Source: Chiloscyllium plagiosum
Taxonomy: Eukaryota
Assembly: GCF_004010195.1 (NCBI RefSeq)
Contig: NC_057719.1
Span: forward strand, 45,626,658 to 45,690,657
Direction of reading: 5' to 3'
DNA length: 64,000 nucleotides
Shown here: positions 1-64,000 of the stretch, in pieces
How positions within the stretch are numbered: position 1 is the first letter of the stretch
Layout of the letters: each line of letters starts with the position of its first letter
Made by a program: the position numbers and the translations under genes
Notes under the pieces: model-generated
Seen by the model: only the letters and a program-made list of their open reading frames with translations
Database searches by the model: none
What the model was told of the DNA's origin: nothing

Positions 1-310
1 TGATAAAGACCAAATAATCTCTTCATATGATTTTGAAACAAGGATAAATATTGGTCATGACAACACAGGGTAACTCCCTGCTCTCGTATGAAACAGAACA
101 ATAGAATTTTTAAAATCCACATGCAGGATCAATTGGGGCTCATGTTTATTATTTCATGTGTATGGTAATTTCTCAAACAAAGCAGCAATCACTCAGTACT
201 GGAGTGTCAACCTTGATTTGTTTGTGCAAGTTCAGTTGAGAAGCTTCAGGGCAAGTATTGACTTGAGGATGGAAATCTCTGACTTAGAGGCAGATTACCA
301 ATTCAGCCAG
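1..310 (-). mobile_element. Degenerate Deu-domain SINE (SacSINE1/AmnSINE-like)
   Basis: The reverse complement resembles the Deu core (gagcagggagttaccctgtgttgtc...ccaatatttatcc) and the copy at 48955-49330. Confidence 0.55.
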
Positions 311-1279
311 AGTGACATAATATTCTCAGGATGAGAAATTGGACTCATTATTACATGTAGACCAGTGGCCATATTGCTGTAGGCTCGAACATGCATGTAG
401 TGAACATCTGTTGAAGGTTCATGGAACAGGAAAATTGTGACATCAACCAAAGTACCGTACTAAATTGATGGCAACGAAATTGTGAAGCTCGGTAGTGCAG
501 CCAACATTTTTTCTTATTATTACATCATTGAATAAGCATGCATTAGCCGTAAGGATTCTTACCCCATCCTCTGCTCCTGCCAGCCCAACTGCACAATTTA
601 AAGGAATAATCAGCTATTCGTAGTTTAGTTGCTTGTTGAACTTTTCTGATTGTTATTCCAATCTTATAGGTGTTTCATGCTTTTTATAAATGTTTCAAGT
701 TGCAAACATCTACAAGGACTGATGTAGCAGGCACATACACATTTTTATTGACTTCAAAACTTCTACATAAATCAGATCCCATAAATAGCTAAGCTTTCCC
801 TTGGAAAACAACATACTTTGAAGAACAAAATGAAAAGGGAAAGTAATTTCAGGAAAGAGGGGAAGAAAGTCGAAGAGAACTCTCAGCAGGAAACCATATT
901 GCAATGACTCCCATGGGGACAATATCTTCTAGAAAGAGATTAGAATTTCCCAGCGGCAGACAAAAAGAATCACACAAAATTTCAAATCATAAAACTATAA
1001 CTGTAAAAGACAAATTAAAACCAATATACACATTACACAATAAGGAACTAATGTACCAGAAAAGAAGTTTCATATTAACTATTTAACACATCCATAAATA
1101 CTTTATAGCCTATTTATATCTTACCCCACATTGATATGTAGACTTGTGCTATAAATACCACATTCTTCCCAGCTTTTCAGAATGCTCCCTTTTCCCTACA
1201 ATACTCAGGTAAGTCTTCCAGTGTCCTTTGAAATTCTCTTCATTCAGTCTTCTCACTATTCCTGTAATGACTTCTAGTA

Positions 1280-1532
1280 CAGTCAGTTCTTCTATAACAC
1301 AGTGGTTGTGTTCTTGTGTGACCCCGCGTTAAAGAAAAATCACACTTTAGAAACAACGCTTAAAATATTGGTGCTGTAATCATGTTGCAGCCAATACATG
1401 CTTTGAAAGTTTGTGTTGTAGAAACAACACTCCCAATTCGTCAATCATCTTTTTGCAACAGCGTCTCCAATTCGTCAATCACGTTACAGCGAATTCTCAT
1501 TTAAGAAACATGCGATATAACAGAACAACCTG
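1280..1532. mobile_element. Tc1/mariner (Tigger-like) MITE
   Basis: Begins TA|CAGTCAGTTCTTCTATAAC and ends in an imperfect inverted copy ...ATATAACAGAACAACCTG. Internal direct repeat ccaattcgtcaatca. Confidence 0.55.
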
Positions 1533-1937
1533 CACCATGACCCAGCCTGGTGAATGCTTGACCTTTAAATCTCCACAGGTTCCTGTTTCTTTGAACAGAA
1601 AACTAGTTCGCTTCAGCATCTTGGTCAATGGCTAACACAAAGCAACCTTGTTCTCTGTTTTGCACAGCAATAGCCATCTATGTCTCCCTTTCCATATTTC
1701 TGAGCTTAAACATGTCTGTCTACAATCTACCCTCCCATCCTGGCACTTTCCCCTGCCACTGCAGGAACTGTAAAACCTGTGCCCACCCCTCCTCCCTCAC
1801 CTCTATCCAAGGCCCTAAAGGAGCCTTCCACAACCATCAAAGTTTTACTTGCACATCCACTAATATCATTTATTGTATCCGTTGCTCCCGATGCGGTCTC
1901 CTCTACATTGGGGAGACTGGGTGCCTCCTAGCAGAGC

Positions 1938-1978
1938 NNNNNNNNNNNNNNNNNNNNNNNNNNNNNNNNNNNNNNNNN
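1938..1978. other. Assembly gap (N run)
   Basis: Run of n in the sequence. Confidence 1.
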
Positions 1979-2190
1979 TAGTTCTAAACTTCCAGCTCAG
2001 CACTGTCCCCATGACTTGTCTGGACTTGTCCTACCTGCCTATCTCCTTTTCCACCTATCCACTCCACCCTCTCCTCCCTAACCTATCACCTTCATCCCCT
2101 CCCCCACTCACCCATTGTACTCTATGCTACTTCCTTCCCACCCCTACCCTCCTCTAGCTTATCTCTCCACACTCCAGGCTCACTGCCTTT

Positions 2191-2226
2191 ATTCCTGATG
2201 AAGAGCTTTTGCCCGAAACGTCGATT
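2191..2226 (+). ncRNA. Minimal hammerhead ribozyme motif in Penelope pLTR
   Basis: attc-CTGATGA-a-GAGC tttt GCCC-GAAA-C-GTC-gatt. Core intact, one mismatch in stem II, palindromic ACGT stem III, predicted cleavage after 2222. Confidence 0.75.
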
Positions 2227-3409
2227 TCGAAGCTCCTTGGATGCTGCCTGAACTGCTGTGCTCTTCCAGCACCACTAATCCAGATGTCCAGAAAGTGTAC
2301 CTACATCTCTTTTGTCAAAGTGTGATGGCCACCCAATTTTCCAAAAGTGTGAGTTAAAGATTATGTGAGTCTTTCTCTGGCAGAATGGCCATAAGTAGAC
2401 CATACATTCACTCCTAGCAATCTATCTTACTTCAAACTAACGGAAACAGTTTAAAAGTTGAATATTTCATATAGTCTCATGTACAAAACAATGGCAACAT
2501 AGTGAACATTTCTCCTGTGTAAGCCATTGTGGGAAACAATTGTGAATTGTCTGTACTTCAGTAAGGATGATCTCACTGAAATGTAAGGAATTTGTATGAG
2601 TATGCATTTACTGTAAATTGTTGAGGATTGTGTACTATTATTTAAAGGTCACACCCACATAAACTTAAATAATAAGGTTACATGATTATCAAAACTTAAC
2701 AATTACACATATTAATAGATATTTTAGCCTTTGGTTTTACTGTTGAATTATAACTTTCATTACTAACTAATTAATTAATTGTACTTTTTAAAAACCAATC
2801 AATGAATCTGTTTAAAGAGATTGTAATCGTGATCTGGGACATGAAATTCTGTAGCACCACTAATACTGATAAGGAAGGTAAATGTAAAAAATGAGAAAAT
2901 GGTACGCGTGCTTCAGGGAAGTGCACCAGCATAGGGAGTGGCATGTGGGCCAATAAGATCAGGAGACTTCTGAATCTTGGACCATACAGGTCCAGTGTAT
3001 ATATATTATCCCATAATCATTCTTAGCTGAACCTTTTATCAACCACGTGAGGAAGAGCCTCCCCCTAATCGTGCTATTTAAAGAGCAGCTATCTAACTTA
3101 CAGGCTAGATATTTTTGACTTGCTTCTACCTTATCAACATTTATTGAAACAAAGTGACTTGTTTTTGAAGATCTTTTGGACAGCTGGTGCATCTATTCAG
3201 GGAACATATAGCATCGATGCAAAAGGTGTGAGGCTTTTCTGGCAGTGGTCCCATGTCTGGAAAATGACCAAAAAAGGAAGTTGAGGCATTCTGTGAAGCC
3301 CTGTGATTATTCACAGGTGTCCATTATCTAACCCAAACATCTGATATGACATGAAGTGTAACATTGTTCAAATTCTTCAATACAGTACTTGGCACTCAAA
3401 TTTTTTTTC

Positions 3410-3890
3410 ATTCATTGGAAGTGGTGTCTATTGGTGAGCATTTATGGCCAACCCTAAGTCCACTAGAGATTTTTATGGAGAGCTGTCTTCTCAAACTGCT
3501 GCAGTTCTTGGGGTGTAGAGAAACCCTCAATGTTTTAGGGTGGCAGTTCCAGGAACTTGATCCAGTGACAATGAGGGAAGAGCAATTTAGTTCCAAATCA
3601 GAATACCTTGGAGGTGGTGCTCCCATGTATCTTCTGCCATTGTCCTTCCAGATGGTAGAGGTGTCATGTTTGGGGGGCATTGTTGAAGGAACCTGTGTGA
3701 ATTACTGCTGTACATCCTGTAGGTGGTACTCAATTCTGCTACTGAGTGTCAGTGGTGGAGGAAGTGAATGCTTGGGGATGTGGTGGCAATCGAGCAGGCT
3801 GCTTTGTCCTGGATAGTGTCAAGCTTTCTGAATGTTATTGGAGTTGTACACATTCAGGCAGGTGGACAGTATTCTATCACATTCCTAACA
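3410..3890 (-). mobile_element. Old CR1/L2-group LINE 3' fragment
   Basis: Similar to 9975-10290, 46385-46860 and 59790-60730. Its 3' tail is shared with the SINE at 34118. Confidence 0.6.
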
Positions 3891-4104
3891 CGTGCTGCAC
3901 TAGAAATTATAAGCTCTAGCAAAGCAACCAAGTACTTCAGAACCTTACATTGAGTCAGGGAATTCATTAAAAGTATGTTTTACAAATTTTAATGGTAGTT
4001 TCTAAAATTTATTATCACTTTTAAATACCATTTATGTCTAATTTTTGAAAGCTACAAGTGTATCATATTGGCCTTCTCCTGAGATCCCCAGCATCACAGA
4101 TGCC

Positions 4105-4605
4105 AGTTTTGCACTCCTTATCTAAGGAGAGAAATATTGGCATTGAAGGCAGTCGAGGGAAAATTCACTAGGCTACTCCTGGGTATGGACTGTCTTATGA
4201 GAAGAAGTTGAGTAATTTAGGCCTGCACTGACTACAGTTTAGAAAAATGAGAGGTGGCCTTATTGAAACATTCAAGATTCTTAGACAACTTGACAGGATA
4301 GATGTGGACAGGATAGTTATCTCCCCTTATAGGAAAATCTAGGACTAGTGGACAGAACTTCAGAATGAGGGATTGCCCATATGTGGAGGAATGTGTTCTC
4401 TCAGAGGGTAGTGAATCTGTGGAAATTTTTATAGCAAAGAGATATTGAGGTTAGATTTTTAATCAGTAAAGAAATTAAGGGTTATGGACAAAGAGCTGGA
4501 AAGTGGAGTTCAGGATTATCAGTTCCCCCTTATCATTATATGGTGGAACAAACTCAATGGGCTGAATGGCCTACTACCACTTCCATGTCTCATGGTATTA
4601 TGTCT
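4105..4605 (+). mobile_element. Degenerate CR1 LINE 3' fragment
   Basis: Remnant of RRMRGDLIETFKIL and the CR1-type 3' UTR (tggctgaatggcctac). Confidence 0.75.
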
Positions 4606-4964
4606 AGTCCACAAACAATACTTCTATACTCTCACCTTCCCCTTATAATCAGTGATGGGAGATCACATCAGATCACATGGAGCTGGGACATGAGGGCCGA
4701 GGTTCTAATGGAGTTCTGCATATGCATCTCCTTGTAAACAGTGTAAATAGCTAATAAATATTCATTAGTTTGCATTCATATGCTTTCCAGTCCTTATCTG
4801 TCAAAAGACTCCAGACCTAGTAGTTGTATTTATACAGCATAGTCCAAAGTCAGACCTGCTAAGACCAGAACTGCTCAAGGCCCCACTGAAGACAACAGGC
4901 CTTTAGCAGCCAGCTATGCTGCAGTGACTGAGGTAACATTGTGTATGAGCACTAGGTGAGGGGA

Positions 4965-5900
4965 ACCTAGCAATCGGACTGGGCCATTTAGTCGCTCAAG
5001 TCTTTTCCACTATTCAGTAAGGTCATGGCTGCTGTCTGACTTAACTCCATACATCCACCTTTTCCCCACAATCCTAATTCCTTTGCGGAAAAAAAACAAG
5101 TTCCCAATTTTATAATTAAGAATTTAACTTGCATTAATTGCCTTTTGAGGAAATGAGTTTCAAACTTCTAAACACCCTTTCCATGAAGATGTGTTTCCTG
5201 CTCTCACTCCTGAAAGGCTTGGCTGTATTTTTTAGTATGTTGTCTTATTCTTATACCTGCCAGCTAGTGGAATGGCTGTCTCTAATCAATCTTATCTGTT
5301 GTCTTGAAAATTTGATTCAAGTCACCACACCACCTTCCAAATTTCAGAGAATTCAACCTTAATTTTTTTTAAATGTCACTTTGTGATTTAATCCTTTGGA
5401 GTACATATGTAATTCTAGTAAATCTATAAAGCACTTCCTCTCAGAGCAATATATTCTTTCTACAAGGTAATGCCCAAAACTGCTCACAGTACTGAAGATG
5501 TGATTCAACCATAGTTTTGTACAGTTGATGTCTGATTTCTATCCCTTGTAGTTTGATGCTCTAGCTGTGGATGCCAGCATTCCATTAACCTTGTTGATTA
5601 CATTCTGTGCCTATTCATGACATTTTAATTAATACGATCTCTGGACAGCCAAGCCTTTCTAGATCTCCACATTTTCTAAGATTTTATGAGTTGTAAAATG
5701 CACTGTTCTTTCCTATTCTATTCTATCTGAAGGGCATGACCTAAAGCTGACTTACATTGAAGTTCAAATGCCACAGTTTTTCCCAATTACTCAATCAGTC
5801 AGTAACTTTATACTTTTATATATATTGCTCACAATTGCCGATTGTTGTATCATCAGCAAATTTATGGTTTGTCTCATGAAGTTATTCATCAAGTCTAACC
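4965..5900 (-). mobile_element. Degenerate CR1 LINE 3' fragment
   Basis: Reverse complement of the CR1 3' UTR and RT C-terminus (cccaaaactgctcacagtact). Confidence 0.6.
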
Positions 5901-7683
5901 ATTCTGTAACCAAAACTGAGCAATGCACTCCAGATGTGAACTCATCAGCTTAATGTGCAATTGCAGCATAATTTCCACTGCCATACATTCTACTGTTCAG
6001 AATATATAGTCCAGCTTTGTTGATAGTCACACCACATTGAATACATTAAGCAGTGACCAATTTTGGACTAATTTTTCAAGTCTTCATCCATGCTGAGGTG
6101 CTGCATCTGCTGCCAGTACATACTAGAACATTATTGATTCGGAGTTAAGATTGGAAAATGCATCCCATTTCATCTAGCATTAGCCTGTATTCTCTGAGCT
6201 ATATTGTCAGTATCAGTGACTCTTCACTGGCTGTCTGAATTCAGCTTTGGAAGTTAAACAAAAGACCTGTAACTGCATGAGTCATATTGTGAAAAGAGGG
6301 TAATATTTGCATTTGTAAAGGAAAACTCAGCATATGGACCTCTATTAAAAAGGAGCTTCATAAATATTTAATTAAAGGTTAAAGGAGAAAGGACAGGCAG
6401 GGCTATAGCACTAAGTGTTAAGTCTGATGGCACCAGACTTTGTTCCTTAATTTAAAACATGTGACTCTGAAAGGGCTTGTAAGAAAATGAAAATTAATTT
6501 CACAGCTGGATGCATTGACTAATCTTTCACCAATCTTGACCCCTGGGTATTACATCACCCAGATAATTAATGAATCAGGATGCAGCATTGAGCTCTATAC
6601 CCTTAATATTTCACAAGCGAATGTTTGAAGCCCTGACACAATACAATTTTCATTGTCTGTCAAGGCCAACCCTATCTACCAAATACTGAAACACCAATTT
6701 CAAAAAGTCATGTAAATAATATTTGAATATGCTAACACATTTTAGAAACTGACATTAAACTTTATAAAACATGAGTCTTTACTGAATTCCCCCGACTATT
6801 GCAAGATTTTGAAGTAGTGAATTACATTGCTAGAGTTTAATTTAATTTCCATAAGGACCCAAATGACTATATGCCAGAAATTATACTGATTATTATTTGG
6901 ACTGAAGCTAACAATTCCTATCTCCTCTATGATCCTCAAATTATACTGCACTGTTGACTGACATCCCTTCACAATCTTTCATCATGTTAGCAGCAGATTA
7001 AATAGCTGCTCTTGTCCCAAAGTGCTATTCACAATCTAGTAATGTAACAGCATTTCTTTTGTTTTATTCTAATTGCTGTTGCCACTGAAATCTAACATTC
7101 TAAATGATTAATACACTTCAATAAACTGAACAAGGTAGTCATGAGGGCCTGGACTTTATGCTCCTCTATCATTGGATTTGAAGGTCAGAGGGCATGTAAA
7201 ATCCAGCAGGTAGTCTTCCTGCTGCCTTTACACCCGCCCCCAGGCTGTCAGAAATTTTACAGAAGATTGCAGATCTTTGGGCCTAATCAGGTACTTAAAC
7301 AAGTGGTCAATTAATAGCCTGTTAAGCATTTCATACCCTCACCACTGGTATTTTACCCAGAGTGGAAAAGGCCTCCACAGTGTTGACATCAGACATGGGT
7401 GAAACCACTTTAGTGGACATCCTGGGCCAATTGGTAGCCCCTCACTGAAAGCCTATGCTCCTTTCTCCTTCCCCCAGTCTCTTAAACCAGGTCCCCCAAC
7501 AACCATTGTGAAGTCCCTGACCCTAAATGTACTTGGGCTCCTTGACTGCTGGAACTACCCGTGGTCGGAGTTATAGCCCTGTGCTCCCAGCTGGCATTCC
7601 TTGGACTACATAACTGCCAAGTGCCCAACTGGCCAACATCCCTCTACATTGGGACATCCTGCTAAGAAAAAGTGGAAGTCTCT

Positions 7684-7990
7684 CATAGAGTCATAGAAAT
7701 GTATAGCATGGAAACAAACCCTTTGGTCCAACTCGTCCATGCCAACCAGATACCTCAACCCTATCTAGTCCTACCTGTCGGCACGTGGCCCATATTTGTC
7801 CAAATCCTTCCTATTCATATACCCATCCAGATGCCTTTTAAATGTTGCAATTGTACTAGCCTCCAGCACTTCCTCTGGCAGCTCATTCCATACATGTACC
7901 GTCCTCTGCATGTAAAGGTTGTCCCTTAGGTCTCTTAAGTATCATTCTCCCCTCACCCTAAATCTATGCCGTCTAGTTCTGGCCTCCCAC
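7684..7990 (-). mobile_element. CR1 (HER1-like) LINE 3' end
   Basis: catagagtcataga tail, near-identical to the other young CR1 3' ends in the window. Confidence 0.9.
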
Positions 7991-8769
7991 CCCCCCCAAT
8001 AGCAATTCACACTGCTCCACACTTTAAGTTGCTATGGGGCAGCCATTGAGATTGTGGGCAGTTTCCCCTACTGACCTTTTAGTCAGGGGAAAGTGAGTCA
8101 TTTTTATAATGGGATAAGAGGGTGGTTCATGATATCTGGCTGTTACAGAACATACTTCATCAGATAATATTAGTGGCCAAGTATTAACACAGCTTGGAAG
8201 ACTTCCTCCCTGCTCTCCACAAACTCTCAACTTATTATGAAACAATAATGTTGCCCTAAGTTAATATGTCTCCTTCCTATTCCCAAGGCTTTTTAACAAC
8301 TCAGTCATCTCTGCAGTGACATCCAAGTGTCTGGGAAACCAAGATATGAATTAAGGCTGACACAAAGCATGTAAGACACAGGAAACATGATAGTGTACTT
8401 ATTTTTAACATTTTTTAAATGAAGCATGCTCATATTCTTCTATTAATGTTCTAATGACGTGGAACTTGGCAATTTAGTAAACACTGAGAATTGTATTAAT
8501 AGACTTCAGAAGGATATAAATACATGGTATTTGCCCAAATGACATCTCCAAAACATGTTGCATTTTGCCATCTCTACCAGCACGGGGTATTGGTTAGGGG
8601 TTATTCAAGGTGGTTTGTTCTTACTAATTGCCCTTTGATTTTACTTTGTCCTGGGTCTATCTCATGATTAGTGGCAGAGGATACAGCACTGGAGAGTAAG
8701 TACAGAAGGGGCACTGCTCTAAGATAACAAAATCATTTATTGCATGATAGCAAGATGTACATTGGGTGA

Positions 8770-9970
8770 GACAATTCTTATTCTTGTATGGGAATTGGGT
8801 ATCACTGGAAATACTAGCATTTGTTGCCCATCCCGAGAAGCCCATGAACTAATTGCTTCTCTAGGCCATTTCAAAGGGAAGTTAAGAGTAACTACATTGC
8901 TGTGCTCTGGTGTTCAATCCAGGCTGGAAGAGGTAAAAAAGGCAGAATTTCTTCCCTAAAGGATGTTGGTAAACCAGATGGGTATTTACAACAGTCAACA
9001 ATAATTTAATGCCATAGTTAGTGACAGTAATGTTTCATTCTGAATTATTAACAAATTTAAATTCCATCACCTTTTGCTGGCAAGCCTGTTCAAATACCTT
9101 TGGGAAATCCATTTAGACCAGTGAATCAAATGTTTTTTATGTCAATCAATAAGGGTTAACCCTTGTGATGATGCTGCTCCTTTAACAAGGTTACGTTGTC
9201 CTTAATTTCTTTCAACAGGGGTTATAAAAGGCAAAGGTTCTGATTTATCTGAGAGTTGGTCACTTTGCTAATGGCTAACAGATACTACCTAAAGCAAGAA
9301 TCAGGAAAACTGTGATTGGACCTTTTTTAAAAACACTTATACAATGAAAGGGGAGTAGCTAGTTCTCCCCGTTCAGGGATTTTTCTAGTTTGGTTTAATT
9401 TTAGCTGAGGACCAAGAGAAACTGCTCCAGTAGAAAGAGGTTCCATGCTTCAGCAAATGATCCCTGGCTGATCCTCTCTTTCTCTCTGAATCTCTCCTGC
9501 CTGCTAGACCCTGTGATTAAATTTATCTTTTGCCAAAAGGTGCGTTTATGGGGATGTTGCAGGAAATTGGAACAGCTACTTTGTTAAATTACGAGGTTAT
9601 CATGTCAGTGGAATTTTCAAATCATTGTTATTCTAAATTCTATTTTCTTTTGTTCATGTGTCATTCGGTGGTATGTAAATAAATTGTTTTACTTGAAGTC
9701 AAGTGGTTTGATCAGCTGCATCACCCCTGGGGTATCCACCTTACATCTGCCTAAAACAGCTAAATAATTTAGGGTCTGGGCTACCTTCTGAAAATGTTTT
9801 GAGGGGTCTAGCCTGGTCCATAGTACTTTAGACTTGTTACTTAATTCCAAATGTTACTGAATTCAAATTCCACCATCTACCATGGCAGGATTTGAACCCA
9901 TGACCCCAGAACATTAACTTGTAGGTGCCAGAGTACTTGTATAATGACATTGTCATTATGCCATTGCCAC
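8770..9970 (-). mobile_element. tRNA-derived SINE (second family) fragments, split by an LTR-like insert
   Basis: The reverse complement matches 34118-34425 (ggatttgaaccc B-box region; aaaccagatggg). Confidence 0.6.
9164..9825 (+). mobile_element. Probable solo LTR
   Basis: About 660 bp insert starting TGTGATG, with AATAAA near 9678 and a degenerate end ggtccatagta. It interrupts SINE sequence. Confidence 0.5.
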
Positions 9971-10925
9971 CCCTGAACATAGTTACTCAGATCCTAGGAA
10001 GCTGGTACATCCAGAAAAACATTGACAAGAAGATATTGGTAACTCCACCACTTGCTAGCTCTCCTTCAAGCAAGTCACCACCCTGACTAGGAAATGTGTT
10101 GTTCCTTCAATGCCAAAGTCCTGGAAATCTGTCCAGGGATTGTGAGTGCAAAATTACAAAATTACAAAATGGACTGCAGTAGTTCAAGGAGGCGGCTCAC
10201 CACCAGCTTTGCAAGGACAGATAGGAATGATCAACAAATGTTGGCCCAGTCAGTGATGTTCATATCCAGTTAACAAACTTAAAGAAAGGTACATCTTCTC
10301 CCTCTAAAAATTGGAACAGAACATCATGTTTCCACCCAATCTATGGGTCAGTAATGTGACCTCAGCTATAGTAAATGTGATCAGATTTTGATGCCATATG
10401 ATCCATGTATCCAAAGATTAAGAGCTGAAAAGATTTGCTAAAAAATATGAAGAGCTACAGTTATATGGAGAGATTGAAAATGTGGGTTATACTTCTAAGA
10501 GCAGAGGCGGTGAGACTGAGGAGAGAAATGTGTGTAAAATAATGAACAGTCTTACTGGAGTAAATAAGGAGAAACTGTTTCTAGTGACAAAAGGGGGATC
10601 CATTTAACTGATGCTGCCAAACCTGAATGTTTCCAGCATTTTCAGTTTTGATTTCAGATATCCAGCATCCAAAGTATTTTGCTTTTGACAGAGAGTTAGG
10701 TGATTAATAAAAGAAGTAGAGGCAACATGAGAAAAATAAGTATTGTGGTCTAGGATGCATTGCCTGAAGGATTGAGGGGGTATAGAAACAACAGTAACAT
10801 TCATATGAGAGGAGCGAATTACTGCAGATGGCGGGATGTGTCCTGCTGAAGACTCATCTAGATTTGAAACATTAGCTTGTTCTCTCTCCATGGATGCTGA
10901 CTGACATGCTGTGATCTCTAGCATT

Positions 10926-13215
10926 TAGAGTCATAGAGTCAGAGATGTACAGCATGGAAACAGAACCTTCGATCTAACTTGTCCATGCCGACTAGATATC
11001 CCAACTCAAATCTAGTCCCATCTGTCGGCACCCAGCCCATATCCCTGCAAACCCTTCCTATTCATATACCCATCCAGATGTGAAATGTTGTAATTGTACC
11101 AGCCTCCACCACTTCCTCTGGCAGCTCAATCCATACACATACCACTCTCTGTGTGAAAAGGTTGCCCCTTAGGTCTCTTTTATATCTTTCCCCTCTCACC
11201 CTAAACCTATGCTGTCTAGTTTTGGACTCCCTATACCCCAGGGAAAAGACCTAGTCTATTTATCCAATCCATGCCCCTCATGATTTTATAAACCTCTATA
11301 AGGTCACCCCTCAGCCTTCGACGCTCCAGGGAAAACAACCCCCCAGCCTATTCAACCTCATCCCTGTAGCTCAAATCCTCCAACCCTGGCAACATCCTCG
11401 TAAATCTTTTCTGAACCATTTCAAGTTTCACAACATCTTTCCGATAGGAAGGAGACCAGAATTGCATGCAATATTTCAACAGTGGCCTAACCAATGTCCT
11501 GTACAGCCGCAACATGACCTCCCAACTCCTGTATGCAGTACTCTGACCAATAAAGTAAAGCATACTAAACGCCTTCTTCACTATGCTTTCAACCTGTGAC
11601 TCCACTTACAAGGAGCTATGAACCTGCATTCCAAGGTCTCTTTGTTCAGCAACACTCCCGGGACCTTACCATTAAGTGTATAAGTTGTGCTAAGATTTTC
11701 TTTCTCAAAATGCAGCACCTCACATTTATCTAAATTAAACTCCATCTGCCACTTCTCAGCTCATTTGGCCCATCTGGTCATGATCCCATTGTGATCTGAG
11801 GTAACCTTCTTTGCTGTCCACTACACCTCCAATTTTGGTGTCATCTGCAAACTTACTAAGTATATCTCTTATGCTCACATCCAAATCATTATATAAATGA
11901 TGGAAAGTAGAGGGCCCAGCACCGAGCCTTGTGGCACTCCACTGGTCACAGGCCTCCAATCTGTAAAACAACCCTCCACTACCATTCTCTGTCTTCCACC
12001 TTTGAGTCAGTTCAGTACCCAAGTGGCTAGTTCTCCCTGTATTCCATGAGATCTAACCTTGCTAATCAGTCCCCATGGGGAACCTTGTCGAACGCCTTAC
12101 TGAAGTCCATTTAGATCACATCTACCGCTCTGCCTTCATCAATCCTCTTTGTTACTTCTTCAAAAAACTCAATCAAGTTTGTGAGACATGATTTCCCATG
12201 CACAAAGCTACGTTGACTATCCCTAATCAGTCCTTGCCTTTCCAAATACATGTACATCCTGTCCCTCAGGATTCCCTCCAACAACTTGCTCACCACTGAG
12301 GTCAGGCACACTGGTCTACAGTTCCCTGGCTTGTCCTTACCATCTTTCTTAAACAGTGGCACCACGTTAGCCAACCTCCAGTCTTCTGGCACCTCACCTG
12401 GCACTATCAATGATACAAATATCTCAGCAAGAGGCCCAGCAATCACTTCCCTAGCTTCCCAAAGGATTCTAGAGTACATCTGATCAGGTCCTAGAGATTT
12501 ATCCACTTTTATGCGTTTCAAGACATCCAGCACTTGCTCTATGTTATTTGGACATTTTTCAAGATGTCACCATCTATTTTTTATATTCTATATTTTCCAT
12601 GTCATTTTCCACAGTATATACTGATACAAAATATTCATTTAGTATCACCCCATCTCCTGCCGCTCCACACAAAGGCTGCCTTGTTGATCTTTGAGGGGCC
12701 CTATTCTCTCCCTAGTTAACCTCTTGTTCTTAATGTATTTGTAAAATACATTAACTCTATTTGCTAAAGCTATCTCATGTCCCCTTTGATCTCTCTCTTA
12801 AGTATACTTCTACTGCTTTTATACTCTTCTAAGGATTCACTCGATCTATCCTGTCTATACCTGACATATGCTTCCTTCTTTTTTTTCTTAACTAAACCCT
12901 CAATTTCTTTAGTCATCCAGCATTCCCTACACCTACCAGCCTTTCCTTTCACACTGACAGGAATATACTGTCTCTGGATTCTTGTTATCTCATTCCTGAA
13001 AACTTTCCATTTTCCAGCTGTCCCTTTACCCGTGAATATCTGCCCCCAATTAGCTTTTGAAAGTTCTTGCCTAATACTATCAAAATTGGCCTTTCTTCAA
13101 TTTAGAACTTCAACTTTTAGATCTAGTCTATCCCTTTCCATCACTATTTTAAAACTAACAGAATTATGGTTGCTGGCCCCAGAGTGCTCCCCCACTGACA
13201 CTTCAGTCATCTGCT
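10926..13215 (-). mobile_element. CR1 LINE, about 2.3 kb 5'-truncated pseudo-ORF2 (RT)
   Basis: ORF pieces [42 protein letters not shown] and LYRTLVRPLLKYC, with frameshifts and a CTCTATGA tail. Confidence 0.97.
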
Positions 13216-16200
13216 TGTTACATTCAAATGGGAATTGGATAAGTGTCTGAAGGAAAGAAAGTTCTAGGGCTGCAAGGAATAAGCAAGGAAATGTGACTAA
13301 AAGGACAGTTCTTTCAAAGACTCAAAAGATCTCCTTCTGTGCTATCTAACTCAATGATTCTAAGACTTCTTAATTTGTAGCAGCAGATGTAAAACAAAAA
13401 CAAAATGGTCTGGGTCACAGTTCAACAAGATTTATCATGGAATCAAATAATTTTAAAAGACAGCTGTAACGAAGTAAATTGAGAATAGCTAGAAAACCTA
13501 GAAGTAAATTCATCTGTCATGAATATAAAGGGTTTCTCATTGGTAACAGTTGTTACAAAGTGTGGGATTGGTCCTTTCCTTGAAAAATAACAATAGACAA
13601 TCATTTGTTAATGAGATAAAATGCCTGAGACTGGAGGTGAGTCATTTTATGAACATCAAAGTGACTCGTGCTCTACTCATAATTACTTATCTCTCTTTGA
13701 ATTTGTGTCAACAATGGAAAATGTAAAATTCTATCAGAGCAAACAGTTTTGTCTCCTGGGGCATTTCATTTCTAATTCTCTGAAATAGAGTGATGTTATA
13801 CACAAGTTTTGTTTCAATACAGGTGGAAAAGAGGCAAAGTGGTATGAAACTGATGTACTACGTGAGATTTCAAATAATTGAAAACATGACAAGTTGACCA
13901 CAAAGAGCTTCCTTTATTCTTCCACAGGCATTTGTTGTCCATTCCTCATTACCTTTGAGGAAGTGGTGGTGAGCTGCCTTAGTGAACTGATAACAATCCA
14001 TATGCTGAAGGAACACTCACCCTGGCAGGGGTTTGACCCAGCAACAGTCAGACACTATGAATCTCCTTTCCTGGCCTAATCTCACTGGGAACCCATCTAG
14101 TAACATGATCTCTTTATTTCTTTCACCCTCCACCAATACTAGATGTTCCCCTGATCTCTCCAGCTTTCCTAATCATGTCTGACCTGATGTTCTGATCATT
14201 CCACATGGTGCCAAGGCAACACTTTGACATGCACTGAATAGTGATGTTAGAGGCTCCAAATTTCTTTCCCTCACATGCTGACCAGAGGTCATTCCAACTT
14301 TCACCATTGTGAACCTCCATGTCTTGGAAGGATTTGCACATTAATACTCACCTGTTTGATTGCGTTAAGAATATAATTCTTCAGCCATCAAGTTAAATTG
14401 CCCATAGCGTGCAGGGATGTGCAAGCTAGGTAGAAATGCAGAGTTACAGGAAAAGGATAGGGGGCTGTGGGTCTGGGTGAGATGCTCTTCAGAGGTCAGT
14501 GTGGACTCGATTGGCTGAATGGCCTGCTTCAACACCGTAGGCATTCTATGATTCTAAGTCCTCGAGCAGCTCTTGAACCGTGAGCTTCTGAATAAGACAC
14601 TATCACTCTGCCACAGAACCATCCCAAAATTTCATTGCACCACCATGGTAAGTAGATACATAATCTGTTACTGAATGATCATTGTTTGGAATCAGGCACT
14701 CCATTAATATGACCATAAAATAACAAACAACAAAGGATGTTACAAAATAATATTTTAACTTGTTACTTTTGGCTGCAATCAGAACTAAAGTTGTTTATCC
14801 ATCAGCAGCCATGATAATAGGAAATTTAAAGAAAGGAAAGAGACATATGTGATGTTTGTTGACAATATTTTATATTTTAGTCCAAATATTGTAATTTTAA
14901 ACATCAGTTCAGCAGGCTAAAAAAAAATATATTCGTAATAAGCAAGAAAAGTTTGATTTTAGAAAATTAATTTGAAATCAAATCTGGAATCCGATTCTGA
15001 TTTCAGTCTTAACAGTAAAGTAAGAAGAAAGAAAATGCCAGATTTTAATGCCCAAATAACGGTAAGATTAATATTGGCCCTGATCATTTATATGGAAATT
15101 GTACAGCAAGGAGATGATACATGGGAAAAGCTTGGAGGGATATGGGCCAAATGCAGGCAAGTGGGACTAGGCTGGGAATGTGGTTTGGGAATGTGGTCAG
15201 TATGGATTAGTTGGAGCAAAGGGTTTGTTTCCTTGCAGTATGACTCTATGACTCTATGACTCTATGACATGGTTAGTTGTATGCAAATATTGCTGTTTGA
15301 GTTGTGATGCTTTATCATTCACTTTGCAAAATGTAATCTTACTGCCTGCATTACCATTAATGTGGAATTCTCAATGACGTCTTAATGGAATTTCAAATGA
15401 ACCATATTGAAAGAACATTGTGTCCTATGATGGTAGGAACATTGGGAAGCAGAAAAGCTGGATCATCTGAATGGCAGTTTTAGTTGAAGATACTTAAAAA
15501 CACATCAGCCTTGCATTAATGTTATATGCGAGGAGTGAGATATTCATGAAGTGATGACAAAAATAACATGCTGTCTGGTTGATTTCAACTCGTTTTGGTA
15601 GAGCTACAGGACTTTGCTCTGAACCATCATAGACTCATAGAGATGTACACAACGGAAACAGACCCTTTGGTCCAACTCGTCCATGCTGATGAGATATCCT
15701 AACCTAATCTAGTCCCATTTGCCTGTTTAGAGACCACTAAGCTCTGTTTATTGCCAGCTGCTTTTGGCATTGAGCATATTGGTGTTGTTGCACTTGGATT
15801 TTACCTCATTTTAAGATATATGTCTGAACTGTGCATTTGTGCCTTACTCTAAGGTAAGTCTGAGCTGCTCGTATAATTGTAAAATACCATTCATATACTC
15901 TATATTGAACAGAATTGTTATTCTTGCTCAAGGAGTGAGGAATATGAGACCTATAATGTTACAAATTGGGGTGATGCTCAAATCCAGTGTTGATGGCCTA
16001 CAGTAATTCATGGATGCCCATTTTGTCTCACTTTGTCTGATGGTGGTGCCAGGCTCCACACTAGAGATGCATGACAGAGAATTATACCTAAAAACTATCT
16101 GCAATATGAAAGAAAATAAAGACAAGATCAAGTGGAATCTTTTCACTCTGCAAGAGTTGTTAATCTGTGAAATTCTCTTCTCCCATAGTGGAGTGGAGGG

Positions 16201-17849
16201 AGGGTAATTGTATATTTTAAAGCTGAGTTAGATAGATTCTTAATTGACACGAGATACAAAATGGAGAGTATATGGGAAAATAAAGTTAAGGCCACAATCA
16301 GATTTGCCATTATCATATCAAATGGAGCACACTTGATGGGTTGAATGGTCTGTTCCTGCTGTTAATTCATATGTCTGTAGGCTAGCTACTTTCTCATGTT
16401 ATTTTTGTCATCACGTGGCACAGAGATTTCTTCAACAATTTTTGATCTGAAGTCCCTCACAAATACCAAGACTCATATGTGAGAAATCTCTCTCAACTTA
16501 ATAACTCACTCCGAACTATTAACAGGGAACAATTTGTAGCAATAACTAAGAGATATTTTCCTTAGTCACATACTGGTGTGATACCTTCATTGGAACAATT
16601 CCAATTTTTGCATTGAACTCAATAGTGATAGTAACTAAATGATACTCTAAATATCTTCAGAGGTAATTATGAGTGCACATTTGGCAATACAATAGACATG
16701 ACTAGGTGAGGGAGTCATGTTTCCATCCCTGATGGACATTTGTAAACCAGTTGGGTATTTAGGACAATTTAGGATTTTCTCAGGAGGTTATTTCTTTCTA
16801 AAGGACCAATGCAAGATGAGAAAATAACTTTTCTCACATAACGAGTAGATAGTATATGGAATATGTTGAAAATATGTTGGAGGTAGGTTCAACTGAAGCA
16901 TTCAAGAGGCCATTAGATGATTATTTGGATAGAAACAGTGTGCTGGGTTACGGGGAAATGACAGAAGATTTGCAAAAGGTCAAAATATTTAGAATTGGTG
17001 ATGATATGATTGGCTGATTCATCAGTATCATAACGTAACATCACAGAATTCTGCTTTTAAACTACAAATGACTGATTTATTTAATTCAAGTTCACTATTA
17101 GCTATAATGGTATTTGCAATTATGACTGCAGGTTGTTAGTTTGGTACCATAACCAGTCTACTATAGCCAGTAAATATCAAACACTAAGTACCACTTTAAT
17201 TCTTTACATTTCTGACCGGGGGCTGTATGCTCATTGTGGGGCACCAGCTATTTTTCAGTTGCAGATTATGTAACTACATATCACTCATAAAAGAAACAGG
17301 CTGATGTGACATGTCTATTTCATGGATGAAGAAACTTAACATGCTTCCAACCTTCTGTTGTGCTGGTCTGCTCCTCATTTTTGCCTACACCAATGGTTCG
17401 CAACAATTCAAGAAGGAGAGCCAAATGTGTAAATCTCTCCTTAACAACAAATCCTTTGACAAGTTCTTAGTCATTGCTCTACATCATGACCCACAGAAAC
17501 TGCATCACATTCAGCCCCTGGATTCAGCTTCAGAGAAAATGGTTCCCCAGCTATATTCAGGCCCTACCAATATAAACACACATATTGGTGTTCATGAACC
17601 AAGTCCTCTGGACAAGTAACTTTGCTGTGTAGTGGAGAAGATTGATATCTAAGAGAGTAATTAGGCATAGAAACACAAACCAGTCAGACACCAGCAGCTG
17701 ATCGCACATCAATGCAATGCCTGAATCAACACAAAGCTTCTGATAAGCAGAAAATGAATACAAACTCATTGTTTTCAGAAATATAATTTTATTTTCATTC
17801 ATTGGTAGAACCTAACAAAAGTGATACAGCATTTCAAATTCAATCAAAC

Positions 17850-18375
17850 TTTCCCTGCTCACCTTAAACCTATGCATCTAGTTTTAGACTCCCCCACCCC
17901 AGGGAAAAAATCTTGTCTACTTATTCCACCCATGCCCCTCATGATTTTATAAACCTCTACAAGGTCACTCCTCAGCTTCTTTCACTTCAGGAAACATAGC
18001 CCCAATGTATTCAGCCTCCCCCTATAGCTCAAACCCTCCAACCCTGGCAACATCCTTGCAAATCTTTTCTGAACCATTTCAAATTTCACAACATCCTCCC
18101 GATAGAATTGCACGCAGTATTCCAAAAGTGGCCTAACCAATATCTTATACAGCCACAACATGACCTCCCAACTCCTATACACAATGCTCTGACCAAAAAA
18201 GAAAGCATACCAAACGCCTTGATCATTATCCTATCCACTTGTCACTCCACTTTCAAGGAGCTATAAACCTGCACTCCAAAGTCTCTTTGTTCAGCAACAC
18301 TCCCCAGGATCTTTCCATTCAATGTATAGGTCCTGCTCTGATTTACCTTTTATATTTATCTAAATTAAACTCCTT
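17850..18375 (-). mobile_element. CR1 LINE fragment
   Basis: YKILVRPLLEYCVQF ... VQKRFARMLPGL. Confidence 0.92.
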
Positions 18376-19359
18376 ACTGCCACATCATTTCATGCCTCAA
18401 ACCATGCATAGAATTTCGGGAGGGAAGCATCACTAGCACAAGCATGCGATGCTGTTCTGTGGTTGATGATGGCCTGGATTCCCTTCCACATGCTCTGCAT
18501 ATCACCATTGTCCTGAAAGTGGCTGTGTATTCTTGGTGCCTATGCAGGCTTTGCCTCTTTGTGTCTTTGCCTAGCAGAGCTAGGCCAGTGGCTGCAGCTG
18601 ACTAGTGGAAGGCTGCTAACTTTCACTGGAGTGAGCAGTTGATGTCCTTGTTGAATGACCTTGTGCAGCTCAGGTTCTTGGGGGCCTAGCTGCGTCTCAT
18701 CATAGGTGGCAGCCTGGGCTGTCTTGCCAGACAGGTAACACTAACAGTGTTGCCAGAGTTGCAGAAGTGAAAGCATGAATGCTGCTATCCTCAGAGAGAA
18801 CAGCAGGTTTGTGTTCCATGGAGCCTCTGCCACTACCCAGGACAGTTCCTCAGTAATCTCTGCAATCTCTGGGAGCATTGATTTTTGACACAGCTGTGAA
18901 GGACTGCAAGTCCCTTTAGTCACTGAATTCTGTACTCATGACCACGGTACTCTGAATCTGTATGGTAACAGTCAATCATCTCACAATCTCAGTCTGAAAC
19001 ATCACAAGGCCTGTGCTCCAGTGCACATGACCCTCAGTCACTCTATAATGGGTCAATATGGAAGTGTGGCCACAGAGATACCATTACTTTCCTAATGAAA
19101 AGAATGGACTTCATCTTCTGCCCTGTTTCAGATTGGAGCCAAATTCCTCCATGTGTCTTGATACTGACAGGAGGCAGACAGGCTAAAAACACCATCGACA
19201 TCAGCATTGCCCTGTATGCTGTCCCTTCAATCTGTGTCCCCTGTGGCAAAACATGCCAATGATCACCATCTCCTATCTGTGATCGCACCCTAAAGGCAGG
19301 CTTGTACATTAGTCAAACTATCCCATATTCCACTCATGCCTGGTGAATTACCAAATTGT

Positions 19360-19688
19360 GGGCAGCACAGTGGCTCAGTGGTCAGCACTGCTGCCTCACA
19401 GCGCTAGGGACTGGTTTCAATACCCCCCTCCGGCAATTGCCTGTGTGGAGTTTGCACATTCTCCCCGTGTCTACGTGGGTTTCCTCTGGGTGCTCTAGTT
19501 TCCTCCCACAGTCCAAAGATGTGCAGGTCAGGTGAATTGGCCATGCTAAATTGCCCATAGTGTTAGGTGCATTAGTGAGGGGTAAATATAGGTAGGCGAA
19601 TGGATGGGTTACTCTTCGGAGGGTCCGTGTGGACTTGTTGGGCCGAAGGGCCTGTTTCCATACAGTAGGGTATCGAATCAAATCTAAT
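19360..19688 (+). mobile_element. HE1-type tRNA-derived V-SINE
   Basis: A-box ggctcagtggtcagc, B-box-like gtttcaatacc, V-domain tgtggagtttgcacattctccccgtgtct, and a CR1-like tail. Confidence 0.92.
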
Positions 19689-20374
19689 TTAAATGCAGAT
19701 ATGATCCATGCAGTGCTATTTTGGCCTTGAGGATAATTGCAGTGCCAGTATTTGAGCTGGTGGCTGCAATGAAGCAGTAGTAGTAGTAGTAGTAATGGTA
19801 AAGTAATGGTTAAAATAATATTGCTCAGAATCATCCTGTTGTCCTTGCCCATCTTCCAGATGCTGTAGTAGCTGAGCAAATGGCAATTTGTGAACATTTG
19901 GAAGAAACCGAGGGGGAGGATTGAAATAAGAGAAATGAGTTGGGGAGGAAAACAAGATATCCATGGTGATTCCATTGGGCCATTTCAGTGCACCTTTCAC
20001 ATGAGGGTGAGGAGAGGGTGCACAGGTTCCTCAAAGCAGCAACTTACCCTCACCCTGGATGGCCTCAGCAGTGTCAGATGTCACTGGCTGTGTGGTATAG
20101 ATTACAAGGGCTTTTTTGGACTCTCTCTCAAGAGCACTGAGGGGAAGCTGGTAGCTTATTTTTCCATTGATCATGCCAGTTCACACCATCTCCTCCAAAC
20201 AAACGTTAGTGACTATCTATCAGTATGTTTGAATGATGCTGTATAACTGTAATTCTGAGAAAGAGAGGTAAGTGTACAGCTGGCATGATGGGAAGGTATG
20301 AGTAGAAGATTGTAATATGAAGATATTTGGGGTGAGTTCTGACCCACTGTTAGTTGAGTGATGGATTTATGATG

Positions 20375-21020
20375 CACTGGGGCTGTTTTCCCTGGAGCGT
20401 CGGAGGCTGAGGGGTGACCTTATAGAGATTTACAAAATTATGAGGGACATGGCTAGGATAAATAGACAAAGTCTTTTCCCTGGGGTCGGGGAGTCCAGAA
20501 CGAGAGGGCATAGATTTAGGGTGAGAGGGGAAAGTTATAAAAAAGACCTAAGGTGGTACGTGTATTGAATGAGCTGCCAGAGGATGTGGTGGAGCTGAAA
20601 ATGTGTTGCTGGAAAAGCGCAACAGGTCAGGCAGCATCCAAGGAACAGGAGAATCAACATTTCAGGCATAAGCCCTTCTTCAGGAATGGTTCCTGAAGAA
20701 GGGCTTATGCCTGAAACGTCGATTCTCCTGTTCCTTTGATGCTGCCTGACCTGCTGCACTTTTCCAGCAACACATTTTCAGCTCTCATCTGCAGCCCTCA
20801 CTTTCTCCTAGAGGATGTGGTGGAGGCTGGTACAATTGCAACATTTAAGAGGCATTTGGATGGGTATATGAATAGGAAGGGTTTGGAGGGATATGGGCCG
20901 GGCGCTGGCAGGTGGGACTAGATTGGGTTGGGATATCTTGTCAGCATGGATGGGTTGGACCGAAGGGTCTGTTTCCATGCTGTACATCTCTATCTCTATC
21001 TCTATCTCTATCTCTATGAC
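20375..21020 (+). mobile_element. CR1 LINE 3' end, interrupted by a palindromic hammerhead element
   Basis: RRLRGDLIEIYKIM...EDVVEAGTIATFKRHLDGYM, with a (TCTATC)n tail at about 20987-21015. Confidence 0.93.
20595..20809. mobile_element. Palindromic Penelope pLTR-derived element with two opposed hammerhead motifs
   Basis: About 95 bp inverted arms around a 3 nt centre (ttcttcaggaa-tgg-ttcctgaagaa). 16 bp TSD agaggatgtggtggag at 20579-20594 and 20810-20825. Confidence 0.9.
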
Positions 21021-22199
21021 TAAGCAATGTCAGAGGTGGTGGAATTTAGAAGTGTTAATGCAGGTATATTCATTCAATTTACACTACACAAGTGAGCATT
21101 AAACTTCCCTGTAAGTCCCAGAAATGACACTTCGGACATCCTGGTCATATGCTTCTAATTCCTTCTGAAGTTCATCCATGATCCCAGTTGAAACAGGATT
21201 TCCTTCCTCTTTTCCACCAGGGCCAAGTCACTTAGTCATTTCATGGGTGTGATGTGACAGCCTCCTTTCTGATCCACTGGATTATCCTGCAACCTACAGA
21301 ATATTGCTACAACTTTGTTTCTACAGGTGCTGCCTCCCTCCCCCCCACCCCCCAAAAAAAGGAGGGCTGCCTGAGGCTTCTTCAGAATGGTATTTGGCTC
21401 CTGAGGCATCAAAGGCCACCAGCAGCAATATGGAGACCTACACAACACTGGAGCCAGGTTACAATCAATAAATTAGTGGATACACAAGTTTTCATGCTGC
21501 CTTCCTCATTCCCAACTTGTCAGTTGCAAACTGTAGTCCTCATGCACAAAAATAGGCAAATTTCTAATCTAGTGTACTTTATTTGCAGTATACATCTTAC
21601 TCGGATGGAACTGATGCAGTAAGATTGTTGCAGGTTGATCATTTATACAAGCTGATGTACACAATCCCAAATGCAGATCATTTGTATTCAAACCATCTTC
21701 ATATTGGTCAAAATAGTGGCTGTAGTACTGAAGCAACATTACATTGTGTGTAACTAACCTATTAAAATGTTAAGTGACTCTAGGTTGATTATTAACAGTT
21801 TCAGTTTTCTATTCATAGTGCAATCAAAATCCTCATGCTTACAAAGATCACAAAGGAAAAATATTCCAATATGTTTTCACAAATAAAATTCAACCTACAG
21901 TCATCAAAGCACTTTTTTTATTGAAATTTCAATATGGCGTTTTATTGAATTTTCATCAACAATCAAAATTTATCCTAATTATAGTTAGCATATGTTTCAA
22001 ACTTAAATCCTCCTTGTATAAAGCATTTAAACTTTTACTTGCATATGTGCCCCATTCTATTTCAGGGAAACAAAAGGAGCAGGGTTTTGGTTCTCTAGTA
22101 TCACATGAGAAAGTAATTTCAGTGCAGCGTTGAGTTAGAAATTTATGGAGGAGGCATAGATGTTTGTAGAACTGTCAAGCTTTGTAGTTATCCAAATCC

Positions 22200-23975
22200 C
22201 CAAAATAGTTTGTGGCTCACAGAAAACATATATCCCAGTGAGAAAGAAGAATTACAGGAAGGGGATGAACCAGCTATGGATAACCTGAAAAGTTAAGGAA
22301 AGTGTCAAGTTTTTAAAAAATGCACAATGTAGCAAGGATTAATGGTAAACCATAGGATTGGGCAAGTTTTAAAAACCAACAAAAGCTGACCAAAAATAAT
22401 AAAGGTGGAGAAGATAAACTTTGAGAGTAAACAGCAACAGCTTCTTTAAATATCAAAAAAGAAGAGAGAAGCCAATGTGAATATAGGCCTCTTAAAGAAT
22501 GACACTCAGGAAATAATAATTGGCAACCAGAAAATAGCAGCTGAGTTTAATAAATAGTTTGCATCAGTCTTCACAATAAAAGACACAAATAGTATTTCAA
22601 CATTATTAAATAATGAAGGGGAAAAATGAGGAGAGAAAACAAATACGATAAGTATCAGGAGAAAAAAATGTGCTATGGGAATTATTCGGGATATAAACTG
22701 ATAAGTCTTCTGAACCTTATCGGGTACATCTTATGATAATAAAGGAGGCAGCTACAGAGATATTGGTTGCACTGGTAGTAATCTTTCAGGAATCCTTAGA
22801 GTCTGGAAAAGTCCTAGAGAGTTGAAAAACTGCCAAAGTAACATCTTTCATTTCAAAAAGAGAAGATAAAAAAAACAGGGACAGTTTGGACAGTGGGCTT
22901 AACAGTTGTCATTGGGAAAATGGGAAAAGATAAAATAGCACAGAATTTAAAACTACACAGTATGATCTGACAGAGTCTGTATGGCTTCATGAAGGGGACA
23001 TCATGCCTGACAAATTTACTAGAATTCTTTCAGGATGTAACAAACAGGATAGATAAGGGGAAGCAGTAGATGCAATACATTTGGATTTTCAGAAGGCATT
23101 TGACAAGATACCAAACATTAGGATAATTAATAAGAGCTGATGGTGTTGGAGGTAGTACATTAATATGAATGGAGGATTGGCTAACTAATTGAAGACAGAG
23201 TGCGCGAAGTGTGGCATTTTCAGTATGGCAATCTGTAACTTATTAAAAATCAGAGGGGTCAGTGCTGGGGTAACAATTATTTACAATATATATTAATAAC
23301 TTGGATGAGGAACGTGAATGCACCATAGTCACATTTGCCGATGACACAAAAATAGTTAGAAAGATAAGTGATGAGGATGACACAATGAGTTTGCTATGAG
23401 ATATAGACAGATTAGTGAGCGGGCAAAATTATGGTAGGGGGATTATAATGTGAATTGTGAGGTTAGGCCCTTTCGCGGGAAGAATACCGGAGCTAAATAT
23501 TATTTAAATGGAGAACGTTTTAAGGAAGTTACATAATAGAAGGATTTGGGAGTCCGCAATATTTGAATTATAACAAACTTGCATCCAAGTTCAGCAGGTA
23601 ATTGGGAACGCAAATGGAATGTTGGCTTTTATTTCAAAGGAAATAGAGTAAAATGTAAAGCTGTTTTGTTCAAATTATATAAGGCACAAGTCAGACCACA
23701 GCTGGAATACAATGAACAGTTCTGGTTCCCTTAGCTAGGGAAGGATATACTGGCATTGGAGGCAATACAAAGAAGGTTCACCAGGCTGATACTGGATTTG
23801 GAGGGATTGCCTTATGAGGAGACGTTGAGTAGTTTGGGCCCATACTCATTGGAATTTGGAAGAACGAGAGGTTGCCTTGTGGAAACACGCAAGATTCTTA
23901 GGGGACCTGACAGGGTAGATGCAAAAAGGCTAGTTTGCCTTACAGGAGAGTCTAGAAGCAGAGGACATACTCTTT
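22200..23975 (+). mobile_element. Older CR1 LINE ORF2 remnant
   Basis: GFMKGTSCLTNLLEFF, YLDFQKAFDK, FADDTK and AIQRRFTRLI, with stops. Confidence 0.9.
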
Positions 23976-25074
23976 ATAAGAGCATAAGATCAGAAGATAT
24001 TGAAGCAGAATTAAACGATTTCACCCATTGAGTCTGCTTTGCCATTCAATCACGGCTGATATGTTTTCCAACTTCATTCTCCGCCTTCATCCCCAAACCC
24101 TTGATTCCCTTAGCAATCAAGAACCTATCTACCTCTGTCTTGAATACACTCAACGCCTTGACCTCTACATCCACCTATGGATATGAGTTCCACAGATTCA
24201 CCACCCTCTGGTTGAAGAAATTCCTCCTCAGGTCTAAAGGTTAGTCCCTTCTCTCTGAGGCTGTGCCATTGGGTCCATGTCTCGCCTACTGGGGAAAACA
24301 CCTTCTCCACGTCCACGCTATCCAGGCCTCTCAGTATTTTGTAAGTTTCAAAAAGATCCTCCCCTCATCCTTCTAAACTCCATCAAGCACAGACCTAGAA
24401 TCCTCAACCACTCCTCATACGAGAAGCCCACTATCCGAGTGATCATTCTTATAAACCTTCTCTGGACTCCCTCCTAGGCCAGCACAGCCTTCCTTAGGTA
24501 CAAGGCCTAAAATTGTTCAGAGTATTCCAAATACAGCTTGACTAGAACCTTATAGAGCCTCAGCAGTACATTTCTGCCCTTGTAATCAAGCCCATTTGAA
24601 ATGAATGTTAATATTGCATTTGCTTTCCTAACTGCCAACTGAACCTACATGTTAATCTTAAGAAAATCCTGAACTAGTACTCTTACATCCCTTTGTGTTT
24701 CAGATTTCCAAAGCCTTTTCTCATTTAGAAAATAGTCCATGCCTCTATTCTTCCAACCAAAATGCAAAACTTCACACTTTCCAATATTGTATTCCATCTA
24801 CTACTTCTTTTCCCACTACCCTAGCCTGTTCAACTCCTCTGCAGCATCCCTGCTTCCTCAACACTAGCTGTCCCTCTGCCTATCTTTGTGATGTCTACAA
24901 GTTAGTAACAATGCCCTCAGTTTCTTTGTCCAGATTGTTAATGTGTAACGTGAATGGTGGTGGTCCCAACACTGACTCCTGTGGAACTCCACTAGTTATT
25001 GGTTGCCATCCTGAAAAAGGCCCCTTGATCCCCTCTATTTGCTTTCTGCCAATCAGCCAATCCTCTATAATTTC

Positions 25075-25598
25075 CTCCACTCCACTCCCGGCACCTTCCC
25101 CTGCAACCGCAGGAGGTGCAAGACTTGCGCCCACACCTCCCGCCTCACCTCCCTCCAAGGCCCCAAAGGAAACTTCCATATCCGCCACAGATTCACCTGC
25201 ACCTCCACACACATCATCTATTGCATTCTCTGCACCCGATGTGGCCTCCTCTATATTGGGGAGACAGGCAGGCTACTTGCAGAGCGTTTCAGAGAACACC
25301 TCTGGGACACCCGGACCAACCAACCCAACCACGCTGTAGCTCAACATTTCAATTCCCCCTCCCACTCCACCAAGGATATGCAGGTCTTTGGACTCCACCA
25401 TCGCCAGACCACAACAANNNNNNNNNNNNNNNNNNNNNNNNNNNNNNNNNNNNNNNNNNNNNNNNNNNNNNNNNNNNNNNNNNNNNNNNNNNNNNNNNNA
25501 CGTCGATTCTCCTGTTCCCTGGATGCTGCCTGACCTGCTGCGCTTTTCCAGCAACACATTTCCAGCTCTGATCTCCAGCATCTGCAGACCTCACTTTC
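25075..25598 (+). mobile_element. Penelope-like element 3' fragment (GIY-YIG) with TSD
   Basis: PGTFPCNRRRCKTC...IIYCILCTRCGLLYIGETGRLLAERFREH. 14 bp TSD tcctctataatttc at 25061-25074 and 25599-25612. Confidence 0.93.
25418..25499. other. Assembly gap (N run)
   Basis: Run of n covering the position where the element's hammerhead would lie. Confidence 1.
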
Positions 25599-26429
25599 TC
25601 CTCTATAATTTCATTGCCTTGCCTATAATATTATAGGGTCTTATGTTATTTAGCAGCCTCCTGTGCAATATCTTATCAAATGCCTTCTGGATATCCAAAT
25701 TTATCATGTCCGCTGGCTCTCCTTTGTCTAACCGCCTTGTTACCACCCCAAAGAATTCTAAGAAATTTGTCAGGCATGACCTCTCCTTGATGAAGCCATG
25801 CTGACTTCACACTATTTTACAATGCATTTCCAAGTACTCCATATTCTTATTCTTAATATTGGACTCTAAACTCTTATCAACAACTGAGGTCAGGCTAACC
25901 AGCATATAGTTTCCTGTCTTCTGCCTCCCTTCCTTCTTAAACAAGGTGTTACATTAGCCATTTTCCAGTTCTCTGGAACCCTCCCTGATTCCAGTGATTC
26001 CTAAAAGATCACCACCAATGCTCCTACAATCTCTTCAACTATCTCCTTCAGAACTCTGGGTGTCGTCCATCTGGTCCAGTTTAATTATCAGAGCTTCCAG
26101 CTTCCCCAGCACCTTCACCTTAATGATAGCTGCTACACTCACCTTTGCTCCCCGACTCTCATGCAGTTCTGGCATTTTCCACTGTGAAGACTGATGCAAT
26201 CTATTCGGTTCCTCCACCATTTTGTATTTCCCCATTACTACTTCTCCAACCTCATTTTCCAGCAGTCCAATGTCCACTCTTACCTTTTAGATATCTGAAA
26301 AAACTTGTAGTCTTCTTTTATATTAGTAGTTAATTTGTTGTCATTTTTCATCTTCTCCCCTCTTATTGCTTTTTTAGTTGTCGTCTGCTGGGTTTTTTTA
26401 AAATCCAATCCATTGGCTTCCCATTAATC

Positions 26430-26528
26430 CTGGCTTCCCTGAAGCAGGGCTTATACCTGAAACGTCGATTCTCCTGCTCCTTGGATGCTGCCTGACCTGC
26501 TGCGCTTTTCCAGCAACACATTTTTCAG
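26430..26528 (+). mobile_element. About 100 bp Penelope pLTR-derived insertion with degenerate hammerhead
   Basis: CTGAAGCAGGGCTTATACCTGAAACGTC. 12 bp TSD ttcccattaatc at 26418-26429 and 26529-26540. Confidence 0.85.
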
Positions 26529-26561
26529 TTCCCATTAATCTTCACCATATTACATGCTTTT

Positions 26562-27645
26562 CATAGAATCATAGTCATACAGTATGGAAACAGATCCTGT
26601 AGTACACACTGACCTTGTACACTGACCCAGGTCCAAGTAGTACACACTGACCTTGTTCCCAAACTAAACTAGTCCCACTTGCCTGCATTCAGCCCATATC
26701 CCTCCAAACCTTTCCTATTCATGTACTTTGGGGTGGCACGGTGGCTCAGTGCTGCCTCACAGCACCAGGGACCTGGTTTCAGTTCCTGCCTCAGGCAACT
26801 GTCTGTGTGAAGTTTGCACATTCTCCTCGTGTCTGCGCGGGTTTCCTCCAGGTGCCCTGGTTTCCTCGCACAATCCAAAGATGTGCATGTTAGGTGAATT
26901 GGTCATGCTAAATTGCCCATTGTCTTAGGTGTGTTAGTCAGGGATAGATGTTGGGGAATGGGTCTGGGTGGGTTACTGTTGAGAGGGTCGGTGTGGACTC
27001 GTTGGGCCAAATGGCCTGTTTCCATACTGTAGGGAATCTAATAATAATAATTATCTGAATGTTTTTTAAATATTGTAACTCCACCTGTATCCATTACTTC
27101 CTCTGGCAGCTCATTCCACATACAGACTACTCTCTATGTTAAAACGTTGTCCCAGTATTCTTTTTAACATTTTATCCTCTCATCTTAAAAATATGCCTCC
27201 TAGTTTTGAAATCTCCCGCCATGGGGAAAAGACCTTATGCATACCCATCAGGATTTTATAAACCTCCATAAAGCCACTCCTCAACTTCTTATGCTCCAGT
27301 GAAAAAAGTCCCAACCTATCCAGCCTATTTTTATAAGTCAAACCCTCCATTCCTGATAGCATTCTGGTAACTCCTTTACCCTGGTAAATCTCTCCAATTT
27401 AAATAATATCCTTCCTATAAGTGGGTGACCAGACCTGAGCACAGTACTCCAGAAGAGACCTTACCAACATCCTGTACAACCTCAACATGACATCCCAACT
27501 CCTATACTCAGAGGTCTGAGCAATGAAGGCAAGTGTGCTAAACGCCTTCTTAACCATCCTGTCTACCTGTGAGGCAAATTTGAAAGAGTTATATACCTGA
27601 ACCCCTAGGTCTCTCTGTTCTACAATATTACGCAGGGCCCTACTA
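26562..27645 (-). mobile_element. CR1 LINE 3' fragment nested in an older CR1
   Basis: LYRMLVRSLLEYCAQVWSP, with the 3' tail at about 26562. Confidence 0.88.
26730..27050 (+). mobile_element. HE1-type V-SINE
   Basis: Same family as 19360, inserted in a CR1 3' region. Confidence 0.9.
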
Positions 27646-28065
27646 TTTCCATTTGCTTTTATATTGTCCCTAACTTCTTTTGTCATCCATGAATGCCTCA
27701 TCCTCCCCTTAGTATGTTTCTTTTTTCCTTGGGATGAATTTTTGCTGTGCCTCCCGATTTACCTCCAGAAACTCCTACCATTGGTTTCCCTTCCAATCAA
27801 CTCTGGCTAATTCCTTCCTCAGGTCTTTGTTACCTTTACTCAACTGTAATACCGGTTAATATGATTTAAGCTTCTCCCTCTTAAACTGCAGGGTGAATTT
27901 TATCCTATTATAGACACTGTCCCTGAGGGGTTCCTCACTCATGCTCCCTAATTAAATCTGCCTCATTATACATCATCAAATCCAGAATTGCCTGTTCCCC
28001 TATGAGCTCTCCCATAAGCTGTTCCAAAAAAACCCTATCACATAGACATTCCGCAAATTCTTTTT

Positions 28066-28348
28066 AGAGTCATAGAGATGTACAGCATGGAAACAGACCC
28101 TTTGGTCCAACCCGTCCATGCCAACTAGATATCCCAACCCAGTCTGGTCCCACCTATCAGCACCTGGCCCATATCCCTCCAAACCTTTCCTATTCATATA
28201 CCCATCCAAATGCCTTTTAAATGTTGCAATTGTACCAGCCTCCACCACTTCCTCTGGCAGCTCATTCCATACACATACCACCCTTTGTGTGAAAAAGTTG
28301 TCCCTGAGGTCTCTTTTATTTCTTTCCCCTCTTACCCTAAACCTATCC
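28066..28348 (-). mobile_element. Young CR1 3' end
   Basis: NFFTQRVVCVWNELPEEVVEAGTIATFKRHLD plus tail. Confidence 0.92.
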
Positions 28349-29009
28349 ACTACCATTCTGATTTTCCCAGTCCACCTGCACATTGAAGGCCCCATGATTA
28401 TTGTAATAGGGCCTTATGTGGCTCTTCTATCTCCTGATTTACTTTCTGCCCCAAATTCTGAGTATTGTTATGAGGCTTGGACATAACTCCCATCAGGGTC
28501 TTTTTCCTTTGTGGTTCCTCAACTCTATGAACATAGATTCTATGCTTTCCAACTCAATATCACTTCTTGTTGTTGATTTAATTTTATTTCTTATGAACAA
28601 GGCAACCCCACACCCTCTGCCTAACTGCCTGTTCTTTCAATAGGATATTTAGTTCCCATCCCCTTGCAGCTACAAGTGGGTATACCCAGAACATCAGATC
28701 CACCATTTTTAGTCTGCACTACGAAGGTCATTTACCTTGTTTTGTATACTGTGTGCATTTAAGTAGTTCAGACATGGGTTATAAAGCCATCTGGGTGCTA
28801 ATAACATCCTACAACCCTGATTTGAAAAGATCAAAATGCTTCAGTCCCACTCAAAGAGCAACCCTGCTACCTCAAAGAACAAGTACCAGTCCTGCGTTGA
28901 CTGACCCCCTTCTCATAGTTGTCCACTTATTTACTGTACCTGAACTTAGATTCCTGAAACTTTCCATACTCTCTAACTTATTACCCCGTTCTGTAAACTT
29001 CAACATTTG

Positions 29010-29198
29010 CTGAACGCTCCTTCATCAGGTGGTAGTCACTATCACTATTACTATCAGGTTCTATCACTACCACCTGATGAAGGAGCGGCGCTCCAAAAGC
29101 TAGTGTGCTTCCAATTAAACCTGTTGGACTATAACCTGGTGTTGTGTGATTTTTAACTTTGTACACCCCAGTACAACACCGGCATCTCCAAATCATGG
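29010..29198 (+). mobile_element. Penelope-type terminal repeat (second family) with hammerhead and inverted partial copy
   Basis: CAC-CTGATGA-a-GGAGC ggc GCTCC-(A)AAAG-CTA-GTG at 29071-29105, with G12 mutated to A. 29015-29036 is the reverse complement of 29066-29087. Confidence 0.8.
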
Positions 29199-29667
29199 CC
29201 AGGGTTGGAGGATTTGAGCTACAGGGAGAGGTTGAATAGGCTAGGGCTGTTTTCCCTGGAGTGTCAAAGGCTGAGGCGTGTCCTTATAGAATTTTACAAA
29301 ATCATGAGGGGCATGGATAGAATAAATGGACAAAGTCTTTTCCCCTGGGGTGCGGGAGTCCAGAACTAGAGGGCATAGGTTTAGGGTGAGAGGGGAAAGA
29401 TATAAAAGAGACCTAAGGGGCAACTTTTTCACACAGAGGTTGGTACGTGTATGGAATGAGCTGCCAGAGGAAGTGGTGGAGTCTAGTACAATTGCATCAT
29501 TTAAAAGGCATCTGGATGAGTACATGAATAGGAAGGGTTTGGAGGGATATGGGCCAGGTGCTGGCAGGTGGGACTAGATTGGGTTGGGATATCTGGTCGG
29601 CATGGATGAGTTGGACCAAAGGGTCTGTTTCCATGCTGTACATCTCTCTTACTCTATGACTCTATGA
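29199..29667 (+). mobile_element. Young CR1 3' end
   Basis: RTRGHRFRVRGERYKRDLRGNFFTQR, with a CTCTATGA tail. Confidence 0.93.
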
Positions 29668-29882
29668 TGGCATATTTTGATTAACATATAATTGTGCATG
29701 CTATACTTCCGGTTTTCTGAGCTGCAGATCACACTCCCTCCGATGTTTGAGAGACAAGATTTTCGGCTCACAGTTCTGAGGTAGCAATAATTGTCATGAA
29801 GCTCCAATTGATTTCTTATGAGGCCCTTATAAGTCATTGCATTTTTTTCTACTGGCGGTAATGGCCTTACTGTTGGATCTTT

Positions 29883-30150
29883 GTGGCCTCACAGTGTCAG
29901 AGACCTGGGTTCTATTCCAGCCTCATGTGACTGTTTGTGTGGAGTTTGCATATCCTCTCCATGTCTTTAAAGATGTGCAGGTTAGGTGAATTGGCTGTAC
30001 TAAATTGCCTATAGTGTTCAAGGATGTGTAGGTTAGGTGCATTAGTTAAGGGTAAATGTAGAGTAATAGGGGATTGGTTATCCTACAGAGAGTTGGTGTG
30101 GACTTATAGGGCCAAACAGCCAGTTTCCACACTGTAATGATTCTATGATC
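29883..30150 (+). mobile_element. Degenerate HE1-type SINE
   Basis: tgtgtggagtttgca core and the family tail. Confidence 0.8.
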
Positions 30151-31034
30151 ATAATGTATTGAAAAGATTGGGGTTTTTCTTTGCAGAAAATCCTGCAGTT
30201 TAAACAATTCCCACCATTCTCACCTTCTTCCCCTGAAGCTAATTATTTGTTCCACGCTCTCACTGACTGAAACTTTCCATTTCTCCCAACATCATGATGT
30301 ACTAAAATGGGGTCGCAGTGGGAAAGGTTTTGTAAAGAACTCGCCCAGAGGTTACTCACAAGTGCTTCAGTAAGATCCCGATTTATTTTCTGTGGAGACA
30401 GAGGAGACTTTCTACCCTTCAGCCTGACAAAGGAATGTTTTAAATGTAGCTCTTTCGACCTCAATGTTTCCCCCAATATGATTTACTAAGCAGAGTAGTT
30501 TACGGGGTGTCCTATTCAGACATGGGTTATAAAGCCATCTGGATGTTAATGACATCCTAGAACCTGGATTTGAAAAGATCAAACACTTCAATCCCCCTCA
30601 AGACAGCATCCCTGCTACCTTCAAGAAGAGGCAGGTGGTAAGTCTTCAGAGATAACTACATGGGTGAGGTGGGTTAAAAACACCCTAAATACAACAAACA
30701 AAAACAACGTTAACATGTACAAAAACATAAAAATCTGAGACTTTGTACTTCTGAAATTAGACAAATACATTTATGAGTGTGACTCAGAGAAACAAAGTGA
30801 GCTGAAAATCACTTCCATGAGCTGGCACTGCACCATTGCTCCATAGGGAAATAGTAAACATCTTACATTCTTGATGAAATCCCTAGTGAGATTCAACTAA
30901 CGACATGGTTTCTCAAAGCCAAAAACAACAAATGAATATTATGCAATTATGAAGGAAAGCATAACTTCCCAGACTACAGACTATGTAAGTTGGACGTGAA
31001 CAAGATTATAATAGAGGACAGATGCACTAGAAAG

Positions 31035-32145
31035 TCATAATCATAGAGTCAAAGTCACACAGCAGAGAAACAGACCATTTGGTCCAACCAATCCATGCTG
31101 ACCATAATCACGAACTAAACTCGTCCCAACTGCCTGTGCTTGGTCCATATCTCTCCAAACGTTTCTTATTCATGTAGTTATCCAGATGTCTTATCAACAG
31201 TGTAACTGAACCATATCCACCAATTCCTCTGGAAGTTTATTCCACACACAAATTGTAAAAAAATTGCCCTTCATGCCTTGTTAAACCTTTCTCCTCTAAC
31301 CTTAAATGTGCTCCTTAGTCTTGAAATCCCCCACCATAGGGAAATGGCACCTGCCTTTCACCTTATCTGAAACACATTGTGATTTTATAAACCTCTGTAA
31401 GGTCACTCATCCTATACTCAAGTGTAAAATGTCCCAACTTAATCCAGTCTTTCCTTATAACTCAAACCCTCCACTTCCAGCAACAACTTTGTAATTTTCT
31501 TCTGAACCCTTTCCAGTTTAATAATATCCTTCCTTTAACAGGGCAACCAGAATTGGACATAGTACTTCAGAAGAGGCCTCGTCAAAGCCCTGTACAACCT
31601 CAACATGACATTCCAATTTCTATACTCAAAGTTCTGAGCAATTAAGGCACGCGTGCTAAAAGCCTTCTTAACCACCCTCTCTATACCTGACACAAACTTC
31701 AAAGAATTATGTACCTGAATCCCTAGGTTTCTCTGTTCTATAACACTACCCGAGCCACTCCGTTTAATTGTATAAGTCCTGCCCCTGTTTGCATTACCAA
31801 TACCTTGCATTTATCCATCTGCCACTCCTCAGCCCATTGACCCAATTGATCAAGATCTCTTTGTAATCTTAGATAACTTTCTTCACTGTCCACTGTATCA
31901 TCAATTTTGGTGTCATCTGCAAACTTACTAACCAAGCCTTCTATATTCTCATCTAAATCATTGATATAAATGGCAAACAAAAGTGGACCCATTACTGATT
32001 CCTGTGGAATACCGCTGGTAACAGGCCTCAGTCTGAAAAAGCCTCTACCACCATGCTGTCTCCTGCCGTTAAGCCAATTTTGTATACAATTGGCAAGCTC
32101 ACTCTGAATCCATGTGATCTGACTTTACGAATTAGTCTATCTTGC
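31035..32145 (-). mobile_element. CR1 LINE fragment
   Basis: [29 protein letters not shown]. Confidence 0.93.
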
Positions 32146-32659
32146 AATCATAAAACCACAAGATTTAGGAGTAGAAATAGACCATTTGATCTGTCAAGTC
32201 TGCTCTACCACTGAATGAGATCATGGGTGATCTGGTAATCCTAAAATTCCGCTTTCCTGCTTTATCCCCATAATCTTTGATCCCCTTATGATTTAATAAT
32301 ATATCTAACTCAGCCTTGACTACACTTATTTACCCAGCATATTTGTGCAGTGCTACAGGGACAGATCCAACTCAAAGCCATAGGCTCCTCCATTTAAATA
32401 TGTTTATCAGACCGCAGGTATCTCAGGGCAGGCATTTTTAGGCAATCAGCACTCTGAGTAAAATAAAAACAATGACATTTGTGGGCAGAGGAGAAGCAAG
32501 TTGTTGTGCTATGGCTGCCTGAAAGAGGAATGAAACAAATACAATTTTAACATTCAAAGAGGAACTTGATCTCTACTTCAAAAGAAAATGATTTAGGAGG
32601 GGAAAACTGTTAGTAAGTCCAGTTGCATAGGTCATTCAGAGAGTAGACTTTAAAGGCAT

Positions 32660-32760
32660 AAACAAAAACAGAAGTTGCTGGAAAAGCTCAGCAGGTCTGG
32701 TAGCAACTGTGAAGAGAAATCAGAGTTAACGCTGCAGGTCTGGTGACCCTTCCTCAGGAC
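32660..32760 (-). mobile_element. Penelope pLTR-derived unit with degenerate hammerhead
   Basis: Reverse complement reads CTGAGGAAGGGTCACCAGACCTGCAGCGTT. Same family as 61060-61225. Confidence 0.65.
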
Positions 32761-32846
32761 TGCACATTGGAGGCAAGATGGCTGAGTGGCCTCATTCTGG
32801 GCTGTATGATTCAAGAATTATATTGACTCCTTCGGTGCTCCCTTCT

Positions 32847-33197
32847 GGATGGCACAGTGGTTAGCACTGCTGCCTCACAGTGCCAGGGACCTGGGTTTGA
32901 TTGTAGCCGCGAGCAAAACTGTCTGTGTGGAGTTTGCACATTCCCCTCGTGTCTGCGTGGGTTTCCTCCAGGTGTTCTGGTTTCCTCCCACTGTCCAAAG
33001 ATGCCTAGGTTAGGTAAATTGGCCATGCTAAATTGCCCAGAGTGTTCAGGGATGTATAGGTTAGGTGCATTAGTCAGGGGTAAATGTAGAGTAATAGGGT
33101 AAGGCGATGGGTCTGGGTAGCTTACATTTCAGAGGGTTAGTGTGGACTTGTTCAGCCGAATGGTGAGTTTCTACACTGTCAGGATTCTATTCTATTC
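32847..33197 (+). mobile_element. HE1-type V-SINE
   Basis: ggcacagtggttagcactgctgcctcacag head, V-domain and tail. Confidence 0.9.
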
Positions 33198-34117
33198 TCT
33201 CTTCCTCCTTATCCCCAGCTAACCACTATTCCTTCTTATTAATTTTAAATATCGTATTTCCTCAGGAAAATGGTGACGTGTTTCTGTGCCTGTCAAATCA
33301 ATTCCTCTGAGAGTACAGCATTGACCATTGTAACCGGCTGCTGGTCTGCGACCCTGTTGTAAAGGGATACGAATCCAAATAGTGTGAAATAGACTAAACT
33401 GTAAAGCAATTTAGTAAATTGCAGCTTATTATTTAACAGGCCTGAAACACTGAGAATAGTACATTTTGTCAGACTTAGCTTTACGTAGGTTACCACTTTC
33501 TTCTGGAGAATATTACCAGGGAATGAAATGAAATCTCTCATACTGGTACTGAGTGCATTTGAGCATTAAGGACCGTCACAAGAATAATTTACGTAAACAC
33601 CAAAGGAAACAATTACGTGTGTTCTGAAAATAAATGTTGCGGTAAGGAATTTATGTTTTAAATGCTTCCTGAGGCAAACCATTAATGAAAAGCATAAAAT
33701 TGGATATGCAAAGGAATGAGTTATAACTCAGTTTAAGAGACAAACTGCTCCCCTGTGGAAGAAATGCAAATCTTTGCCATAGTTTTTACACATACATTAT
33801 TTTTTTAACTCAAGACATTTCTGATGTATTCTTTGCAATATTATCCAGCAGTCTCTTTAAGTAAAGCCACTCAACAGAAAGTTGCACTGTGCACATGTAA
33901 CCCTGAATCATTTTCAGATTCAAGTCTCATTTGATCAATGTCACAGCAACACCATCTCGGAATTATTGAGTGCCTTTAGTATCATAAGTCTCCTAGGGAG
34001 CTTCACAGGAACATCATAAAACAAATTATGACACTGAACAACGAAAGGAGATATTAGTTCAAATGACCAAAGGAGGAAAGTGAATGGAGAAGCAGAGAAG
34101 TGTAAGGAGGGAACTAA

Positions 34118-34425
34118 AGGTGATGGCCTAATGGTATTATCGCTAGATTATTAATCCCAAGACTCAACGTTCTGGGTACTTAGGTTTGAATCCTGGTGAA
34201 ATTTGAATGCAATAAAAATCTGGAATTAACAGTCTAATGATGATCATGAATTGATTGTCAGGAAAACCCATTTGGTTCACTAATTTCCATTCTTACCTGG
34301 TCTGGCCTATATGTGACTACAGATCCGCAGCAATGTGGTTGACTTTTAATTGCCCTCTGAGTAATTAGGGATGAGCAATAAATGCTGGCCTAGCCTGCAA
34401 CATCCATTTCCCATGAATGAATTTT
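34118..34425 (+). mobile_element. tRNA-derived SINE (second family)
   Basis: A-box tggcctaatgg, B-box ggtttgaatcc, and a LINE-like tail gcaataaatgctggcc...atgaatgaat. Confidence 0.75.
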
Positions 34426-35195
34426 CTAAAGTCCCAGAGCTTTGGATCTGGGCAACTAAAAGTGAAGCCACCAATAGTTTGGCGTTTAAAGTTGGGGATA
34501 ATTAAGAGGCTAGAATTAGAAGAGGAGGTAGGAGCAAGATCACATCATAATTTGAAAACACAGATGAGAATTATAAAATCAAGCAATTGCTGAACTGGGA
34601 TCCAATGCATATCAGCAAGCACAGGCATGATGGAGGAACTAGACTTGCTGTGATTTAGACATAGAAAGTTTTGATCAACCTCAGATTTACAGTGTACAGT
34701 GTGAAAAACCAACCAGGAGTGCATTGGAGTAGTCAAGGCTCGAGGTAACAAAAATATGGATGGAGGATTCAGCAGCAAATGAGCTGAGACCAGTATGAAG
34801 TTAGCTGATGTGATTGAAGTGTAAATACATGGCATTACCAAATACATCAAAATAAAGCCGAAAGTTTTTATTGGGGTTAAATATGACATGAAGGTTGCAA
34901 GGGATTTGGTTAAGTCTCAGATTATTGCCAGAGAGAGAGATGGAGTTAGGAGCCAGGGAACAGAGTTTGGAGCGGAGACTGAAAGCAAAGGCTTCAATCT
35001 TCCTAATGTTTAATTGCAAAAAAATGTTTGCTCCTCCAATAAAGAATGTTGAATAAGCAGACTGATAATTTAGCAACAAGGGAGGAGTCAAGAGAGGTGG
35101 TAATGCAGTAACACTGGGAGCTTCAGGGTACATGTTAAAGTTGATGCATTGCTTTCAGATGATGTCACGGGGGGGGGGTAGTATTTTGATAAGTA

Positions 35196-35973
35196 TGTTA
35201 CAACATGGTGGTGAACCCTTCTGCTAATTAGAGCAAACACCCAGAAAAGCTCACCTCAGCTCGTAATCTGTTAAAATGAGTGACAGAAAATGCCCAAATT
35301 CTACTATTTAAAGAAAATAATATCAATTTCTTCCTTAACTCTAAAAGTGAACATTAAACAATAAGCATTCACAACTCTAAGCTCCACTTTCTCTTAACTG
35401 CTTTTTATCTGTTTCCAACTCTATAACAATATACTGTTCCAATAAAATACTTATTACAATTGCATCAACTTAATTTCAAAACCATACAGCGGCTTTCATC
35501 TCTGGTGTCTGTCATCTTCCAGCTGAAGATCTCCATGGGTCGTTGTCTTTCTTTTACTGCAAAGATGTTTCATATGAAAAGGTACTTTTGATAGACACTG
35601 TTTTTGAATGGCAGTCTTTTTTGATGGCAGTTACTCTCTCAATGGCAGTTATTCTGCCTGACTTTCAAAATGCCTTTTTTTTTAATATCCCCACATTGGA
35701 TCAACTCATTGGTTTGATGTTGGCAAAAACAATAAATTCAAACTTGATTGGGTTTTATCCTGGGGTATAATTTAAACTGATTGGTTAAATTTGAACTGTT
35801 GTCAAAACAGCAACCAACTTTGGTATCTATTTCATAGCCAAGTGTTACATATTTCCAATTTTCTAGTACACTTTGAGACTGCTTGTTAGTCTCACAAGTG
35901 CTTATTAGCTCTCAGTTCAGAACAGCATTCACTCTCTCTTAAAGGTACAGTACACACTTTCAATTTCATAACA
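35196..35973 (-). mobile_element. Probable solo LTR (Gypsy-like)
   Basis: Termini TGTTA...TAACA, 778 bp, inserted into L2, with flanks agta/agaa as an imperfect 4 bp TSD. Orientation is tentative. Confidence 0.7.
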
Positions 35974-36936
35974 AGAAGTTGGAGGGGTCCAAGGACAAAT
36001 CCTTTGGGAACATAGAGTAAACGTATGGGAGATGGAAATGATTCTGTGGCTACAATTGAATAGATAAGAATGAAACCAAGTGAGATCAATCCCTCAGTTT
36101 GACAACACCAGAAGATGATGGAGGAAGCTATTGTATTTGCCCGCGTCAAAGGTTGCCAACAGAGTAAGAAGAATGACAAGGGCAAGTTTATCTTTGTCAC
36201 AATAAGAATCAGATTTCTTTTACTTGTGTAAGAGCTATTTTCATAATGTGATGGGACAGATACAGGGTTGAAGGAGTCTAAACACGGAGTTCTAGGAAAG
36301 GTAGGAATGAATTTGACAAACATCATGTTTAAAGACTTTCCGACAAATGGTGACATCTGATTGTAGTTGGTGTCCATGAGGGTCAGAAATTATTCAATTC
36401 TCACACTAATCCTGTCACCAAATTGATTCAATGAAGGGAAGATTGCAGTACAGTCAAGCACAGGGAAATAGCAATTTATGGTATTTTGTAGAGTCAGGAA
36501 GAACACATTTAACTTTGTGCCTTCAACATTTGGATTTCTCCTTCAAGTGTCCATAGACAATGGTAAACAACATCCGATGCTTAATTTGCAAAGTTTACAA
36601 CTATATGTTTTCATAAGTGGATCTTCAGTTGCCAGCATTTCAGAGCACTGTAAGTTTTCATTCAGTGTTACTGGTCAGGTTTTTAGTGTTTTTTTTTTAA
36701 TTAGCTCACATCTAACTTTATGACTGCATCTCATACATTTGTATTGGGATCTGAAGTCTCCTCTACTCTTCTAACTTGACAATCCACACTAAACATAATC
36801 AAGATGTTCAGCATGATGTACACAACATCCTTTTCCTCAAACATCCCAAATCTATTCTCCATGTAAAGCTCTTGCCATAGTATGATACTATGATACTCGA
36901 ACTACAGGGAATATTACCTTAATGGCAAAATAATAT

Positions 36937-37141
36937 CAAGGCAGTCCCCGTGTTGCAAACCGTTTATTTGTATACAAGTTAGGACATAATTCAGGACAAT
37001 CTAAAACAGCCATTTGAAAGTACAAGGAAATGTTCATATGTTGGACCTTTAAAATTAACATTAATATATTCCTGTATGGGATCCTATTCATAAGTATGAG
37101 TATTTATACGTTAGGCATTCATAAATCAGGGACACACTGTA
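36937..37141. mobile_element. Degenerate Tigger-like MITE
   Basis: Imperfect TIRs: caaggcagtccccg...aac and ttcataaatcagggacacactg|ta. Confidence 0.45.
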
Positions 37142-37969
37142 TCGGGGATTCTTGGACAGAAAATGTTGGAAATATTCAGAAGGTCAGGCAAAATCTGTTG
37201 AGAAAGAAACAATGGTTCTGCCAAAAAGCCATCAAAGTGAAATACTCATCCTATTGTCCTCAAAGATGTTTTCGATTTGGAGGAGGTAACAATCAGACTT
37301 TATAGTGCACTGATCAGACTCTACATTAAATAATATTGGGAATCCAGGAGGTTATTCAAGGCTGTGCCATATCAGCTAATCTTTCTTATCAAGGATTTGA
37401 ATTATAAGGAAAGATTAAAAAAAAAATAAGGAAAGATTAAAAAAGATGGGATCCAACTAACAGATGACCTTATAGGGGTGGATGACATTACCGAAGGTAT
37501 AAAATTTGTTAATACTATGAGAGTAGAATTAGGAACCCACACTAAAAAAAGGATTAAGAAATATCTTGAACTCCTGTACTGAAAAGGAAACTCCAATGTT
37601 GGTAGCAGAGAGGAAGAAACAGCTTCTGTTGAGAATTATAAACTCAAGATTGCTGTCCTGGAAGCCAATGTATTTCAGTGAGCACAGGGCTGATAGATGA
37701 GTTTTGAACAACTTCAGGTATACAGCGTACAGTGGAGGAAACCAACCGGCAATGCATTGAGCTGGTTGAAATTCGAGCTAACAAAAGCGTAAATGAGTGT
37801 GTGTTGCGGTCTTTTTAGATCATGGACCAGAGTGAGAGACAGAGACAGTAAAATGGCCTTCAGCTGTCTTTGTTCGGAGAACTTGCTGTTACAGGTTTCT
37901 GAGCTGAAGCTACAGCATTGAGTGGAAATGGCTTTCTTATACCATAAGACAGCTCAGTATTATGATCAA

Positions 37970-38084
37970 CATTTTTAGGATACAACTATCAATACATTAA
38001 TAGTTTTAACATTTACAGCATGCAGTTATCAGTTCATTGATATGTCGAGCATTTACAGGGTACAGTTATCAATTCATTGAAATG
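37970..38084. repeat. Tandem repeat, 40 bp unit, about 3 copies
   Basis: cattt.cag..tacagttatcaattcattga recurs at 37970, 38010 and 38050. Confidence 0.85.
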
Positions 38085-39319
38085 ATTCTCCTTTCCGTGG
38101 TTTTGATGGTTTATTTGTTTTATCTGGAAAGTACTTGAAACTGACCTATTCAGACAGGTACTTGAGAACTGTTCAGTTGAAGTGGTTTAGACCAAATGTA
38201 AACAATGCACCTGACTCCTGATGGGCAGTCAAGGGCTTTTACTATTGTTAGACACTCATGCCCACCTGCACTCTTCAGTTCCATTTTTATCAGTATTGTT
38301 GCCACTGGAAATTTTGATTCCAATCTAATGAAGTTTCTCTGATTCATTTAATTCTCCTCTTTTATTCTTTCCTGCCCTGTGGGTTTCTGCTGAAGCCCAC
38401 GACTGCAGGAGTGGGTGTTTTAATTTGGTCTATCTTGTAATAGTAAAATATACTACTGAATCGCAGTTTTATGAATGAATGAATAGACCCTGCTATAGTA
38501 GGGATTTATGAATGAGTAAATATAAAGTGCTTGTGAGTGCGTTAGCGAAGAGACCTACAGTCCCGAATGCCACAGGTGTCAGCATCAGCTGAGCTAAGAC
38601 TAGCACGATGTTGGGCAATGTGACTGAAGTGAAAGTGTGCAGCATTGTGAAAGCGTCAAAAATTAGGTCAATGGTTCATCTTGGGAAAAAAACATGAATG
38701 TTGCAAGAGGATTGGTTAAATCTCAGAATACGGAGTCAGCAGCCAGGAAATGGAGTTTGGAGTGGGAGACCAAGTACAAAGACTTCAATTTTCTGCTGAA
38801 ATAATCCACCATTCTCTTCCCTTCCATTTATAGGACCATTGTGTTTTCAAAATGCTTCGAGTTAGTGAACAAATGTCAAGTACTGCTGAATAACGAACTA
38901 TTTCTGAGGTGACAATGAGCAGCAATGTGTATTTTTATAGCACCTTTAAGGTGTTTTTTAAACAGTAACAGAAAGCTATAAAACTTAAAGTTGGCAGCAT
39001 CAAGCTATATGAGTGAGTGGGTACATATGTTTTTCTTGGAACCCTGGAAATGAGCAAGAGGCAGCACTCAATACTTATCTCACCAGAGAAGAGTGGGAGG
39101 TTCGTAAAGTTATTGCAAATTCTCAAAGAGAACAAATCCAATAATTTAGCTTCTCCAATCCCACACATGTTCTGGTTACACAAGCAATTATGTTAATGTT
39201 GTTATTATATTGTATTATATTTTTAAGATTGGATTTTAACTCTTTGTCTCTTTATTCCATTTGAATTGAGGAACCCTCACTCTGCATGTTAAAGTCAACA
39301 TTTTGTTCAAATCTCTTTT

Positions 39320-40280
39320 AGAGTTGTACATCATCCTAAATTAATCTAGTCCCATTTGCCAATATTTGGCCCATTTCCCTCTAAGCCCCTTCCTATTCAT
39401 ATACCCATTCAGATGCCTTTTAAATGTTGTAATTGTACCAGCCTCCACTTCATACAGGCTCTGCATGAAACAGTTGACCTTTAGGTCTCTTTCAAGTCTT
39501 GCCCCTCTCACTTTAAACCTATGCCCTCCAATGTTGGACTTTGCTAACCTGGGAAAAAGACATTGGCTATTAACCCTATCTATGCCCCTCATGATTCTAT
39601 AAATCTCTATAAGATCCCCCTCAGCCTCCAATGCTCTTGGGGAAAAAAGTCAATTCAGACTCCCCTTATAGCTCAAACCCTCCAACCCTGGCAATACCCT
39701 TGTAAATCTTTTCTGAACCCTTTCAAGTTTATCAACATCTTTCATATAGCAGGGAGACCAGAATCAAATGCAGTATTCCAAAGGTGGCCTAACCAATGTC
39801 CTGTACAGCTGCAACATGACCTCCCAACTCCTGTACTCAAAGCACTGACCAACAATAGGGAGCATATCACATGCCTTCTTCACTACCCTGTCTACTTGTG
39901 ACTCCACTTTTAATGATGAAAGGTCTCTTTGTTCAGCAACACTTCCCAGGATCCTACCATTAAATATATAAATCATGCCCTGGTTTGCAAAATGCCACAC
40001 CTCACACTTAACTAAATTAAACTCCATCTGCCACACCTTGGCCCATGACCCCAACAGATCAGTGTCCTGTTGTACTCTGAGATAGCCTGCTTTGCTGTCC
40101 ACTACACCACAAATTTTGGTGTCATCTGCAAACTTACAACCATTCCTCCTATATTCACATGGAACTAATTTATCGAAATGTCAAAAAACAGAGAACCCAG
40201 GACTGATCCTTGCAGCACATCACCGGTCACTAGCCTCCAGTCTGCAAAACACCCCTCCAGCACCATCCTCTTTCTTCCAC
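39320..40280 (-). mobile_element. CR1 LINE fragment
   Basis: WAKVWQMEFNLVKCEV and LYRTLVRPPLEYC. Confidence 0.92.
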
Positions 40281-40394
40281 CTTCAAGCAAAAAAATCAGA
40301 AAATGTATTTCCAAGTCTAAAGAAAAGGTCTTAAAAATTCATTGACCCGCATGAAGAGAAATAATGTGGGGACTATGACTTACATATACTAGGT

Positions 40395-41305
40395 AAGACC
40401 ATAACAGATAGGAACTAGAGTAGGGATTCGACTCCCTCCAGCTTGTTCTGTCATTGAATAGGATCATGACTGATCCAACATGTATCACATATGCTTTCAT
40501 ATGTTTTCTCTGTATCCTTGATTCCCCAACTCATCAGCCTTAAATATACACAAGGACTCTGTCCCATAGTTCTCTGTAGCAAGGCATTCCAAAGACTCAC
40601 AATCCTCTAATAAATATCTCCTTATCTCAGTCTTAAATTGGCACTCCTTTATTCTGAGACGATACCCTTTGGTCTCAGACTTTCCCATGAGGGGAACCAT
40701 CCTGTCAGCATTTACTGTGTCAATTCTTAAGAATCCTATGTGTCTCAATGAGATCACCTCTCAGTCTTCTAAACTCCAGTGAGTAAAGCGCCAACCTGTT
40801 TAGACTTTGCTCATTCGTCCAAACCAGGGATCATCCTTGTGTATCTTCTCTGAACGTCTTCGAATGAAATGCTATCTTGCCTTAAGTAAGGAGACCAAAA
40901 CTGCTCACAGTACTCCAGTATCACCAACCCTTCTGTTCAGTTGCAGTAAGATTTCCCTACTGTCATACTCCAACTTCTCAAAATAAGGGCCAACATTCCA
41001 TTAGTCTTTCTGATTACCTGCGCACATACCTGAATGTGTGTGCTACCTTTCTGTGTTTTGTGCACAAGTGCCCCCAAGTCTCACTATGTTGCAACTTTGT
41101 TTTTTTTCCTTTTAAACAATACTATTCTTTTGTTCTCCTTTCCAAACTTCATTTTTTCCCAAATTCTTGCCCACTTATTTAGCCTATCAATATCTCTCTG
41201 TGAACCATTAGTATCACTCTTGCAACTTGCCTTGTCACCTATTTTTGTGCTGCCTGCAAATTTGATTCCAATACATTCACTTGCTTCTTTCAAGTCATTA
41301 ACATA
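40395..41305 (-). mobile_element. Older CR1 LINE fragment
   Basis: KFAGSTKIG...QRDIDRLNKWA, plus the CR1 3' UTR. Confidence 0.82.
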
Positions 41306-41309
41306 TTAT

Positions 41310-41400
41310 AGCTGGAAATGTGTTGCTGGAAAAGCGCAGCAGGTCAGGCAGCATCCAGGGAACAGGAGAATCGACGTTTCGGGCATAAGCCCTTCTTCAG
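41310..41400 (-). mobile_element. Penelope pLTR-derived unit with intact hammerhead core
   Basis: Reverse complement reads CTGAAGA-a-GGGC ttat GCCC-GAAA-C-GTC-gatt. Confidence 0.85.
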
Positions 41401-41759
41401 TAAAATAGTACTGAGGGAATGTTCGACTGTCCTTCAGATACTTTGACCTAACCCACCAAGTTGGATGCCTGCTTTACAAACCACTCAATTACATTCTTCA
41501 TTGAAGTCAATGGAGTGTTAAAACATGCAACTGACCTGAATCTGTTTCCATTCATTGGCCAGGTTCAAAATGGAACTAAGCTGTTAAACTAAAGTGTTTA
41601 CCTGCTTTTCCCAGTTGAGCGCCAAGGAACCCCAACAATAGTCTGCCTTTCAGTTCATCCGAAGTTGCGTCTGCTTTCCCTCAAAGGTCTATCACTAGTT
41701 CTTACCTATTCCTCATTCACATTCTACACTACAGCATTATCAAAAAGCCTAAAATCAGG

Positions 41760-42520
41760 TTCCACAGATGCCATAATGATGAAGAGCTTTACCTTAATAC
41801 CTCTTGAATCCTCCTTCATGTGTAACTTGTCACAGCTTGTCTAAGCTCTAGTCATCAATGAAACATTATCCAGTAAAATACTTTGTCCTGAGCCCCTGTT
41901 GCAAATTCCTTATCCTAACCTCCAACCCCATTCCTCTCCCATTCAGCTGCCTGTGCTTGAACCAGACTGTTCACATAATCTTATCCAGGTGGTGCTTTCA
42001 AACAGATAGCCCTACCATCACTGAGACTGCCTCTCAGGAACATCACCTGACTCCATTCCTGATTCAGTTTATCAGCTGCTGAAACTCTCAGCCATGCTTA
42101 ATGAATGTTTAAAACAGTCATTAAAAAACTTCTCTCGTGTATCCTAAATTGCACTAAGACCTTATGGTCAATGATTTACATTGGCTTGCAGTCAAGTAAT
42201 GCATCGATTTAAAAATTATTAACCTTGTTTTCAAATCCATCCATGGAGTTGCCCATCCCTGGCTCTGTAATCTCCTCCAACCACAATATAATTGTGTTCC
42301 TTTACTGGCCTCATGTTTACCCCAATTTAATTCAACCAATGGTGACCACTGAATACCCTCCCATATTCTCATTGTCTCTTCACCGACCTTCATGTCCAAG
42401 TCTTTGGTCATCCGTCCTAGTAGCTTCTTATACAACCCAGTGTCAATTTCTGTTTAATAATACCCCTTTTAAGTATGTTGGACACTTTGGTACCTTAAAG
42501 GCATTACAAAATGCTGTTGT
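41760..42520 (+). mobile_element. L2 LINE 3' remnant
   Basis: DLHWLAVK*CIDLKIINLVFKSIHGVAHPWL. Confidence 0.7.
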
Positions 42521-43179
42521 GATTTAGGTAAACGTAAAAGATTATGGGACTTTTTTTTCCAGGGAGGAGGAGGAATATTTTTAGTGTGCTAGTTAGCATT
42601 CATCTCTCAAACTACATTAGTAAAAAATGAAACAGTCATTAATTTCACTGTTTGGATCCTGAATGTGCATAACTAAGATCTTATTTATTGTTAATTGAAC
42701 TATTTTAGACCGAGAAACTAATTCCAACCTGTCATATTGAGATACCCTGCATTTTAATGTAAATGGCCAGTACATTTCAAAGCTGTTGTAATTGGGTGTG
42801 GTTCATCACACTGTACAGGCCGCTGGGAACATGGAGCTGAATCTCACATTTTTTGAGAGTCTGAATTGCATTGATTTTTGTGCAGGGTTTCTCACCAAGA
42901 GGCCTTGTGAGCCTTCATGCCCTATCTTACCAAATTCAACTCAGATATTCATTACCATGGTGTCTCATACTTCTAACTTCCACTGCAACTCATAACTTGT
43001 ATTTGCACAACTCACCGCTGATTGGATATCTGCTGAAACACCATCCCTTGCACTTGTGCCATCTTTAAAAGCCTGTTGTGCACCCAAACACACACTTTCA
43101 GTATGGAGCTGCCATGGTTCATGACATTTATTCCAAACACAAGAGAAGGGGAAGATCACCACCTTGCTGTGTGAATACC

Positions 43180-43660
43180 TGACTTCCCTGGGTAAAGGGT
43201 GCTATAGATGGTAGATACATTACATTGAGAGCATCATGTCACAACACAGCTGACTTCTTCAACTAAAAAGATTCAATTCTATCAATGTACTAGCTATCTG
43301 TGATCACCAATACCATAGCTTAAAAGTCTGTATCTGGGAGCTTGAAAGCTGCCATGATGCCTACCTCCTTGGGAACACCCCATGTTCCTGCTTCGCTCCA
43401 AGGGCCAGATGCCTGATATGGATGGTTAGTAGAAAATGAGTTACTCATACAGCCATGGCTTATTGCTCTGTTATACAGCCCACTGACTGAGGCTCAATGT
43501 AGATACAATACAGCCCATTCTTCCATATTGACCATTATGGAGCAGACAATAGGGCTCCTGAAGATGATGTACTGATGCTTGGATAGGTTTGAGGGAATGT
43601 TTGAATTCAATCCAGAGACTGTGCCACATAATCCGAAAATACTGTGCCATGCACAACTGA
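43180..43660 (+). pseudogene. Decayed PIF/Harbinger DDE transposase (HARBI1-like, DDE_Tnp_4)
   Basis: With stops and frameshifts it reads VKGAIDGRYITLRA...FFN*K / SINVLAICDH...SCHDAYLL / GWLV...PWL...TEAQCRYNTAHSS...MEQTIGLLKM...CLDR / CHII...CAMHN. This is colinear with the Harbinger consensus motifs GAIDG, SINVQ..CD, SVHDA, YN.AH, IE.TFG.LK and C.LHN. Confidence 0.88.
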
Positions 43661-44431
43661 AGTAGCAACAGGGAGATGTGATGGAGTTAGTTAGAAAAGG
43701 AAGAGCAGTCTTCTGAGCAGCAAGATAAGCACATTGGGGATAAAGAATGTCCCACAAAAGCCAAATTGGAATGAAATATGAATTTGTGTATTGTAAGAAC
43801 ATGACCTTCTCTTTCGTCCTCTTCACTTAGGTCACATGTGCAAGGGAAACTGCTGCCTCCTTTTTATTACAGCTGATGGTGGGGGATTGTTAAATGGCAA
43901 TATTCCCTCAGATTTGTGTTGCCCTTGAGGCATCCCTTGTGTTGCCCTTGAGGCCATTTCAGATTGAGAATTTGGACAAGAAGTTAAACCTGCATTCTGT
44001 AGTCACTATTCCTCTGATGCAGATGGTTGTACAAAAGACCACAACACCTGAACATGCTCTCACACTGAAAACATGTTACACTCAGTTGTAAATAGCCACA
44101 GCAACTGCGGTACAATTTGATTTAGCAACTTGAAGTGAGCCTCTTAGCCTTACAAACAGGCAAACTTGCAATCTGATTTAATGAAACACACAATTTAAGC
44201 CAGTATATAGAATAATGAAGTTGATAATTTAACCAGATAGACATGGGTTCTCAACCTTTGCCGCTAACTAGCGTTGGACATAGGACAACTTTTATAAATC
44301 ACAGTACATCTGTGTAGAAGAGTAGTGCACATTTTCATGCATTAATTTTGAAGTGAAGTGAAGAGTACAGAAAATTATAGGCTACAGTTAAAATTTAGCC
44401 AGTGAATTAAATTACAACATTAGAATAATGT

Positions 44432-44733
44432 GGGCGGCACGGTGGCACAGTGGTTAGCATTCAATTCCCGGGTTCAATTCCCGACTCAGGCGACTGACTG
44501 TGTGGAGTTTGCACGTTCTCCCCGTGTCTGCGTGGGTTTCCTCCGGGTGCTCCGGTTTCCTCCCACAGTCCAAAGATGTGCAGGTTAGGTGAATTGGCCA
44601 TACTGAATTGCCCGTAGTGTTAGGTGGGGGGTAAATGTAGGGGAATGGGTGGGTTTCGCTTCGGCGGGTCGGTGTGGACTTGTTGGGCCGAAGGGCCTGT
44701 TTCCACACTGTAATCTAATCTAATCTAATCTAA
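44432..44733 (+). mobile_element. Young HE1-type V-SINE
   Basis: CpGs retained and a (TAATC)n tail. Part of the tRNA-like head is replaced by a duplicated ttcaattccc. Confidence 0.93.
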
Positions 44734-45108
44734 AAAAAAATAAATGACAGTTTAAAGGAAGCCTGGGGTCTATCCTTTCTTTGCTGATGCTTTCAAGCAG
44801 AATACTAGATTCACTGCAATTCAACTGTGCCAAATTGGATCAGTCATGATCTTACTGAATGGCAAGGCAGACTTGAGGTCTAAGTGGACTGCACCTACCC
44901 CTAATTCGTAATTTTGCATGGATATCAAACCTGGTAGGCACACTATAACCACAACTATTTGTACAATGGGCCAGACATTTTTAAGATCATTGTTTTTACT
45001 TGTTTGCAATAGAATCTTTTAACAAGGTATTGTAAATAATTTCAGACCAAACCATTCAGTCATGAGACGATTGAAATTTTTAAAATTCTCGTGAATCCAG
45101 GAGAATTA

Positions 45109-45159
45109 ATTAACTAATGATTATACACTTCTTCCTCTTGTGTATAATCATTAGTTAAT
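45109..45159. repeat. Perfect 20 bp inverted repeat with 11 nt loop
   Basis: attaactaatgattatacac-ttcttcctctt-gtgtataatcattagttaat. Confidence 0.95.
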
Positions 45160-45771
45160 GAAATAAAAATGCATATTTCTGCAATAACTTTTACTATCCG
45201 TATTTAGCAAAGGACTATCTACAAAATGCTTGTATTGTTCTTATTAAAGTACACACATAAGCTCAAATTATTAACAAATGTTAATGGTTTAATAAAATTT
45301 CAAAAAGCACAATATTCTGTGAACAGTTAAAACTGGCTTATATCGCTATAATTTGGGTGAAGAAAGAAAAAATCCTATCCTGCCAATGTATACCACACAT
45401 CAGCTCAATATTAAAGATCAATTTTACCTGCCTAAAATACAAGAGTCAGACTCTGGCACACTTACTGAAATTTGAAAGGAGTCGAATAGGGGATCTTGAG
45501 TACATGCAGGAATTCACATGGTCTGGAGCCATAGTTATAAGTAATCAAGTCTCCACCACTTTGGACTGAGAGGCTTGCTGTAAAATATGTTAAATCAACC
45601 TGTACAATAATATTCAAGACATACAGAAGACTAGCATTTTCACTGCTTTAATTTACTGAGACATACTGTACTAAATTCTTTCTAATTTCAGATGAGTAAC
45701 AAAATAAACTACTAATGAATTATGGAATTAGTTGAAATCCAGAAATATACATTATTAGGAAAACTGACTGC

Positions 45772-45777
45772 TTTATT
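45772..45777 (-). promoter_or_regulatory. Candidate polyadenylation signal AATAAA for TXNDC16
   Basis: tttatt on the + strand about 215 nt past the stop codon. An ATTAAA variant lies at about 45647-45652. The context is AT-rich, so a chance match is possible. Confidence 0.4.
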
Positions 45778-45991
45778 TTGTCTGACTCATGCAGGAAATG
45801 TTAAGCAGTACAGGATTAACTGAAGTGTTCAGTTACTGTTGCACAATCAGCTTCTGATAGTAATTTGCACCTTCTGCTGATAAAGTCTATAACAACATTC
45901 AGAAGCAAATACCATTGTGCCTCAGCTGCTAGAATCAGTATAGCTGGCCAACAGTCTCAGAGCTATCCACTTACTGAACTGTGGTTTCTGA

Positions 45992-46272
45992 TCATAGTTC
46001 ATTATGAAGTTCATGCTGCATTTTCGTTTGCTCATCTGGTTGTGTAGGAGTTCCTTGCACATTTTGAGATGTTGCAACAAATTCACTTTGAACTTCTTCC
46101 TCACCACTCTCATGCAATTGTTCAGTCTCACTTTCCTCCTGTTCATAGGATTTTTCTTGGTTTGCAGAATTGGGTATCCTCTGCTTTGCAAATCCAGGAC
46201 GTACAATATCCATGATGGCCAGAAAATCATAAGTAGCTCGTGGGGGTGTCCACTCTTTTCTTTGCAGATTAC
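45992..46272 (-). CDS. TXNDC16: TXNDC16 last coding exon to stop codon
   Basis: Acceptor tttcacag|. Encodes (C)NLQRKEWTPPRATYDFLAIMD..., versus human QEWKPPLPAYDFLSMID, then an acidic tail ending QHELHNEL*. Phase continues from the previous exon. Confidence 0.92.
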
Positions 46273-46384
46273 CTGTGAAAGTATGATTGTCAAAACTTGT
46301 AAACATCTGACGTTTGAAAACATGTAAGTTGAACTGTCAATAATTACTTATTTAAAGCTTCAATACAATACTTTGATGGGAAAA

Positions 46385-47190
46385 GCAAATGGCTGGTCCT
46401 TGGAGCTTTTGCATGCAGTTTTGGGCTTGGATAAGAAAGTGGTTCCATTTCAATTCATAGTGCATGATCATTCACCACAGGATGTGGCAAGGCTAGAGCT
46501 TAGATTTGATCCATTGGTTGTGTGCTGCTTCTGCTATTTGGCATACATGTCTTTTATGTAGCTTCAGCAGTTTGACACCTTATTTTTAGATATGCCTGGT
46601 GCTGCTCCTGACAAACAATCCTGCACTCTGCATTGAACGAGACTGGATCTCCCAGCATGATGATAATGTTAGGATGGGGGTTATGCTGGGCTCTGAGGTT
46701 AGATTGTGATTGAATGCACAATCTGCTCTTGATGGCCTATACTGCCTCACAGATGTCCATTTTTGATTTGTTAGACCTGTTTGACCAGTCTCTGGGACAG
46801 CTCTTCCAATTTTGGCACAAGCTCCCAGGTGTCAGTAAGGATGGTTTTTGCAGAAAACTGAGTTTGCTGCTAGATTAATTCCTTCATGTAGATTTTCTAT
46901 CAATTTGATACAAGCCATTTCCGAGGACAGTTAGGAGTCAACCATACTGATGTGGACTTGGAGTTACATTAAGCAAAGATTTCTTTCTCTAAAGGACATC
47001 AGTGAACCAGATGGGCTTTTACAATAACTGATAATGGTTAGAAAGCAACTTAGATTAGCTTTTAATTCTAGATGGTGCTATATTCAAATGTCACCATCTG
47101 CCGTGGAGAACTTTACACTGAAGTCCTCAAAGCAATAGTTTAGGGTTCTAAAATACTAATTTAGTGATATCACTAACATGTCACCACCTC
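46385..47190 (-). mobile_element. Old LINE fragment plus second-family SINE remnant
   Basis: Similar to 59790-60730 and to the reverse complement of 34118-34425. Confidence 0.55.
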
Positions 47191-48187
47191 TTCCCTCAAA
47201 CCCATGTCATTTCAGATTCAGTCTCTGATTCTACATACATCATCATCAAAATTCCAAACGTTCTTCCATTATCTTATCATTCCTGATTTTGCCCACAGGA
47301 TATGACAATGGTTTATTCTGTTGGGTCTCAGGTAATGAAATTAAATCCTCCACTTATATTCACATTATGTCAGGAATTACATGAAAAACGTTTCATCGGA
47401 CAAGCTCAGTTAAAGAAATAGATCTTAGAAGTAATTCTAATCATTCAAACAGCTTTATTCCAAAATTATAAGGTTTCTGGTAAAATGAAGCTAGTTGTTC
47501 CACAACATTATTCGTTATTTGGACTCTTCAATATGAGTTCTCACTTAATTTATTTGCTCTCAGATGTGGGCAACACTGGTAAGACCACAGATAGAACCTA
47601 TCACAAGTGAATCTGAAGAAGCAGAAGTTGTGAGATATCTTGTCCCTCTCCTTCATGATCTGCTTATTTCCATTTTGGTAACATTGACTGCATTTATCAA
47701 TTCCTCACCTAACTTGTGGTTAAAATCTTCAACCATGCACTGGTTATTTCAACTGTCAATTATTCCAATTCCTTTTTGGTCCATTTCCAATTGTCCATCC
47801 TCCCTAAACTGGAGATTTATTTGCCAGAAGCAATTGAGTCTGTCTGTTGAGCTTATAAATGAAGTACCATATGGAAATATGGAATGTGCAAGTGAGTTAG
47901 TAACAAATGTGATTAATACAGTACCAGAATTTTCAAGGAGTGCATGGTGAATTTCATTAGAGGGTTACACTGAAGCCAAGTCAAAACTATTTTGCAATGT
48001 CACAAACTGTGCAGTCTATTAGTCACAATGTGTTTTTCATGATTCATGAGCTTTAATAGTTTTAGGCCTGCAACTTAGTGCCCATGTGAAGTTCTTCTAC
48101 CTACTTGGAACCAATATAACTAAATATTCTTCCTGCGCCATTCAAGAGTCTGGGGCAAAACTACTAACTGGTGACTTGCAATACTGA

Positions 48188-48877
48188 GGGCTAAATTTTA
48201 CCAGAAATTTAGGCTAAGTGTTAACTTTGGCGACTTTCATGCAGAAGTTTACTCCATGAGCCTTGGTGAGTTTTCTCACACCATCTTGCAAACTCTGTGC
48301 CATAACCCATGTCACCCCACAAGTTACACTCACCTACTCCCCACAGGTAGAAGAGCTGGCCACTGCTGGGACATCCTGGGATTTTGGCATCATCTTTAAA
48401 GTCCAGATCTGCACCTGGTCAGGTGCTGGCAGTTCACAGCTGCCCTGCACAATTCCTGTCAACTGCCCAAGACATGTCAGACAGAGGAAAATTGGCACCG
48501 CACATTGCTAACAGGGGTCTGGAGGGGTGTTATGTTGGTGCCTGGTATCCAAGATGGAGGGTTGAAGGAGCAAACATTGAACTAGAGTCACCATTCTACC
48601 AGCCCAACCTTCATGTCAGAAATAATCTCCATCTAGTTCTATCTAGCTAGTGGGAAACTGCATATAAATGAGGTGACAGGATGTAATAATGAGGATACTA
48701 ATGCATGAAAATAGACCTCTCACCACTTACTAATGAGAATCCCATCTTGCCATTCAACATGTTGTTGGAAAACAAGATTATTTTGCTCTCTAGTTAAGAA
48801 ATTCCATTTAGATAGGTTTCACAAGATTTTCCCAACCTTCCTTCCTACATTGTTCAGCAGCAGGCAAGATTCCATCC
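48188..48877. mobile_element. Possible non-autonomous Harbinger-like DNA element
   Basis: Degenerate TIRs GGGCTAAATTTTACC and rc GGATGGAATCTTGCC, with TGA on both flanks as a 3 bp TSD. Confidence 0.35.
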
Positions 48878-48954
48878 TGAGTCAAAATTCTTCTGCTTTC
48901 CTCTTGCTGGAAGTAACATTTCTTTGAGTTCTATTTTATTTTTAATGTAAACTT

Positions 48955-49330
48955 GGCAGCTTTGTTCAGTTGATTGCACTCTCACTTTGGAGTCAGAGTT
49001 TGTGAGTTTGAAACCCATGAGACTTGAGCACATAATCTAAGATGACATTTCAGTCTAGCGCTGAGGGAATATGGCATCACCAGAGATGCTGTTCCTCAGC
49101 TGAGAGACTTAACCAATTAGATCATCTTAAAAAATGCGACAGACCGCATGACATTATTTCAGAAAGAGCAGTTGATTCTCCCAAGTCCTGGGAAAAACTG
49201 CTCACTCAATCAACAACACAAAAGCAGATGATCTAGTCATTCTTACATTGGCTGTACAGCCATGCTGTTCCGAGAATTCTTGACATTTATATTTACTGCT
49301 TAAAAAGCACTTTGGGAGGTGATGTAAAAG
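48955..49330 (+). mobile_element. Degenerate Deu-domain SINE
   Basis: gctgagggaat...catgacattatttcagaaagagcag...tctcccaagtcctgg...ctcaatcaaca, plus the L2-like tail aaagcactttggga. Confidence 0.65.
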
Positions 49331-50166
49331 GAATTCCTTTTTCTCAGGCTTCCGTTCAGCTTTTATCATTTGGGCTGTGATGTAAACCTGACTTCCTTCC
49401 TCTTTAGGTTTTGCCCAGCTTTCAGTATTACCATAGTCAGTGTTACCATTGACTATCACAAGACATATGGTGAATGTCAATACTGATGTATTTGAACTTT
49501 TCACTGTTACAAAAGTATCAAGACCTTGAAATAAAGTTAAAAATCACTGGTGCAACATATGTCAAAGAAAGAACATTAAAATAAGTTTGACACATGATGG
49601 ACAATGCCTCTAAATACATATAATAACTGGAGTGAAAATCAGCCACAAATCCAAAACACATGGTAAAAATACAAGTTGTCAACAGACAGATTTTTCAGAA
49701 AAACAAGTAACCAAACCAATAAGCCCATATTGTAACTAAGATAGCTTCTTGCTATCCTCAATCCTGATTCAGAAATATGCTATTTGTTCAGTATCACATG
49801 GTCAACATCCAGGAAGTCCTGAAGTACCACTATCATGGAATGCCATCACTCACGTTCACATGGCAACTCAAGATGGACAATATCACAGCTATGTCAGTAA
49901 GTCCTGATTGCAAACTAAAAACAAAAGCTTGGCCCTGAAAATATGCAGAGCAGTGGCGTGGTGGAAGTGTTAGATGTGCCTACCAGGAACCTCTGATCTT
50001 CACCCTGCCCGAGTATATGAGGATGAGAGGCACCATCAGGAATACATCCTAGGAACCAGCTAGCAGATACCAAGAATTCTAGCATAGACAGTTTTGTTAT
50101 TTGGTGGAGGAATCAACAGCATATTTCTAAAATTCTAGTGCAAATTGAAGTTTGATAACTTTGGAT

Positions 50167-50266
50167 TCCTTTCCTGAAGAAGGGCTTATGCCCGAAACGT
50201 CGATTCTCCTGGTCCTTGGATGCTGCCTGACCTGCTGCGCTTTTCCAGCAACACATTTTCAGTTCT
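50167..50266 (+). mobile_element. 100 bp Penelope pLTR-derived insertion with intact hammerhead
   Basis: 11 bp TSD taactttggat at 50156-50166 and 50267-50277. Confidence 0.9.
50171..50205 (+). ncRNA. Minimal hammerhead ribozyme
   Basis: ttc-CTGAAGA-a-GGGC ttat GCCC-GAAA-C-GTC-gatt. Core and stem II are perfect; predicted cleavage after 50201. Confidence 0.8.
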
Positions 50267-51008
50267 TAACTTTGGATGTTACATGGTAAAAACAAACTCT
50301 AAATGCTACAATGAAGAATAACTCATAATGTTTTACTACAGTTGAAATTTCTAGGCTTCAACATTACTGCTGTTTCTTAAGTTATATTGTCCGATTTGAT
50401 TTCCCAAACTTCCATCTTTTCATTCACTTCTATTTCAATCAATTCCAGCACTGTTAATACAATGTCAGCAACATTAGCATAAGAAAATCATGAACTGATT
50501 TCATTACTCATTTACAATGTCATCTCTAAAGGTATATTTCTGTGACCCTGTTCCACACTCATTCTCCCCACCCCCCCCACTCCTTTTTAAAAGGGCAAGA
50601 AGGAATTCAAAAATATTTAATACTTTTGTAGGTTCGGCTAGGTCTGGTAAATAATGGGCGCCCCAATTACAAGGCGGATGATAGATCTGAATTTTTGTCA
50701 ATAATGCAGAGGAACATGAATGATGAAGTGTCTGGCTTTGGAACTGCCCTCCACCTATTAACCCACTCAGGCAAGTGACATTATTTCAGTTTAGGAAGTC
50801 TGTGCTTCTTAGGGACTTGCAAGAATCTGTAATATCCCAGGATATCGATGTCCTGGTCTCTTTACTAGCTCTTTCCATACATTGTCACCAGACGTACAGC
50901 TGGACTGAACTGGAAGGCATAGGAATTTCATCCATCTGATAACCATTATTCTTGCATTGCAGACTCAGCTGTTTAAATGTACTATTGGAAAACATTGATA
51001 TTACTTAC

Positions 51009-51199
51009 ATTTTGGAATCTCCTGTCCTGTTTGTACCTTCTCTAACCAATGTAGCACACCGACCGTTGATATCAGCTCTCCTTCCGGAAATGCAAACACA
51101 TGGCCATGACAGCTGAGTTGTACTAAGACCAGTGCTGGCAGCTGTGGGAGGTAGTTCAAATATACTTGAAGAATCTCTTTTCCGACATGTGTCTTTCGT
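51009..51199 (-). CDS. TXNDC16: TXNDC16 penultimate coding exon, 191 nt
   Basis: Acceptor cactaag| and donor |gtaagt. Encodes (L)RKTHVGKEILQVYLNYLPQLPALVLVQLSCHGHVFAFPEGELISTVGVLHWLEKVQTGQEIPK, versus human [38 protein letters not shown]. Phase 2 to 1. Confidence 0.93.
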
Positions 51200-52194
51200 C
51201 TTAGTGGTTTAAAAACATGGGTATAAGTTATTAGCAACAAATTAACAAAACCACAGGACTGCTAAATAATTAGTTATGCTATTAAAATTGAATTACATGT
51301 GTTGCACATTTAAGTAAAATCAATGCCCATCATTGACCAAACAGCTGAAAAGGTTTTCAAAATGATGCTTTGGGAATAGAAAGGACATCTGTTGTGAAAA
51401 GAATTACTGCCAAGTAAAAGATCTGAACAAGTCCAAATTACAAATTAACAAATAAAATCCATGAAAGGTTACTTCAAAATTAACCAGTTTTCCCGTCAAC
51501 CAACATACAATACAAATTAGAGAAAATTAGATTAATTTCTGGTGATTTCAAACTAAGTTTAGTTAATTGCTAGAGCTATACCTGAGCAACAGAGGTATAC
51601 TAAAAGTTTTGGGATTTTTAGTTGGATTAGAAAAAATTGTTTAAGCACACTCTTGTTTTTATCTAATTATTAAAATGTTAACTGGTCAGATTGTACTTGA
51701 TAGTATGTGACAAGGCTTCCCAGACTGGAGTCATATTTAGTAGATGCATTTTAACATGACTAACAGATGATCTTGTCATGGGATATGGAAGCAGTCAGTT
51801 TATACTGTAGGTACAGTACCCCAAATCCAGCTGTCCAAACACTGGAATTGCGTAAGAACTTTTATTTTCTCTCATGCTACAAAACATGGTGAATGGAGAG
51901 AAAAATAAATTGCAACCTCTTTGAAATGCAATATATGGTTATATGGTTGATTACATAAATTGCATGCTTGAAATCAGTGTAACCACTGAGCAGTACTTTT
52001 AGTGCCCTCACTCTGAATCAGCATCTGAAATACACGGGGGCAGTAGGCAAATTCATCCCCGAAAGTTATCAAAACAATGTGGAAAAAAAATCAGTCACAG
52101 AGTGAACTAACCAGAGAATAACCATCGCCATAAACAGAACAGACAGAACCGGTGAGGAGTTGCTCCACCAGTCAAATGCATGTCTCTCCCATGC

Positions 52195-52785
52195 TTGCCA
52201 TTAAAAAATGGTTCATCATTGGTTAGGTCACATTTGGAATATTGTGGACGATTCTGGTCTCCCTATCAGAAGGATGTCGTGAAACAGGAAAGGGTTCAGA
52301 AAAGATTTACAAGCATGTTGCCAGGGTTGGAGGATTTGATCAAAAGGGAGAGGCTGAACAGGCTAAGGCTGTTTTCCCTGAAGTGTCAGAGGCTGAGGGG
52401 TGACCTTATAGAGGTTTATAAAATCATGAGGGGCATGGATGGGGTAAATAAACAAGGTCTTTTCCTTGGGGTAGGAGAGATCAGAACTAGAGGGCATAAT
52501 TCTAGGGTGATAGAAGAAAGATTTAAAAGAGACCTAAGGGGCAACATTTTCATGCAGAGGAGGGTGTGTATATGAAATGATCTGCCAGAGGAAGTGGTGG
52601 AGGCTGATACAATTACAGCATTTAAAAGGCATCTGGATGGGTACATGAATAGGAAGGGTTTAGAAGGATATGGGCTAAATGCTGGCAAAAGGGACTAGAT
52701 TAATTTAAGATGTCTGGTTGGCATGGACAAGTTGGACCGAAGGGTCTGTTTCCATGATGTACATCTCTATGCCTCTCTGACTATC
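52195..52785 (+). mobile_element. CR1 LINE 3' end
   Basis: LVRSHLEYCGRFWSP...RLRGDLIEVYKIM. Confidence 0.93.
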
Positions 52786-52887
52786 ATCAGTTATCACAGC
52801 ATAGGAACACTTTGTGACTTGAGGAGCAGCGATCAGTTAGAAAAGTAAGTGGCAGTAGTCCATCAGTTGTGTCAGAGGTCTCTTTTG

Positions 52888-53215
52888 GTAAGTATTGAGG
52901 CCTGTGCCTTTTGGCCAGGGACCAAGGGCAAGGTGCTATGCCCTCAATTGGGAATCATGGGTCAAGCCTTTGGTCAGGAGTCGTGTGTTTTTTCTTGGAC
53001 TGGGGCCAGTTGCCATGTCTTTTACCAGGGATCGAGGGCCATGCATTTTGGCAGAGGCCCTGATTTGTACCTTTTGCCAGGGGCCATGGTCTGTGAATTC
53101 TGTCAGGAATTAGAGGCCCTTTCTTCGGTAGGGGGCTGTGCCTTTTGCCAATGCCATGGCCCAAGATTTTTGCTTAGGGCCAGATATTTGATTTGGGGCC
53201 ACGTCCTTTGTCAGG
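52888..53215. repeat. Degenerate GC-rich minisatellite, about 25 bp unit
   Basis: Recurrent ggcc(a/g)tg(c/t)cttttgccaggg-like units. Confidence 0.7.
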
Positions 53216-53229
53216 TCGTAGACGGTTAC

Positions 53230-54150
53230 AAAGAGATGCTTTCTAGGATTCTGAAGGAAGTGAGGATAGAAATTGTGGGTAAACAGGCTGTGATCTTCCA
53301 GTACTTCCTGGACTTGAGGGACGTGCCAGAAGACTGGAGGATTGCAAACATTACAGCCTTGTTCAAAAAAAGGTTGTAAGTAAAATCTCAGTAATTGCAG
53401 ACCGATCAGTTTAATTTCTGGGGAAACTTCCAGAAACAATTATTTGGAATGGAGTTAGTAGTCATATGAAAAAGATGGACTGTTGGGAAAGAGTGGGCAT
53501 GGATTTCTAAAGGGGAAACTGTGTTTAACTAACTTGCTGGAGTTCTCTGAAGAGTTGACAGAAAGTGCCAATGAGGGTATCACTGTTGATGTGGTATTTA
53601 TGGATTTCCAGAAGGTGCCTGATACAGTATCACACAACAGACATATGAAGAAAGTTGTTAGTCATGGTATAAAAGGGACAGTGGCAACTTAAATAGAAAT
53701 TGACTGAGTTACAAGAAATAGATAGCAATGGTCAGCAGACATTTTCTGGGCTGGAGGAAGGTTTGTAGTAGAGTTCCCCAGGGGTTGGTATTGAGACGCT
53801 TGATTTTGCTAATATATATATATTATTGATCTGGAACTTGGTATATAGGTGAGAATTTCAAAGTTTGCAGATGACTCAAACTGGGAAAAATGGTCAACTG
53901 GAGCAGGTAGTGTGCAACTCCAAAAGGACTTGACAGATTGGTGGCGTGAGTGGATTGGTGGCATATGAAGTTCAAAGCAGAGAAGTGGGAGGTAACTCAC
54001 TTTGGTTGAACATGGAAGGACAATACAATTTTACGTACAATTCTAAAGTGGGGGTGGGGGAGGCATACAGGAGCAGAGGGACCTGGGTATATCCTTGCAC
54101 AGATCATTGAAGGTGGCAAGACAGGTGGAAAGAACAATTAATAAAGTATA
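53230..54150 (+). mobile_element. CR1 LINE RT fragment
   Basis: VPEDWRIANITALFKK, GFLKGKLCLTNLLEF and FMDFQK. Confidence 0.9.
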
Positions 54151-54159
54151 CATAAGGGG

Positions 54160-54685
54160 CTCAAAACTGTTCACAGTAGTGTAGCTATGGTCTTAATAAT
54201 GCCTTTTATAGCCTTAGCAAACCTTTCCCACTTATATACTCCATTCCCTCTGAAACTAAGTCCAACATTCTTTTTGTCTTCTCATTACCCACTAACCTTG
54301 AATGCTGGCTTTATGTCTTTTATGGATGAGGACTCCAAATCCAAAATCCAATACCAAATCCCCCTGTCCTGTGGCTTTCTGCAGTGTTTCTCCACTTTAA
54401 TAATATATCTATTCTTCCTGACAAAATGCATAATCCCTCAGATTTTTCCCACTTTATATTCCATCTCCCAAGTTTTTGCCTATTCACGTAACCTGTCTAT
54501 ATCCCTCTGCAAAATCTTTGCGTTATCCTCATCATTTGCCTTCCCACCCATATTGTGTTATTCACAAACTTGGCTATATTCACATTGCTCATCCGAATCA
54601 TTAATATGCAATGTAAGTAATTGTGGCTCCAATACCAATCCATATGACACACCAGTAGTTACATGTCGCCATCCTGAAAAACCCA
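54160..54685 (-). mobile_element. CR1 LINE fragment, inverted relative to its neighbour
   Basis: Reverse complement of the RT region (ccagtagttacatgtcgccatcctgaaaa). Confidence 0.7.
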
Positions 54686-54689
54686 CTAG

Positions 54690-54950
54690 GCAAAAGTGAG
54701 GACTGCAAATGCTGGAGATTAGAGTCAAGATGATGGTGCTGAAAAAGCACAGCAGGTCAGGCAGAAGCCAAGAAGCAGGAAAATCGATGTTTCAGGAAAA
54801 AGCCCTTCATTAGAAAGGAGGCTGGGAGCCTCGGGGGGTCTCCACTGTCGATTTTCCTGCTCCTTGGATGCTGCCTGACCTGCTGTGCTTTTCCAGCACC
54901 ACTCTAAATCTAGACTCTGGTTTCTAGCATCTGCAGTCCTTGTTTTTACC
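54690..54950. mobile_element. Inverted pair of Penelope pLTR units with degenerate hammerhead
   Basis: The left arm (gaaaaagcacagcaggtcaggcag) is inverted relative to the right arm (ctgcctgacctgctgtgcttttcc). The minus-strand core reads CTAATGA...GAAACATC. Confidence 0.8.
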
Positions 54951-55094
54951 TTTCTACTAGTTACCAGTCCAGGCTAAAACAATGCTTCACAATTTTCTGT
55001 CAAAAATTAAAGTACATTTTCAGCGTGTTGAAGAATATTGTTTTGTGTTGAGGCATTCTTGTGCCAACCCCTCAAGTGTGATAAATTCTTTAGA

Positions 55095-55140
55095 GATACA
55101 TTACATGTAAGCTTTTGTCTTGCACTCATCAGGATATTTC
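55095..55140 (-). ncRNA. Hammerhead-like motif, third family (mutated)
   Basis: Reverse complement reads tc-CTGATGA-GT gcaag AC-(A)AAAG-CTT. A related + strand remnant lies at about 61884-61910. Confidence 0.45.
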
Positions 55141-55594
55141 ACAAGAAAAATCAAATTAAAGGGAAAGCAACATTTATATTGGAAGGGAGGAGATGGTTTA
55201 GTGGATGGCAAGTGGTCACTGGTAGAGCTGTTGCCATGGAGAATGAATCGGTTAATGATGACTGCCAGCTAACTCATACACTTTGTTTGATTTTTAAACC
55301 AAGCAGATTGACTGTGATTGGTCAAGGTATTGTCTTGAGAAATGTATGAGAGAATGGCTGCCATCCATTTTGTTGAGTTGGAATGGATCCAGGGTCGTTT
55401 GTATTAATATATGTGGCATGCACTATATCACACGTGCAATGACATTCGTATAACCACATTATGCATTTGTGTATATGTAGAACTTTTTTTTACTAGACAG
55501 TAGCATCCTGTTCATGGTGAAAACCACTCATGTTGTTACTGAATACTAGCAGCAAAAAAACAGCCAGCATCCTCTCAATCCTCTCAACCTTGGT

Positions 55595-55686
55595 TTGCTG
55601 ATGAAGGGCTTTTGCCGAAACGTTGATTCTCTTGCTCCTCAGATGCTAGCTGACCTGCTGTGCATTTCCAGCACCACACTCTCATC
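55595..55686 (+). mobile_element. Penelope pLTR-derived unit with hammerhead core
   Basis: CTGATGA-ag-GGC tttt GCC-GAAA-C-GTT, flanked by repeated tcctctcaatc (probable TSD). Confidence 0.8.
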
Positions 55687-55714
55687 TCCTCTCAATCATA
55701 GACAATCAATCAAT

Positions 55715-56060
55715 CATAGAATCCCTACAGTGCAAAAAGAAGCCATTTGGCCCATCGAGTTGCACCAACTCTCCGAACAACATTCTACTCATCCCAACAC
55801 CCAATATATTCCCATAACCCCACATTTCTCATGGCTAATTCATCTAGTCTGCACATCCCTAGGAATTATGGGCAATTTACCATAGCCAATCCATAACTGC
55901 ACATCTTTGGACTGTGGGGGGAAACCAGAGCACCAGGTGCAAATCTATGCAGACACACGGAGAACGTGCAAACTCCACACAGTCACCCAAGGCCGGAATT
56001 GAACCCGGGTCCCTGGCACAGTGCGGCAGCAATGCTAACCACTGAGTCACTGTGCCACCA
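55715..56060 (-). mobile_element. HE1-type V-SINE
   Basis: Reverse complement of the head and V-domain (tgcaaactccacaca). Confidence 0.88.
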
Positions 56061-56223
56061 TTTCAGTGTGGCAACAATGAAGACATGTTTAATTTGCCCT
56101 GCCAACTTGAGGCTTCATTTCAAATTTTTGGCTTCCATGTTGATATTTTTCTCACACCATCATATAAAACCTTAGCAGTATATCAAAATCTTATGAATTA
56201 CTGCAAAGGAAATTGTGACTCAC

Positions 56224-56390
56224 AAATCAATCCAGCATGTGGTATAAGTCTGCGCATCTCTTAACTTGGTAAGTTGTTCAAGCTCATTTCTAGCTCTCGA
56301 AGTCTTGGTGTCATCATTATCAATGAAAAGAATGAGCAATGGTTTCAGAGGATGGAAATAAGAAGGGAAAGTTTCCACTGTGACTTCAGG
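56224..56390 (-). CDS. TXNDC16: TXNDC16 internal exon, 167 nt (not in the ORF track)
   Basis: Acceptor aacattag| and donor |gtgagt. Encodes PEVTVETFPSYFHPLKPLLILFIDNDDTKTSRARNELEQLTKLRDAQTYTTCWID(L), versus human [25 protein letters not shown]...FTPCWLNL. Phase 0 to 2. Confidence 0.93.
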
Positions 56391-56579
56391 CTAATGTTAA
56401 AAATAGAAATAAAAGAGAACATGTTACTAAGAAATGGTAGAGATAATTACAAACAATTCAAATCTACAATTATAGGCAATCTTTATTGGTTATGATCAGA
56501 TCACCTTTACAATTTGCAATAAAGTGATGTCTGTCTGGAAAGTATGTCTGCCCCTACTCAGCTACAACAATCCAAGAAG

Positions 56580-57620
56580 CAACAGAGAAACATTTATGAA
56601 GAGATTTGTCACTTTTACTGACACCATTCTGATAAAATCCTACATAGGAAACTGTGTAGAAATGTTAAAGCACAGGAGATAGGAGGTAATGTACTGGTGT
56701 AGATTAATAATTAACTCACAGACAGAAAACAGACACATTGCCAGATTAACTAATCGCTTATTGCAAGAATAAGTGCTTGGGCCCCAGTGTTTCTCAATTT
56801 CTATATTAATGATTTGAAGGAGTGGACCAAATGGAATGCTTCCAAATTTGCAAATGATAACAAAGTGAGGAAGATGTATGTGAAAAAGATGTAAAATGGC
56901 TTCAGGAGTATTTGAAAAGTCTTAATGAATGGCTGAAAACATGGCCTATTAACATAATGTGGGAAAATATGAAGTTATCCACTTTGGTAGGATGTGCAGA
57001 GTAAATGCTAAGAGATTGGAGAGTGTAGATGTGCAAAGGGACCTAGGTGTCCTTGTCGATAAGTCAGAGAAAGCTAACATGCATGGTGCAGTGAGCTATG
57101 AGGAAAGCTAATGTAATGTTAGCCTTTACTGCAACAGGCTTTGACTACAGGAGTAGTGAAGTCTTGTTTCAATTGCATATAGGTGTGGTCTAACCACACC
57201 TGGAGTACTGTGTGCAGTCTTAGTTTCAGGAAAGATATTACTGCCATCGAGGAATGCCATGAAGGATTATCAGCTTTGTTCCTGGGATGATGGGACTATC
57301 CTATGGAGAAAGATTGAGCAAACTAGGATTGTATTCTTTCGTTAATGTGATTGGGGAGAAGTCTAGAACAGTTTAAACAAAAGGGGGTACCACTTAGGCC
57401 TGAGATGAGGACTTCTTTTTAACTTTGGAATTCTCCATCACAGCAGTTTATGGAAGATCAGTCTTTAAGTATGTTTAATGTAGAAATCGATGATTTTCAG
57501 TTTACCAATGGCATATGTGGTCATGGGGAAGGAAGGAATTGAAGTGTTAGATTAGCCATTTGTATTGAACAACAGAGCAAGTTTGACAGGCTGAATGGCC
57601 TAGTCCTGTTCTTAAGGTGT
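56580..57620 (+). mobile_element. Degenerate CR1 LINE
   Basis: SKFANDNK, PHLEYCVQ and the 3' UTR. Confidence 0.8.
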
Positions 57621-58826
57621 TTTGTTCACAAGGTCCTATGTTCATAGCCACCAGCTCAGATACTGGGAATTCATGTTCCTTAGAGGCTGGTATAAAATTG
57701 GGAGCAGCACACGATAAATCGTTGGGCACGAGTAGGCTGCAGTCAGACCCAGAAGAGAGTGTGACGGCTCATTGGAAGGCAATTTCACAGAGGAGTTCTG
57801 TTACAGGGCACTAGGATAAGGACTACAGCGGAGTTACTTTTAAGGTGGTGCATACTTGGATGCTGAGTGCAATGGCTGGCTGCCAAGCAGTCTTCTGTCA
57901 CAGTCAAGGGATGCGTCGGAGTGTGCCTTCAAGCTAATAGGGGGAATCATTGCCCTCTCTGCAAGTACTGCTCCATCTACATGTCTTGTTGCTTACCTTA
58001 AGAGAATGCAACTGCAGGCCCCATACTGGGTCAGTCTTCGAATGGACAGGTCAGCTGCTCTTCCATTCAGAATGCAACAGCATTCCCTCTCAGGAACTTA
58101 CCACAGCACCTCAAATTACACACCACAACAATTCCAAATACATTGCAAGTTGGGTGCCTGGTCCTTGAAGTAACTCAAACATTTGCTGAGCAACAAGCTA
58201 GTACTTCAGGCGGGCCCGTGTGATCTATTCCCACAAATGAGGCTTCCAATCATCAGGCAGAGTTGACTGATGTCATAACAACAGTTCAAGAGTCTGCTGG
58301 TGTGTATGCAAGGAATCTCTGCAGATTGCACTTCTGAGCATAGGCATCTCTATGAGCTGTGTCAGAAGCAAATGGTGCAGACACTCCACTTGCAATGATT
58401 TGAGTTACACACACCGATTATTTTATGCAGGACTTTGTTGTCCTAAGGTTCTCAATTAAGGTCATCTTAATAACACTAGCAAACACTGAGCAATATTATG
58501 TGATTATGCATATGATAAACGTCAGGAGATTGAATGCCATTTTATAAAGTATCACATGATGGAGACTCCTGTAATACATCAACTTTGATTTGGAAACCCA
58601 ACATCAACAAAAAACATTAGTTTTCCTTACTCTACAACATTTTGACTTAAAAGTGAGAATATATTGACATAAATGACATTTTAATTTAATATTCTAATTA
58701 TGTCAAGAATTAATTCTTCACACATCACAATATGTATTGCAAAAGTATTTAAAACATTAATAATGAGAACTTCAAAAGTTATGCTAAAATGTTTAAATAC
58801 AAACATCTAGCATTAAAAACACTTAC

Positions 58827-58965
58827 AAATGTTTCCAACATGGCACTCTTGACTGCAGATACAATGTCCTCTCTGCTAGGCTTTTCAAGATGAATGGCTT
58901 CTATGTCAGATTTTTCATCCCTAACAAACACCAGAGCTGGTAGAGCCACACCAAACCTTTGAGAG
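58827..58965 (-). CDS. TXNDC16: TXNDC16 (ERp90) internal exon, 139 nt
   Basis: Acceptor cattcag| and donor |gtaagt. Encodes SQRFGVALPALVFVRDEKSDIEAIHLEKPSREDIVSAVKSAMLETF, which aligns with recalled human TXNDC16 STKYAASLPALLLARHTEGKIESIPL...DALLEMF. Ends in phase 0, matching the next exon. Confidence 0.9.
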
Positions 58966-59249
58966 CTGAATGACAATGCAACAATAGAAGTGACAGATTA
59001 AAACAAAACATCATTTCTTAAATGCACATATCTGATGGAAAGAAATAACTTCTCATCAGTTTGTTTTAGCATCAAAATATAAATAAATGGAATTGTTCAG
59101 AAATTATTCAAGTTCAACTTTTCATTTAATAGCAACTGAAACTTTTGTGCAAAACAAAAGCAAAACTTTGTAGTTTTTGACTTTTTGAGGGTGATAGTTC
59201 TGTGAACAGAGTTTCTGAGAACAGAACTGAGTTTTCCCTGGGTGCTTTC

Positions 59250-59780
59250 ATTTCCTCCTACAGTCCAATGATTGACAATGCTAACTTGTCCTGTAGCATC
59301 CAGGGATGTGCAGGCTAGGTGGATTAGCCATGGGAAATACAGGGTTACAGGGATAGGGTGGGTCTTTGGAGGGTCGGTGCAGAACGGCCTGCTTCTACAC
59401 TTTAGGGATTCTATGATTCTATGACAACAGTCATTTAAACACGCCTGCACCGATGTTAAAAAAATGGGGAAAGAGTTTTCTTCACTCTGATGCCGCTGGT
59501 CAGAAATTGCTGAAAGAATCAGCAGAGTTTCAATCTCCCTATGAAGCCAAACATCTTCCACAAGAGCAAACATTCTTTTCACATCTGCCGAGAATTCTCA
59601 GGATCTTCTATGTTTCAATCAAGTCTTCTGAACTCAAATAGATACAAGCACAGCCTGTCCAACCCTTTCTTATAAGACAACCCATCTATCCAGTATTCCA
59701 ATGTATTTATAATCCTTTTTTGAATTAGGACAGTAATATTGTAAATAATACCCCGAATGTGGCCTCACCAGTGCCAAGCA
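59250..59780. mobile_element. Partial HE1-type SINE (+) followed by a CR1 remnant (-)
   Basis: gggatgtgcaggctaggtggattagccatggg...gattctatgattctatga tail, then CR1-like sequence. Confidence 0.6.
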
Positions 59781-59789
59781 GATGCTCCA

Positions 59790-60730
59790 TTGCTCCTGAC
59801 GTGCTACCAACTCAGAAACCAGTCTCCGTCAATTCAAACTAGAACATGTGAAGTTAAGAAACAGCAAGGTTCTGAGCTATAAGAACTTGCAGCTATAGGG
59901 CAGATGATGTGTTCATCAGAGCTAGTCAGAGCATGTCCCCAACCAGGATGTTCAACTACAGCTAGAACTTTGGCAACGAGCCAACTGTCGGGGATAATTG
60001 CCCAGATTTGTCCTGTCCCCAAAAGGCTGGTCGAACCTAATCCAGTCAAATCCTCAATCAATCTACTCTCAATCATTAACAACATTGCAGAAGGTGTCAC
60101 TGGCAGCACTATCAAGCAGTACTTACCCAACAAAACTCTGCTCAACAGTGCTCAGTTTGGGTTTCACCAAGGTCACTCAAATCCAAAACTCTTTCCAAAT
60201 ATGAACAGGAATTGATTTTTTTTTTAAGAGTGTGCTGCGAAGCAACTGGCTTTGAGATGAACACAGTAATTTATCAAATTTGGCATCAACAGTCTGAGTA
60301 AAACTAAAGTCAATCATACTCATGAGCAGGATTGGAGCAATACTGCAGGTTGGAGACATATCTTGATAAAGGAAGATGACTTTGGTAGTTAGACAGCTAT
60401 CACATTAGTCCTCAGAATCATTGCAGGAGTATCTCAGAGAAGTACGTTAGGCCTGAAAACTTCACTTGCTGCATCAAAGGCCTTCTCTTCATTCTATGAT
60501 GAAATGTGGTGTTCTTTACTGTTGTTTGCACACTGTTCGTTTTATATGTCCTCAAATAATGAGAAGTCCATGTCCACATGTAGCAAGAGCTAGCCCAAAA
60601 TTCAGCTTGGGCTCGTTAGTAGTAATAACATTCATTTATATTTGCGAGATACCTCTCCTATACATTCAACAGCATTATTGAATGATCTCCATCTCCAACA
60701 TGCTAAGGGTCACCATTGGCCAGTGTTCAA
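59790..60730 (+). mobile_element. Old CR1/L2-group LINE RT fragment
   Basis: INLLSIINNIAEGV...IKQYL...LLNSAQFGFHQGHS. Confidence 0.75.
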
Positions 60731-61059
60731 ATGTTCTCTAATCCCTTTTTAATGCTATTAAGCCACATGCCATGTAACGTCATTTCCTTTCAAGGCTACT
60801 CCTGTCTATGTGCAAACTTTCCCTCAAATTATCCCCTACTTCCATGAAAGTGGGCAAGAGATTAAACTGACTGCATAGCTAAACGAAACTATGTGGTAAT
60901 CAGAGACAGTGATATGCAGCTTTCATACTAAGTTGGATTAACCATAGAATTCAAACTTGCTCACAAACGTTGCATTAATGTGTCCTGTAATAAAAGCACA
61001 ACCCAACTTATTCCCTCAAACACAGACTCTGATCCAAATAAATAGCTTACGATCAAATA

Positions 61060-61225
61060 AAAACCAAAAGAAACTGCGGTTGCTATAAATCAGAAACTAA
61101 AACAGAAATTGTAGGAAAAGCTCAGCAGGTCTGGCAGCATCTGTGTTCTGAGGAAGGCTCACTCGACCCAAAATGTTAACTCTGATTTCTCTCACAGATG
61201 CTGCCAGACCTGCTGAACCTTTCCA
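61060..61225. mobile_element. Foldback Penelope pLTR-derived element with degenerate hammerhead
   Basis: Arms ctcagcaggtctggcagcatctgtg and cacagatgctgccagacctgctga enclose CTGAGGAAGG...ACCCAAAATGTT. Confidence 0.75.
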
Positions 61226-62516
61226 ACTATTGCTGCTTTGGTTTAAGGCCTAACAATATTGCAAAAAGTGCTCTTTGTAACATGTCTTTCATAATGCCAG
61301 TTCCTCAAACTTCGGAATCATGCAGATGGACTGGAATAATCTCTCACGGCTCTCTAATCTACTTTGTTGCCAAGTATGAAACATTGAAAGTGTTCTATCC
61401 AACTCACTTAATCTCTTGGAAAAAATAAATGACCAATAAATGAAGTCCTTACAAGAAAATATCAGGGAAATTTCTCCCTCAGAGATAGTCAACTAAAGGT
61501 GAGCAGTTGCATTCTCATGAGTCAGTGTTCCAAAGGGAATGTAAAAATTCATCTTAATCTTATTCTTTTAATATCCATCTTATTGTATGACAGATATTTA
61601 TACTTTTAAACAAATTCCCTCAGCGGTACACAACAGGTGCAATTTGCTGAAGTCACGGATCTACTAGCTGGGGAAAACATCTTTTAGTTTTACTGGAATC
61701 TTTTAAATTTACAATATTTTTATCGAGCTTTGTAATCATAATTCAAATTTATAGAAACTGATTTTCATGTATGTTTAATCATGTCTTCTACAGATTTAAA
61801 TACTTAGATTATGACGCTTACCAATTTTCTTTTATTCAATGAAAATTGTTGTGATGATTTAGAATTGAATATTCTTCTGTTTGTCCTGATGAGGGCAAGA
61901 TAAAAAAAGTCTGGCATCACAGCTCTCTTTTCAACAATGTTATTTCAATTCATCAAATACACTTCAGACATGTGTACACTGGTGATAAACAGATATGGCA
62001 TGGACTTTATATTGTGGTTAATTCCTTAATAACATTCAAGTTCTTACCCTTTTCATTAATTGCTAATGGATGCCCATCCATTGCATGCCAAGTATTCTCT
62101 CCTAAATTACATTATCCATTTACGGGCATATTCCTACACAGTTTAGAGCCATCAACATATTTCCATATTTATCCTTACAAGAAGCCTGAGCAACAGAAGC
62201 TCAGAATAGACCTCTGAGAAAGTTCATTAATGATGGGTTTGTGACATCAGCTTTTCCTCTTATTGATCATTCCATTGCTTAGGCAATTCCCAATGCAGTA
62301 TATAATTTATCATTCGTTCCATGACCCTAATCTTCAACAGTCTCATTGAGCTTTCCCAAATACCTTGCTAAATCCAATATATATTCTAAACATTCAATGA
62401 TATTGTTATATTGTGATGATATAATGGCTTTGAAAGGTGCATTTCTCCTGTTCTTTTTTATGAAGAAAGGTTGAGAGAGGAGCACCGATCAGTCTACTCA
62501 GAGCCAATAAACAATA

Positions 62517-63965
62517 CAGTCATAGAGGTGTACAGCATGGAAACAGACCCTTCGGTCCAACTCGTCCATGCTGACCAGATATCCAAACCCAATCTATTCC
62601 CACCTGCCAGCACCTGGCCCATATCCCTCCAAACCCTTCCTATTCATATACCCACCCAGATGCCTTTTAAATGTTGCAATTGTCCCAAGCCTACAGCACT
62701 TCCTTTGGCAGCTCATTCCATACACGTATCACCCTCTGTGTGAAAAACTTGCCCCTTAGGTCTCTATTATATCTTTCCCCTCTCACCCTAAACCTATGCC
62801 CTCTAGTTCTGGACTCCCCCACCCCAGAGAAAAGACTTTGTCTATTTATCCTATCCAAGCCATTCATGATTTTATAAACCTCTATAAGGTCATCCCTCAG
62901 CCTCCGACACTCCAGGGAAAACAGCACTAGCCTATTCAATCTCTCCCTGTAGCTCAAATCCTCCAACACTGGCAACATTCTTGTAATTTTTTTCTGAACT
63001 CTTTCAAGTTTCACAATATCCTTCCAATATGAAGGAGACCAGAATTGCACTCAATATTCCAACAGTGGCCTAACCAATGTCCTGTACAACCGCAACATGA
63101 CCTCCCAACTCCTGTACTCAATACTCTGACCAATAAAGGAAAGCATACCAAACACCTTCTTCACTATCCTATCTACCTGCGGCTCTACTTTCAAGGAGCT
63201 ATGAACCTGCACTCCAAGGTCTTTTTGTTCAGCAACACTCCCTAGGACCTTACCATTAAGTGTATAAGTCTTGCTAAGATTTGCTTTCCCAAAATGCAGT
63301 ACCTCACATTTATCTAAATTAAACTCCATCTGCCACTTCTCAGCCCATTGGCCCATCTGATAAAGATTCGGAGGTAACCTTCTTCGCTGCCCACTACACC
63401 TGCAATTTTGGTGTCATCTGCAAACTTACTAACTATACCTCTTATGCCCACATTCAAATCATTTATATAAATGATGAAAAGTAGTGGACCCAGTACCAAT
63501 CCTTGTGGCACTCCACTGGTCACAGGCCTCCAATCTGAAAAACAACCCTCCACCACCAACCACTGCCTTTTACCTTTGAGCCAGTTCTGTATCCAAATGG
63601 CTAGTTCTCCCTGTATTCAATGAGATCTAAGCTGGAAATGTGTTGCTGGAAAAGCGCAGCAGGTCAGGCAGCATCCAGGGAACAGGAGAATCGACGTTCC
63701 GGGCATAAGCCCTTATTCACGAACGTCGATTCTCCTGTTCCCTGGATGCTGCCTGACCTGCTGCGCTTTTCCAGAAACACATTTCCAGCTCTGATCTCCA
63801 GCATCTGCAGACCTCACTTTCCCTTCAATGAGATCTAACCTTGCTAACCAGTCTCCCATGGGGAACCGTGTCAAAAGCTTTACTGAAGTCCGTATAGATC
63901 ACATCTACCACTCTGCCCTCATCAATCCTCTTGGTTACTTCTTCAAAAAAACTCAATCAAGTTTG
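62517..63965 (-). mobile_element. Young CR1 LINE fragment
   Basis: [25 protein letters not shown] and KFADDTK, with the 3' tail at about 62517. Confidence 0.96.
63631..63823. mobile_element. Palindromic Penelope pLTR-derived element with TSD
   Basis: Inverted arms of about 68 bp. 15 bp TSD ttcaatgagatctaa at 63616-63630 and 63824-63838. The hammerhead core is disrupted. Confidence 0.9.
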
Positions 63966-64000
63966 GGTCTTTTTAAAATTTGGAACAGTAGAAGCAGCCT

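Follow-up and report, generated by a model that had tools for sequence, protein, structure and literature searches.

The palindromic insertion analyzed here is very probably a one-off, dead insertion of an autonomous, endonuclease-bearing Penelope-like element (PLE) of the Neptune/Nematis type which was formed de novo and head to head. It is located within a LINE in a stretch of 64,000 nucleotides that was analyzed as a whole, here referred to as the window. The layout of the locus is TSD, inverted arm without tail, direct arm with tail, TSD (Table 1). Element positions are counted from +1 = 20690; in this numbering the hammerhead core begins at +4, and +31 is the final base of the GUC triplet.

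Table 1. Features of the focal insertion and of the adjacent host LINE, given as positions of the window.
Feature	Position	Strand	Remarks
Host LINE, left part	20378..20594	+	C-terminal ORF2 region; collinear with 6 window copies
Left TSD	20579..20594	+	16 bp; final 3 nt shared with the element
Inverted tail-less pLTR arm	20595..20688	-	Element about -2 to +92; from arm alignment and 305 reads
Decayed minimal type I hammerhead	20656..20683	-	Core intact; G10.1-U11.1; stem III palindrome lost; GUU triplet
Junction base	20689		Mismatches the commonest native continuation; untemplated or later mutation
Direct pLTR arm	20690..20784	+	Begins 3 nt ahead of the hammerhead core
Minimal type I hammerhead	20693..20720	+	CUGAAGA, extra A, 4-bp stem II with G-U closing pair, GAAA, palindromic ACGU, GUC triplet ending at 20720
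PLE tail	20785..20809	+	This arm only; 9-nt deletion; compared with tailed copies 25500-25602 and 63722-63823
Right TSD	20810..20825	+	16 bp; same as left copy
Host LINE, 3' end	20826..21015	+	Short (ATCTCT)n tail

The palindromic unit and its target site

The inverted arms (20592-20686 and 20690-20784) were each 95 nt long and 95% complementary with a gap of 3 nt between them. The fold of the palindrome as a single strand was calculated at -184.1 kcal/mol (z = -20.5), and none of 200 shuffled sequences was equally stable. This bears out the palindrome with arms of about 95 bp proposed in an earlier note on this DNA. The arms are indeed inverted, but the symmetry implied by a palindromic unit did not hold: within the insert of 215 bp between the two TSD copies only the right arm carries an extra tail of 25 nt, which renders the unit asymmetric. 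When compared with the intact copy at 25500-25602, this tail represents 34 nt minus a deletion of 9 nt. Tails in the intact copies of the arm family are 34-37 nt in length, and the left focal arm has none. The two focal arms differ from each other at 5 sites, 3 of which are CpG transitions.

The centre had been described as three spacer bases, tgg. Three nucleotides do lie between the arms, but in 305 raw RNA reads the native family sequence tracks the focal one to 20688 and departs only behind it. Two of the three bases therefore match upstream sequence of the element, and just 20689 is left unexplained. In the six-frame translation of the unit every frame had 71 codons or less, stops were present in five of the six and PLE domains were absent; the statement that the insert is non-coding thus holds for PLE domains.

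The insert is bracketed by an exact direct repeat of 16 bp. Flanking repeats of at least 11 bp were found for only 3 of 2000 random intervals of 200 bp, and two of these three were the focal locus itself. The host LINE, judged by its protein motifs, is presumably a CR1 element. All six of its other window copies contain the 16-mer once, in agreement with the clean insertion into a LINE 3' end with a TSD of 16 bp that had been claimed. The left TSD and the element share a microhomology of 3 nt, located at the right edge of this TSD copy and at the terminus of the inverted arm. A T in both TSD copies, at a position where all six window LINE copies carry A, was considered as a private marker and rejected, T being a common variant: A accounts for only about 61% of the contig depth and 75% of the reads at this position, and the T in both TSDs is therefore weak support.

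Depth jumps in the bin 20368-20398, at the start of the host LINE. A deletion of 22 bp in the host LINE at 20553, located 26 nt upstream of the TSD and with a 2-nt microhomology at its edges, is a locus-specific marker. The contig of organism B includes the flank and the first part of the host LINE, with 9 substitutions and 3 gaps in 593 nt, and ends at 20405.

The arms and their hammerhead cores

The right arm matches 15 places in the window, 12 of which are 56-120 nt long. A close copy (25500-25602) is located directly 3' of a GIY-YIG frame (25015-25416; PF01541, E 8.9e-5), and in a second, older case (1607-2283) the copy near 2192 is preceded by a similar frame, which was left unscored by Pfam. 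Both of these window frames carry a CX4CX2C linker and, additionally, two Cys are present within the GIY-YIG core of the frame 25015-25416. According to Craig et al. 2021 (PMC8557442), a CX2-5CxxC linker upstream of GIY-YIG together with Cys inside the core mark Neptune/Nematis. Because the close copy lies directly downstream of the GIY-YIG frame, the arm is assigned on sequence grounds to the pLTR end of a PLE with a putative Neptune/Nematis-type endonuclease, the link between arm and frame crossing a short run of N in both cases.

No full-length parent element with RT and endonuclease was found in the ORF list of the window. A search for an exact 29-nt arm pattern gave 0 loci in viral, metagenome and prokaryote contigs. 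Neither this family nor a palindromic PLE master is described in the literature listings that we searched, to which most subscription papers and Repbase/Dfam did not belong. An ATG in hammerhead loop II opens a frame of 26 codons in intact arms (20690-20787 and relatives), which ends just beyond the internal 3' end site; the ORF of the Anolis element likewise starts inside the hammerhead, a resemblance that may be due to chance. A more divergent hammerhead-like core followed by weak arm similarity is present at 10846-10920 and is probably an old PLE end. Another PLE-like family with a CUGAGGA core is represented by a palindrome at 61091-61245 and a solo copy at 32657-32760. The former consists of a short inverted arm and a direct arm beginning 2 nt ahead of the core; a TSD was not found there.

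In the focal unit a CUGAAGA...GAAA core reads outward on each strand, and in both arms it contains an unpaired base between 9 and 10.1. Of the two back-to-back hammerheads claimed before, this outward orientation of the cores was confirmed; as ribozymes they are minimal and decayed and have no Rfam hammerhead match. Rfam at gathering scores gave 0 matches over the whole window. The 14 sub-threshold matches over 20550-20850 were mostly to generic miRNA-hairpin models, none to a hammerhead, and were dismissed as chance. The pair G10.1-C11.1 is G-U in both focal arms and G-C in all three other copies examined, which argues for CpG decay at the focal locus. The self-duplex of the stem III palindrome was calculated at -3.1 kcal/mol for the right arm and +0.8 kcal/mol for the left arm.

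The focal hammerheads share with the min-HHRs of metazoan PLEs the CUGANGA core, the extra unpaired base before stem II, the lack of a loop III and, in the right arm only, the palindromic positions 15.2-16.2, as described in PMC4209133. They differ from these in a stem II of 4 bp, a helix I of about 2 contiguous pairs and in the decay of both. Dual min-HHRs on opposite strands are already known at distances of 100-700 bp (Cervera and De la Pena 2014, PMC4209133), whereas the focal cores are only 9 nt apart. The activity of min-HHRs in vitro is given as low in that paper, and a shark example is absent from its results and discussion text.

Since loop III is lacking, cleavage is predicted to need a dimer. 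The ribozymes are located on opposite strands and a single transcript therefore cannot provide the dimer partner. Furthermore, the cores read outward, so that transcription of either strand passes through the antisense arm before it reaches the ribozyme. Keeping the ribozyme open against the foldback would cost 52 kcal/mol on the plus and 61 kcal/mol on the minus strand as calculated. The competition between ribozyme fold and foldback suggested in the earlier note is not supported by this calculation and the order of transcription; the foldback is predicted to win over the ribozyme fold, which leaves the ribozymes as passengers in this model.

Related insertions and the variability of centres

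EN+ PLEs often carry an inverted 5'-truncated copy at their 5' end and a tail of 30-40 bp at one end (Craig et al. 2021, PMC8557442), and the same layout with TSDs of 8-10 bp was described for PLE insertions of rotifers (Arkhipova et al. 2013, PMC3846280). With the complex insertions in both papers the focal unit has in common the head-to-head inverted copy on the 5' side, the one-sided tail, a TSD of variable length, the hammerhead in the pLTR and the palindromic junction. It differs in that no ORF or body is present between the repeats, in that both arms stop at the hammerhead 5' edge, and in its TSD of 16 bp, which is longer than in the rotifer examples. On the features tested the focal unit is an EN+ PLE insertion.

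In vitro data are available for the Anolis PLE (PAc), where two RT start sites bound the tail (Frangieh et al. 2024, PMC11167929). Both target strands were cut and extended, a dimer was predicted and hammerhead cleavage was not needed for insertion. Two start sites bounding the tail downstream of the hammerhead are shared with the family studied here, for which they are deduced from arm ends. PAc belongs to the clade Penelope/Poseidon, in contrast to the Neptune/Nematis-type marks found here, and it prefers AT-rich targets, whereas the focal TSD is rich in purines and G. Among the PAc results in the excerpted text of PMC11167929, head-to-head joined products do not appear. Non-LTR retrozymes (Li et al., bioRxiv 10.64898/2026.07.22.740005) are likewise non-coding, derived from PLE pLTRs and equipped with a type I hammerhead. 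These are head-to-tail tandems with hammerheads on the same strand, whereas the focal arms are inverted, and the assignment was ruled out for this reason; being head to head, the focal unit cannot give unit-length circles, unlike retrozymes.

MITEs, which are non-autonomous DNA transposons, are short, non-coding and hairpin-forming and have terminal inverted repeats and a fixed short TSD. Being short, non-coding, hairpin-forming and flanked by a TSD, the focal unit resembles them. It was excluded from this class by its retroelement tail, which lies outside the inverted repeat, and by the TSDs of the family, which range from 11 to 16 bp.

The ends of eight young arms in the window were compared. 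At the 3' side, five end at +92 to +95 (two inverted and three solo arms) and three at the tail end. At the 5' side, six start at -2 to +4 and one at +26 to +28, and one start was unreadable. A TSD of at least 11 bp was present at five of the eight loci tested (16, 15, 12, 11 and 11 bp), with none credible at the other three. Three solo tail-less arms, two young and one older, have their own TSDs of 11-12 bp. By analogy, the two 3' end classes resemble the two RT start sites which define the tail in vitro according to PMC11167929.

The solo tail-less arms 26418-26540, 50156-50277 and 55570-55697 carry a few extra bases at the 5' junction, and those at 26.4 kb copy neighbouring target. Contig joints lead from 20687 to 20657, 20653 and 20649 (+30, +34 and +38), and arms starting at +26 to +29 are present in the window. 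There is a hint of a second 5' end class near the hammerhead cut site (+31/32).

In total, four palindromes were found in the window: the focal one, 63630-63823 with a TSD of 15 bp, about 54690-54950, and 61091-61245. All four centres differ, the latter two palindromes being older or belonging to other families. The second of these (63616-63838) is of the same family as the focal one and younger, with a 15-bp TSD and arms that differ at 1 of 69 sites. The start of its direct arm (+26 to +28) falls near the ribozyme cut site, and where its inverted arm ends on the outside, the target is similar to the sequence of the element. At about 54690-54950 an older head-to-head pair is located, in which both arms are tailed and clearly unlike, the tail included; a credible TSD is lacking and about 30 nt of element upstream sequence are present at the centre. 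The pair may have joined two subfamilies within a single insertion; two RNA templates would then be favoured.

Both focal arms carry the subfamily markers +46T/+89T, and both arms of 63630-63823 carry +46C/+89C. The linked C variants (20598 and 20641) accounted for 20-28%, 15-21% and 22-26% of the depth in three runs of organism A and for 0.45-0.7% in the run of organism B, contig depth not being equal to copy number; the unique flanks of A and B are about 98% identical. The +46C/+89C subfamily represents a recent lineage-specific PLE burst in organism A. As the subfamily found in both arms of the 63.6-kb copy is nearly absent in organism B, the palindromes arose separately in successive subfamilies. 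Additionally, a C-to-T change at +23 which is carried by about 25% of the family is present in both focal arms. Its presence in both arms is equally compatible with a single template, with copying by fold-back and with a master.

In raw RNA reads the depth of 455 at 20687 dropped to 18 at 20689 and 21 at 20690, and the last bin had about 3.6. Thus, only 18-21 of the 455 reads at the inner end of the arm (about 4%) enter the focal centre and less than 1% extend to the last bin. Libraries may contain too few hairpins, an effect that would lower the figure of 4%. In contigs, the depth at 20689 was 3.5-11% of that at 20687, and 36-60% of it carries the native A.

Of at least 267 joints (all three contig runs reached saturation), 15 were listed, 3 of them within the LINE and 12 leading from arm to arm. 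These 12 are all different and each was present in at least 1-4 contigs per run, joining an arm cut at 20614-20655 to 20690-20696, a range which is bounded by the end of the reference. One other near-perfect centre, with 4 nt left out at 20687, was found in at least 19, 15 and 18 contigs of the three DNA runs with summed depths of 24,521, 6,276 and 20,967, respectively. A centre with 1 nt left out at 20690 was present in at least 14, 1 and 7 contigs. The recurrent centre reflects either convergence at a hot spot or a propagating palindromic sub-lineage; where two cDNAs both stop at one edge, a microhomology of 1 nt would lead repeatedly to such centres. The comparison of junctions proposed in the earlier note thus had a mixed outcome: the four window centres and the 12 listed joints are variable, but one other centre recurs.

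Routes of formation and their meaning

Provided that the palindrome formed de novo, we consider priming on two strands followed by run-off at the RNA 5' end and end-joining as the likeliest route, at slightly better than even chances. Here, the RT-endonuclease, probably as a dimer, would nick both strands 16 nt apart. The bottom-strand 3'-OH would prime a cDNA at the tail end of the pLTR RNA (about +129), and the top-strand 3'-OH a second cDNA at the internal start (+92 to +95), possibly aided by the 3-nt match to the target. Both cDNAs would run off near the hammerhead 5' edge, which is probably the 5' end of the RNA rather than the cut site at +31/32, and would then be end-joined head to head. 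The arms would have been identical at birth and have drifted since at the 5 sites. A read-through transcript would form a stable hairpin of about 95 bp in which the ribozymes cannot fold.

An alternative which concerns only this route is fold-back. After one TPRT the cDNA, or an antisense template, would prime itself and then be joined to the target by microhomology. Junction palindromes of the head-to-head type were read as self-priming by Arkhipova et al. 2013 (PMC3846280), and the microhomology of 3 nt with which the inverted arm ends on the outside, as well as +23T, +46T and +89T in both arms, are in keeping with it. However, the inverted arms end at +92 to +95 just as the TSD-flanked solo arms do, and a shared end site would be predicted from a start site of RT but not from a stop at random. 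The arms of the older palindrome at 54.7-54.95 kb differ at many sites including the tail, and extension of both strands was observed in vitro (PMC11167929). Fold-back is therefore possible but takes second place to two-strand priming within the de novo case.

The de novo case itself has to be weighed against a palindromic, non-autonomous master which is transcribed and retrotransposed whole, the focal unit being one of its copies. Such a master would account for the clean TSD round the whole unit, for arms of a single subfamily and, with 15-19 contigs in each of the three DNA runs, for the recurrence of a different near-perfect centre. The four centres of the four window palindromes, the replacement of the subfamily in both arms of the 63.6-kb copy and the small share of RNA reads passing the focal centre speak against it, and a hairpin of -184 kcal/mol would presumably be a poor template for RT. 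We regard a master as unlikely. The same low probability is given to a sub-lineage of head-to-head units that would act as a self-complementary retro-MITE copied whole by the PLE machinery, with the recurrent centre as its signature and the focal copy as a variant. If this were true, its RNA would be its own antisense and would silence its own ribozymes. The MITE-like hairpin mobilised as a unit, one of the two readings offered originally, is not supported for the focal copy. The one-sided tail, the variable centres and the subfamily pattern support the second reading, in which a Penelope insertion is pared down to its inverted 5'-truncated pLTR.

Two separate insertions, of a tailed arm and later of an opposite tail-less arm at its 5' junction, are conceivable in view of the abundance of arms (12 long matches in 64 kb) and of a PLE endonuclease that cuts its own pLTR in vitro (PMC11167929), but a single 16-bp TSD encloses both arms, no second TSD is present at the centre and both arms belong to one subfamily, which makes this very improbable. 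Least probable of all is an assembly artefact, either a collapse or a fold-back chimera. Short-read assemblies are troubled by PLE inversions (PMC8557442), and in runs X1, X5 and X9 the contigs extend through the unique flank into the LINE, where they break at 20404-20405, so that the focal junctions are unbridged. Against an artefact stand the 5 differences between the arms with their 3 CpG transitions, the one-sided tail, the exact TSD and similar head-to-head joints in contigs of three runs from three studies.

With regard to expression, one raw RNA run (one library, of which about 2 in 100 were read) gave 0 reads on 18 unique-flank bins. In a search for a host gene, Pfam matched none of the 150 longest of 217 non-repeat frames, a search which short exons would escape.

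The focal locus itself is one dead copy of a described type of insertion. The integration of PLEs is still poorly understood, and here the population of stubs is useful: about a dozen arms per 64 kb record where RT started (+92 to +95 or the tail end) and where it stopped, at the hammerhead 5' edge. Counts of such stubs could serve to distinguish two-strand priming from fold-back as the origin of inverted pLTRs, and the hammerhead edge from the cut site as the start of the template RNA. The hairpins, if transcribed, would be a source of dsRNA.
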